Positions 1 through 50,335 of a stretch of 50,335 bases of DNA are shown here, piece by piece (position 1 is the first letter of the stretch; each line of letters starts with the position of its first letter). The position numbers and the translations under genes are program-made. A model generated the notes under the pieces. It worked only from the letters and a program-made list of their open reading frames with translations, did not search any database and was not told where the DNA came from. Where the stretch lies: IMG/VR virus record IMGVR_UViG_3300046171_000048, positions 1 to 50,335 of that record; one strand, 5' to 3'. This DNA comes from a virus (taxonomy: Duplodnaviria > Caudoviricetes).

Positions 1-138
1 TTTGTTAAGGGTCTATGGTTATCTTTTAAAATGATGAAAGTATTATTTATTATTATGTTCGTATTCTGTTCTAATATAGTTTTTATATATAATAAGAGAC
101 TAGATGTAGTATGTTGCAGAAATGCAATACCATATATA

Positions 139-189
139 GGGGGTATGCATGGGCCATGGGGGGGTGTGTGTGTATATATATACGTACAC
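139..189. repeat. G-tract plus alternating purine-pyrimidine low-complexity segment
   Basis: G5 (139-143), G3 (151-153), G7 (158-164), then (GT)n and (TA)n in an otherwise AT-rich non-coding region. Confidence 0.7.
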
Positions 190-303
190 AAACTAAAATA
201 TTGGGATAAGGATTGAAAGTACATCTTCCACATGTAGCACATCCTTCTACAATATGCAATATATGGATTCTACATGTAAGGGTGGGCTACGCCTACACTA
301 TAT

Positions 304-331
304 ATTATACCAGTCCACAGCGTTTTGTCAA
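304..331 (-). promoter_or_regulatory. sigma70-type promoter, leftward
   Basis: Minus strand reads TTGACA-aaacgctgtggactgg(16)-TATAAT. Confidence 0.8.
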
Positions 332-433
332 CATTAATCGTCATATAGTATCTTAATAAATGTAACATAATGTAAACACATACTAATATTGTTTTAACTG
401 CACAAAAAAAATAAAAAAAAGATTAAAAAGTAC

Positions 434-461
434 TTGACAAGATGCTGTAGGCCGGTATAAT
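434..461 (+). promoter_or_regulatory. sigma70-type promoter for the rightward arm
   Basis: TTGACA-agatgctgtaggccgg(16)-TATAAT upstream of ORF 526. Confidence 0.85.
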
Positions 462-525
462 AGAAGGTATAGGCTGTAAAAATCAATAAGCCACACTTAC
501 ATACATACATAAATAGGGCATTACG

Positions 526-723
526 ATGAATAGCCTACAAAAATCAATGAAATCAAAGTCAACAGTAAACAAAGCAGGGAACTATACAAAGCCTACCATG
601 CGTAAGGCTATGTTTAATCGTATTAAAGCAGGGTCAAAGGGTGGAAAACCGGGCCAGTGGAGTGCGAGGAAAGCCCAACTGTTAGCATCTTCTTATAAAA
701 AAGCGGGTGGCGGGTACAAGTAA
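526..723 (+). CDS. small basic protein, N-terminal half of DUF5872-like family
   Basis: YTKP..R...KAGSKGGKPGQWSARKAQLLA..YKKAGGGYK motif. Confidence 0.75.
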   Translation: MNSLQKSMKSKSTVNKAGNYTKPTMRKAMFNRIKAGSKGGKPGQWSARKAQLLASSYKKAGGGYK

Positions 724-1043
724 TCCCTAAAAAACCTTTATACAAAGTATATAAGACTAATTATGAAACAGGGGAGTTCTACATAGGTGTTACCTCCAAG
801 TCAGGGGTACACTTTGATAATTATTTTGGCTCTAATACTACTGATTTAAAGATTATTGATAAAGATGTTTTGTTTATCAGCCACAATAAGTCTGATGCAA
901 AGCTTATGGAGTTAATATATCAGCTTCAAAACTTCTATGAAAAGAAATGTTTGAATAAAATGCTGAATATTAGACTGAGAAGAGATTTTATAAAAAAGAT
1001 TCCTAAATTTAAGATAAAAATAAATGGCATATCTAAATCATAA
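707..1043 (+). CDS. small GIY-YIG-like nuclease (start probably lost to a 1-nt indel near 726)
   Basis: Not in the ORF track. Open frame 699-1043 reads YKVYKTNYETGEFYIGVTSK...YFGS...E...CLNKMLNIR; GTG at 707 joins if one C of CCC is removed. Confidence 0.6.
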
Positions 1044-1662
1044 CCTACCACCCTTTAGTGCCTACATTAGAAATGAATATTTATTCGACCATGAAAAGGG
1101 TCATGGTGAATATACGTTTGCTGATGTACACACAGTAAACAGTTTAGAAAGAAGAGCCTTATTATTTGAATGTTTATTACCTAATGGAGTAAACTGGACA
1201 CGAAGACCTATCCATGCTTTCTGTTGGAAGAAAGATGCACCGAAACATAATTTAAATATACACCAATACTGGGATTGTTTTTCACCTTACGTGGATGTAC
1301 AAAGAAGAAATAGATTAGCGAACTGTAGAGCAGAACTTGTAGACTATAAAGGTGTTAAAAGAAAAGGCACTTACATGTTTACGATAGACTGGGCATGGGA
1401 AAATAAAGCAGGGATGTTAGATACAAACTTTAGTGAAGACCCAGAACACAAATGTGCTCATATGTTTAGAATGGATGATGGTAACTTTTTTGCATACCCT
1501 AATAATAGAACCATTTGGTATGATGATGCCTATATGGATAAAAGACTAACAGAAAATCCGGGATATAAGATAGACCAAAACTTTTATACAGTAGAAAATA
1601 CTAGAGAAGAAGATACGACAACTGATGATTCCTACATGACTCAGTTTGAACGTCCTGAGTGA
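1024..1662 (+). CDS. conserved marine-phage hypothetical protein
   Basis: 212 aa; MAYLN.NLP..IRNEYL..H..GHGE, WDCFS, HKCAH, YPNNR motifs typical of a widespread phage family. Confidence 0.8.
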   Translation: MAYLNHNLPPFSAYIRNEYLFDHEKGHGEYTFADVHTVNSLERRALLFECLLPNGVNWTRRPIHAFCWKKDAPKHNLNIHQYWDCFSPYVDVQRRNRLANCRAELVDYKGVKRKGTYMFTIDWAWENKAGMLDTNFSEDPEHKCAHMFRMDDGNFFAYPNNRTIWYDDAYMDKRLTENPGYKIDQNFYTVENTREEDTTTDDSYMTQFERPE

Positions 1663-2414
1663 AATTATTCTTTGACCACATTACAGGTAAACTAACTAAC
1701 TACGATTTAATTTACTCTCTACCCCTAGCAGAGTTTGAAAATAGTGAATATGATTATGCTTTTGAAAACGGATGGATTCCTTTATCATGGTATTACACAG
1801 AATTAAAAAACTTAACTTGGATAAATGCTAGGAACACAAGATTAGTTTTAAATAAAGTAGAGTTTAGTAAAAAACAAAAGTATGTTCTTCGTAAAAAAGA
1901 TATTAAAGTTAAAATATTAAATAGTTTTGATTATGATTTATTATCCACAATATATAAAAAATATGTTAAGTATAGAAATTTTTATGAAGAAGGTTTTGAA
2001 AATGACAGTGAAGTATTTGAAAAGAAAGATTATATAGATTGGAAATATTTTATTTACTATTACAAAGATACTCCAGTAGCTTTTACAGAGTTTAAAGTTT
2101 TTGATAACAAGCATGTACTATCAGGACAGTTTGCATGGGATTATGAAAATCCAAAACTAGGATTAGGAACATATGCAACACTTTACGAAATTGATTGGTC
2201 ATATAAAAATAAATATAAAAATTATTACTTGTCTTATGGTTATGAAACAACTAGTAAATATAAATCTAAGTATAAAGGTTTTGAATTTTGGAATGGCAAA
2301 GAATGGGTAAACAATAAAACTTTGTATAATAAATTATGTGATAATGATTCTAGCATAGAATCTATAAAAGATTTAAATAAATACCAAAGAGAATATTTTA
2401 AATTAAATGGCTAA
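1659..2414 (+). CDS. arginyl-/leucyl-tRNA-protein transferase-like protein (ATE/Bpt, GNAT-like fold)
   Basis: R.....FSKKQKYVL, IYKKY...R, WDYENPKLGLGTYATLYEI, YYLSYGY....KYKSKY..FEFW...W parallel Bpt/ATE_C motifs; GTGA overlap with upstream gene. Confidence 0.7.
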   Translation: MKLFFDHITGKLTNYDLIYSLPLAEFENSEYDYAFENGWIPLSWYYTELKNLTWINARNTRLVLNKVEFSKKQKYVLRKKDIKVKILNSFDYDLLSTIYKKYVKYRNFYEEGFENDSEVFEKKDYIDWKYFIYYYKDTPVAFTEFKVFDNKHVLSGQFAWDYENPKLGLGTYATLYEIDWSYKNKYKNYYLSYGYETTSKYKSKYKGFEFWNGKEWVNNKTLYNKLCDNDSSIESIKDLNKYQREYFKLNG

Positions 2415-2547
2415 ACGACCAACAGAAAGTACAGGGATAATTCATATTCCTAAAAGAACTAGTATAGGAAATGGCAAAGTTAAAATGTCTTCTATGAATA
2501 AACATAAACGTAGAAGTTATAAAAAATATAATAAACAAGGTAAATAA
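2407..2547 (+). CDS. small basic protein (46 aa)
   Basis: MAKRPTESTGIIHIPKRTSIGNGKVKMSSMNKHKRRSYKKYNKQGK; overlaps both neighbours (TAATG junction). Confidence 0.7.
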   Translation: MAKRPTESTGIIHIPKRTSIGNGKVKMSSMNKHKRRSYKKYNKQGK

Positions 2548-2846
2548 TGAAAGACCCTAAAGTAGGAACAGGTAAAAAACCAAAAGGTTCAGGAAGAAGA
2601 TTATATACAGATGAAAATCCTAGAGACACAGTGGGAATTAAATACGCCACGACTGCGGATGCGAAGAATACTGTTCGTAAAGTCCGCAAGATTAATAAGC
2701 CGTATGCTAGGAAAGTTCAGATTCTTACTGTTATGGAACAACGAAGTAAGTTTGGTGGTAAACCGCAACAAGCAGCAATAGCAAAGAGAGCAAAAATACA
2801 ATTAAAGAAAAAACATGGCACTAGCAAAATCTCAAAGAAGTCTTAA
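2547..2846 (+). CDS. small basic phage protein
   Basis: DPKVGTGKKPKGSGRRLYTDENP.DTV.IK motif common in marine phages. Confidence 0.75.
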   Translation: MKDPKVGTGKKPKGSGRRLYTDENPRDTVGIKYATTADAKNTVRKVRKINKPYARKVQILTVMEQRSKFGGKPQQAAIAKRAKIQLKKKHGTSKISKKS

Positions 2847-3063
2847 ATCATGGTCAAAACAAAAGTGGCGAACCAAGTCTGGGAAGCCGTCTTCCAAGAC
2901 AGGAGAAAGGTATCTACCAGAGAAAGCCATCAAGAGCCTGACATCTGCGGAATATGCGGCCACGACAAAAGCAAAGCGCCAAGGAACAAAGCAGGGCAAA
3001 CAGTTTGTGAAGCAACCGAAAAGCATTGCAAAAAAAACTAGAGCATACAGGAGGGTATCATAA
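2815..3063 (+). CDS. small basic protein, C-terminal half of DUF5872-like family
   Basis: SQRSLKSWSKQKWRTKSGKPS..TGERYLP.KAI..L...EYAAT motif. Confidence 0.75.
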   Translation: MALAKSQRSLKSWSKQKWRTKSGKPSSKTGERYLPEKAIKSLTSAEYAATTKAKRQGTKQGKQFVKQPKSIAKKTRAYRRVS

Positions 3064-3164
3064 TGATTGATAAGGTATGGAGTAAATGGACTGGTCTTAA
3101 AAAGAATGTTAAGATTGGTATCATTATAGTAGCAATAGTAGTAATTTACTGGTTTATAAAATGA
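3063..3164 (+). CDS. 33-aa single-TM micropeptide
   Basis: MIDKVWSKWTGLKKNVKIGIIIVAIVVIYWFIK; TAATG and ATGA overlaps on both sides. Confidence 0.6.
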   Translation: MIDKVWSKWTGLKKNVKIGIIIVAIVVIYWFIK

Positions 3165-3325
3165 ACAATAATAAAATGAAATTTAATGGTAAGTCCGATA
3201 ATCGAAACAATCGGACTGCCACATTTAATATGCAAAAAGCTGACCTAGATAAAGATGGTAAGATATCATCTTATGAAAAAACTAGAGGTATGGCTATTCA
3301 AAAAGCAATGAAAGGTAAAGTATAA
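3161..3325 (+). CDS. 54-aa protein with single EF-hand-like loop
   Basis: DLDKDGKISSYE fits DxDxDGxIxxxE; overlapping stop/start junctions. Confidence 0.65.
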   Translation: MNNNKMKFNGKSDNRNNRTATFNMQKADLDKDGKISSYEKTRGMAIQKAMKGKV

Positions 3326-3858
3326 TGCAAGGTAGAACAAGAAGAGGCGTCAGCGTAAGCAATAAGTATAGTGGGTCAAAAGCAAGCCCTAATCAATTAC
3401 AAAGAAATAAAAGTAATAAACCAAAAGCAAGTCCTAATCAATTACAAAAAAATAAAAGTAATAAACCAAAAGCAAGTCCTAATCAATTACAAAGAAATAA
3501 CTTTAATAAAGGTTTAAAAAAGAATAAAGGTTTAGATAAATTTTTTGATGAAAAAAAATTTAGAGTTGGACCAATAACACCTAAACCTAATAAACCTACG
3601 CCTAAAACTGGCGGAAGTCCAAATCAAAAATTAAAAGAAGAAAAAAGAAAGAATATTAATAGACCCGGAAAAAATGATAATAAAACACCTACTGGTGTCA
3701 ATAGACCGGGTACAAATAGTAAAAAACCAAAATCTAAAATAACATCATTAACAACAGATTATATTAAACAAAATTTAAGATTTGGTCCTATACTAGGGCC
3801 TTCCTTTTTTTTAACAAAAAATTTGTATGAACAATATTTAAAAAAGAAAAAAGCATAA
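3325..3858 (+). CDS. Lys/Asn/Pro-rich low-complexity protein with internal repeats
   Basis: 177 aa, three KASPNQLQ(R/K)N repeats. Confidence 0.7.
   Translation: MQGRTRRGVSVSNKYSGSKASPNQLQRNKSNKPKASPNQLQKNKSNKPKASPNQLQRNNFNKGLKKNKGLDKFFDEKKFRVGPITPKPNKPTPKTGGSPNQKLKEEKRKNINRPGKNDNKTPTGVNRPGTNSKKPKSKITSLTTDYIKQNLRFGPILGPSFFLTKNLYEQYLKKKKA
3377..3500 (+). repeat. 45-nt coding tandem repeat (about 2.7 copies)
   Basis: caaaagcaag(c/t)cctaatcaattacaaa at 3377, 3422 and 3467. Confidence 0.9.
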
Positions 3859-3980
3859 TGGCATACGGAAGTAAAACAAAAAAACCAAAAGATAAAACAG
3901 TAGTAATGATTGCTGTAGGGAAACTAAAGGCTAAAAAAAATGGCACTAAGCGAAACGGAAAAAAGAAAAAACTTTCTTAA
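3858..3980 (+). CDS. small basic protein (40 aa)
   Basis: MAYGSKTKKPKDKTVVMIAVGKLKAKKNGTKRNGKKKKLS; TAATG overlap. Confidence 0.55.
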   Translation: MAYGSKTKKPKDKTVVMIAVGKLKAKKNGTKRNGKKKKLS

Positions 3981-4278
3981 AAAACATGGACTTAAAAGAT
4001 TCAATACTGCAGTCAGGACCACTGAAGGTGGTAAGAAAGGTAAAGTCGGTATACTCGAGGGTGGGAAGCCCCGACTTATTCGCTTCGGTGACTCTTCTAT
4101 GGGTCACAACTATTCCCCAGAAGCTAGGAAATCTTTTAAAGCTAGGCATGGGAAAAATATTGCAAAAGGTCCAACGAGTGCTGCGTACTGGGCTAACAAA
4201 GTTTTATGGGCAGGTAAGTCGGGTTCGAAGAAGTCTCCGCCAAAAAGCCAACGTGTTGTTAAAGGAGCCAGAGGTTAA
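3940..4278 (+). CDS. small basic phage protein
   Basis: RLIRFGD..M......ARKSFKARH...SAAYWANKVLW motif widespread in phages and giant viruses. Confidence 0.75.
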   Translation: MALSETEKRKNFLKKHGLKRFNTAVRTTEGGKKGKVGILEGGKPRLIRFGDSSMGHNYSPEARKSFKARHGKNIAKGPTSAAYWANKVLWAGKSGSKKSPPKSQRVVKGARG

Positions 4279-4358
4279 ACTATCTGGCAATGTTTTTAAA
4301 GCAAACAAAAACGAAGAAACAGTAACACAAATAAAGTTTAAAGAAAATTAAAAAGTTT

Positions 4359-4403
4359 GACGATGCCTTCGGGGTCGTTGATATCTAGCTTAAAGCAAGG
4401 AGG
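4359..4403 (+). promoter_or_regulatory. structured 5' leader of hsp20 (UUCG hairpin plus SD-adjacent hairpin)
   Basis: gacgat-g-cc-TTCG-gg-gtcgtt stem-loop, then ctagcttaaagcaag overlapping SD AAGGAGG. Confidence 0.6.
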
Positions 4404-4408
4404 TATAT

Positions 4409-4813
4409 ATGACTTTTACACTAGATAAATACATGCCCTACACAGTAGGGTTTGATAGATTCTTTGATACATTAGATATTGTAAGTAATACTGATGCCAA
4501 AGGATATCCACACTACAACATTAAAAAGATAGATGATGGAGAATGGAAAATAGATTTTGCACTAGCAGGGTTTTCTAAAAAAGATATTAACATAAATGTT
4601 AAAGAAAACAAAATGACTGTTGATGGCGAAATAGAATCAAACAATGAAGATTATCTGTACAAAGGTATTTCTACTAAAAAGTTTTCTAAGACTTTTTCAC
4701 TAGCAGAATATACAGAACCAACAGATGCAACTATGGAAAATGGTATTTTGACAATTACTTTAAAACAAGAATTGCCAGAAGAAAAAAAACCAAAGACAAT
4801 AAAAATAAAATAG
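4409..4813 (+). CDS. hsp20: small heat-shock protein (Hsp20/IbpA family)
   Basis: VGFDRFFD, YPHYNI, ALAGFSK.DI, YLYKGIS...F...F.LAE, A.MENGIL.I.L....PEEKKPKTI.I; strong SD. Confidence 0.95.
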   Translation: MTFTLDKYMPYTVGFDRFFDTLDIVSNTDAKGYPHYNIKKIDDGEWKIDFALAGFSKKDININVKENKMTVDGEIESNNEDYLYKGISTKKFSKTFSLAEYTEPTDATMENGILTITLKQELPEEKKPKTIKIK

Positions 4814-5109
4814 TGCCAACATATTCTTATAGAAATAAGAAGACTGGAAAAGTCTGGGATGAGTATCTATCGTATGATGATAGGACCAAGCCACTACGAA
4901 ATAAAAATGTAGAGATGGTGATAACTGCACCCAGACTTGCCTTTATAGAAAGAGGTGAACATAAACAACGAGACCAAATGATTCATACAGCTAGACAGGG
5001 AATGAGAGAAAGACAGGCAGAAGAAAAAGCAGGTATTAGAAAAACTCCCGAATGGTTAAAAGAAAAAACAGAAAAACATTTACAAAAGGTCCGCAATGTT
5101 AGTTCCTGA
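4813..5109 (+). CDS. FmdB-like (MPTYxY) small protein
   Basis: MPTYSYRNKKTG N-terminus; lacks Cys ligands. Confidence 0.6.
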   Translation: MPTYSYRNKKTGKVWDEYLSYDDRTKPLRNKNVEMVITAPRLAFIERGEHKQRDQMIHTARQGMRERQAEEKAGIRKTPEWLKEKTEKHLQKVRNVSS

Positions 5110-5479
5110 TAATAAAAAAGAAGTAGCTTTAACAGAAAAGCAAGAAACATTTTTAACAGCTTTGTTTGGCGAAGCACAAGGTAATCCTAGAACAGCAGGT
5201 GATATAGCAGGATATGCAGATTATCATCAACCACTAAGAGCCTTAAAAGAAGAAATTATTACAAGAGCAGAAGAACAGTTAGCTGCTTTTGCACCTAGAG
5301 CAAGTATGGGAATGATAAATGCTTTAGATGAAGACGGAAGCCTACCCGGTGCTAATATTAGAATGGAAGCAGCCAAACAAATATTAGATAGAGTAGGATT
5401 ATCTAAAAGAGAAAAATTAGATATAACTGCTAAAGTACAACACGGAGTTTTTATTTTACCACCTAAAGATAATGAGTGA
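5096..5479 (+). CDS. terS: terminase small subunit
   Basis: LTEKQ..FL..LF.EA.G....A..IAGY HTH, AAK.ILDRVGL, VFILPPK; position before terL. Confidence 0.75.
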   Translation: MLVPDNKKEVALTEKQETFLTALFGEAQGNPRTAGDIAGYADYHQPLRALKEEIITRAEEQLAAFAPRASMGMINALDEDGSLPGANIRMEAAKQILDRVGLSKREKLDITAKVQHGVFILPPKDNE

Positions 5480-5732
5480 AGAAAAAATTAAAATAGCAAG
5501 AAGAAAAAATGCTAGAGTAATTCCTTATGGTTATGAAATATCAGAAGATGACCCTGACTTTTTAATACAAAACGAAGACCATATGGAACTTATTAAGAAA
5601 GCAAAAAAGTTTATAGAAAATAATTGTTCATACAGAGAAACTGCAGAATGGTTATCCCACAATACAGGTAGAAAGCTGACAGGTATGGGGTTAAGAGAAG
5701 TGCTAAAGAGGGTTATACATAAAGGTTGGTAA
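5472..5732 (+). CDS. small HTH / recombinase-domain-like DNA-binding protein
   Basis: IPYGY...SYRETAEWLS..TGR.L..MGLR. Confidence 0.65.
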   Translation: MSEEKIKIARRKNARVIPYGYEISEDDPDFLIQNEDHMELIKKAKKFIENNCSYRETAEWLSHNTGRKLTGMGLREVLKRVIHKGW

Positions 5733-7354
5733 GCGAACCTAAACCAAAAAAGTCTGGTAGAAGAAGAGTAAAAGATTTAAATACTCCTTTAACTATTAAA
5801 GAAAAGAAAGCACGTAAGTCTGCACAAGATTTATTACGTGAAAGAAAACAAGATTTAAAAAAAGCCCAAGATAATTACTGGTCTACAAAAAGTAAAATAA
5901 AAGATATAGACAATGTGCTTGAAGGTAAACAACAAGTCATTGAACAAAATAAGATTGATGAAGCTACTCCTAATATTCGAGAAGCTATTAAAGATAGAGA
6001 AGTTATCTTTGAAGCAAACGAAGGACCACAAACACAATTTTTAGCAGCTTCAGAAAGAGAAGTATTTTATGGTGGAGCAAGAGGCGGTGGTAAATCATAC
6101 GCAATGTTGGTTGACCCACTACGTTATTGTCACAAACAAAAACACAGAGCATTATTAATTAGACGTACAATGCCTGAGTTGAGAGATTTAATTAATCACT
6201 CACAACAATTATATTCAAAAGCTTATCCCGGTGCTAAATGGAGAGAGCAAGAAAAAGAATGGAAGTTTCCTTCAGGTGCTAGAATAGAATTTGGATATGC
6301 GGAAAACTTAACTGATGCTCTTCGCTACCAAGGACAATCATATACTTGGATAGGCATAGACGAATTACCGCAATACCCTACCGAAGATATCTATAATTTT
6401 CTTCGGTCCTCTTTACGAAGTGTAGACCCAGACATTCCTGTTTACATGAGAGCAACAGGTAATCCGGGAAACGTAGGTTCGATGTGGGTTAAAAATATGT
6501 TTGTTGACCCTGCAATACCTAATACAAAATTTGATATAGATATTAAAACTCCTAATGGTGTTAAACAAATATCTAGAAGATTTATTCCTGCTAAACTAGA
6601 AGATAATCCTTATCTTATGCAGACTGATGATTATTATGCTATGTTAGCTTCACTACCAGAAGTACAAAGAAAACAATTCTTAGAAGGTAACTGGGAAGCA
6701 TTTGAAGATTCATCTTTTCCAGAGTTTAATAAAGATGTACACGTTATTAAACCTTTTGATATTCCTAGAAACTGGATGAGATTTAGAGCATGTGACTGGG
6801 GTTATAGTTCACCGGCTTGTTGTTTATGGATAGCAATAGACTTTGATAATAATTTATTTGTTTACAGAGAATTATATACACAAAAAGTTACAGCAGATTT
6901 ATTTGCTAGAAAAGTTTTAGAAGCAGAACAAGGTGAGTATATTAGATATGGTGTACTTGATAGTTCTACTTGGGCAAGACGAGGTGATATAGGACCAAGT
7001 ATTGCAGAGACTATGATACTAGAAGGTTGTCGTTGGAGGCCATCTGATAGAAGTCCTAGAAGTAGAGTAGCCGGTAAATTAGAAATACATAAAAGATTAA
7101 GACCAGATGAAGAGACAGGATATCCTTCATTATTTATTTTAGATAATTGTATTAATTTAATTAGAACATTACCTATGTTACCAGTAGATAAAAATAATCC
7201 TGAAGATGTAAATACACATGCAGAAGACCATGCTTACGATGCACTAAGATATGGTTGTATGAGTAGACCAATACATCCTATTAAACAAGATTTTATAGAT
7301 AAAGTAAACGAACCTAAAAGAGCAGCACCGGCAGATAGTGTGTTTGGATATTAA
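5726..7354 (+). CDS. terL: terminase large subunit
   Basis: Walker A YGGARGGGKS, Walker B WIGIDE, ATGNPG, nuclease ACDWGY and EDHAYDALRY. Confidence 0.95.
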   Translation: MVSEPKPKKSGRRRVKDLNTPLTIKEKKARKSAQDLLRERKQDLKKAQDNYWSTKSKIKDIDNVLEGKQQVIEQNKIDEATPNIREAIKDREVIFEANEGPQTQFLAASEREVFYGGARGGGKSYAMLVDPLRYCHKQKHRALLIRRTMPELRDLINHSQQLYSKAYPGAKWREQEKEWKFPSGARIEFGYAENLTDALRYQGQSYTWIGIDELPQYPTEDIYNFLRSSLRSVDPDIPVYMRATGNPGNVGSMWVKNMFVDPAIPNTKFDIDIKTPNGVKQISRRFIPAKLEDNPYLMQTDDYYAMLASLPEVQRKQFLEGNWEAFEDSSFPEFNKDVHVIKPFDIPRNWMRFRACDWGYSSPACCLWIAIDFDNNLFVYRELYTQKVTADLFARKVLEAEQGEYIRYGVLDSSTWARRGDIGPSIAETMILEGCRWRPSDRSPRSRVAGKLEIHKRLRPDEETGYPSLFILDNCINLIRTLPMLPVDKNNPEDVNTHAEDHAYDALRYGCMSRPIHPIKQDFIDKVNEPKRAAPADSVFGY

Positions 7355-7674
7355 TGAAAGATATTAAAATAGGATATAGAAACTATAAGATAAAAAATTT
7401 AGATTCTATCGTATCAAAGTGCAATGAAATAAATGGACAGTTTCTTGCATCGGATGGAATGATAGCTTTATCATCAACAGAAGATGACATATCTCATACT
7501 AATACTTTAATACATGAAATACTTCATGCTATAGTATATCAATGGGGAATAGAATTAGATGATAAAGAAGAAGAAAAAATTTGCAATACTCTTGCGAATG
7601 GACTAACAACTGTATATGTAGACAACCCTTGGTTACTACCTTACATACAGAAACAACTAAAAGGAGACAAATAA
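7354..7674 (+). CDS. small HExxH Zn-metallopeptidase-like protein
   Basis: TLIHEILHA motif, downstream EEKIC. Confidence 0.7.
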   Translation: MKDIKIGYRNYKIKNLDSIVSKCNEINGQFLASDGMIALSSTEDDISHTNTLIHEILHAIVYQWGIELDDKEEEKICNTLANGLTTVYVDNPWLLPYIQKQLKGDK

Positions 7675-7675
7675 A

Positions 7676-7891
7676 ATGGCAATAATGAAACAATACAAGC
7701 AAGGAGAACTTCCTGAAAACATGTATGGAAACGAAGCCTCAAAGCAGGGCGATTCCAAAACTAATGTTGTAAAGGGTGCTACAGCTTTACCTGCAGATGA
7801 TTACAGTGAAACAGATGTAACAGCAGGTAGAAAAGCAAAAAATACTGTAGACAAAAAAGTTTTCTCAATGGCGGACGAAAGAGATTACTAA
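7676..7891 (+). CDS. hypothetical protein
   Basis: 71 aa, SD AAGGAG. Confidence 0.7.
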   Translation: MAIMKQYKQGELPENMYGNEASKQGDSKTNVVKGATALPADDYSETDVTAGRKAKNTVDKKVFSMADERDY

Positions 7892-7901
7892 GGAAATATA
7901 A

Positions 7902-10034
7902 ATGCCACATAGTAATATAGGCAGTAGTGGCTTATCTGAAACTGATGAAGTAAAATCATTAGATGATGCTAAAGATGATTCTTATAGTAATCTAGGTTCT
8001 TTAATTGAATCTAGATTAAAAGAAGCAGAACAGGCACGTCTATATGATGAAAAAAGATGGTTAAGGTCTTACAGAAACTATAGAGGAATCTATGGTTCTG
8101 ATATGGCTTTTCGTGATTCAGAGAAGTCTAAAGTATTTGTTAAGGTAACAAAGACTAAAGTATTAGCTTCTTATGGACAGCTTATCGAAGTGTTATTTTC
8201 ACAAGGTAAGTTTCCTATTGGAATACAACCTACTTCAGACCCTTTAGGTGTAGCTAAATACGCACACATAAAACCCGACAACTTAAAACAACAAGATGAA
8301 AGAATGGAAGACATCTATGGTTTTGAAGGTGATGGTAGAGAAATATCTCCGGGTGCTACTGCAGATGAAATACTAAATGGTTTAAAAAGTAAATACGAAA
8401 AAGCAGGATTTGAAGAAGGTGCAGCACCTGATTTAAAATCAATGCCTCAAATAGAACCTGCAAATGAGGCAGCTAAAAACATGGAAACTTTAATCCATGA
8501 CCAGTTAGAAGAGTCACATGCAATATCTGTAATGAGACATGTTTTATTTGAAATGTGTTTATTAGGTACAGGTATTCTTAAAGGACCTTTTAACTATGAA
8601 CAAGCAGAACATAAATGGGAACTAAACGAAGAAGGTGAAAGAGAATATAAACCTATTAATAAATTAGTTCCAAGAGTAGAAGCAGTTAGTTGTTGGGATT
8701 TTTATCCTGACCCAGATGCTGTTACTATTGATGATGCAGACTATGTTATACAAAGACACGTATATAATAGAACACAACTTAGAGATTTAGCTAATAGACC
8801 TTTCTTTAGAGAAAGTGCAATTAAAGATTGTTTAGCAGTAGGTTCTAATTATGAAACAAGAAGTTATGAAACAGCATTATATGATAGAGAAAATCAAGAA
8901 GAGTTTAGTAAGAATAGATACGAAGTCCTAGAGTATTGGGGTACAATGGACAAAGACTTTGTAGAAGAAACTGGTATCGATATCCCCACAGATTTAAAAA
9001 CAGAATTAGACGAAGTGCAAATTAATGCATGGATATGTAATGGACATATACTAAGATTAGTATTAAATCCTTTTACTCCTGCAAGAATACCTTTTATGAT
9101 TGCACCTTATGAAATTAATCCATATCAATTCTTTGGAGTAGGTATTCCAGAAAATATGGATGACGCACAAACAATTATGAATGGTCATGCAAGAATGGCT
9201 ATTGATAATTTAGCACTAGCAGGAAATTTAGTATTTGACGTAGATGAAACTATGTTAGTACCCGGTCAGGACATGTCAGTTTATCCGGGAAAAATTTTTA
9301 GAAGACAAAGTGGACAAACAGGACAAGCTATACATGGTTTAAGATTCCCAAACACTGCACCAGAAAATATGCAAATGTTTGATAGGTTTAGACAACTAGC
9401 AGATGAATCCACAGGTATACCATCTTATTCACATGGACAAACAGGTATACAGTCTACAACAAGAACAGCATCAGGTATGTCTATGTTAATGGGTGCTGCA
9501 GCTTTAAATATTAAAACAGTAATTAAAAACATAGATGATTATTTATTAAAGCCATTAGGTGAATCTTTCTATCAATGGAATATGCAATTTAATAAAGATA
9601 TTCCAGAAATACAAGGTGACTTAGGAGTTAAAGCAAGAGGTACATCTTCTTTAATGATGAAAGAAGTAAGGTCACAAAGATTAATGACATTTATGCAAGT
9701 AGCATCAAATCAGTTCTTAGCACCTTTTGTAAAATGGCATAGTATTATTAAAGAGATTGCAAAGTCGTTAGATGTAGACCCTGACCAAGTTGTTAATGAC
9801 CCAGAACAAGCAGCAATATTTATGAAACTTATGGGAGAAGCAAATGGAAATCAACAAACTCAAGGCCCTAACCCACAACAAGGTGGCATGGGACCTACTA
9901 ACGGAGTACCTGCAGGAGCAAATATTACAGACACACAAGGGTCTGGAGGTGGCAACATCGGAGTCGGAACTCCACAAGTTGCAGGGGAAAGCGGCTTTAC
10001 TGCACCAGATAATGAACCTCAAGGAACAGCTTAA
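7902..10034 (+). CDS. portal (head-tail connector) protein
   Basis: 710 aa after terL; podoviral portal-like motifs (GTGILKGP, VSCWDFYPDP, PYE.NPY.FFGVG, RTASGMSMLM). Confidence 0.9.
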   Translation: MPHSNIGSSGLSETDEVKSLDDAKDDSYSNLGSLIESRLKEAEQARLYDEKRWLRSYRNYRGIYGSDMAFRDSEKSKVFVKVTKTKVLASYGQLIEVLFSQGKFPIGIQPTSDPLGVAKYAHIKPDNLKQQDERMEDIYGFEGDGREISPGATADEILNGLKSKYEKAGFEEGAAPDLKSMPQIEPANEAAKNMETLIHDQLEESHAISVMRHVLFEMCLLGTGILKGPFNYEQAEHKWELNEEGEREYKPINKLVPRVEAVSCWDFYPDPDAVTIDDADYVIQRHVYNRTQLRDLANRPFFRESAIKDCLAVGSNYETRSYETALYDRENQEEFSKNRYEVLEYWGTMDKDFVEETGIDIPTDLKTELDEVQINAWICNGHILRLVLNPFTPARIPFMIAPYEINPYQFFGVGIPENMDDAQTIMNGHARMAIDNLALAGNLVFDVDETMLVPGQDMSVYPGKIFRRQSGQTGQAIHGLRFPNTAPENMQMFDRFRQLADESTGIPSYSHGQTGIQSTTRTASGMSMLMGAAALNIKTVIKNIDDYLLKPLGESFYQWNMQFNKDIPEIQGDLGVKARGTSSLMMKEVRSQRLMTFMQVASNQFLAPFVKWHSIIKEIAKSLDVDPDQVVNDPEQAAIFMKLMGEANGNQQTQGPNPQQGGMGPTNGVPAGANITDTQGSGGGNIGVGTPQVAGESGFTAPDNEPQGTA

Positions 10035-10038
10035 ATAA
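9844..10038 (+). CDS. small helical protein nested in the portal C-terminus (+1 frame)
   Basis: SD GGAG at 9834; LKAL....AWDLL.EYL...ELHKLQGKA.LL..I.NLKE resembles the small gene that follows portals in related podophages. Confidence 0.65.
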   Translation: MEINKLKALTHNKVAWDLLTEYLQEQILQTHKGLEVATSESELHKLQGKAALLHQIMNLKEQLK

Positions 10039-11373
10039 ATGTCCGCACTATCTGACCTACAAAAAAAATTAGAAAAAGAATCACAAGGAATTATGTTTCC
10101 TTTTAGTGCTAATGCATCTACAGTTAGTACAACACAAAATGTGTATGATTCTGCAACAGATGGTATTATGACTATGACAGGTCAAAAATATGTAGGGCCA
10201 GATGCAGTAGTGCAATATGGAACAGAAGAACAAGGTTATCCTAGAAATCTAAAACAAATAGAAGCACCAATGCTTCCACAAGTATCTAATTTACCACCAC
10301 AAGGAACAGGTATAATGGAGGCAGGACCGGGTACTTCAACACCCTCTCCTATCGTTGAACAACCTAAAACAGACCCATGCCCTCCGGGATATAGATTAGT
10401 TAATGGTGTATGTCAATTAATAGAACAACAACCTCAACAAGATAGAGGTAAAAATAGACCAACATTCACTGGTCCTAAAATTTCTAAAGAAGGAATTATA
10501 GATGGTTATAAATCTGCATTAAGTAGAGCAGAAGGTGCAATAAATGCAGGTGGACTAAATAGTATGGCTATGAAAAGATTAGAAGAAGAGCATGGAGCAG
10601 CATTTGCATCAAAGGTAGGTTTATTAAATCAAAAATATAGAAACAGAGGAGTTCAAATATCTAAACAAGGTTTAGCAACTGATGACCCTGAAATAAAAAG
10701 ATTACAAACAGTATATGGGCAAGAAAGAGTAGATAAAGATTATACACTATCTGCAGATGGAAAGTATTATAGAATAGTAGCAACATCTCCAAAACCATCT
10801 GAGGTAACAGGAGATATGATTGGAGCAATAGTAGAAGTAGTAGAAGGTTACTTCGAAAAAGGACCAATACTACCAAAAATAGCAAATGACCTTTTAAATT
10901 ATTTTAATAAAGATAAACCTTCAAAAGATTTTGGTAAACTTACAGGTGCAGATACTTTTGGACAATTACAAAGAAATATTGATGTAGCAAATTTAGAGAT
11001 TACAGCAGCTACAGAAGCATTACAACAAATAGCAAATTCTACAAAATATAGAGAAGAAAGAACAGATGACCAAATAGATGGTGATATACGAGCACAACAA
11101 AGAAAAATTGAAAAAGCAAAACAAACTATAGAAGAAAGCAATGACATGATGCAAGGAACAAGTGCAAAAGAAGATAGAAAAATAGCAGCAAGAATAGCTA
11201 GTGATATTAATAGGCCTGAAGAAATAGCTAGAAAAGCAGCACAAAGAAAAACTGAAAAAGAAAATAGAGCAAAACAAGGTGGTTTTAAAACATCTCAACA
11301 AAGAACAAAAGACTTTAAAAAATTATCAAAAGATTTAAGTAGTTTTAGAAAAAACTTTATGAAGAATAAGTAG
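10039..11373 (+). CDS. hypothetical virion-region protein
   Basis: 444 aa; CPPGY..VNGVC motif, coiled-coil C-terminus. Confidence 0.7.
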   Translation: MSALSDLQKKLEKESQGIMFPFSANASTVSTTQNVYDSATDGIMTMTGQKYVGPDAVVQYGTEEQGYPRNLKQIEAPMLPQVSNLPPQGTGIMEAGPGTSTPSPIVEQPKTDPCPPGYRLVNGVCQLIEQQPQQDRGKNRPTFTGPKISKEGIIDGYKSALSRAEGAINAGGLNSMAMKRLEEEHGAAFASKVGLLNQKYRNRGVQISKQGLATDDPEIKRLQTVYGQERVDKDYTLSADGKYYRIVATSPKPSEVTGDMIGAIVEVVEGYFEKGPILPKIANDLLNYFNKDKPSKDFGKLTGADTFGQLQRNIDVANLEITAATEALQQIANSTKYREERTDDQIDGDIRAQQRKIEKAKQTIEESNDMMQGTSAKEDRKIAARIASDINRPEEIARKAAQRKTEKENRAKQGGFKTSQQRTKDFKKLSKDLSSFRKNFMKNK

Positions 11374-11383
11374 GAGATAAAAT

Positions 11384-11695
11384 ATGGAAGAAGAAATGAG
11401 ACAAGGTATGATGGGAGCAGATGTTGACACATCTCCTGCTGCTGCTCAACCTATGGAACTAACTGTATCAGCCAGAGAAGTTTCAAATAATTTACAAAAT
11501 CTTGAAGAGCAAGAAATAGAATTAATTACACAACTAAACGTACCACAGTTTAGAGATTTTATGTCTAAAGTATTTGGACAAGAGTTTGGTATGGTAATGC
11601 AAGAAGCTATACCTGAACCACAAGTTTCACCGCAAGGAGAAAGCCCTGCACCTACACAAGGTCAGGGAATGATGACGCAGCCACCCTCTCAATAG
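11384..11695 (+). CDS. hypothetical acidic protein
   Basis: 103 aa, SD AGGAG. Confidence 0.7.
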   Translation: MEEEMRQGMMGADVDTSPAAAQPMELTVSAREVSNNLQNLEEQEIELITQLNVPQFRDFMSKVFGQEFGMVMQEAIPEPQVSPQGESPAPTQGQGMMTQPPSQ

Positions 11696-11710
11696 AGGCC
11701 CTGCATATAG

Positions 11711-11737
11711 GGGGCGACCTGAATCCAACAGCACCCC
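11711..11737 (+). promoter_or_regulatory. GC-rich hairpin with internal loop next to scaffold SD
   Basis: GGGG-cgac-CTG-aatccaa-CAG-ca-CCCC directly before AAGGAG. Confidence 0.5.
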
Positions 11738-11749
11738 GAAGGAGAATAA

Positions 11750-12595
11750 ATGGAACAAGACAATAAAGAAACTCCTGTTGTAGAAGAAAATTCCGAAGCA
11801 ACAGAAGATGTCGCAACTCCGACTCCATATAAGCATCCGAGTAGGAACTTAATGGACAAGGAAGTCGAAACAACAGCTACCGAGGAATCTAAGGAAGAAA
11901 CTGACGAGAAGAAACCTAAAGAAGACCGCCCTGTAGGAGTAGAAGATGCCGCTTTTAAGAAGCGATATGACGATTTAAAACGGCATTATGATGAGACAAT
12001 ATCTAAGCACAAAGATGAAGTTCTCAAACTAAAGAAAGAAAAGGAAGCAGTTGCTTCTCAACCTATTTTTAAATCTAAAGAAGATTTAGAAGAGTGGAGA
12101 AAAGACTATCCTGATATGTATGATTCTGTTATGCAATTGACTACAGAAGCTACACTTAAATCTAAACAAGAAATGGAAGAACAATTGTTGGAAATAAAAA
12201 AACAACAATCTTCTTTGTCTAGAGATAGGGCAGAAGTAGAACTTGCTAAGAAGCATCCAGACTTTAAAGAGATTCGTGAAAGCGGAGATTTTCATGACTG
12301 GGCTTCTGTACAGGATAGTACAGTACAATCTTGGCTTTATGATAATAGTGACAATCCAAAATCTGCAGCACGTGCAATTGACTTGTACAAGTATGACAGA
12401 GGACTTTCTACTAAGAAGGTAAACTATGATGCAAAGAAAGAAGCAGCGAAAGCAGTTTCTAAAACTAAAGTATCTGAAACACCAACTGATAAGAAACAAT
12501 GGACTTGGGCAGCTATTAAATCTATGAAACCAGACGAGTACTCTAAGTTTGAAGCGGATATTGATAAGGCTCATAGAGAAGGTCGCATCGTATAA
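11750..12595 (+). CDS. capsid scaffolding protein
   Basis: Acidic N-terminus, FKKRYDDLKRH coiled coil, HPDF..IR.S..FH.W, C-terminal I.KA.REGRI; precedes MCP. Confidence 0.85.
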   Translation: MEQDNKETPVVEENSEATEDVATPTPYKHPSRNLMDKEVETTATEESKEETDEKKPKEDRPVGVEDAAFKKRYDDLKRHYDETISKHKDEVLKLKKEKEAVASQPIFKSKEDLEEWRKDYPDMYDSVMQLTTEATLKSKQEMEEQLLEIKKQQSSLSRDRAEVELAKKHPDFKEIRESGDFHDWASVQDSTVQSWLYDNSDNPKSAARAIDLYKYDRGLSTKKVNYDAKKEAAKAVSKTKVSETPTDKKQWTWAAIKSMKPDEYSKFEADIDKAHREGRIV

Positions 12596-12649
12596 ACAGT
12601 TAACTCATATCAATTTTAATAATAACTAATAAATAATAGGAGAAAAAAG

Positions 12650-13569
12650 ATGGCTTTTGATAAAGTATCAGGTAATAATAATCTAGCTAACGGAAACTTT
12701 AGCCCGATTATCTATTCCCAAAAAGTCCAGAAGTTCTTTCGTACCGCATCAGTAGTAGAAGCAATTACTAACACTGACTATGCAGGTGAGATTGAAGCTT
12801 ATGGAGACACAGTAAACATCATAAAAGAACCTACTATTACTGTTAGTGCGTACTCAAGAGGAGCGGTTGTTGATGCACAAGATATCACTGATGACCAAAT
12901 CCAATTGACTGTCGACCAAGCAAACGCATTTTCATTTAAAGTTGATGACATTGAGGAAAGACATTCTCATGTTAACTTTGAAAGTGTTGCAACTTCTTCT
13001 GGTGCTTATGCACTTAAGAACGCTTATGACAAAAACGTAATCGCAGCAATGGTAGCAGGAGTTAGTTCATCTAGCCCTGACCACTTACTAGGAGCAGACT
13101 CAGGCTCTGGAGAAGACCAAGATGTAGGTTTTGCTTCAGGCGAAATTGACCCAGTTGACACAATCTCTAAAGTAAATAGATTGTTAAACGCATCTGATGT
13201 ACCAGAAGAGAACCGATGGTTCTTAGGCTGGTCCAGAATTTGTAGAGCAATTAGGTCAAGCATCTAGCAAACTAATGAGTGATACTACAGGTAACGCAGC
13301 ACCATTAAGAAATGGTAAAGTTATTCGGTGGTAAGATTATGAACATGGACGTATATATGACAAACAACTTCGCAGCAAGTTCAACTTCGAACTTCTTCAA
13401 AGTATTAGGTGGTCATATGTCATCTACAGCGACAGCTAACCATATCGCAAAGATTGAAGTTATCAGACACCCTGAAACTTTTTCTGATGTAGTTAGAGGT
13501 CTTCATGTATTTGGAAGAAAAGTACTAAGAGACAATGCTCTCGTTCTTTCACATATCAAAATAGACTAA
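12650..13569 (+). CDS. major capsid protein (two apparent +1 indels near 13227 and 13323)
   Basis: FSP.IYS.KV..FFR..SV.EAITNTDY.GEI...GDTV.IIKEP, VPEE.RWF, and C-terminal R.PETFSDVVRGLHVFGRKVLR continue across frames. Confidence 0.9.
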
Positions 13570-13586
13570 TAGGAGGTAATGATTAA

Positions 13587-14060
13587 ATGGCAACTTTAAC
13601 AGTAACAGGCAACACAGCATCTCCTGCAGCACTACCAACAGGTAAGGCAGTCAGATGTGTGTCACAAGTAGTAGACTTTTCTAAGTTTACAAATGCAAGT
13701 GGTGACGTTATACAAGTAATAGAAGTACCTGCAAACACTTTATGTTTGTATGCAGGTCTAGATGTTTTAACTGCAGATGGTGCAGGTAATTCAGGAACTC
13801 TATCACTTGGTGATGGTGCAGACGTAGATGCTTTTGTATCTGCTTCAACTGCAACCGCAGGTATGGAAGTAACTAGAGCAAGAGCAGGAGACAGTTCAAT
13901 GGGTACAACATCTATTGGATATAGAGTCTATGCTGCTGCTGACACTATTGATTTAGTAATTGCAACAGGTGCTATTGACGCAAAAGTCAGAGTATTCTGT
14001 GTACTTGCTGACTTCGATGGTGAAGGTGATTCCGAAGCACAAAAAGTAACATTTGCATAA
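13587..14060 (+). CDS. capsid decoration/cement-like protein
   Basis: 157 aa beta-rich (GDVIQ..EVPANT, TLSLGDG.D.D, AADTIDL) directly after MCP; SD AGGAGG. Confidence 0.65.
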   Translation: MATLTVTGNTASPAALPTGKAVRCVSQVVDFSKFTNASGDVIQVIEVPANTLCLYAGLDVLTADGAGNSGTLSLGDGADVDAFVSASTATAGMEVTRARAGDSSMGTTSIGYRVYAAADTIDLVIATGAIDAKVRVFCVLADFDGEGDSEAQKVTFA

Positions 14061-14077
14061 TATTATGCAGATACATA

Positions 14078-14102
14078 GGGAGGGGTTTATGCCCCTCCTT
14101 TT
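14078..14102 (+). terminator. intrinsic terminator after capsid genes
   Basis: GGGAGGGG-tttatg-CCCCTCCT followed by T-run. Confidence 0.8.
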
Positions 14103-14111
14103 AAAACAAAT

Positions 14112-14384
14112 ATGAAATTATTTATTGCAGTTATAATTATTTTTAATGGTCAAATAGACCCTAATGTGTTTACTTATCAGTATGCAGCATTTAATAAAAT
14201 GGATGTTTGTACTGCTTTTTTAGAAAAAAATAATGATATAGTAGAACAGTCAATAGAAGACCAATTTCCTTCTACAACTATAGATAGCAAAATGATAGTT
14301 TGTATGACTGAACAAGAAATTAGAAAACTTTCAAATCAAACCCAAGGAATTAAATGGCAAACACAAGAACATATTTACAATTAA
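14112..14384 (+). CDS. hypothetical protein (hydrophobic N-terminus, two Cys)
   Basis: 90-aa ORF. Confidence 0.6.
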   Translation: MKLFIAVIIIFNGQIDPNVFTYQYAAFNKMDVCTAFLEKNNDIVEQSIEDQFPSTTIDSKMIVCMTEQEIRKLSNQTQGIKWQTQEHIYN

Positions 14385-15487
14385 CTAATTTTGTTTTAAA
14401 TGAATTGAATGAAGTGGAACTTACAAGTTCTAACTTTAGTTCAAGTAGAGGTGTACAAACTTCTGCTAAAAATTTTATCAACAAAGCTATTAATGATTTA
14501 TATATGGCTGAAGTGGAATGGCCTTGGTTACATACAGACGGAACTCAAGTAGCTATTACAGGACAACAAGAGTATGATTTTCCTGCAGCATTTAGAAAAG
14601 CAAACTTTGATTCTTTTAGAATAGCACCTACTAATTTAATTACTAATGGTGAATTTACATCTGATATAACTAGTTGGACTACAATAGCAGGTTCTGGTAG
14701 TGCAGCTTATAACTCTGCAGGTAATGGTAGATTAAGATTAAATGATTTTGCAGCACATCAATCTATATCAACTATTGTAGGAGAAACTTATAATATATCT
14801 GTTAGAGCATTTGATTCAAACTCTACAGGACAAGCTTTTAAAGTTCAAGTAGGAACTGCAGCAGAAGGAACACAGAATTTAAATAGTACAATTACAGTTA
14901 CAGATTTTGGTAATGGTGAAATACTATCAACAACATTTACAGCAACTGCAGCTACAACTTTTGTAACTTTAAATAATACAACCACAGCTACAAATATGGA
15001 TGTAGATTATGTAAGAGTTAAAAGACAAGAAGAAGCCGTTAAATTAAAACCTATGACTTATGATGGATTTTTACAAGGTGCATTTAGAAAAGATGTAGCA
15101 GCTAACGATTCACAATATGGTAAACCTTTATTTGTTTATAGAACACCTGACCACAAAAGTTTTGGATTATCACCTATACCTAAGTTTGATGATTACACAG
15201 TATTTTATGAGTACTATAAAACACATACAGAGTTATCAGCACATGGCGATACAATGGATTTGCCGGACATCTATGCAGACGTAATAGTTAATAGAGCAAA
15301 ATATTATTTATATAAATTAAAAAATGATGTACCTATGGCTAATATATCTAATGCAGAATATGAAGAAGGTGTTAGAAGAATTAGAACTGAAATGTTAAAT
15401 CATATTGAATATATGAAAGACACTAGAGTTAATCTTAATACTTCTAATAGAACAACAAGTAACACTTCAGTATTAACTGTAACATAG
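14354..15487 (+). CDS. head-tail adaptor / tail tubular protein A with inserted carbohydrate-binding-like domain
   Basis: TYLQLTN.VL.ELNEVELT, IN.AI.D.....EWPW N-terminus; central NLITNGEF...W...VDYVRVK jelly-roll; GLSPIP C-terminal part. Confidence 0.75.
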   Translation: MANTRTYLQLTNFVLNELNEVELTSSNFSSSRGVQTSAKNFINKAINDLYMAEVEWPWLHTDGTQVAITGQQEYDFPAAFRKANFDSFRIAPTNLITNGEFTSDITSWTTIAGSGSAAYNSAGNGRLRLNDFAAHQSISTIVGETYNISVRAFDSNSTGQAFKVQVGTAAEGTQNLNSTITVTDFGNGEILSTTFTATAATTFVTLNNTTTATNMDVDYVRVKRQEEAVKLKPMTYDGFLQGAFRKDVAANDSQYGKPLFVYRTPDHKSFGLSPIPKFDDYTVFYEYYKTHTELSAHGDTMDLPDIYADVIVNRAKYYLYKLKNDVPMANISNAEYEEGVRRIRTEMLNHIEYMKDTRVNLNTSNRTTSNTSVLTVT

Positions 15488-15488
15488 T

Positions 15489-17029
15489 ATGGCAGCAACA
15501 CAACCTTCAGTAGTTAGTTTAGGTGGAGGATTAATCTTAAACAAAGATGTGTTCTCTATGTCTCCGGGAGAGGCCCTACAACTACAAAACTTTGAGCCAG
15601 ACATTGAAGGTGGTTATAAAAAAATATTAGGAACTACAAAGTTTAATTCTAATATATGCCCACAAGTATCTGCTTCTACAGAAAGAGTAGTATTTACTGC
15701 AATCTTTAATGATGTAGTTTTAGCAGGTAGAGGTGGCAGCATACATAGAGCAAGTTCAGGGGATGGTAGTTGGACATCTACTATTACAAGTTTAGGTACA
15801 CCTACACAAAACTATGAACATAGATTATTTAACTTTGATGGTACAGATAAGATTGTTATTGCTACAGGCAACTTCTAATCCACAAATATTAAATAGTTCT
15901 TTTAGTACATCTGTCGTTAGTGCATCAGGAACAGCTAACTTTAAGTTTGTAGAAGTATTTAAGAATCATATATTCTTTTCAGGTGATGCTAGTAACAAAC
16001 AACAGATTAGTTTTATGGGGCCAACCTTAACTAATGATTTTACGATCTAATAATGGTGGTGGAACTATTAAAGTTGATACAGAGATTGTAGGACTAAAAG
16101 CTTTCCGTGATACTTTATTTATATTTGGACAAGATAAAATATTTAAATTAACAGGAACTAGTTCTTCTAATTTTGCAGTACAACCTGTCACTAGAAGTAT
16201 TGGATGTACAGACGGAAGAAGTATTCAAGAACTTGCAGGTGATGTTGTATTTTTAGCACCTGATGGTTTAAGAACTATTGCAGGTACAGAAAGAATTGAT
16301 GATATAGAATTAGGTACTGTATCAAAACAAATACAAAAAAGAATTAATGAAATAACTACACATAATATTAACTCAGTAGTTATTAGAAATAAATCACAAT
16401 ACAGATTATTTTTTCCTACATCAACTTCACAAGCAGAAGATTCATCAAGAGGATTATTATCTGTCATTAAAGCTAATCCTAATACAGGTCAATTAGGTTT
16501 TGAGTATGGTGATGTAAAAGGTTTAAAAGTTTCTAGTGCTGATTCAGGATTTATATCAGGAACAGAAACAATATTATCTGGTGGTTATGATGGTTATGTA
16601 TATAAACAAGAATCAGGAAATGTTTTTACACAAGCAGCTACAACAGTAAATATAAGTAGTATTTATAGGTCACCTGATATGACTATGGGAGACCCCGGAA
16701 TTAGAAAAAGTTTTCAAAAAGTAATTTGGAATATTGACCCAACAGGTGCATTATCATCTAGCTTTTTATTAGAGTATGATTTTAGTGATGATGAAGTACC
16801 ACAACCAGAACCCTACACATTATCTCAAACAGGTAATATAGCACAGTATGGTTTAGCAGAATCTGTTTTTGGAACAGCCGTATATGGTTCTACAGGTTCT
16901 AACTTAATTAGACAACCAGTCGAGGGGAGTGGTTTTACAGTTGCAGCAAAGATATTAGATGCAACAAGCAACAGTCCAGTAGCCTTAAAAGGTTTTGAAA
17001 TGGAATTTATAGCAGGAGGAAGAAGATAA
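15489..17029 (+). CDS. tail nozzle / tubular protein B-like (frameshifted near 15870 and 16040)
   Basis: GGL.LN.D....PGEAL.LQNFEPDI.GGY, IGC....SIQE.AGD.VFLAPDGLRT, YRSPD..MGDPGIRK across three ORFs. Confidence 0.8.
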
Positions 17030-17032
17030 CAT

Positions 17033-19219
17033 ATGGGAGCAACATATACTAGACAGAGTTCCGCAACAATCGTTGATGGTGCTACTATCGAAGCATCTCA
17101 TTTTAATGCAGAGTTTGACCAAATATTAGCGGCATTTGCTGCTAGTACAGGACACACCCATGATGGAACTGCCAATGAAGGTGGGCCAATAACTAAGTTA
17201 TTAGGTAACACTTTAACATTTGGAGCAGCTACTGCAGGTACAGATATTACAATCACCTTTGATGGTGAGACTAATGATGGTGCATTAAAATGGATGGAAG
17301 ACGAAGACTACTTTGAGTTTTCAGATGACATCTTAGTTGCTACTACAGAAAAATTACAGTTTAGAGATACTGCAATATATATTAATTCTTCTGCAGACGG
17401 CCAGTTAGATTTAGTAGCAGATACAGAAATACAGATAGCAGCTACTACAGTTGATATAAATGGTAATGTAGATATATCAGGAACATTAACAGTTGCAGGT
17501 GCATTAGACTTTGGTGATGCAGCTTTATCAAATGTTGGTGCCCTACAATTAGATTCTATAGCAGGTGATGGCGATACTAATACATCTATTACATTTAGTG
17601 GTTCAGATGTTATTACAATAGCTACTGGTGGTTCAGGCAGATTAACAATAGGTGACGGAGCATTATCTCCTGTTACTGATAATCAAATAGATTTAGGTAC
17701 AAGTTCATTAGAATTTAAAGATGCGTATTTTGATGGTACAGTACATACTGATGCTATAAGTCTTGACGGAACTGCTATTACATCAACAGCAGCAGAATTA
17801 AATATTCTTGATGGGGTAACTTCTACTGCAGCAGAACTTAACTTAGTCGATGGTATAACAGCAGGAACAGTGACTGCATCAAAAGCAGTTATTGTAGATT
17901 CCAATAAAGATTTAACAGGGCTTAGAAATTTAACAATAGCAGGAGACTTAACAGTATCAGGTGATGATATTACTATGGCTACAAATACTGCAGGTAATCT
18001 TCTTGTAGCAGATGGCACAAACTTTAATTCTGTAGCTGTAGGTTCTTTATCAGAAATATCTACAGTAGCAAATGATGATGTATTCTTAGCAGTAGATACT
18101 TCAGGTGGCGGTCTTAAAAAAATTACAAGAAGTGCTGTAGTATCAGGACTTGCTACATCTAGTGCTATATCAAACTTATCAGAAGACTCTACACCACAGT
18201 TAGGGGGTAACTTAGATTTAAATGGTAATGATATTGTTACTACTTCTAATGCAGATTTAGAATTAGCACCTAATGGTACAGGACATGTAACAGTTAAAGG
18301 TAATACTAATTCTGGTGCAATACAATTTAATTGTGAACAAAATAGTCACGGACAAATTATAATAGGTGCAGCACACTCCGCAGGTGCTACTAATACTTTA
18401 ACAATACCAAGCACTGGTGGTAATTCAACTTTAGTGTCAGATGCTTCTACATCTACATTAACAAACAAAACTTTAACCTCTCCTAAGATAAATGAAGATG
18501 TAGCAGTAACTTCAACAGCTACAGAGTTAAATGTTTTAGATGGTATTACTGCAGTTGTAGGCGAATTAAATGCTTTAGATATTGGAGCCACTGCAATAGG
18601 AACAGCAGTAGCAAGTAAAGCAGTTATACTAGATGCTAATAAAGATTACACAGGTTTTAGAAATATTACTCTTAGTGGTGAACTAGATGCAGGTTCATTA
18701 GATGTTTCTGGTGATGCAGATATTGATGGCACATTAGAAGCAGATGCTATTACAATAGGAGGAGTAACTCTTGCAGAAACTATTTCTGATACAGTTGGTG
18801 CTATGGTTGGCTCTAACACAGAAACAGGTATCAGTGTAACTTATGATGATTCAGATAACACATTAGATTTTGTTATAGGTGCAGGAAGCATTGTTAATTC
18901 AATGTTAGCAGATGATGCAGTAGGAGCAGACGAGTTGGCAGCAAATGCTGTAGTCAATGCAAGTGTAGCTTCAGGTGCAGCGATTGCAGATACAAAATTA
19001 GCTACAATATCAACAGCAGGTAAAGTGGCACTAACAGCATTAGAGATTGATGGTGGTTCAGACATTGGTGCAGATTTAGCTGATGCAGATTTAATAATAG
19101 TAGATGATGGTGCAGGTGGTACTAATAAGAAAGCTGCAATATCAAGAATTAAAACATATCTATCCAGTGCAGGATTCTCACAAGAAGACCCAACAGCACT
19201 AGCGATAGCATTAGGATAA
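17033..19219 (+). CDS. tail fibre protein
   Basis: YTRQS...DG..I.A..FN.EF...GHTHDGT N-terminus; TSTAAELNxLDG repeats; TPQLGGNLDLNG; ends ALAIALG. Confidence 0.85.
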   Translation: MGATYTRQSSATIVDGATIEASHFNAEFDQILAAFAASTGHTHDGTANEGGPITKLLGNTLTFGAATAGTDITITFDGETNDGALKWMEDEDYFEFSDDILVATTEKLQFRDTAIYINSSADGQLDLVADTEIQIAATTVDINGNVDISGTLTVAGALDFGDAALSNVGALQLDSIAGDGDTNTSITFSGSDVITIATGGSGRLTIGDGALSPVTDNQIDLGTSSLEFKDAYFDGTVHTDAISLDGTAITSTAAELNILDGVTSTAAELNLVDGITAGTVTASKAVIVDSNKDLTGLRNLTIAGDLTVSGDDITMATNTAGNLLVADGTNFNSVAVGSLSEISTVANDDVFLAVDTSGGGLKKITRSAVVSGLATSSAISNLSEDSTPQLGGNLDLNGNDIVTTSNADLELAPNGTGHVTVKGNTNSGAIQFNCEQNSHGQIIIGAAHSAGATNTLTIPSTGGNSTLVSDASTSTLTNKTLTSPKINEDVAVTSTATELNVLDGITAVVGELNALDIGATAIGTAVASKAVILDANKDYTGFRNITLSGELDAGSLDVSGDADIDGTLEADAITIGGVTLAETISDTVGAMVGSNTETGISVTYDDSDNTLDFVIGAGSIVNSMLADDAVGADELAANAVVNASVASGAAIADTKLATISTAGKVALTALEIDGGSDIGADLADADLIIVDDGAGGTNKKAAISRIKTYLSSAGFSQEDPTALAIALG

Positions 19220-19230
19220 TAGGAGGATAG

Positions 19231-19578
19231 ATGGCAAATACGTTTAAAACAATAACTAAAGCAGGAGTAACTAGTGCTGATGTTATTTACACAGTAGCAA
19301 GTAGTACAACAACAGTGCTTCTTGGTATTATGATAGGTAACACAACAACTAGTCAAATTACTGTAACAGTTAGTTTGGCTTCAGATACTTCCAATAGAGC
19401 AGGAGCAAACAATGAGGCTAACCAAACAGTTGAGTTAGTAACCAATGCACCCGTTCCTGTTGGTGGTACACTTGAGTTGTTGGCAGGAAATAAAGTTGTT
19501 ATGGAAACAACAGATGCTCTTTCGCTAACATCTTCAGCAGCAGCAGACATAATTTTATCAGTAATGGAGATAACCTAG
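19231..19578 (+). CDS. small tail-associated protein
   Basis: MANTFK...YTV....TT.VLG...KVVME.TD.L...S.MEIT family found after pelagiphage-type fibres. Confidence 0.75.
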   Translation: MANTFKTITKAGVTSADVIYTVASSTTTVLLGIMIGNTTTSQITVTVSLASDTSNRAGANNEANQTVELVTNAPVPVGGTLELLAGNKVVMETTDALSLTSSAAADIILSVMEIT

Positions 19579-19579
19579 A

Positions 19580-20434
19580 ATGGCATACGTTGGTACACCT
19601 ATAGACGTAGGCAATCAATTTAGTTCTCTTGTAGGAAAGAGATTTAGTGGTGATGCTAGTACGACAGCTTTTACATTAGATGTAAGAGCAAACTCTGCAC
19701 TAGACATAGAAGTCTTTGTAGAGAATGTTCGTCAAGACCCAAATAGTGCGTACACAGTAGATGGGACTACTTTGACATTTACAGCCGCACCTCCTAGTGG
19801 CACAAATAATATTTATGTAGTTCATCAAGCACCCACTGTTGCTAGTGTTTCACCAACAGCAGGTTCTGTAACAGCATCTAGTTTTGACAATTCTGTTATA
19901 TCAGGACACACAGCTTTAGCTACTGCTCCTGCAACAACAGATGAATTTTTAATATCAGATGGAGGAACAATAAAAAGAATAGATTACTCCGTTTTAGGAG
20001 CAACTCCTGCTTTTGAAGCAAATCTAGGTTCAGACCAAACAGTTTCAGATAATACTTTTACAAAATTAAATATCAATACAGAAGTTTTTGATACAGATTC
20101 TAAGTATGATGCAAGTACAAATTATAGATTTACTCCTACTGTTGCAGGTAAGTATTTTGTTTATGGGTCTGTGCATGGAGAAACTGATGCATCTCAAATG
20201 CAACTTCAACAAGCAGCCATATATAAAAACGGAAGTGCTTACGCAACTAATATAATTGATTTTAGAAATAATAATGGTTTGCAAGCAAATGTTTTTGTTG
20301 CAGTAACAATGGATTTAGACGCAGATGATTATGTTGAGTTGTATGGAAAAATTTACAAAGGTGGTGGTTCTACAATTAAATTTTTATCAGGAACAACAAA
20401 TACTTTTGGAGCATACAGGTTAATAGGAGTATAA
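19580..20434 (+). CDS. tail fibre/receptor-binding protein with C1q-like C-terminal domain
   Basis: MAYVG..P, F.GD.STT.FTL, VENVRQDP; C-terminal PAF.A, E.FD.D..YD....RFTPTVAGKY, DYVELY. Confidence 0.75.
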   Translation: MAYVGTPIDVGNQFSSLVGKRFSGDASTTAFTLDVRANSALDIEVFVENVRQDPNSAYTVDGTTLTFTAAPPSGTNNIYVVHQAPTVASVSPTAGSVTASSFDNSVISGHTALATAPATTDEFLISDGGTIKRIDYSVLGATPAFEANLGSDQTVSDNTFTKLNINTEVFDTDSKYDASTNYRFTPTVAGKYFVYGSVHGETDASQMQLQQAAIYKNGSAYATNIIDFRNNNGLQANVFVAVTMDLDADDYVELYGKIYKGGGSTIKFLSGTTNTFGAYRLIGV

Positions 20435-20435
20435 T

Positions 20436-20777
20436 ATGGCATCATTATTTACAAAAACAAAATTATACATAGAGGCAAACTCTGCAACATGGGATGATAC
20501 AAAAGTATCTTTACAAAATGATGGGAGTGGAGATTATATTAAAACATGGTCATATAGTTTTACTAAACCAACAGATTCACAAATAGCATCTTACGAAACA
20601 GCAGGTAACACTGCTGAATCAAACGCAGCTATAGATGCAAAAAGACAAACAGAATACTTATCTTGGAGAGAACAATTAGATAAACTATACCATGATATTA
20701 ATGATGGTAAATTAGATAAGACAGGTTCTTGGTACACACATATCAAAGCAGTAAAAGACGCAAACAGTAAAGGTTAA
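20436..20777 (+). CDS. XkdW-like tail fibre chaperone
   Basis: LQNDGSGDYIK.W....KPTD.Q; R..EY.SW.EQLDKLYHD. Confidence 0.65.
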   Translation: MASLFTKTKLYIEANSATWDDTKVSLQNDGSGDYIKTWSYSFTKPTDSQIASYETAGNTAESNAAIDAKRQTEYLSWREQLDKLYHDINDGKLDKTGSWYTHIKAVKDANSKG

Positions 20778-20779
20778 TC

Positions 20780-21427
20780 ATGGCATTTGGAGAAGTTGGA
20801 ACATCACTATCCAAGATAAAAGCCAATAGCTTAAATCTTGCAGGTACATTTGGCTTTAGTGGCACAGTATCGGGATTAGCTGATGAAACACCTTTAGTAT
20901 TAATCAGCACATTTACTTCTGATGGTTCTGACTCTAATGCAACATTTACTAGTGGTATAGACTCTACATATAAAGAATATTTATTTGTGTTTAATAATAT
21001 TCATGTACAAAATGCAGGAACAATTCTTGCTTTTCATCCATCAACAGATGGCGGTAGTTCTTACGGAGTAGCTACAACTAATACTTATGTAGAAAGTCAA
21101 CATAATGAAGCAGATAATGTTGCTAGTTTAAGTTATGATGGTGACAAAGACCAAGCACAAAATACAGGTTTAATATATTTTGGCACAGCAGGAGATGCGG
21201 ACAATGATGCTTCAATGTCTGGCATATTAAGATTATATAATCCTAGTTCAACGACTTTTGTAAAACACTATGTAAGTGCTATTCAAGGCATGGAGAATGG
21301 TGACATATCTACTTTAGTATTAGGAGCAGGATATATAAACACAACCTCTGCAGTTAACACCATGAGATTTCAATTAACTTCTGGTGAAATACAAGGCGGA
21401 ACAATAGATTTATTTGGGGTAGTATAA
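20780..21427 (+). CDS. putative tail/receptor-binding protein, paralog 1
   Basis: FTSGIDSTYKEY.F.F.NIH, NPSSTTFVKH, GYINTTSAV, G.I..GTI.LFG. Confidence 0.75.
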   Translation: MAFGEVGTSLSKIKANSLNLAGTFGFSGTVSGLADETPLVLISTFTSDGSDSNATFTSGIDSTYKEYLFVFNNIHVQNAGTILAFHPSTDGGSSYGVATTNTYVESQHNEADNVASLSYDGDKDQAQNTGLIYFGTAGDADNDASMSGILRLYNPSSTTFVKHYVSAIQGMENGDISTLVLGAGYINTTSAVNTMRFQLTSGEIQGGTIDLFGVV

Positions 21428-22061
21428 TGGCACTTAGTAAATTAGCAGCAAACTCTTTTGACCTAACAGACAACTATGCTCTAACAGGCACAGTAACTGG
21501 AGTTGTATCTACACAAAAATTATTTTTAATTAAGAATATTGATGCTAGTTCAGATTCTACTATTAGTTTTGTTAATGGTTCTAGTAGTGTAGTATTAGAC
21601 GGCACATACAAAACGTATTTATTTAGATTAATTAATATACACCCTTCAAATAATACAACTACATTTTCTGTAAACTTTAGAGATGGTGGAAGTAATTATG
21701 ATGCAACTAAAACAACAACATTTTTTGCAGCTAATCATCTGAAGATGATAGTTCTACTAGTTTAGCTTATGCAACAGGTGCAGACTTAGCACAAAGCACA
21801 GGCACACAAAAAATTGCAACTTCAGTAGGTAATGATAATGATGAAAATTTTAATGGAGAATTATATTTGTTTAATCCTAGTAATACTACTTTTGTAAAAC
21901 ATTTTATAGGAGTAAATCAAATAAGTAATCACTCCGATACATCAGCACAGGAGTTTTATGCAGGATATTGTAATGTCACAGCAGCAATAGATGGTGTTCA
22001 GTTTTCAACTTCTGCAGGAACTTTTGAAACAGGGAGGATAGCATTATATGGCATTAAGTAA
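21427..22061 (+). CDS. putative tail/receptor-binding protein, paralog 2 (frameshift near 21740)
   Basis: Same motif set split over two ORFs (LDGTYK.Y.F..INIHP; FNPSNTTFVKHF; AIDGVQF; G.I.LYGI). Confidence 0.7.
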
Positions 22062-22695
22062 GATACAACCTGCATCCATGGACCTAACTGCTAATTATGC
22101 TTTTACAGGAACCAACTCTATATCATCAGTAGATTATCCAGAAAAAAAATTAGCTACACTAACAGCATCTAGTAGTGGAACATTAAATTTTACAAGTAGT
22201 ATAGATAATACTTACAATATATATAAGTTTAGATGGATTAATATCCACGGCTCTCAATCTTCTGATGCTCAGTGGTCTTTTCAAGGGAGCACTGATTCAG
22301 GTAGTAATTATAATACAGCTATGGTTACAACAGTATTTAGAGCATATCACTTTGAAGGAGATTCGGGGGCAGCCTTACAATCAAGAAGTGCTGACAATGA
22401 AGAGGGTCAATCAGGCGAGACTGCATATCAACCACTAGGCTATCAAGGCGGTGCAGTAGCAGATGAAAATTGTAGTGGTGAATTATTTTTATTTAATCCT
22501 AGTTCTACGACTTTTATGAAACATTTTGTATGTAGAAACGCTGCACAAGGATATGACTCAGGTAGTGGAGGATTTCAACAAGATTATCATGTAGCAGGAC
22601 ATTTTAATACAACATCTGCTATAGATGCTGTAAGTTTTAAATTTTCAGCAGGAAACATAGACTCAGGTACAATAGAAATGTACGGAATAAATTAA
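22048..22695 (+). CDS. putative tail/receptor-binding protein, paralog 3
   Basis: IDNTY.IY.F..INIH, FNPSSTTFMKHF, FNTTSAIDAV.F, GNIDSGTI.MYG. Confidence 0.75.
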   Translation: MALSKIQPASMDLTANYAFTGTNSISSVDYPEKKLATLTASSSGTLNFTSSIDNTYNIYKFRWINIHGSQSSDAQWSFQGSTDSGSNYNTAMVTTVFRAYHFEGDSGAALQSRSADNEEGQSGETAYQPLGYQGGAVADENCSGELFLFNPSSTTFMKHFVCRNAAQGYDSGSGGFQQDYHVAGHFNTTSAIDAVSFKFSAGNIDSGTIEMYGIN

Positions 22696-22704
22696 GGAGA
22701 AACA

Positions 22705-22992
22705 ATGCCAAGATATCATAATATAAATGGAGTTAAGGTTCAGTTCACAGCAGAAGAGGAAACTGCTCGTGATGCTGAAGAGAAAGCATGGGCTGACGCA
22801 GCTCCTGCTAGAGCCTTGGCTGAATTAAGAAGTAAAAGAAACAGATTATTAGCAGAGACAGATTATCTAGCTTTATCAGATAGTACTCTTAGTGATGATA
22901 TGAAAACATATCGACAGAATCTAAGAGACTTACCTGCAGGAAAAGATACAGTAGAGAAGTGCGAGAACGCAACTTGGCCTACTAAACCATAG
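22705..22992 (+). CDS. tail fibre assembly chaperone
   Basis: LR.KRNRLLAETD..ALSD.......YRQ.LRDLP....WPTKP. Confidence 0.85.
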   Translation: MPRYHNINGVKVQFTAEEETARDAEEKAWADAAPARALAELRSKRNRLLAETDYLALSDSTLSDDMKTYRQNLRDLPAGKDTVEKCENATWPTKP

Positions 22993-23000
22993 GAGGATAG

Positions 23001-23630
23001 ATGAGTAAGACAACAGTAGCATCAACAGGTATAGATTTAAGCGATACATTCGCTTTTACAGGAACAGTGACTGGTACACCACAAGATATAGTTAAAGTAA
23101 ATACAACCAATATAACATCTGCAAGTGTCAATACTTGTGATTTTACATCATTAAGTTCCGACTATAATCACTTTATTGTAAAAATAGCAGATTTTCAACC
23201 ATCAGGAAATAATGGACAACTTATAGTTAGATTACAAACATCGGGTAGTAGTGGTTTTAATAGTGGTAGTAATGCTTATTATAGCACTAGAACAAGAGTT
23301 TATGGAAATGCTAGTAGTTATACTACTAATCAAAGTGGTTTTCAGAATACTTATGGTGTCGCTTCATTTGGTATAAATAGTTCTGGAAATGATTATCATG
23401 ATGGAGGGTCTTATATGGATTTATATTTTAATAATGTTCATACCACAACAAAGAACAAAGGATATACTGGTATATTTTGGGGTGCAGGTGATTTTGGTTA
23501 TGCTTCTCATCAACTTGTGAGTGCATCTTATGTTGGAACTGGTAGCACAGCAGCATTAACAGGAATAAGATTTCTATCTACTAGTGGTGATATAACAGGA
23601 AGATTTAGTTTATATGGGGTTAAAACATAA
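23001..23630 (+). CDS. putative tail/receptor-binding protein, divergent paralog 4
   Basis: DLSDTFAFTGTVTG N-terminus like paralogs 1-3; ALTGIRF...G.I.G.FSLYG. Confidence 0.7.
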   Translation: MSKTTVASTGIDLSDTFAFTGTVTGTPQDIVKVNTTNITSASVNTCDFTSLSSDYNHFIVKIADFQPSGNNGQLIVRLQTSGSSGFNSGSNAYYSTRTRVYGNASSYTTNQSGFQNTYGVASFGINSSGNDYHDGGSYMDLYFNNVHTTTKNKGYTGIFWGAGDFGYASHQLVSASYVGTGSTAALTGIRFLSTSGDITGRFSLYGVKT

Positions 23631-23914
23631 TGAAAAAATATGTTAATGGAATTTTAGAAGACATGAGTGCAGAAGATATTGCTCAATACAATATTGACCA
23701 AAAAAATGCACCAAAAGAATTTGATGTAAAAATGGAATATTTAAGAGAAAAAAGAAATAGTTTATTATCTAAAACTGATTGGACAGCTAACTCAGATGTA
23801 ACCATGTCTGATGCTATGAAAACTTATAGACAACAACTTCGTGACGCTCCTAGTGGCTTAGACACAGTAGAAAAAGTAGAAGCATACACATTTCCAACAG
23901 AGGTAACTAAATAA
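23630..23914 (+). CDS. tail fibre assembly chaperone
   Basis: LREKRNSLL..TDW.ANSD.......YRQQLRD.P. Confidence 0.85.
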   Translation: MKKYVNGILEDMSAEDIAQYNIDQKNAPKEFDVKMEYLREKRNSLLSKTDWTANSDVTMSDAMKTYRQQLRDAPSGLDTVEKVEAYTFPTEVTK

Positions 23915-24858
23915 TGGCATACATAGGACAATCAATTAAAAACGGAACCTTTAGTGTCTTAGACACAAGTGGTAATACTTACAATGGTTCTAACACAACA
24001 TTTAGTTTAGGAACACAAGTAGGCTCTCCTGCACAGTTATTAGTATCTCATGATGGTGTGGTACAAAAACCGGGGACAGACTATACACTAGCCACAGGCG
24101 GGACACAGATTACATTTACCACAGCCCCTGCTAGTGGAGCATCAATATTTATTGTAGAAATATCTGGTGCAGTTGGTGGACCAATGAATACAGATATCAA
24201 TGGTGCAGAGTTTATCTTAGATGTAGATGGTGACACAAGTATCACAGCAGATACAGATGACCAGATAGATATTAAGATTGCAGGAGCAGATGATTTTAAA
24301 TTTTCAGCAAATGCAATGAATGTGTTATCAGGCTCTACACTTACAATAGATTCAGGTGCAACAATAACTAATAGTGGCACAGCTAATGGTTTTGGTATTA
24401 CAGAAGCAGATGGTTTTAGATTAATATCTGATATGTCAAGTAGTGGTGCAGTAGTTACAAATGTAGAAAGAATTGATGACGCAACATTTTCAAAAATGGG
24501 TACAGGTATGTCTGTAAGTAGTGGAGTATATACATTTCCCTCAACAGGTCTTTACCAAGTAACTGTAATTGCTACTTTGCAAATTGCAAGTTCAGATGGA
24601 TTTGCTTCAGTTGAAGGTCAAGTTTCTTCAAATAGTGGAGGTGCTTATGATACAGTTTTTGAAGCAATAGGTAATCACGAAAATTCAAATACAAAATTTG
24701 AAACGATAGCAGGAAGTTCTTTAGTTAATGTCACAGACGCATCTGCTTTTAGATTTAGATTTGTAACAGATAGTTTTTCTAGTGCAACAAATATTAATGG
24801 TAACACTGCTATTAATTATACTTCGTTCTTTTTTGTAAGATTGGGAGGTAGTCAATAA
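23914..24858 (+). CDS. tail fibre-like protein
   Basis: MAYIG, NGS.TTF.L, DGVVQ.PGTDY, LD.DGDTSITADTDDQIDI, G.MS.SSGV.TFPSTG.Y. Confidence 0.75.
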   Translation: MAYIGQSIKNGTFSVLDTSGNTYNGSNTTFSLGTQVGSPAQLLVSHDGVVQKPGTDYTLATGGTQITFTTAPASGASIFIVEISGAVGGPMNTDINGAEFILDVDGDTSITADTDDQIDIKIAGADDFKFSANAMNVLSGSTLTIDSGATITNSGTANGFGITEADGFRLISDMSSSGAVVTNVERIDDATFSKMGTGMSVSSGVYTFPSTGLYQVTVIATLQIASSDGFASVEGQVSSNSGGAYDTVFEAIGNHENSNTKFETIAGSSLVNVTDASAFRFRFVTDSFSSATNINGNTAINYTSFFFVRLGGSQ

Positions 24859-25163
24859 TGGTTAGAGATTGGTTTCAAAACGCATTACAAACTTTTAATG
24901 GTGGCGATTGGTATTCTTGGAAAAAAGAAGATAGTGAAGGAAATAAAATTCCTAACGACCAAAGAATGACTTATGCAAATATTGTAGTTATTAAAGAAGG
25001 TGCAACAATACCTAGCGAAGCTGATGTTAATGCAAAAATACAAGAATTAAAAGATTTAGAAACAGCTAAAGAAACAGATGCAACTTCAGGTAAAACTAAG
25101 TTGAAAAATCTAGGTTTAACTGATGATGAAATGCTCTTAACGAAAATAGTCAAACTTATCTAG
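24858..25163 (+). CDS. tail-fibre-associated small protein (C-terminus altered at a junction)
   Basis: P.EADVNAKI.EL...SGK.KLK.LGLTDDE. Confidence 0.65.
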   Translation: MVRDWFQNALQTFNGGDWYSWKKEDSEGNKIPNDQRMTYANIVVIKEGATIPSEADVNAKIQELKDLETAKETDATSGKTKLKNLGLTDDEMLLTKIVKLI

Positions 25164-25570
25164 CTTACTGTTTTGCAGAAAAAAAAGGCTACTCAAAGTT
25201 TGGTTCCTATACAGGTAATGGTAATGCAGATGGAACATTTTTATATTTGGGTTTTAGACCAAAATTTATAATTATAAAAAGAACAGACACAACAGGAAGT
25301 TGGTTTTTAATAGATTCTGTTAGGGATATTAATACTTTAGGTGCAGCGAACACAAAAGGCTCAGCAGAGGCACAACATCAACAATTATTTGCAGATGCAT
25401 CTGATGCAGAAGCTACTTATAACTCATCAGCAGGAGATTTTTTATCAAATGGTTACAAATTAAAAGGCACAAATGCTAGCACAAATGCAAGTGGTGGAAC
25501 ATTTATTTATTTGGCATTTGCAGAACATCCATTTGTAAGTAGTAAAGGAGTGCCAGTAACGGCAAGATAG
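25130..25570 (+). pseudogene. C-terminal fragment of a pelagiphage-type tail protein (no N-terminus)
   Basis: Frame opens after TGA at 25127: YLAYCFAEKKGYSKFGSYTGNGNADGTF.YLGFRP...DFLSNG.KL...YLAFAEHPFV.S.GVP.TAR. Confidence 0.7.
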
Positions 25571-25583
25571 GGAGGACAGAAAC

Positions 25584-25625
25584 ATGTGTGAATATTGCAA
25601 TGGTGAATGTGGGCAAGGTTGCTAA
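25584..25625 (+). CDS. 13-aa Cys-rich micropeptide MCEYCNGECGQGC
   Basis: SD GGAGGA at 25571, ATG 25584, TAATG overlap with next gene. Confidence 0.6.
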   Translation: MCEYCNGECGQGC

Positions 25626-25969
25626 TGAAAAGCGAAAAACCTAAAACACAAAGACTACCAAAAAAGAAACCTCAGGAAGAGGCTTTAAAACAAGCTAAAC
25701 TTAAACAGCTAACTAAGCCTCAACCTGAACCTAAAAAACCTAGGACAGTTGCTAAGACTACTGCTCCTATGAAGAAACGTATGAAACCTATTAGAAGTCC
25801 TATGGTAGAAGCTAATCAAACATCTAAACCTATGTCTCCTAAAATGAGAACAGATGTAGCAGCTAAACCTACTGCAGGTAGAATGACTTCTACAGATGTA
25901 TTTGAGAAAAGAAAGAAAGAAAAGAATCAAGCTATGGTTCGTAAGATGAAACCATTAAGGATTAATTAA
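25625..25969 (+). CDS. basic Lys/Pro/Met-rich protein (114 aa)
   Basis: Likely true start MKSEKPK at 25625, coupled to the micropeptide. Confidence 0.65.
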   Translation: MKSEKPKTQRLPKKKPQEEALKQAKLKQLTKPQPEPKKPRTVAKTTAPMKKRMKPIRSPMVEANQTSKPMSPKMRTDVAAKPTAGRMTSTDVFEKRKKEKNQAMVRKMKPLRIN

Positions 25970-26043
25970 TGTTAGAAAATTGTATTGCATGTGGGTGTGA
26001 CCCTTGTATATGTGATGATGAATGTGATAGTTGTGGTGCGTAG
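25969..26043 (+). CDS. 24-aa metallothionein-like peptide MLENCIACGCDPCICDDECDSCGA
   Basis: TAATG overlap with upstream gene; 7 Cys in CxxC/CxC patterns; ends 1 nt before next ATG. Confidence 0.65.
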   Translation: MLENCIACGCDPCICDDECDSCGA

Positions 26044-26044
26044 T

Positions 26045-26671
26045 ATGAAATATTTATTTATAGTTTTATTATTTTTATCTACAAAAATTTTTGCAGCAGA
26101 TACAAATACTGTGTCTAGTACTGTAGTTACAAACAATACACCACCCTACAGCAAATTCTCCATCCGTGGTGGTAAATAATAGTGATATATGCTAAGTCGG
26201 CCTATTCGGGTGCTGTGCAAACTCAAGTGTTAGGTATTAGCACAGGAGTTACAGTAAGGGATTTGAATTGTGAAATGATAAAATTATCTAGGTCATTATA
26301 TGGTATGGGTATGAAAGGTTGCTGCAGTTTCTACATTATGTGCTGACCATAGAATCTTTGACGCAATGTGGATGTCTGCAACTTATTGTCCATTTATGGG
26401 GGCTATAGGTGAAGACGCTAAATCAGGGTGGGAAGCCAATAGACACCTAGTTCCTGCAGGTAGTAAAGTATTTCTATCAAAAGTAGAAGCAGAAAAGAAA
26501 CAAGAAGAATTTACAAAAGAAGTTTTAAGAATAGAAAAAGAAGAACAAAAAAAGATTGAAGAAGAAAAACAAGCATTGATTAATGAATTAAATCAAGGAG
26601 TACACAAAGAAAGAAATGACCAGATTAAAGGAATTACTCTTGGTGGTCTTGCTTTGCTTTTGTTACTCTAG
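26045..26671 (+). CDS. secreted Cys-containing protein (several indels)
   Basis: Signal peptide MKYLFIVLLFLSTKIFA; reconstructed TPPTANSPSVVVNNSDIC, D.NCE.IKLSRSLYGMGMKVAAVSTLC.D, CPFMG.IG..A...W. Confidence 0.65.
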
Positions 26672-28313
26672 TATAAAAGCAGATTGTACAACAACCACAA
26701 TAGGTTTATGTACTCCCGGAACTGAAGAGGTTATAGTTGAAACCATCACGGAAGAAACCAACCAAGATGGAACGGGTATTAATACCATTACTACCACTGT
26801 TACTGATACTACTACTACCACCATTACTAATGAAACTTCAGGGGCCATCTTGGAAGGAAGTAACGGATATGTATCATCTTCCAAAGAAGGGGACATGGAT
26901 TCCGATTGGGGAGGACAAGGACCTGCAAGTATGCCTACAGGTACTAACTGTTATGGTTTAGGTACAGATAAATGTGCACAAATAACAGGTAGCGGAAACT
27001 CAACGTCTACTATGGGAGTATCTGGAATGGGTACTACCTTTATACAAACAATAGATATAAGTGATTTAACTATTGACAAAGGTGGAGAAGTAGTATATAA
27101 TATAAGTGTAGATAAACAAGATTCGCAAGATAGAATCTACATGCACATTACAGGTCGTAATGGTTCAACCTCAGTATTTAGTGGTACAGATATATTATCT
27201 GAAACAGGTGTTACTAGTGGTTATCAACAATACTCAGGTAACTTTGAATTTGCAGGAAGCCTTAATACTTTAATAGTAGAAGTAGGTGGAAGAGATATTA
27301 ATCTAGCAGTAGGTCCAGTATTTGATGATGTTAGTATAGAAGTATTTTACAATGTTGTCAATACAATAATTACTCAAGAGATAACTACTGTAGAAATGTT
27401 TATATCTTTAAACTCAGATGTTACTACAGAAATTATAGATGTTGTAGAAACTATATTTGAATTTAATGAACCTGTAGAAGATGCTCCAGTATTTACATTT
27501 GAACCAATAGAAGAACCTATGGAAGAGTTTACATATGAATCTGTAGAAATGGAAGTAGAGTTTGAAGTAGACTTTGGTATGGAAATAGAAATGCCTGAGT
27601 TTGATATGCCTATAACTACAGACATGGATATGGAAATGCCTATGGACATAGAAATAGTAAACATTGAAATGGAAATGGAATTAGAAATGCCTATGGATAT
27701 GGAAATGGAAGAAGCACCTCCACCGATGGTAGTAGCTAAAATGGAAGAACCAGAGGTAGAAGTAGATGTTGAACCACAAACAGAAAAACCAACTATGGAT
27801 ATGCAGGAACCAACAGACGAAGAACCTGTTATGGAAAATGATATGGATAGTGGACCAGATGAAACAGAAGAAGTTGAACAACCCGATAGCGAGGCTACTG
27901 AAGAATCCCCTGTGGAAGATGAAAGTAGTGATGAGCAAGAAGATGTACAACAGGAAGAAGTTGAAGAACCTACTGAAGAGCCTGTAGAAGAAACAAAAGA
28001 AACTACAGAAGAACCTAAACAAGAAACAAAACAAGAACAGAAACAAAAAGCAGCTACAAAGATTGTTAAGAAGATGGGTGATAAAGGTAGATACGAAACA
28101 AGTAATCAAATAAAAACTTTAATAGTAATGCAAGTATTAGCAAATAGTAAAAGTTTTTTTGTAGATACACAGTTACCTGAAGTACAAGGATTTTTTACAG
28201 ATGTAAAATTACCTGATACAGAATTATCGGATAATAATATTGCTAACTATTTTATGACAGTAGATAGTGATAATACATTTAATCAAATAGTAGATAGTCA
28301 ATATAATAGATAG
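26616..28313 (+). CDS. large secreted, very acidic protein
   Basis: Signal peptide, beta-rich domain (DWGGQG, GP.FDDV), long E/M/P-rich linker, conserved-looking C-terminus ending SQY. Confidence 0.75.
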   Translation: MTRLKELLLVVLLCFCYSSIKADCTTTTIGLCTPGTEEVIVETITEETNQDGTGINTITTTVTDTTTTTITNETSGAILEGSNGYVSSSKEGDMDSDWGGQGPASMPTGTNCYGLGTDKCAQITGSGNSTSTMGVSGMGTTFIQTIDISDLTIDKGGEVVYNISVDKQDSQDRIYMHITGRNGSTSVFSGTDILSETGVTSGYQQYSGNFEFAGSLNTLIVEVGGRDINLAVGPVFDDVSIEVFYNVVNTIITQEITTVEMFISLNSDVTTEIIDVVETIFEFNEPVEDAPVFTFEPIEEPMEEFTYESVEMEVEFEVDFGMEIEMPEFDMPITTDMDMEMPMDIEIVNIEMEMELEMPMDMEMEEAPPPMVVAKMEEPEVEVDVEPQTEKPTMDMQEPTDEEPVMENDMDSGPDETEEVEQPDSEATEESPVEDESSDEQEDVQQEEVEEPTEEPVEETKETTEEPKQETKQEQKQKAATKIVKKMGDKGRYETSNQIKTLIVMQVLANSKSFFVDTQLPEVQGFFTDVKLPDTELSDNNIANYFMTVDSDNTFNQIVDSQYNR

Positions 28314-28320
28314 GAGACAA

Positions 28321-28803
28321 ATGGCAGAAATAGAATATAAAGGAATTAAAGTAGGTGGCTCAAAGCTACTACTTATTCTACCTCTTATAGGTACACTTAT
28401 TGGTGGACTGTGGGGAGGTTTTGAAGTATATCAACGATACATTATAATGGAAAAAAAGATAAACTCATTTGTAAGTCCTGACCTTTCTGGCTATGATAAA
28501 AGGATAGAATTAATACAACAACAATTAAATATGTTACAAAATGAAATACCAATGATATTAGATGAAGTAAACCTAGTGGCCTCTGTTGCCAAAGAATTAA
28601 AAAATGACCTTAAGAGTGACGTAAGAAGAATTGAAACAATCGTAGAAGACGTAGAAACTAGAGTTAAAGAAGATTCTAGAACTAATGAAAAAGAATTAAA
28701 AGAACTTGTAAAAGAAATAGAACAGGATATGACTGATTTAGAAACAAAAGTAGCAGACACTATACAGAAAACTTTAGCTAATCCTTTAGCAGGTATGAAA
28801 TAA
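28321..28803 (+). CDS. membrane-anchored coiled-coil protein
   Basis: N-terminal TM (LLLILPLIGTLIGGLWGGF), coiled coil, ends L.NPL. Confidence 0.75.
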   Translation: MAEIEYKGIKVGGSKLLLILPLIGTLIGGLWGGFEVYQRYIIMEKKINSFVSPDLSGYDKRIELIQQQLNMLQNEIPMILDEVNLVASVAKELKNDLKSDVRRIETIVEDVETRVKEDSRTNEKELKELVKEIEQDMTDLETKVADTIQKTLANPLAGMK

Positions 28804-28997
28804 TGAAAATAGATTTAAAAATAGTATTACCATACATCGCTATATTAATAAGTCTTGGAATGACATGGGGCATGTGGAGTGAGAGACTAGAAGCAGTTGA
28901 AGCAAAAGCAGATTCCGTTACTCAAATGCAACAAGATATAGCAGTAATAAAAGAAAAAATTATGTGGATGGAATCTTATTTAATGGGAGATAACTAA
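28803..28997 (+). CDS. small TM plus coiled-coil protein
   Basis: 64 aa; TAATG overlaps. Confidence 0.7.
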   Translation: MKIDLKIVLPYIAILISLGMTWGMWSERLEAVEAKADSVTQMQQDIAVIKEKIMWMESYLMGDN

Positions 28998-30519
28998 TGG
29001 CAACTTATAAATCATATACAGATTTAACAGAACAACAAAAGCAACAGTTTGGGGACGAACAAGCTTACAAGACATTTATGGATGCTAATGTAACTACTCC
29101 TATAACTACAACAAATACACAAACAACTCAGGCAGTACAACCTACACTAACAGACCCATCACAATTTGCACAGGCACAAGTGGGTGCTGCAGTTAGACAA
29201 CCAACATTACCTGAAGGTGGACAAGTTCTACCTAATCTTGCGTTACAATCCGTAACACCTAATCAATTACAAACAACACCCGGACTTCAAGGTACAGTAG
29301 CAGCAGCTACACCAACAGCTACAGTTGCACCTACAATAGAAGCAGCAGCAGTACCGACAGCTACACAAGTTTCTCAAACAACAGCACCTGCAGCTAATAC
29401 TTATGATTATAGTGCAGCAACAACAGCAGCTAATATTCCACAAGCTACAGCAGCACAGGGTACAGTCAGTCAACCTATGGTTGCAGCACAACAAGATTTA
29501 ACTTCACTACCACCCTGCAGCTACAGTACAGGGACAACTAGCTAACATATCTGAATCAATTAATAATGCAGTTAATCAAGGTACATCTTTACCGGCATTT
29601 GCTTCAGGGGCTAAAAGATTAGTAGATGCAGCTATGCAACAAAGAGGATTAGGGTGCTTCTAGTATTGCAGCAGAAGCTTTAGCACAAGGTATTATATCA
29701 GCTTCTATTCCTATAGCACAACAAGATGCAGCAACATATAAAGAAGCAATCTTTGCTAATTTAAATAATAGACAACAAGCTGCTTTAACAAATGCTAGTG
29801 CCTATCTACAAATGGATATGGCTAACCTCAGTAATAATCAACAAACAAGTTTAGCAAATTTACAAGTTAGACAACAATCTCTATTCTCAGACCAAGCAGC
29901 AACAAATGCTTCATTACAATTTAATTCACAAAGTCAAGCACAAACAGACCAATTCTTTTCTAACTTAAATACATCTGTTAGAACAGCTAATGCTCAAAGA
30001 ACAGATGCTATGAATCAATACTCTGTTGCTGAAAAAAATAAGATAGCTGCACAAAATGCACAAAACAATATAGCAGTTGATGAAGCAGATGCACAAAGAG
30101 AAGCTGCTATCAATCAATTTAATTCTCAACTACAGGACCAAAGACAAAGATTTAATGTAGAAAATCAAAGAGTTATTGACCAATCAAATGTAACTTGGAG
30201 AAGACAAGTTAACACAGCTAATACAGCATCAATCAATGCAGCTAATCAAACAGATGCACAGAATCTTTTACAAATATCTAACTTTGCATTATCATCTTTA
30301 TGGCAACAATGGAGAGATGAAGCATCATGGGTAAATACATCATCTGAAAATAATAAAGACAGAGCACACAACATTGCTATGGCTGCGTTAGAAAGAGAAA
30401 CAACAATGGCTTTATATGATGAAGATAGTAAAGCAGCACTTAACGGATTAATAGGTAGATTAGGTTTAGAAATATTTGAGAGTATATTACCTAACAATAA
30501 TCCTACAACAACTACATAG
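28997..30519 (+). CDS. internal virion (ejection) protein, Q/N/A-rich (indels near 29515 and 29653)
   Basis: Continuous when reframed: M.QRGLGASS.AAEAL.Q....AS.PIAQQD, NL.NRQQA, Q.N..WRR..NTA.TA..NAANQ. Confidence 0.7.
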
Positions 30520-30527
30520 GAGATAGA

Positions 30528-30788
30528 ATGGATATAGCAACATTAACACAATTAATATCTGTAGGTAAAGACTTTTTAGGTGGAGGAGATTCCGGTGAAG
30601 GGCCAACTAAAGCGAAAGAATATAGACCTAACTTTGATAAATATAAAATGGGGACAGATACTTATGGTTTTGCAGATAGTGAAGCTTTATCAGAACCCGG
30701 ACAAGCAGCACAGATACAGCAAGTATCTTATAAACAAACACAACAGTTTTGGGATAATTATTTAAGAGATTATATGGGAGATATATAA
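30528..30788 (+). CDS. hypothetical virion-region protein
   Basis: 86 aa, SD AGGAG. Confidence 0.65.
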   Translation: MDIATLTQLISVGKDFLGGGDSGEGPTKAKEYRPNFDKYKMGTDTYGFADSEALSEPGQAAQIQQVSYKQTQQFWDNYLRDYMGDI

Positions 30789-31270
30789 TGGCAGAAAGAA
30801 CAACAAATCCATTTGATGCACCTGTAGCAGGTCAATCATTAACAGATACTCCTAAGAATTATCCTTGGGAACATGCACCACAATTTGCTACAGTAGAAGA
30901 TGCATCTATGCAGATATGGGAAGGACTACATTCCGATGCCGCTATGGAAAAAGTAATTATATTATTAGAGGCAGGATTAACTGTAGAAGAAATAACTAAA
31001 GTAGTTATATTTGCAGGATTTGTAGAAGGTAAATTTACTCCCGATACAGGATTATTATTAACACCTATTGTTGCTAAAATGGTTATGGCCATTGGTAAAA
31101 AAGCAGGTATTGAAAAAATAAAATTAAATAAACCTAAACAAGATGAAACAAAACAATTAATTAGAACTGTGATTAAAACATCCCCTAAAGAACAAGATGA
31201 AATGAAAGAAGTAGAAGATGAAACACCTAACACAGGTTTAATGGGTAAGCCTAAGAAGGAGGAAGAATAA
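30788..31270 (+). CDS. conserved virion-region protein
   Basis: FDAPV.GQSLT..PKNYPWE..P motif. Confidence 0.75.
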   Translation: MAERTTNPFDAPVAGQSLTDTPKNYPWEHAPQFATVEDASMQIWEGLHSDAAMEKVIILLEAGLTVEEITKVVIFAGFVEGKFTPDTGLLLTPIVAKMVMAIGKKAGIEKIKLNKPKQDETKQLIRTVIKTSPKEQDEMKEVEDETPNTGLMGKPKKEEE

Positions 31271-32598
31271 TGGGATTATTAAGTTCAAGAACTTTTAGAC
31301 AAATAGCTACAGGTGCTTTGACAGGCATTGAAGAAAAAAGAAATGATATGAGAGATAGGATAGATACCTATAGAGAAAAAGCAGTTAATAAAAAAAATGA
31401 AATACAAAAAAAATATAATGCATATTATGATGAAGAAAAAGAAAATATAAATACTTTTAAAACAGTAGCTACTGCAGCAGGAGATGATTACTTACCTGCA
31501 TTAAATAGTTTTGTAGGAACAGACCCAAGCAGATTATCTATATTTGATAGAATGAATGCAAACGAAATTAGAACAGAATTAGATAAATACAAAGACGCAG
31601 CACCTGCCGATACAGGATTTATTCAATCAAGACAAGAACGATTAAAGTTAAAAGAATCAGAATTAAATCAAAATTTACAAGACCAAGTAGGTTTGTTTAA
31701 AGGTACTTCTACTTTATTTACAAGAGATATAGAAGATAGAGGTGTAAAAGATATACAAGCAGAAGCAGGAACTCTTGAATCCCAAAGATTAAAAACAGAT
31801 TTTACTGCAGGTGCAGGTATAGGTTTAAAGACAAGTTTAAAATTATCTGAAGTGCAAAATAATTTTAGTATCTATGATAATTACTATATGGATAAACTTG
31901 ATGCATTAGGAAACAAAACAGGGGAAAGAATGATAAATCCACAGTTTGCAGATAATGTAGCACAAATTGATAAACAAGCAGATACATTAATTGATAATGG
32001 ATTTGGTGGGAACAGAACACAAGCTATTGCAGAGATTGTAGAAATGATGAACAATCCTTCCTATAGAGGCGATGCTTTACAATTCTTAAATAATGCTGTT
32101 GATGGTTCTCCTATATTGCTAGACACTGAAGAAGCGTTTAGTGATGCTATTGAAAAAAGAAATATTACGCTAATGGAAAATTTAATTAAAGATTTAGAAA
32201 ATAGAAATAGACCTGACGAAGTTAAAATGTATACAGATAGACTTGAACAATTTAAAGAAGATGAAGCAAATTTATCAGCAGAAACAATAAAAGAAAGAGC
32301 ATTAGAAGGTTCGACTGATACTATCACTGGAGGTATACAGGTAGCAAAAGATAAAAAAGAAGAATCTGATAAACTTGTAGATTTTCAAGTAGACAAACCT
32401 AAATTTAAAAAAGAGTATAGAGACATTCTGCCTTATAGAGAATGGAGTGGTTTATCAGAAGATAAAGTTAAAGAAATTTATGATAAGTTAGATAAAGAAA
32501 AAGGAGTAGAAAAATCAAAAGCATTAACTACAGAAGGTTTAAATGAATCTGATGCAGCGTTTATTGATAGATTGAACACAACACTAGGATTAAGTTAA
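31270..32598 (+). CDS. putative internal virion protein
   Basis: 442 aa helical; position in ejection-protein block. Confidence 0.65.
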   Translation: MGLLSSRTFRQIATGALTGIEEKRNDMRDRIDTYREKAVNKKNEIQKKYNAYYDEEKENINTFKTVATAAGDDYLPALNSFVGTDPSRLSIFDRMNANEIRTELDKYKDAAPADTGFIQSRQERLKLKESELNQNLQDQVGLFKGTSTLFTRDIEDRGVKDIQAEAGTLESQRLKTDFTAGAGIGLKTSLKLSEVQNNFSIYDNYYMDKLDALGNKTGERMINPQFADNVAQIDKQADTLIDNGFGGNRTQAIAEIVEMMNNPSYRGDALQFLNNAVDGSPILLDTEEAFSDAIEKRNITLMENLIKDLENRNRPDEVKMYTDRLEQFKEDEANLSAETIKERALEGSTDTITGGIQVAKDKKEESDKLVDFQVDKPKFKKEYRDILPYREWSGLSEDKVKEIYDKLDKEKGVEKSKALTTEGLNESDAAFIDRLNTTLGLS

Positions 32599-32599
32599 G

Positions 32600-35500
32600 A
32601 TGTCCGTAGCAAGTGATTATTTAAAAGAGTCTGGTAAAACTCTTAAAAAAGAAGAAAAAAAATTTAGAACTACATCCGTAGCAAAATCTTATCTTCAAGA
32701 GATAGGGGGTGGTCCCACCATTTCTATCAATTCCCAAAAGAAAAAAACAAAAGAAGAAGATGGACTCATAGAAAATATGGAGTCGGTTGACCCGCCAGAG
32801 GTTAATAATGCCTATTCGTTTGCCTTTGGTTTAGGATTAAAAGATACCTACAGAGGTATTAAACAAATTACAGGATTTGACAAAGCCCAAATGAAAGCCA
32901 ATCAACAGAAACTTACAGAGTTAATGAGAGGTGAGAATGGTGGATTAGTAACAGCAGCTTATTTTGCCGGTGCAATACTAGACCCCGCTTCATGGTTAAT
33001 ACCCTTTGGTAAAGCAAAAAATATATATTCTATGGCGAGAATGGGGATGGTATCTGGTGGTATAGCAGGTGCTACAGGTTATGTAGATGAAGAATCTTTC
33101 ATAGACTCTAGAGGTAAACAAGCTATATTAGGTGCTGTTGGTGGAGGTATATTATCTCCGGCTATGGGAGGTCTAAAAAATTTAAAAACTATGGTCACAG
33201 GTAAAGGTGAAATGATACCCTTAGGGCAGAAAGTTAACTAAAAAAGAAATGATGGATAGAGGTGCATCAACTGTACAAATATCCTGGTAGTTCTAAGATT
33301 GGTAAAGCGGCAGACGAAGCAACAGGTGAAGTCTCTCCTATTACAACAACAGGTACTCAAGCTAAAGTAATGAGAAAAGATGCCGATATAGTAGATGAGG
33401 GTAAAAGTATTTTTGATGCAGTAAAAGATATCTTTAGAAAGAAAGTAGATAAATTACCTTTCCCTAATGTTAAAGCAATACATGATGTCCCTACACCTAC
33501 ATCTAAACCAGTTAAAAATTTTTTAGGGGCCATGTTTAATGGTTATCAAAAGAGTTATGAAAAACACGTAGGTAAGCGATTATTAAAAGGTGCTAAGACA
33601 GGAGAAGGTGGTTCTGCTTTTGCGGGTGGTGCTTTTGGTTTTGCCGGTGACTATGATATAGAAGATGATTATAAATCCCCATCATTAGCAACACGATTTG
33701 CACAAGCTTTTACAGGTGCAGCATTAGGTTATGGTGGAATTAAATTTTTAAAAAGTAAAACCGCTAATCAAATGGGTTTAGTTAGAAGAACTAAATTAGG
33801 ACAACCGGGTGAAGAAGTAGAATTTGTAGAAACATACCCTGAATTATTTGCTAGATGGTTTGTTGACAGAGCAGGTATACCTAAAAATTATAGAAAATTT
33901 CAAATAGATGCACAAGGATTAGAATATTCTTTAGCGGGTGAAATGGTCAAGATGGCTAAGTTAGCAGAGAAATTAACTCCCGATGAAAACGCAATACTTT
34001 ATAATATTTTATCAGGTGACATTGCAGTAAAAGGAACAGAAAGAAGTATAGTTAGACTTGCAGCAAAAACAAGAGGTATTATAAAAAGAATGTCTCAGAA
34101 ATATATTGATTTAGGTATGATGTCTAAAGAAACATTTAAGTTAAATGAAGGTAAATATTTAATGAGAATATATAAAGATTTAGAAAAAGTTAAAAAGGAA
34201 ATAAGTAGTGGTAAAATAAAAGGACCTGTAAATTTAGATTACAAAAAAATAGGCGATGAGTTAAGAGGTAGAGGATTCTTTAGAGACTACACTGTAAAAG
34301 AATATTTAGAACAACAAAGATTTGTAAAAAATGTTATTGATGAAGTAGTAGATAAAAATCATAGAGGTTGGGATTTACCTGAAGATGTTAAATTAATAAA
34401 CAATAAATTATATAGAATAGAAGAAGATGGTGCACAGACTTTACTAAAGAATAAAGATACTAGTATCTTTACGTTGGGAATATTCTAAACCCGAAAGAAA
34501 GTGGATGGGTGAAGTGGAAAATGCAGCTATAGCTATAGAGTATACAGGATTGATACAAGCTAGAACAATAGCTAAATATCAATTCTTTACAGATGTAGCA
34601 GCTAAGTTTGGCAAAACTAAAAAAGAAATAGAAGGATTTAAAATTGCTGATGTTAAAGATATGATAGGACCTTCACCATTATTAAACGAAGAATATATAC
34701 AAATACCTTTAACAAAAATAGAAGGAAAAAATATACCTAGATATGGCAGACTAGGCAGGTAAATATGTACCGGCAAGTATTTGGAAAGATATTGCAGGTA
34801 TGCAGAAAGTACCAAGATGTTTCTTCTAATGCATTATATGCACAATATAAAAAATTAAATAGTTTATGGAAGGTTTCTAAAACTGCGTGGAATCCAACTG
34901 TTCATGTCAATAATATTTTTGGTAATGTAATATTATCTGATTTAGCTGATGTTCCTATATTACCTTATCGAGGAGAGAATGGTAAGATAGTGAATCCACT
35001 ACAAGAAGCATGGACAGCTTTAAGAAAAAATGCAAATGGTACAGGCTATAAATCAGATGTTGTAGAACTTGCAAAGAGAATGGGAGTTATGGATGCTGAC
35101 TTTATACAACAAGAATCTAGAAAATTTAGATTCGAAGATATGGAAAAAATATATACTACAAAAGCAAATGATAGTGAATGGAATACATCTATAGGATTAG
35201 CAACAAACATCTACAGAAAAGTTAAAAAGAATATTAAAGAGAATAAGATTACAGGGACACTAGAAGATTGGTACAGAGTAGAAGACCATGTATTTAGATT
35301 AAATGCTTTTATGTATAGAATTAGAATGGGTGATAGCTATGAAAATGCAGCACTATTTGCTAGAAAACAATTTATAGATTATGATATAGACGCACCTGCT
35401 ATAAACTTTTAAGAAATACTGCGACTCCTTTTTTATCTTTTACTTATAGAATGGTTCCCTATACTTGCAGAAACTGCAATCATGAGACCAACAAAATTTG

Positions 35501-36305
35501 CAAAGTATGCAGCACTAGGTTATGGATTAACTAACTTAGAAGGCTATATAGGTGGTGAAGAAGCTAAAATAGAAAGAGCATTACTACCAGATTATGAAGC
35601 AGGTAATATTGGAGACTTACCTTTTATGCCTAAGAGAGTTATAAGAATACCAATGAAAGACCAAAATGGTAGACCTAAATTTGTAAATATTAGTAGACTA
35701 TTTCCGGGTGGTGATGTATTAAGTTTTGAAGGAAACAGGGGTGTTCCTTTCTTACCGGAACCTTTACAGCCTTCTCTAGGTATTGTTGGTGATGCCATAC
35801 AATCTGCAATAGGTTATGATTTATTTAGAGGTGAGAAAGACGCAAGAAGAGGTGATGGTGGTATGGTAGAAGAAACAATGGAAGCATTAGATATGTTTGC
35901 TAGAAAACTCGTACCTAACTTCCCTTATGTTCCGGGTTCTTTTTCTACTAAAAAATTAGAAAGAGCATTGAAACAAGAAGAGTCTCCTTATCGTGTACCT
36001 CAATCAGAGGGTGAAGCTTTACTTAATTCTTTTGGAATAAAGATAAGCAACAAAAGTATAGAAACATTAGCTAGGTCTAAAAAATAGATTTTGATAGACA
36101 AATAAGAAAACAGAAAGCTAAAATAAAACAAGTTGCTAGAAAGTTTGAAGATGGTTCTATAGATGAGGATGAGTATACAAAACAAGTAGGTAAAATTATG
36201 GAAAATATAAATAAGATTCAAATGACTTTTTTCGGTAGATTAGCCGGAGTGGACCCTTATGGTTTTAGGTGGTTCGATAAGTTATCAGATGGGGAGGAAA
36301 AATAA
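32600..36305 (+). CDS. large internal virion protein (about 1230 aa, multiple indels)
   Basis: Five collinear ORF fragments plus tail; WK.SKTAWNP.VH.NN, Y..ED..FRL..F, A...FIDY motifs typical of large podoviral ejection proteins. Confidence 0.7.
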
Positions 36306-36742
36306 TGTTAGGTGGATTACCAGTAGAAATGATTACAATGCTAGGCTCTAGCTTACTAGGTGGAGTAATGTCCATATGGGGTCAGAGTATTAAAGCAAAA
36401 CAAGAAGAACAAAAGATGTTATTAGCAAGAGCAGAAACTCAAATGTCTTTTGTGGATAAAGCAAGAACATATGAGAACAAAGGCTTTCAATGGACAAGAA
36501 GAATCATAGCTTTAACGGCTGTCTTCTTTGTTATTGCATGGCCTAAGATAGTTCCTGTGCTTTTAGATATACCTGTTATATTAACATGGACAGAATTTAA
36601 ACCGGGTTTTTTGTTTCTGATAGAAAAGAAAGAAATACTTATGGACAGAGCATTTGCAGGTGTAGTGATTACTCCTTTAGATACTCACCTTATGTCATCC
36701 ATAGTGGGTCTTTACTTTGGTGGAAGTTTAGTAAAGAAATAA
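36305..36742 (+). CDS. holin-like membrane protein
   Basis: 2-3 hydrophobic segments, WTRR.IAL, IVG.YFG; next to lysozyme. Confidence 0.55.
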   Translation: MLGGLPVEMITMLGSSLLGGVMSIWGQSIKAKQEEQKMLLARAETQMSFVDKARTYENKGFQWTRRIIALTAVFFVIAWPKIVPVLLDIPVILTWTEFKPGFLFLIEKKEILMDRAFAGVVITPLDTHLMSSIVGLYFGGSLVKK

Positions 36743-37407
36743 TGAGAGACTCTAAACTAATGGCTAGGGCCTACGGAGAAGAAAAAAAAGAAACTTCAAA
36801 CGAAGGCCCTGACATACAAATAAAAGACATACCTCAATTAAAGAAAGATTTAAATTATTTAAGAAATAATGAAGGGTTTGAAGATAAAATATATGATGAT
36901 TCTAAATTAAATAATAAGTATTTAAAGAAAGGCGATACGATAGAAAATAATGGTAGAATTATTTACAAAGATGGAACACAAGGGGGGTTTGCTACTATAG
37001 GTCATGGTCATAAAATAACTCCAGAAGATAATTATGAAATAGGTAAAGTATACTCTAAATCAGAATTAGATGATGAATTAATAAGAGATTATTTTAAAAA
37101 AAAAAGACAAGTAATAAATAGCATACAAGAACTAAACAAAAATCCTGATGACGTGCCAGAGAAAGTTATGTCAATACTAATACGTAATTCCTTTTGGGGT
37201 GTATCTCAAAGTTCTTTTCCTATGTATTTTGAGAGTATGGTAGACGGCCAATATAAATCAGCCGCAGATAATTTAAAATTTACAGACCCTGAAAAAAGAG
37301 AAAGCGGTGGCTACACTAAAATATTTGAACCTGAAGAAGGTATGTCGGGATTAAAAAAACGAACAGAAGAAGTAATGAAAGAAATAGAAAATCTATATAA
37401 TAACTAG
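36742..37407 (+). CDS. lysozyme (GH24-like) endolysin or virion muralytic enzyme
   Basis: NEGF....YDDS...TIGHGH catalytic pattern; F..G....FP.Y...M..G.Y..AA. Confidence 0.7.
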   Translation: MRDSKLMARAYGEEKKETSNEGPDIQIKDIPQLKKDLNYLRNNEGFEDKIYDDSKLNNKYLKKGDTIENNGRIIYKDGTQGGFATIGHGHKITPEDNYEIGKVYSKSELDDELIRDYFKKKRQVINSIQELNKNPDDVPEKVMSILIRNSFWGVSQSSFPMYFESMVDGQYKSAADNLKFTDPEKRESGGYTKIFEPEEGMSGLKKRTEEVMKEIENLYNN

Positions 37408-37664
37408 TACAATCCATTAACAAATCTAGTCATCTTTTTATTTAGTTCATCTACTTCATGTCTTGAATAATTAATTAATGAACAGAGATTATTGGTGTAT
37501 TGATACTCCGGAAACTCCCTGTCCATTATAAGTTTAAATTGTTGTGGTTGTATAAAGTTGTAGTCTAGTTGTATGTCACTATCTCGATTGAGATTGATAG
37601 AGTAGTTAAGTAAGTTAGCAACGTAATCAAACTTTCTTTGTTTCTTGTTTTTGTCCAGATTCAT
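37404..37664 (-). CDS. hypothetical protein
   Basis: Likely start MNLDKNK at 37664. Confidence 0.6.
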   Translation of the reverse strand: MNLDKNKKQRKFDYVANLLNYSINLNRDSDIQLDYNFIQPQQFKLIMDREFPEYQYTNNLCSLINYSRHEVDELNKKMTRFVNGLY

Positions 37665-37785
37665 CTTTAGATTCCTGTAATGTAGCCAAGGCTTGAATAA
37701 GTGTATGCACTTCACCATAAGGTCTAGTGAACATATATTTAAGTATGTTTTGAACTACTTCACTTTTTATTAAGTAATTTTTCAT
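37627..37785 (-). CDS. 52-aa hypothetical protein
   Basis: MKNYLIKSEVVQNILKYMFTRPYGEVHTLIQALATL...; SD AGGAG; not in ORF track. Confidence 0.6.
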   Translation of the reverse strand: MKNYLIKSEVVQNILKYMFTRPYGEVHTLIQALATLQESKDESGQKQETKKV

Positions 37786-37990
37786 GTCTCTTTTTCTCCT
37801 GTAGTGTCTGTATAGTTCTTAGTTCTTCTGTTAATATTGTAGATAAATCTTCATACAACACTCTCAAAGAACCAAAATAGTTATTAGTAGTAGATATTTT
37901 TACATATCCTTTATCCTTTACTTGCTTTGATTCAAATGAATCTAAAGACAATAGTAAATCGCCTGTGAATGGGTCCTTAACTACTCTCAT
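37760..37990 (-). CDS. hypothetical protein
   Basis: 76 aa, overlaps neighbours. Confidence 0.6.
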   Translation of the reverse strand: MRVVKDPFTGDLLLSLDSFESKQVKDKGYVKISTTNNYFGSLRVLYEDLSTILTEELRTIQTLQEKKRHEKLLNKK

Positions 37991-38370
37991 TTATCCTCAC
38001 CATAATTATTAAAATCAATTAGTTTTATAATAGGAACTAAATATCCCCATGATGTATTATTATCCCCACCGGGAACTTTATTAAAGTTATTCTTATTAAT
38101 AATACTTCTCAAATCTTTTGTCTTTAATGTTATATTAAAACAAAATCTATCCCCACTGTAGAAATTAATTGTCCACCATTCTGCTTGTGTCTTTTTAATC
38201 CCACTCTCTTTACCTCTACTTTGATATTCACAATAGTGATTACCTGTCTTAGTCCACTTATCTCTTTCAGACTTTACCTCAGTCTTTTCACCTTGTTGTA
38301 TTTCAGCAACAACAGTTTCCCCTTGTTTACCCCATTCTAAATCGTATTTAAAGTTTGAGTTATGTTTCAT
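37987..38370 (-). CDS. small PD-(D/E)XK-like nuclease-fold protein
   Basis: F..DL..G..GE, EVKSERD.W..TGN...EY..RGK.SGI..T.A.WW. Confidence 0.65.
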   Translation of the reverse strand: MKHNSNFKYDLEWGKQGETVVAEIQQGEKTEVKSERDKWTKTGNHYCEYQSRGKESGIKKTQAEWWTINFYSGDRFCFNITLKTKDLRSIINKNNFNKVPGGDNNTSWGYLVPIIKLIDFNNYGEDK

Positions 38371-39263
38371 ACCATAACCTCCTTTGGATTATTTATTTCT
38401 GCATACCAAGCGAACTTAGGATTGGATGCCTTTGATTGTTGTTGAGGTAAGTATTGTATATCTTCACCCCAACACTTCTGTTTAAAAGGGCAATAAGAAC
38501 ATATTGTTCCTAATATTTTATTACCTGTAGGTTTTTTGTAAAACATTTCTTCTTCTAAATCAAAACATTTTTCAAAAGGTTTATCTTCCATTAATGCTTT
38601 AGTATTATCTAAAGCTTTCTTTACTGCTTCTTTTCTGTATTGAGAATCATCTTGTGGGGGTTCACTCAATAACAGTTCCCCTGTGGATTTATTAATAACA
38701 ATCCACCCACCAAAAGGTTTCTTTGTTGCTTCGGAATATAAATACCCCTGTGTTAAATACCCAAAGACATCATCCTTGGCAACCTTTTCAAACCCACCAC
38801 CACTCTCTCCAAACTTTTTATCAAAAGCAAAAGGTGATGCAGTTTTAATATCATAAACTTTATCATCTATTATTATATCATATGTTCCCTTCATGTCAAA
38901 CCATTTGGTTTTATACTTGACATTACCTTGAACACCTTGTATATTAGCTTTGGTAGTTCTTAAAAGCATAATCACAACTGCTTCTAATAAATCCCCAAAT
39001 AAAAATCTTAACTTGTTATTATAGTTTTCATAAGACTGTATAGCATTGCCACCGGAATATTTCTTTTCCATTTGTAATTGACATAAAGGTTTGCCAATGC
39101 TAGACATTCTAATTCTAAATTCTGATTCTCTCTCTTGAGTAAACTGTTTTTCTACGGCCTGTTTGCAGTCTTTTAAAAACTGCTTTAGTATCTCTTTAGG
39201 TATTGCCACAGGCTTGTGTTGGGCCTGTGACAATAATGCTTTTACTTCTTCTAAGAAAGTCAA
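38367..39263 (-). CDS. Cas4-like PD-(D/E)XK exonuclease
   Basis: RMS.IG.PLCQL, G.YD..ID..VYDIKTAS, Q..LY, C-terminal CSYCPFK..CW (four Cys). Confidence 0.8.
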   Translation of the reverse strand: MTFLEEVKALLSQAQHKPVAIPKEILKQFLKDCKQAVEKQFTQERESEFRIRMSSIGKPLCQLQMEKKYSGGNAIQSYENYNNKLRFLFGDLLEAVVIMLLRTTKANIQGVQGNVKYKTKWFDMKGTYDIIIDDKVYDIKTASPFAFDKKFGESGGGFEKVAKDDVFGYLTQGYLYSEATKKPFGGWIVINKSTGELLLSEPPQDDSQYRKEAVKKALDNTKALMEDKPFEKCFDLEEEMFYKKPTGNKILGTICSYCPFKQKCWGEDIQYLPQQQSKASNPKFAWYAEINNPKEVMV

Positions 39264-40081
39264 GCTGTTACTTCTTTTAGTATCTCGTCATCTAATACAT
39301 CTGATGCAGTAGTATGACCTTTCTTAGATTTACTATGCTCGTCTTTAACATAGTTATTTTCTGATTCTACATACTCTAAGAAACCTTTTAATGTTTCTTT
39401 ATCTGTATCAGAAAACTTAACATCCTTATTGCCGTCTTTAATCTTGGCAACAAAGTAAGTGACACTACCTTTAGTGTGTTTTTCTGTGCCGTCAAACTCA
39501 AGTAAAGTATTATACATAATCTTATTACGTTTGGATAAACTTTGCAACATGTTGCCGATTGGCATAAAGTTTACACCTCTTACTCTGTATACTACAGGTT
39601 CACTTGTTAAAATAATATCCTCACCTTTTGAGGATTTACCTTTTGCTGACACTACACCAAAGACATTTCTATAACAAGTAATCTTGTCCTGTTCTATCTT
39701 AGCAACAGGGTCTAGATTTTCTCGTTCTGCTTTGGGTACGCTTCCACATGATTCAGTTCCATTGGTATCTATCTTAGAATCCGACCAACTTCTAAACATA
39801 ACAGTCTTATAATTATTCTGTTCGTTTTCTTCATCATACTTCTTATACTGAAATGTATTTAAGAAAGGTCTAAAAGAAACTTTCTCTGCGTACATCGTGC
39901 CTTTACTTGTACCTTCTACTTTGTACAAGCCTCGTTTGATAGCATTGCCGTCACTATCTTCTGCTTCATAGTTAATAGACAACCTAGCTAAAGATGAGCC
40001 ACCCATGTCGACATCTTGGCCGACCATAGCCATTATCTTATCGTTAGATAAATTGTCTAGATTGCTTAGTTCATTTGACAT
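39260..40081 (-). CDS. single-stranded DNA-binding protein-like
   Basis: Position between PolA and exonuclease; LARL.IN, FRPF...FQY, D..G...CG; acidic C-terminus. Confidence 0.6.
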   Translation of the reverse strand: MSNELSNLDNLSNDKIMAMVGQDVDMGGSSLARLSINYEAEDSDGNAIKRGLYKVEGTSKGTMYAEKVSFRPFLNTFQYKKYDEENEQNNYKTVMFRSWSDSKIDTNGTESCGSVPKAERENLDPVAKIEQDKITCYRNVFGVVSAKGKSSKGEDIILTSEPVVYRVRGVNFMPIGNMLQSLSKRNKIMYNTLLEFDGTEKHTKGSVTYFVAKIKDGNKDVKFSDTDKETLKGFLEYVESENNYVKDEHSKSKKGHTTASDVLDDEILKEVTA

Positions 40082-40103
40082 ATTTGTCTCCTTATATTAT
40101 TAT

Positions 40104-40132
40104 ATTGTATCATACTTCTGTGGATAAGTCAA
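40104..40132 (-). promoter_or_regulatory. sigma70-type promoter for the SSB/nuclease block, containing a DnaA-box match
   Basis: TTGACT-N17-TACAAT with TG extension; TTATCCACA at 40119-40127. Confidence 0.6.
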
Positions 40133-42146
40133 GCCAATTTTCCCCACTCTTTATTTCAAAATCCAAAGGCACGTTAAGTTCACAATCAAATCTTTCTTTT
40201 AGTGATTCTTTTATGCTAGAAAAACCTTTGTTAAGGACGTCTATGGCTTGATTATATTCATCCGGATGCACGTCTAATATCACAGAATCATGTACAGTAT
40301 TGATTAATAATGTCTTCATATTGTTTTCTTTCAATAGATTCCATACATTAATACAGGCTATAGGAACTATATCTGCAGTAGGCAAAACCTTGGACAGGAT
40401 AGTTCTTAACTGCAGTAGATTGTGTGCTACTGCCGTCTTTTCTTCTATAGATATTAGGGAAGTAATATTCTCGACCACTCGGTAGTCTTACTATTTTAGA
40501 TTTGATTGCAGTATCTTCTAACTTCTTATGCCACTCTGCAATGTCTTCATACTTCTCTAAAAACTTTTGATAGTATTCTTTTTCTTTTTTCTTACCCATC
40601 ATCCCACCATACAAAGGTTTAAATGTGTGGGCCTTTGCGTCTTGTCTTGAACACCCAATAACATCTGCAGTGTATTGGTGAACATCAACTCCGTCTGCTA
40701 TATCAATCATACCTTGTTTATCTTGTGCTAAGAATACAGCAGTTCTAAATTCTAATTGTGCAAAGTCTACTTCAATAATTTTACCATTGTAGAATCTAGA
40801 TGTAATAGCTTTCTTGATAGGAAACTTATCACCTCTTGGCATATTTTGGAAGTTAGGTTTAGAACTAGATAGTCTTCCTGTAGTAGTTATATGCTGATTA
40901 AATGAGGGATGAAGTATATTATCTTCTCTTGTATTGTCTTTAATACCTGTTATAAATGTATTAAGATAGGTTTCTACTGCACTATATCTCATAATACTAT
41001 CCACAAATTCTTTTAATGTACCCTTCTGCAAACACAGATATTTTATTTAATGTATCTTTATCTGTCTTAAATCCACCTTGAGAAGCGTCATGTATTGTTC
41101 TAGGTGACCAACCAAACCCTGCCTTGGCCTCTGTCTCTAAGAATATCATACCCTCACCTTTACAGTCCGGACATTTTGACATATTCTTAAAAGGTGTTCC
41201 GTCTACCTTAGTGTGTCTAATTAAACCTAAACCTTTACAAGTTTTACATTGACTAGCCACAGTTTTATATATAGTATCAGTATACTTAGATACATTATGT
41301 TGAAACTCTCTATCTGTCATACGTGGCCTACGTTTAGGTCTTTTAGTTCTTTTATCTATACCTATGTTAAATAATTCTGCCCATTGTTTTTTATCTTGTA
41401 CCTTTCTAGAATAAATAACCTTAGATAAATCCTCTGTAGATGATAGATTTATCTTTGGTATCACCCATCATTTGTGCTACAATCTTATCTATTTTGTTTT
41501 TTAGTTTATAGTATTCTTGATTTAATTCTTTCTCAACTAAATCTAGTTTATCAGAATCTACATGATTACCATTCATTTCCATATCTATTAGGACCTGTAG
41601 AAAATTATTCATCAAGTCTCTAGTAGGAATTAGATTAGTATTAGCATGGTTATCAAAGGCTTGTGTTTGTACTTCATATAATTCTTTTGTTATCTTAACA
41701 TCTTGCTTACCATACTCTTCTAATTTTGACATGGGTATTTGATGTATACCATAACCTTCATTCATGTAGGTGGCTAGTATATCTGATTTTAAACTAATAC
41801 CTCTACGTCTACAGGATTCTTTTAGTGATACAGATTTCTTTTCACCTCTGTTTATAATATACTCACCTAGCATAGTATCATAAAGCTTACCCTTATATGT
41901 AAATCCACATTGATAGAGCCATGACATATCAAACTTAAGATTATGTCCTACCACTACATCTGATTTATCTAGTATATTTTGTATAGCCTTTTTACTTTCT
42001 GTCAAGTCTTTTTTAATTTCTTCATCGTGATAAAAGAAATAGTATTCATCATTAATACCTACACTCACTAATCTATTATCCGGATTAAATGGTGAAGGGT
42101 CACCCTCTTTTGTAAATGTTGTTTCTATATCTAATACTGTTATCAA
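40110..42146 (-). CDS. polA: family A DNA polymerase with DnaJ-type zinc-finger insert (indels near 41450, 41030, 40380)
   Basis: ExoI DIETT, ExoII GHNLKFD, ExoIII YGKQDV; CKTCKGLG and CPDCKGEG; TTTGRLSS..PNFQN, motif A DFAQLEFR, motif B AKAHTFKPLYG, motif C TVHDSV. Confidence 0.92.
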
Positions 42147-42158
42147 TTGTAGTCCTTT

Positions 42159-42779
42159 CTATAAATACTTGTCAATAATATTATTACTTTTTTGAAGATT
42201 TTCTGTAGCCGTTAAATATTGTAAATTATTTTCAACATGTAATCCACAAACATATTCACTTCTTAGAGGGATAATATGGTCTACATGATATCCTTTAGGA
42301 CAATTTTTATATATTTCTTTTATTTTTTCTAAGTTTGCCCACAAAGGAGTAGCCCTAATTTTATCTGCTTGTCTTTTAGAATTATAAGCATTAATTAATC
42401 CTTTATTATTTTTTGCATAATGGCTACGATAAGCTTTTAGTTCTTCTTTGTTGGCTTCATAATAAGCTTTCTTAGAAGCTTTTAGTTTTTCTTTGTTGGC
42501 TTCACGATAAGCTTTCTTAGAAGCTTTTAGTTCTTCTTTGTTGGCTTCATAATAAGCTTTATGAGAAGCTTTTAGTTTTTCTTTGTTAGCTTCATAATAA
42601 GCTTTCTTAGTTGCTTTATTTTTTTCTTTGTTGGCTTCACGATAAGATTTATTAGAAGCTTTTACTTTTTCTTTGTTGGCTTCCCTCCAAGCTTTCTTAG
42701 AAGCTTTTACTTTTTCTTTGTTGGCTTCCCTCCAAGATTTATGATAAGCTTTCCTTTTTTCTTTATCCTTATAGGGCAT
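42159..42779 (-). CDS. HNH endonuclease with N-terminal helical tandem repeats
   Basis: YHVDHIIPL....VCGLHV..NLQ.L...EN..KSN; seven 15-aa repeats. Confidence 0.85.
   Translation of the reverse strand: MPYKDKEKRKAYHKSWREANKEKVKASKKAWREANKEKVKASNKSYREANKEKNKATKKAYYEANKEKLKASHKAYYEANKEELKASKKAYREANKEKLKASKKAYYEANKEELKAYRSHYAKNNKGLINAYNSKRQADKIRATPLWANLEKIKEIYKNCPKGYHVDHIIPLRSEYVCGLHVENNLQYLTATENLQKSNNIIDKYL
42431..42750 (-). repeat. 45-nt coding tandem repeat, 7 copies
   Basis: tt(g/a)gcttc at 42451, 42496, 42541, 42586, 42631, 42676, 42721; encodes KKAYYEANKEKLKAS-like units. Confidence 0.95.
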
Positions 42780-44030
42780 CTAGTTCCTTTCTGCATAACG
42801 TGATATTGTGGGTCTAAGTATTACCTCAAACTCTGCATGGTCACCTGTTAGTTTATTCTTAGATAGTGTCACGAATCTAACACAATCCTCTAAATAATTT
42901 TCTACTTCGTCTTCTTTACCAATACCTAAAATGATATCAGCTTCCGCAGCTTTACCTGTCTTAGAATTTTCCATTGTGCTAAACGTCACCCTAGACCTAC
43001 CCTGTGCTTCTGCTGAAGCTTGAGACATTCCAATCACTAGTATGTCATGCCGTTTGGCCAACTCTCTTGATTGAGTATAAACTTCTCTTAACTTTTCATG
43101 GGTAGCATTATATTTACCTGTCACATTTATCTTATCTAATTGGTCTATGATTAATATATCTACATCATTAGTGGAACAATACTCATCTAAATCATCCATA
43201 GTTTTTCCCACACAATCAAAGTTATCTATGTAAGGACTAATTGTGGACCACTTTTGTTTAGCTAAATCTCTACTACCATTAAGAATATTACCCCTTTGTA
43301 ATCCTGTGGAAGCATTAAGTAATCTCATCTGTGTTCTGATTGCCGGTTCTTCATTAGCAAAGATAGAAACTTTCTTTTCTTGCCATGCGAATCCATTAGG
43401 TGAGGCCACAAGGCTAACCCAAAATGCAGTCTTACCTACATCCGGTCTAGCAAATACAATCATAAAGTTTCCTCGACCAATACCATTGGTTGCTCTTTGT
43501 AGAGAATTTAAATTAAATTTAAACTCCCCTTGTTCTTGTAATGCCTCTACAATTTTATCCACATCTTTGGTGACTGCTTCACTTTCTTGTTGTGTTTGTT
43601 CTTCATCTACATTAGCCATAAACTTTTCTACTTGTTTAAGACTAGTGCTACTAGGATTGTTAGATATATCTAAACATATTCTTGCTAACTCATCTGCTTT
43701 TTTGATTCGATACATAGACTTCAAAGCGGTAGCAACAACATCATCGCTAGGTTCTTCTTGTCTTTCTAGGCTATCTATTAGTTCATGTATATTCTTTTGA
43801 GAGGCATAGCTAGTATTAGGATAGTAAGTATTAAAGTAGGCTAACTTTAAATCACTAAAGTTTATTTGTGTAATGTTAGGATTATCTTTATAGATATTGC
43901 TTATTGTTTTATATATTTCTCTAGCCCCATTTTGAAATATAGATATATCTATTTCTGATTTTAGTTTATCATATTTATCTTTTGTTAATAGTGTTCTAAG
44001 TATATATAATCTTAGGTTGCCTGTTTCCAT
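42780..44030 (-). CDS. replicative SF4 (DnaB-like) helicase
   Basis: Walker A ARPDVGKT, NEE, Walker B LIIDQLD, SQA, SKTGKAAEAD.I.GIG, KNKL.G. Confidence 0.9.
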   Translation of the reverse strand: METGNLRLYILRTLLTKDKYDKLKSEIDISIFQNGAREIYKTISNIYKDNPNITQINFSDLKLAYFNTYYPNTSYASQKNIHELIDSLERQEEPSDDVVATALKSMYRIKKADELARICLDISNNPSSTSLKQVEKFMANVDEEQTQQESEAVTKDVDKIVEALQEQGEFKFNLNSLQRATNGIGRGNFMIVFARPDVGKTAFWVSLVASPNGFAWQEKKVSIFANEEPAIRTQMRLLNASTGLQRGNILNGSRDLAKQKWSTISPYIDNFDCVGKTMDDLDEYCSTNDVDILIIDQLDKINVTGKYNATHEKLREVYTQSRELAKRHDILVIGMSQASAEAQGRSRVTFSTMENSKTGKAAEADIILGIGKEDEVENYLEDCVRFVTLSKNKLTGDHAEFEVILRPTISRYAERN

Positions 44031-44264
44031 TCATTGACTTTCTGTGTTTATTTCCACCTGTAGTTCCAAAAGTTTTAGTTCCATTCTTCTTTTAGCATCT
44101 TCTAATGGTGTCAACTCTTGCTCATCTTCTAAATCTTCTACTATTATCTTCTCGTTATTTAAAGTCACAGGGTTATCTACAATACCTTTTTCTATTTCTT
44201 TATCTTGTGTCAACTTAAATGAACAACTTGATAATAATAATAGTATAATAATTTTATTCAACAT
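44031..44264 (-). CDS. putative small lipoprotein
   Basis: MLNKIIILLLLSSC lipobox. Confidence 0.6.
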   Translation of the reverse strand: MLNKIIILLLLSSCSFKLTQDKEIEKGIVDNPVTLNNEKIIVEDLEDEQELTPLEDAKRRMELKLLELQVEINTESQ

Positions 44265-44445
44265 AATCTTCTTCTTCTATTCTAACATACATTCTCTCAA
44301 TGTCAAGTGAAATCCCAAATTCTTTTTGAAAAGATTCTGAAACTTTCTTTCTACATGTCTCATCTATATCAGATACATTTCCGGCTACCTCTACTTCATA
44401 AGGTATCTCTACAGTCACAGTCATTAAGTGTTTTTTACCAAACAT
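44254..44445 (-). CDS. hypothetical protein
   Basis: 63 aa, SD-like AAAGGGA. Confidence 0.6.
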   Translation of the reverse strand: MFGKKHLMTVTVEIPYEVEVAGNVSDIDETCRKKVSESFQKEFGISLDIERMYVRIEEEDYVE

Positions 44446-44456
44446 ATTATCCCTTT

Positions 44457-44957
44457 CTACTCGTATTTATTTGTCTTAAAGTATTCTTCATACTGCTTCT
44501 TAGTGTAGTCTACATGCTGTTTTTCTAATTTGACAGCATAATTTTTTGCTAATGCATAACTATCAAACACTGTTTTCCTTTCTTTGAAGTATAAAACAGC
44601 ACCTGTGATAGAACGTATGCTTCTAGGTATTTTCATTTTATACTTTAGTCTATTGCTAGTTCTTGGTATAAAAGATTCTATCTTTATAAAATCATGTTTG
44701 TATATTGGCATAACATAATCTTTAGAATCAATAGTTTCTGTTATAGTATTCAGCTTATTTATTAATCTAACCCCGTCTCTTAAACCTAATATACTATTCT
44801 TAGAAGCTTTAGGACTTTCTTTGTCAGAATAATTATTTCTATTCTTGGCCCAAAAAGCTTTAGATGTTTCACTAACTTTAAATCTACCCTTAATACTTTT
44901 TCTAGTATTACCTTTTCTTTGATATTCAAAATTATATATGAGTGGTTGTACCCTCAT
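44457..44957 (-). CDS. hypothetical basic protein
   Basis: 166-aa ORF. Confidence 0.65.
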   Translation of the reverse strand: MRVQPLIYNFEYQRKGNTRKSIKGRFKVSETSKAFWAKNRNNYSDKESPKASKNSILGLRDGVRLINKLNTITETIDSKDYVMPIYKHDFIKIESFIPRTSNRLKYKMKIPRSIRSITGAVLYFKERKTVFDSYALAKNYAVKLEKQHVDYTKKQYEEYFKTNKYE

Positions 44958-45831
44958 TATAAATATGGATTAGGTAGGTTTGCTACTAAATAAATTAGAA
45001 ATGCAAACACAATAGTTATTGATATCATTAATGCTATAAAGTCTCGCATAATTTATTACCCCATTCTTTTAGTTCATCTACACTTAACCATTTTAAATCT
45101 TTGTCTATCATTTTAATTTGTGTAGGAATGATATGTGATAGACAATCTCTTAACTTAAAACTTTTATCTGTGGCATCCCTGTCTAAACAGATGATACGCA
45201 CTATCTATTCTATCAACTATCGGTGACACAAAGTTATTGGGTATACTTGTACCCATAAGGGCTACCCCTGTAAATCCGGCAAGTGCCACCTTACATGCTG
45301 ATATAGAATCTTCTACTATGAAACCTACGTATTTATTTGTACCTACAATAAATGGGACAGGGGGAGTACCATACTTATACCATTTAGGCTTGAGGGCCAG
45401 TGGTTGTTTGATAAGGCTCTACCTACTGCACCCACCACCTGTCCGTCTTCCTCTATCAAGAATACTAATCTATCTTGTTTTACATCATACATTAATCTTG
45501 CTTCCGTATCTTGTATACCAAAACTCTCTATATAATCTCTTGCTTTATTATTACCAAACACAGTCACAAAATGTTTCGGTATGACAAACTCTTTAGAAGG
45601 TTCATCGTATGAAGGGCTTAAAAATTTATCCAAATCTTCTGCTCGAAGTTCAGAATCTGTCATACCTTTTGCCGTACAATTAGCATGAAAACAATTCCAT
45701 ACCAATCTTCCATTCTCATGTCTTACAGATAAAGTATTTCTATTCAAACAAAACACACAGTCCCCTCGATAGGATTGACCACTTCCTATGTTGAGGTCTT
45801 TGATTTTGTCTAATTGATATCTATAATCCAT
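44957..45831 (-). CDS. DNA primase (Zn-binding plus TOPRIM; frameshifted; 3' end runs into a hydrophobic 30-aa segment)
   Basis: CVFC...TLS....WNCFHANC; GAVGRAL; reframed KWYKYG, IVEDSISAC, GVALMGT, ICLDRDA, DKDLK. Confidence 0.8.
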
Positions 45832-45838
45832 ACTTAAC

Positions 45839-45866
45839 AGTATACACTAATTAATTCTATTGTCAA
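45839..45866 (-). promoter_or_regulatory. promoter for primase/replication operon (probably leaderless)
   Basis: TTGACA-N16-TATACT ending 7 nt upstream of the primase ATG; no SD. Confidence 0.65.
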
Positions 45867-45880
45867 GAAAAAAATTTATA

Positions 45881-45909
45881 TTGACAAATTGAAAAAAATA
45901 TGTTAACAT
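45881..45909 (+). promoter_or_regulatory. divergent rightward promoter (antisense to early genes)
   Basis: TTGACA-N17-TAACAT with TG extension. Confidence 0.45.
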
Positions 45910-45946
45910 ATAATTGTCTACGGGGGTTATATATACCTGTAGAAAT

Positions 45947-46159
45947 CTACTCATCATCTAATTTCTTAGTAGGTTCTGCACTAAGAATCATTCTATCAAA
46001 GTCTGTATCATACAAATCAGAAGTCAAACCTTCTAATAAATAGTTTTCTTGTGCTTCTAGTTCTGTATTGGCTCTGACATAATACTTTCTTGTTCTTGTT
46101 TCTTTGACTATTACAGTCCACATCTTAGGCATATCTATAATTTTTGTCATTCTTTTCAT
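45947..46159 (-). CDS. hypothetical early protein
   Basis: 70 aa; V.ET....Y.V.A....EA pattern. Confidence 0.6.
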   Translation of the reverse strand: MKRMTKIIDMPKMWTVIVKETRTRKYYVRANTELEAQENYLLEGLTSDLYDTDFDRMILSAEPTKKLDDE

Positions 46160-46382
46160 ACTCCCTTATTGCTTCATCAATATCCCCATAGAAGAAATCC
46201 TCATACATAACATTTATTTCATCATCTGTTATTTGTGGGTATATCTTATCCATTTCTTCCTCGTCTTCTATCCACTCACCATGGCCCTCACAGGTCTCAC
46301 ATTCATCTATCTCATCATTCTTATTACCCCAAGGTATATAACCTTTACCTTGACATTCGGGACAGTTAATCGTTTTTTTCAT
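46125..46382 (-). CDS. small protein with DnaJ-type zinc finger and acidic tail
   Basis: CPECQGKG and CETCEGHG; likely start MKKTIN at 46382. Confidence 0.7.
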   Translation of the reverse strand: MKKTINCPECQGKGYIPWGNKNDEIDECETCEGHGEWIEDEEEMDKIYPQITDDEINVMYEDFFYGDIDEAIREYEKNDKNYRYA

Positions 46383-46533
46383 CTTCTTCTTCCTTTCTTT
46401 CATGATAACATTCTACCATACTTTCACACTTAGGGCAAGTTAATATTGTTAATAATTTAAAGTATTCGTTTTCATCTTCTAAATCAAAATCATTATTCCA
46501 TATTAACTCAGTTCCACAACTCCAACAATTCAT
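46366..46533 (-). CDS. 55-aa zinc-ribbon protein
   Basis: MNCWSCGTELIW.NDFD...LTCPKC; TAATG overlap; not in ORF track. Confidence 0.7.
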   Translation of the reverse strand: MNCWSCGTELIWNNDFDLEDENEYFKLLTILTCPKCESMVECYHERKEEEDEKND

Positions 46534-46754
46534 TAATACCAATTCTCTCTAACAACTCTGTGTATATCTTTAATAAGCATTTTACCCATGTCTGTGTTAG
46601 TAGTGTCCGGTGTAAGATTATACCTTTGTATAAACTCATCTCTTTCTCGTTGAGGTAGATAAGACATAAAGGTATGATATAATTCCTCTGCTATTTCTTT
46701 TGTTTCTTGTCTTTCTTGATTTAATTGTTTTAAGCTTTTGTTTGTCCAACTCAT
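46533..46754 (-). CDS. hypothetical early protein
   Basis: 73 aa. Confidence 0.6.
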   Translation of the reverse strand: MSWTNKSLKQLNQERQETKEIAEELYHTFMSYLPQRERDEFIQRYNLTPDTTNTDMGKMLIKDIHRVVRENWY

Positions 46755-46864
46755 CTTCTTCTTCCTTTCATTCTTTTTTTGATTCTCTTCTTCTTAGCTA
46801 ATCTTTTTGATTTAGCTATGCCTGTTATAGCTTTACTTATAATACCATACATTTTTTGCGCCAT
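46751..46864 (-). CDS. 37-aa very basic peptide
   Basis: MAQKMYGIISKAITGIAKSKRLAKKKRIKKRMKGRRR; SD AGAAAGGA; ATGA overlap. Confidence 0.6.
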   Translation of the reverse strand: MAQKMYGIISKAITGIAKSKRLAKKKRIKKRMKGRRR

Positions 46865-46886
46865 AATATTTCCTTTCTATACTTAT

Positions 46887-46915
46887 ATTATCTCAAATTA
46901 GTATGCCTCTGTCAA
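46887..46915 (-). promoter_or_regulatory. sigma70-type early promoter
   Basis: TTGACA-N17-GATAAT. Confidence 0.6.
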
Positions 46916-46982
46916 CAACTATTTTAAACTAATTGGTAATAAATTATTACTTAAATGCATATCTGTTGTCGAATCTTAGCAC

Positions 46983-47020
46983 TTGTAAAAACCCTGTAGG
47001 CTGGTATAATAGAAGGTATA
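46983..47020 (+). promoter_or_regulatory. promoter sharing a 27-nt motif with the promoter at 434
   Basis: TTGTAA-aaaccctgtaggctgg(16)-TATAAT-agaaggtata. Confidence 0.8.
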
Positions 47021-47033
47021 TGGAGGTGAAATT

Positions 47034-47207
47034 ATGAATGTTTTTGGTATTACTCAAAAATCTATCAGTTTTTTTGTCAATATGTTTGATAAGCTTGGTA
47101 TTGATGAAGACAATATCTCACGATATGTCGAAGTCGAATACAGTCCAAATGATTGGCAGTGGGCAAAAGAACAACTTAAAGCTGAAAAACTTAAAAAGGT
47201 TGCATAA
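47034..47207 (+). CDS. 57-aa counter-oriented (moron-like) protein
   Basis: SD GGAGGTG; MNVFGITQKSISFFVNMFDKLGIDEDNISRYVEVEYSPNDWQWAKEQLKAEKLKKVA; own promoter and downstream hairpin. Confidence 0.75.
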   Translation: MNVFGITQKSISFFVNMFDKLGIDEDNISRYVEVEYSPNDWQWAKEQLKAEKLKKVA

Positions 47208-47239
47208 TGTGTAATTATTTTGGCTTTTAAGCGTCATAC

Positions 47240-47260
47240 AGGGGGTAGTTATTACCCCTC
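47240..47260. terminator. hairpin between convergent genes
   Basis: GGGGTA-gttat-TACCCC; weak U-tract. Confidence 0.5.
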
Positions 47261-47273
47261 ATGTATGTTCTAT

Positions 47274-47489
47274 CTAGTGTAAAGTCCGGTTAATCATTTC
47301 TTCCGGCTCAAATTCAATCTCTAATTCGTCTTGTTCAATAGCAAACATTTCCATAGCTTTCTCTTTACCATGTTTTTCTATCATCTTCTTGGCCCTGTCG
47401 GTTATCTCCCAACCACCCCAATCAGTTTTCTTGGCCCAACCTTTCTTCTCTAAGTCCATTAATAACTTAATTAATTCTTCATCATCCAT
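47274..47489 (-). CDS. small winged-helix-like protein
   Basis: L.DLEKKGW......W.IT.R pattern. Confidence 0.6.
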   Translation of the reverse strand: MDDEELIKLLMDLEKKGWAKKTDWGGWEITDRAKKMIEKHGKEKAMEMFAIEQDELEIEFEPEEMINRTLH

Positions 47490-47794
47490 TATTCATTATT
47501 AACCCCCAAAGTATCTAATTTTACTTGTGATTGTTTATCAAATGCTTCTGCCACCTCTAAATCTTTTGTATACTTATCCACATATTCTGCTTTAGCTTTT
47601 TGCATTTGTGCCACCTCGTCCATTGTTATATTAGATATTTTATTATTTAAATACTGATTCTTTTCTGCCCAATTATCCAACCTTTCTAAATATAATTGTT
47701 CTCTAATTCTTAACTCTTTTATTTCTTCCCTCGCTTCTCGTAATTCTCTTTTTGCTTTCTTTAATTGTTCTTGTAGTTCACTTGCCGTTGCCAT
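47489..47794 (-). CDS. coiled-coil hypothetical protein
   Basis: 101 aa heptad pattern. Confidence 0.65.
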   Translation of the reverse strand: MATASELQEQLKKAKRELREAREEIKELRIREQLYLERLDNWAEKNQYLNNKISNITMDEVAQMQKAKAEYVDKYTKDLEVAEAFDKQSQVKLDTLGVNNE

Positions 47795-47997
47795 TATTTA
47801 TCCCCTTTTAGTTCATTGATTAGTTTATTTATTTCTCGTTGTCTTTTTGTAAGATTCTTAATTATATCTTTTAAGACTTGCTTATCATTATATATAAAAT
47901 GGGGATGGTCTTTCATCCATTCATTTTTAATAATACTAAACAAATATTTTTCTGTATCTCTTAAATTATACTGTATTAATTTTAGTTTGTCAATCAT
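47794..47997 (-). CDS. hypothetical early protein
   Basis: 67 aa; TAATG overlaps. Confidence 0.6.
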   Translation of the reverse strand: MIDKLKLIQYNLRDTEKYLFSIIKNEWMKDHPHFIYNDKQVLKDIIKNLTKRQREINKLINELKGDK

Positions 47998-48197
47998 TAT
48001 TCTGTCCTTTCTTCAAATAGAACATTCAATAATTCATCAATGATTCTATCTAATTCGTCTACTTGTACATCTAATTTTTTATTGTCTAAGATATTTTGAA
48101 AATCGTGAACTGTCATTGATTCAATCTCATCTATTATATTTTCTTTTAATACTTCATTTGAATATTTAACATATTCTTGTGTCCATTCGTCTTTCAT
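47997..48197 (-). CDS. acidic early protein, tandem paralog A
   Basis: NEVLKENIIDEIESMTVHDFQ...LFEERTE. Confidence 0.65.
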   Translation of the reverse strand: MKDEWTQEYVKYSNEVLKENIIDEIESMTVHDFQNILDNKKLDVQVDELDRIIDELLNVLFEERTE

Positions 48198-48376
48198 TCT
48201 GCCCTTTCTTCAAATAGTATTTCAACCATGTCTTGTATGCCTACATCTAAGTGGTCATTTAATGCTTTAAAGTAATGTTTATCTAGAAGTTCTTGAAACT
48301 CATGCACTGTCATTGATTCAATCTCATCTATTATATCTTCTTTTAATACTTCATTCAATGATTTTATATCTGTCAT
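48194..48376 (-). CDS. acidic early protein, tandem paralog B
   Basis: NEVLKEDIIDEIESMTVHEFQ...LFEERAE. Confidence 0.65.
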   Translation of the reverse strand: MTDIKSLNEVLKEDIIDEIESMTVHEFQELLDKHYFKALNDHLDVGIQDMVEILFEERAE

Positions 48377-48561
48377 AGTGTCCCTTTCACAAATTCTTCT
48401 AGTTCATTAAATAGTTCCCGCCCTCTCTCTGTGTTCCTCGTTCCTTGTGGATTGTCTGGGTCTTCTTCTATATAGTCATTGAGATAACTCGGATGTGTAT
48501 TTTCTATAAATATCCAAAATATTCTATCTGTTATTTTATAGGCTCGTTCATCTTTTGTCAT
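48373..48561 (-). CDS. hypothetical early protein
   Basis: 62 aa; preceded by AGAAAGGACTAACA. Confidence 0.65.
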   Translation of the reverse strand: MTKDERAYKITDRIFWIFIENTHPSYLNDYIEEDPDNPQGTRNTERGRELFNELEEFVKGTL

Positions 48562-48583
48562 TGTTAGTCCTTTCTATACTTCT

Positions 48584-48611
48584 ATTGTATCACATATAAA
48601 TAGTTTGTCAA
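48584..48611 (-). promoter_or_regulatory. sigma70-type early promoter
   Basis: TTGACA-N16-TACAAT with TG extension. Confidence 0.6.
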
Positions 48612-48736
48612 GTGTAAATAAACCCTTGATTCTACTGTATTTTTATTGATAAAACCTCATGTATATAAATATTAATAATACATATGCAATTGGTATAGAT
48701 AGAAATGCAAATATAATTAAATATTCTTTTATATTT

Positions 48737-49003
48737 TTATTCATCCTTTAACTCCCTTACATCTTCTAATATTTGATTCAATGAATATTGTATCTCTTCT
48801 AATCTCTCTCTTTTTGTGCCATTGTTATACTCTTCTACTTGATTCAAAAAGATTCTTATAAAATGTATTAAATCTAAATCTAATAATTTTATATCTATAT
48901 CTTTACTTTTTGAGTAATACTCATATTCATTTTCTAATATATCTATGGGTACTGCCCTTTTTTCTGCTATCGCTTGGATTGTTAGTAAGTCATCTAGTTT
49001 CAT
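48737..49003 (-). CDS. hypothetical early protein
   Basis: 88 aa; repeated RBS. Confidence 0.65.
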   Translation of the reverse strand: MKLDDLLTIQAIAEKRAVPIDILENEYEYYSKSKDIDIKLLDLDLIHFIRIFLNQVEEYNNGTKRERLEEIQYSLNQILEDVRELKDE

Positions 49004-49015
49004 TGTTAGTCCTTT

Positions 49016-49231
49016 CTATTCTATTATTTCTAAAACTTCGTTAATATAAATACTTCCCATTTCATCAAAGAATCCTAATTGACTTGCTTTTAAATCTACA
49101 AGTAATGTTTGTTTGAATCCTCGTCCTTGCCTTGCACTCTCTAAAGATATTGCATGACACCGCCCCAATCCATTATTTACTATAAGCTTAGTTCCTTTTT
49201 TTATTTTTAGTAATGTTTCTTTTGATATCAT
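49016..49231 (-). CDS. hypothetical early protein
   Basis: 71 aa; G.FDEMGSIY motif; repeated RBS. Confidence 0.65.
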   Translation of the reverse strand: MISKETLLKIKKGTKLIVNNGLGRCHAISLESARQGRGFKQTLLVDLKASQLGFFDEMGSIYINEVLEIIE

Positions 49232-49233
49232 TG

Positions 49234-49410
49234 TTAATCCTTTCTTGTTTCCATTATATCATCTTCAAATTCATCTGGCAAGTATTCAAAAGCCTTAACT
49301 CTTATACCTTGTTTGATTTGATATATTTTTGTTGTTCCGTCTTTGTTTAGTTCTTCGTTTCCCTCATCATCTACTTTATAAAAAGTAATATCATTTATTA
49401 AGTATGTCAT
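49234..49410 (-). CDS. 58-aa hypothetical early protein
   Basis: MTYLINDITFYKVDDEGNEELNKDGTTKIYQ...; repeated RBS; not in ORF track. Confidence 0.65.
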   Translation of the reverse strand: MTYLINDITFYKVDDEGNEELNKDGTTKIYQIKQGIRVKAFEYLPDEFEDDIMETRKD

Positions 49411-49452
49411 TGTTAGTCCTTTCTATTATTTAATAATAACATATTATAGTGA

Positions 49453-50164
49453 TTAGTCAAGTACAAATCCGCTATAATCTTTTTTAGCTGTCCCTTTTGC
49501 CAGTAATCCGCATATAACGTAATTAGCGATCTGTAAATCTTAAAGTCTGTTTCATTCAGCATTAATAACTTTATAGCCCTTGTAAGTTTGTGGTAATTTC
49601 AGTTCCTAAATACTGCGGATATATTTCCACCCCTCCACAATATGTCAAATGCTTCCTTGTAGGTTATCCTCATTAAGGACTAAACGTTATATGATAATTG
49701 CTAGGATATTCACCATTGACATATTTTAAAGACCTTTTATATATCTTGGTGTAGTCGTAAAATTGTACATTTGGGAACTCTTCAAATATTCCTGTGGTTT
49801 CCCATGAAATATCACTTGTACCATTTAAACGAATACAAGGTATAAACCCCTTATTACTACAATTTTTTATATGATTAGTTATTTCTCTTTTTAATCGTGC
49901 CATAAAGGTATTACGTTCTTGAATATACCACCTTGTTTTATTGATACGTCCTTGTTTTACACTATTAAACCTACCATGCCCCGCAGTATATAAACAGGCT
50001 TTTTTACAACCTAATGAGGCTTGAGGGCATACATTAAACCCCGATTGTGTACTAGGGGCAAGATATAAAATAGCGGTCTTATAGCCTTTCTTTTGCCCTT
50101 TAATAGTCTTAGCATTGTTATCAATGTTTAATAACTTCTTTGATTTACTAAATTCTAAATACAT
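49453..50164 (-). CDS. phage Gp88-like protein with Cys cluster (C-terminus frameshifted)
   Basis: ILYLAP...SG.NVCP.AS.GC...CL..AG.G, RLNGTSDI.WE, FYDYTK, Y.ITFS; reframed tail D..DLRF.D...GL.AKG.AKKD.SGFV. Confidence 0.75.
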
Positions 50165-50206
50165 TATATGTCCTTTCTTGTATTTGATATATTATTTACT
50201 TCTTTG

Positions 50207-50234
50207 AATATATCAATAACTTTCTTGTTGTCAA
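50207..50234 (-). promoter_or_regulatory. sigma70-type early promoter
   Basis: TTGACA-N16-TATATT. Confidence 0.5.
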
Positions 50235-50335
50235 TACTTTTTAAAAACTTTCTTGACTTCTTGACATATTCTTTTGATAAGTCCTTATCATCATATATAA
50301 AATAGTTTAATAAATCCTCGTGTTTACTTCTGATT

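Follow-up and report, generated by a model that had tools for sequence, protein, structure and literature searches.

A predicted ATE/Bpt-like aminoacyl-tRNA-dependent transferase on marine phage contigs, lacking the classical acceptor arginine and paired with a conserved neighbouring gene

The window analyzed here, namely the whole stretch of 50,335 nucleotides of IMG/VR record IMGVR_UViG_3300046171_000048, comes from a marine phage that is kin to a phage of SAR11 bacteria, and whose closest cultured relative is HTVC033P. This work concerns two overlapping genes and the sequence around them, where the following features were recorded:

434..461, + strand: sigma-70 consensus match, TTGACA-16-TATAAT, 12/12 (pattern match only)
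1024..1662, + strand: phrog_3704 protein, 212 aa, ATG start, conserved next to the enzyme throughout the window clade wherever an upstream gene is called
1659..1662, + strand: GTGA overlap of the upstream TGA and the downstream GTG, read from the sequence
1659..2414, + strand: predicted ATE/Bpt-like aminoacyl-tRNA-dependent transferase, 251 aa, GTG start

Both open reading frames exist as given in a preliminary description of the locus, as does the GTGA overlap, which is consistent with translational coupling of the phrog_3704 gene and the enzyme gene; furthermore, close spacing or overlap of the two genes recurs in relatives. The GTG start of the enzyme is supported, since its homologues keep an M/V/L-K-[LI]-[FY]-F-D-H N-terminus. 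The pair belongs to a rightward gene string lying downstream of the sigma-70 match, no terminator-like site was found between positions 300 and 3300, and no tRNA genes were found in the window. Contigs from three RNA libraries, belonging to three studies, bridge the gene junction; they record presence only and are weak evidence, since DNA carry-over is possible. Parts of the stretch had no cover in RNA libraries X3, X5, and X6, to which no meaning is attached.

ATE1, Bpt, and Aat are the known enzymes that draw on charged tRNAs for the amino acids with which they tag protein ends for degradation. The motifs from which the downstream gene had been likened to this group (FSKKQKYVL, IYKKY, WDY..LGLGT..L.EI, and YLSYGY..YK..Y..FE...W) are all in the translation and in that order. 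Pfam ATE_C matched the window enzyme at E 2.1e-4 (22.3 bits, slightly short of the 25-bit cut-off) and 49 of 60 members of the enzyme family (E<=0.01), while the NCBIfam arginyltransferase model NF002342 matched it at E 3.1e-10, scoring 40.1 bits where the cut-off is 205. Moreover, alignment by hhalign of the enzyme family with 26 bacterial Bpt/ATE proteins gave a probability of 99.6% (E 1.1e-24, 193 columns), so that, as judged from the profiles, the ATE/Bpt resemblance exceeds chance. The AF2 model of the enzyme (pLDDT 94.7, pTM 0.90) had ATE1 as its first Foldseek match in the PDB, led by the human structure 8tzv (E 8.5e-10, TMq 0.60), with yeast ATE1 and Kluyveromyces lactis ATE1 (7wg2, TMq 0.62) also among the top matches, at sequence identities of 12-15%; no acyl-CoA GNAT stood as the best match. 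By sequence profile and modelled fold together, the ATE/Bpt-like assignment is upheld, and ORF 1659-2414 is a true homologue of the ATE1/Bpt aminoacyl-tRNA-protein transferases. No PHROGs family was found for the enzyme, and some sources auto-annotate its homologues as arginyl-tRNA-protein N-Asp/Glu arginylyltransferase.

Residue conservation was counted over the 60 enzyme family members, with the 26 bacterial Bpt/ATE homologues as the cellular comparison. The GNAT-like core of the enzyme comprises S155, W160-D161, G170, E177, Y201-K202, F208-E209, and W216. Within it, K202 occurs in 60/60 members and equals klAte1 Lys304, whereas the Y201 column, equal to klAte1 Tyr303, holds 51 Tyr and 7 Trp; the same pair aligns to Y303-K304 of ScAte1. 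In the klAte1 study, the K304A mutant is described as inactive (PMC9351520). The S155 column holds 36 Ser and 7 Thr, and R61 is present in all 60 members. Basic residues K71, K72, K74, R78, K79, and K80 lie in model helix 71-77 or directly follow it, columns 71-79 are mostly Lys or Arg across the family, and the stretch aligns to S-K-S-Q-R-R of Bpt; the putative tRNA-binding basic helix (K71-K80) is therefore kept.

On the donor side, E177 occurs in 53/60 members and equals klAte1 Glu277, a position at which an acidic charge is required for Arg transfer and at which Bpt has Gln. The acidic character of Glu177 in the predicted donor pocket points to a basic amino acid, with Arg as the likeliest. 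This residue is not peculiar to the phage clade, since 17 of the 26 cellular homologues also carry Glu in that column. Glu177 is the one pocket residue on which the donor assignment leans.

Among the known systems close to the enzyme is bacterial Bpt (ATE_N PF04376 plus ATE_C PF04377; PRK01305 models; about 220-260 aa), with which it shares size, domain order, and the elements G-W, R-x-R-[IV], an S-K-S-Q-R-type helix, W-D, L-G, E-I, Y-Y-L-G-Y, Y-K, and F-E...W. Likewise, with respect to eukaryotic ATE1 (8tzv, 7tif, 7wg2), the enzyme has equivalents of klAte1 Lys304/Tyr303, Glu277, Ser255, Trp260, and the basic alpha-3 helix; unlike ATE1, it is half the size and has no C-terminal extension, no zinc/Fe-S site, and no Arg80 equivalent. 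In contrast to Bpt, the family occurs not in cellular genomes but on viral contigs, and its scores fall far below the curated cut-offs (NF002342).

Indeed, the enzyme clade comprises hundreds of IMG/VR contigs and four metagenome-bin contigs, is frequent among viral contigs, both in marine and in other metagenomes, and is almost confined to such contigs. Searches by tblastn with the window enzyme and a distant member (P0275) against 50,697 GenBank phage records returned no match, and HTVC033P has no enzyme gene. In the literature searched, no report of a phage-encoded ATE1, Bpt, or Aat member was found.

The upstream gene had been called a conserved gene of unknown function. It is a conserved neighbour, and it belongs to an already widespread family, since the window protein matches phrog_3704 end to end (E 2.9e-54) and homologues of the latter occur in 112 GenBank phage records, HTVC033P included. 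The two enzyme queries (window and P0275) matched none of these 112 records. Cyanophage and pelagiphage records label the family 'PurM' or 'ferredoxin', and papers on cyanophage genomes have used the name 'purM' from 2010 or earlier; those examined do no more than pass the label on. Neither label gained support, as no AIRS/AIRS_C or ferredoxin match in Pfam or NCBIfam and no fold match was obtained. An Nt-amidase-like role, considered by analogy with the eukaryotic pathway, likewise found no Pfam or fold support. Foldseek with the phrog_3704 model (pLDDT 68) gave no PDB match at E<=0.001, a PDB profile search gave one bulb-lectin-like stretch that was not significant (E 0.065), and an ESM Atlas search with the protein gave no usable match.

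Regarding the linkage of the two genes, the coupling put forward in the preliminary description stood among close relatives, where phrog_3704 is adjacent to the enzyme in all 116 window-clade loci having a called upstream gene, but not across the family as a whole, where it adjoins the enzyme in 6 of 44 clusters. The other five are clusters 4 (14/14), 18 (2/2), 28, 29, and 32, in which the enzyme is 33-38% identical to that of the window and the neighbour falls to 24-29%. Two gene orders occur in cluster 4, with phrog_3704 preceding the enzyme on its own strand in 4 loci and following it convergently in 10. Furthermore, the genome backgrounds bearing the pair are unrelated, of about 10 to 347 kb, and no other flanking families common to them were found, apart from those of clusters 28 and 29, which are related to each other. 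On a quick tree of the enzyme, the neighbour family changed label 13 times against a shuffled mean of 40.3, with 0/200 shuffles as low, a clustering that is inflated by shared ancestry. Lineage-specific synteny, considered because the neighbour was found in 0/80 distant-clade loci and 0/6 MAG loci, was overturned by the five further clusters and the two gene orders. The linkage of the pair is real and goes beyond simple synteny.

The adjacency could nonetheless be meaningless, with the enzyme acting alone on host targets and phrog_3704 being a frequent insertion site or hitch-hiker in marine phages. Along this line, phrog_3704 is far commoner than the enzyme and has another location in the genome of HTVC033P, while the enzyme occurs without it in 38/44 clusters. 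Moreover, phrog_3704 was absent from all five large enzyme-bearing viral genomes searched whole, two of them at least 90% complete, and one locus inside the phrog_3704-linked clade (L259) has no such neighbour. In addition, window-clade loci whose enzymes share no more than 64-93% identity have neighbours that are 93-99% identical, a difference in divergence not expected of a tightly co-evolving complex. Complex prediction from the enzyme and phrog_3704 alignments, which scored 0.00 with an uncertain partner fold and no controls, counts neither for nor against the pairing. Other enzyme clades have other, unrelated neighbours. These are fixed, however, each major clade retaining its own, and the adjacency with phrog_3704 persists where both genes have diverged to about 30% identity, where their relative orientation is inverted, and across transfer among unrelated backgrounds. 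For these reasons, we regard a meaningless adjacency as doubtful.

A second alternative is that of a classical N-degron enzyme, adding Arg or Leu to N-terminal Asp or Glu of host or phage proteins for delivery to ClpS-ClpAP, with the neighbour being incidental. It agrees with the clear ATE/Bpt lineage, the catalytic Lys, the basic helix, the ATE1-like acidic donor pocket, and the automatic annotation of homologues, and an Hsp20 gene 2 kb downstream of the enzyme hints at a proteostasis theme. The acceptor side of the protein speaks against it. The N-terminal domain (about residues 1-65) has neither the Cys site nor the acceptor Arg, and, unlike Bpt, none of the 60 family members matches ATE_N at E<=0.01. 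The four Cys columns of Bpt/ATE hold N/K/E, W (58/60), and A/S in the family, and the single Cys of the window enzyme is C227. The absence of the Cys cluster noted earlier thus holds for the aligned columns, but it is not special, since 8 of the 26 cellular homologues also have no Cys at each of the four.

The loss of the acceptor Arg is the more telling difference. At residue 40, which follows the conserved G-W and by alignment equals klAte1 Arg80, Arg is found in 0/60 family members against 26/26 cellular homologues; the family has instead Leu (25), Ile (15), Ala (6), or other residues (14). According to the published work, klAte1 Arg80 reads N-terminal Asp/Glu and is essential for acidic substrates (PMC9351520), so that a classical Asp/Glu acceptor is unlikely where its equivalent is missing. 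In addition, the family differs from Bpt in a conserved N-terminus (M-K-[IL]-F-F-D-H) and in two new residues, Trp54 (58/60), standing in place of one metal-binding Cys, and Arg58 (60/60). Since the Cys are replaced, the Arg is lost, and Arg58 and Trp54 are new, the acceptor probably differs from a classical acidic N-terminus. A classical N-degron role is not supported by these residues, and we consider it improbable.

A remodelled acceptor-side domain would also suit a non-protein acceptor, such as a lipid, a cell-wall precursor, a nucleotide, or a small molecule, as for the aminoacyl-phosphatidylglycerol (aa-PG) synthases and FemX, in which case the neighbour may make or carry the acceptor. 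The C-domain of aa-PG synthases/MprF, Aat (L/F-transferase), and FemX resemble the enzyme in fold class and in the logic of a conserved catalytic Lys, and they follow ATE1 among the Foldseek results as significant matches (E about 1e-6 to 1e-5); in Pfam, LPG_synthase_C matches 1/60 family members and Acetyltransf_6 4/60. In the fold search, however, ATE1 came first, ahead of aa-PG synthases, Aat, and FemX by three to four orders of magnitude in E-value (8.5e-10 versus 2e-6 to 1e-5), and the Pfam family matched by 49/60 members is ATE_C, with no Aat or FemAB match among the 60. Furthermore, the enzyme has no membrane domain and the neighbours match no known biosynthetic family, so a non-protein acceptor seems slightly less probable still than the classical role. 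Finally, a non-catalytic, toxin-like tRNA binder that sequesters or discharges aminoacyl-tRNAs and stops host translation, with the neighbour controlling or neutralizing the binder on the model of GNAT toxin-antitoxin pairs, would fit the small, overlapping two-gene modules with unrelated clade-specific partners and the modelled GNAT-like fold of aminoacyl-tRNA-binding type, but is very improbable given the invariant catalytic Lys and ATE-type pocket, which favour transfer chemistry, partners that match no known antitoxin fold, and a lytic podophage genome in which a translation block would harm the phage too.

We lean, with modest confidence, towards an aminoacyl-tRNA transferase that is active on an altered acceptor and would work with or on its phrog_3704 neighbour. 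As we infer from the residues and the model, the basic helix would hold a host aminoacyl-tRNA by its 3' end, and the enzyme would transfer the aminoacyl group to an acceptor amine, with the invariant Lys202 stabilizing the intermediate, as in ATE1 and FemX. Through the acidic Glu177, the donor amino acid would be basic, most likely Arg, whereas the acceptor site would have been rebuilt by replacement of the Cys, loss of the Arg80 equivalent, and gain of Arg58 and Trp54. In the window clade, the enzyme may then act with or on the phrog_3704 protein encoded by the overlapping upstream gene.

The clade is of interest for being common on viral contigs, keeping the catalytic residues while having lost the classical-substrate residue, and having clade-specific partner genes. 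If the enzyme is active, phages would use host aminoacyl-tRNAs beyond translation, and the pair would offer both a tractable two-gene system for finding new acceptor specificity and the first functional handle on phrog_3704, a common gene of marine phages.

A more specific version is possible and is put forward tentatively: each phage enzyme clade may be locked to a dedicated small partner, either phrog_3704 or one of three other unrelated families, with the enzyme adding a non-canonical aminoacyl mark to the partner itself or to a host protein that the partner selects. If so, this would be an undescribed tRNA-dependent post-translational modification system, serving host takeover or counter-defence, in one of the most abundant marine phage groups. 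In this context, the four partner families were mutually unrelated by hhalign (probability <=0.4%), the only match being that of the short form of family A to its long form (100%).

On the plus strand of the window, the two genes of the pair were read by translation as follows:

1024-1662, +, neighbour ORF, 212 aa
1659-2414, +, enzyme ORF, 251 aa, GTG start

The ORFs share a GTGA overlap, as already described, and all transferase motifs quoted in the preliminary description occur in the enzyme translation, in their stated order, with a single Cys (C227); the GTG start is confirmed, since the N-terminus is conserved in homologues. The best-supported reading is an ATE/Bpt-lineage aminoacyl-tRNA transferase that is predicted to be catalytically active, with a proposed rebuilt acceptor site and a probable functional tie to a clade-specific neighbour, which may be its substrate or a specificity factor.

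Taken alone, the window enzyme gave a borderline ATE/Bpt signal: Pfam ATE_C at E 2.1e-4 (22.3 bits; cut-off 25 bits), NCBIfam arginyltransferase at 3.1e-10, far under the family cut-off, and ATE1 at only E 0.066 in the PDB profile search. The family signal is far stronger than that of the single protein, with ATE_C matched by 49 of 60 diverse members, and hhalign of the 60-member phage-clade alignment against 26 cellular Bpt/ATE proteins yielding 99.6% (E 1.1e-24, 193 columns). The AlphaFold2 model built with this alignment reached pLDDT 94.7, and in a Foldseek search of the PDB the top matches were the ATE1 structures of human, yeast, and K. lactis (E 8.5e-10, TMq 0.60-0.62), followed by aa-PG synthases/MprF, L/F-transferase, and FemX, all of them aminoacyl-tRNA transferases. 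The enzyme is thus an ATE/Bpt relative, as had been proposed from motifs, its best structural match being ATE1 and not an acyl-CoA GNAT.

Residues were mapped from ScAte1 alignments, hhalign, and the mutational data in PMC9351520. On this mapping, K202 corresponds to the catalytic klAte1 K304 (60/60 members), preceded by an aromatic residue (Y201; 51 Y and 7 W among 60); Arg61 corresponds to Sc R101 (60/60), S155 to kl S255 (36 S and 7 T among 60), and K71-K80 forms a predicted tRNA-binding basic helix. A toxin-like tRNA binder remains an alternative, to be weighed against the invariant catalytic Lys. E177 corresponds to the acidic donor-pocket residue kl E277 (53/60); klAte1 reportedly cannot transfer Arg without it, and the Leu-transferring Bpt has Gln at this position (PMC9351520). 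Glu is also common at this position in cellular homologues (17/26), therefore a basic amino acid is proposed as the probable donor only by analogy with ATE1.

Compared with ATE1/Bpt, the phage clade keeps the catalytic Lys, the basic helix, and the donor-pocket Glu, whereas the ATE_N match (0 of 60 members, Pfam) and the acceptor Arg are gone. The latter follows G-W and corresponds to klAte1 Arg80, required for acidic substrates (PMC9351520); it occurs in 0/60 phage-clade members against 26/26 cellular homologues, with Leu/Ile in 40/60. The previously noted absence of the Cys cluster was borne out, the three aligned columns holding N/K/E, Trp (58/60), and Ala/Ser. In each of the four metal-site columns, Cys is missing from 8 of the 26 cellular homologues, therefore Cys-less forms exist outside phages and Cys loss by itself is not diagnostic of the phage clade; the acceptor Arg is kept in all 26, including those without Cys. 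A classical N-degron role, in line with the ATE/Bpt ancestry and at odds with the lost acceptor Arg, remains an alternative reading, as does action on a non-protein acceptor; the aa-PG synthases are fold matches but rank below ATE1 in the structural search.

The neighbour is a full-length phrog_3704 member (E 2.9e-54), and 112 phage records in GenBank contain homologues, most of these records being from cyanophages and pelagiphages; the gene described as conserved and unknown is indeed conserved, but already constitutes a PHROGs family. GenBank homologues are labelled PurM, ferredoxin, or hypothetical protein. The names PurM and ferredoxin gained no support: Pfam and NCBIfam gave no relevant match, a PDB sequence search with phrog_3704 found nothing significant, the AlphaFold model (all-beta, pLDDT only 68) had no fold match at E<=0.001, and in the cyanophage-genome literature checked "purM" is a label only. 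Over residues 144-171 of the neighbour, the phrog_3704 profile weakly resembles a motif, Q-x-D-x-N-x-V-x-Y, that is repeated in the bulb-type mannose-binding lectin PDB 1xd5, at a non-significant E of 0.065.

In the window clade, phrog_3704 lies immediately 5' of the enzyme in 77 of 80 loci, the remaining 3 having no room for it; in locus L035 the neighbour aligns over residues 1-136 only. Neighbours there are 93-99% identical where enzymes are 64-93%, therefore the enzyme is the faster-evolving partner. The pooled set of 312 fetched loci, some contigs being fetched twice, held 307 enzyme ORFs in 44 clusters (60% identity), and phrog_3704 adjoins the enzyme in six. In cluster 4, whose enzyme is 33-38% identical to that of the window, two arrangements occur: phrog_3704 is 5' of the enzyme, in the same orientation and overlapping it by 1 nt (4 loci), or 3' of it and convergent, overlapping by 34 nt (10 loci). 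In clusters 28, 29, and 32, two of whose contigs measure 137 kb and 347 kb, identity to the neighbour of the window falls to 24-29%; the gene nevertheless adjoins the enzyme directly (gap -4 to +3) and remains recognisable as phrog_3704 (5e-34, 8e-38). No other flanking family is common to the phrog_3704-linked backgrounds, save between the related clusters 28 and 29, which argues that the linkage exceeds inherited synteny.

The expected linkage in relatives held in 6 of 44 clusters, in two gene orders, and failed in the other 38, where phrog_3704 is absent within 8 kb of the enzyme. It is also absent from five enzyme-bearing large viral genomes searched whole (two at least 90% complete), with a model that passes a positive control, detecting the gene in HTVC033P; that phage carries phrog_3704 (gp43) and no enzyme, and L259, a locus inside the phrog_3704-linked clade, has no neighbour. 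An adjacency without meaning, with which these separate occurrences would agree, remains an alternative, set against the persistence of the pair across diverged clusters. Both genes are represented in contigs assembled from marine RNA libraries, which bridge the junction in three runs from three studies (X1 records 6 and 7, X3 record 9, X6 record 12); since a contig is no proof of a transcript and RNA libraries may contain DNA, support for expression of the candidate pair is weak.

Other clades carry other immediate neighbours, each fixed in its clade (loci L089-L252), all examples directly adjoining the enzyme:

Family A, 164 aa or 402 aa (long form), 11 enzyme clusters, unannotated, C-terminal half of long form matching phrog_36119; examples L182:4862-5353 and L210:8662-9867 (164/402 aa)
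Family B, ~169 aa, 7 enzyme clusters, weak DUF6875 match, matches phrog_28122; example L246:5295-5801 (169 aa, opposite strand)
Family s65, ~65 aa, 5 enzyme clusters, unannotated; example L108:3927-4124 (65 aa)
No common neighbour, 15 enzyme clusters

The four partner families, phrog_3704 included, are mutually unrelated (hhalign), and no functional annotation was found for them. On the enzyme FastTree, neighbour labels need 13 changes, where shuffled labels need 40.3 on average (0/200 shuffles as low); relatives share labels, so what this shows is a neighbour fixed clade by clade, not co-evolution. A classical GNAT acetyltransferase gene (L177:7583-8038 and relatives; Acetyltransf_1, E 1.5e-9) adjoins the ATE-like gene in five enzyme clusters, and in 7 of 8 loci it lies immediately 5' of it.

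A profile search run exhaustively over 1.84 billion representatives gave 248 clusters at a threshold of E<=1e-3, falling to 111 at 1e-10 and to 23 at 1e-30; Bpt of the canonical, Cys-bearing type came up only near 1e-7. Four IMG/VR scans, whose sets overlap so that totals are not additive, gave:

Scan 1, 151 pattern-matching stretches, 131 confirmed relatives
Scan 2, at least 600 stretches, at least 557 confirmed
Scan 3, 284 stretches, 278 confirmed
Scan 4, 595 stretches, 515 confirmed

Among 185,579 prokaryotic species (one genome each, one peptide pattern), eight loci were found, all on MAG contigs, with a full-length enzyme match in six; L081, L083, and L084 cluster by enzyme with viral contigs, the enzymes of L085 and L087 are placed among the canonical cellular proteins, and L082 was missed by gene calling. 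GenBank phages gave no match to two enzyme queries, BFVD held one close fragment only (a 143-aa uncharacterised protein), and no report of a phage-encoded ATE/Bpt member was found in the literature searched. A 221-kb IMG/VR contig, estimated 100% complete, carries two enzyme copies ~150 kb apart (L091 and L101), 95% and 76% identical to P0275, a distant family member.

The window (50,335 bases, 29-38% GC in 2-kb windows) is an estimated 93% complete (CheckV). The large terminase shares 67.5% identity with its counterpart in Pelagibacter phage HTVC033P and 45-54% with those of HMO-2011-type roseophages and a SAR116 phage, which therefore indicates an HMO-2011-type podophage, probably of SAR11; the HTVC033P subgroup is described among the most abundant of this group in PMC9038755. 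Around the pair, the following were found:

304-331, -, sigma-70 consensus, 12/12, pattern match only, facing away from 434-461
434-461, +, sigma-70 consensus, 12/12, pattern match only, 5' of the gene string with the pair
4409-4813, +, HSP20 small heat-shock gene (Pfam E 5.7e-19, above cut-off), 2 kb 3' of the pair and immediately before the terminase genes

Both consensus matches sit where a leftward gene set switches to a rightward one and could form a candidate divergent promoter region; a pattern scan found no terminator-like site from 434-461 up to 3300. The pair is flanked by small, very basic, Lys-rich ORFs (526-723 and 2407-4351, +) with no significant Pfam family, of which ORF 3325-3858 contains three tandem copies of a ~15-residue peptide, K-A-S-P-N-Q-L-Q-[RK]-N-K-S-N-K-P.
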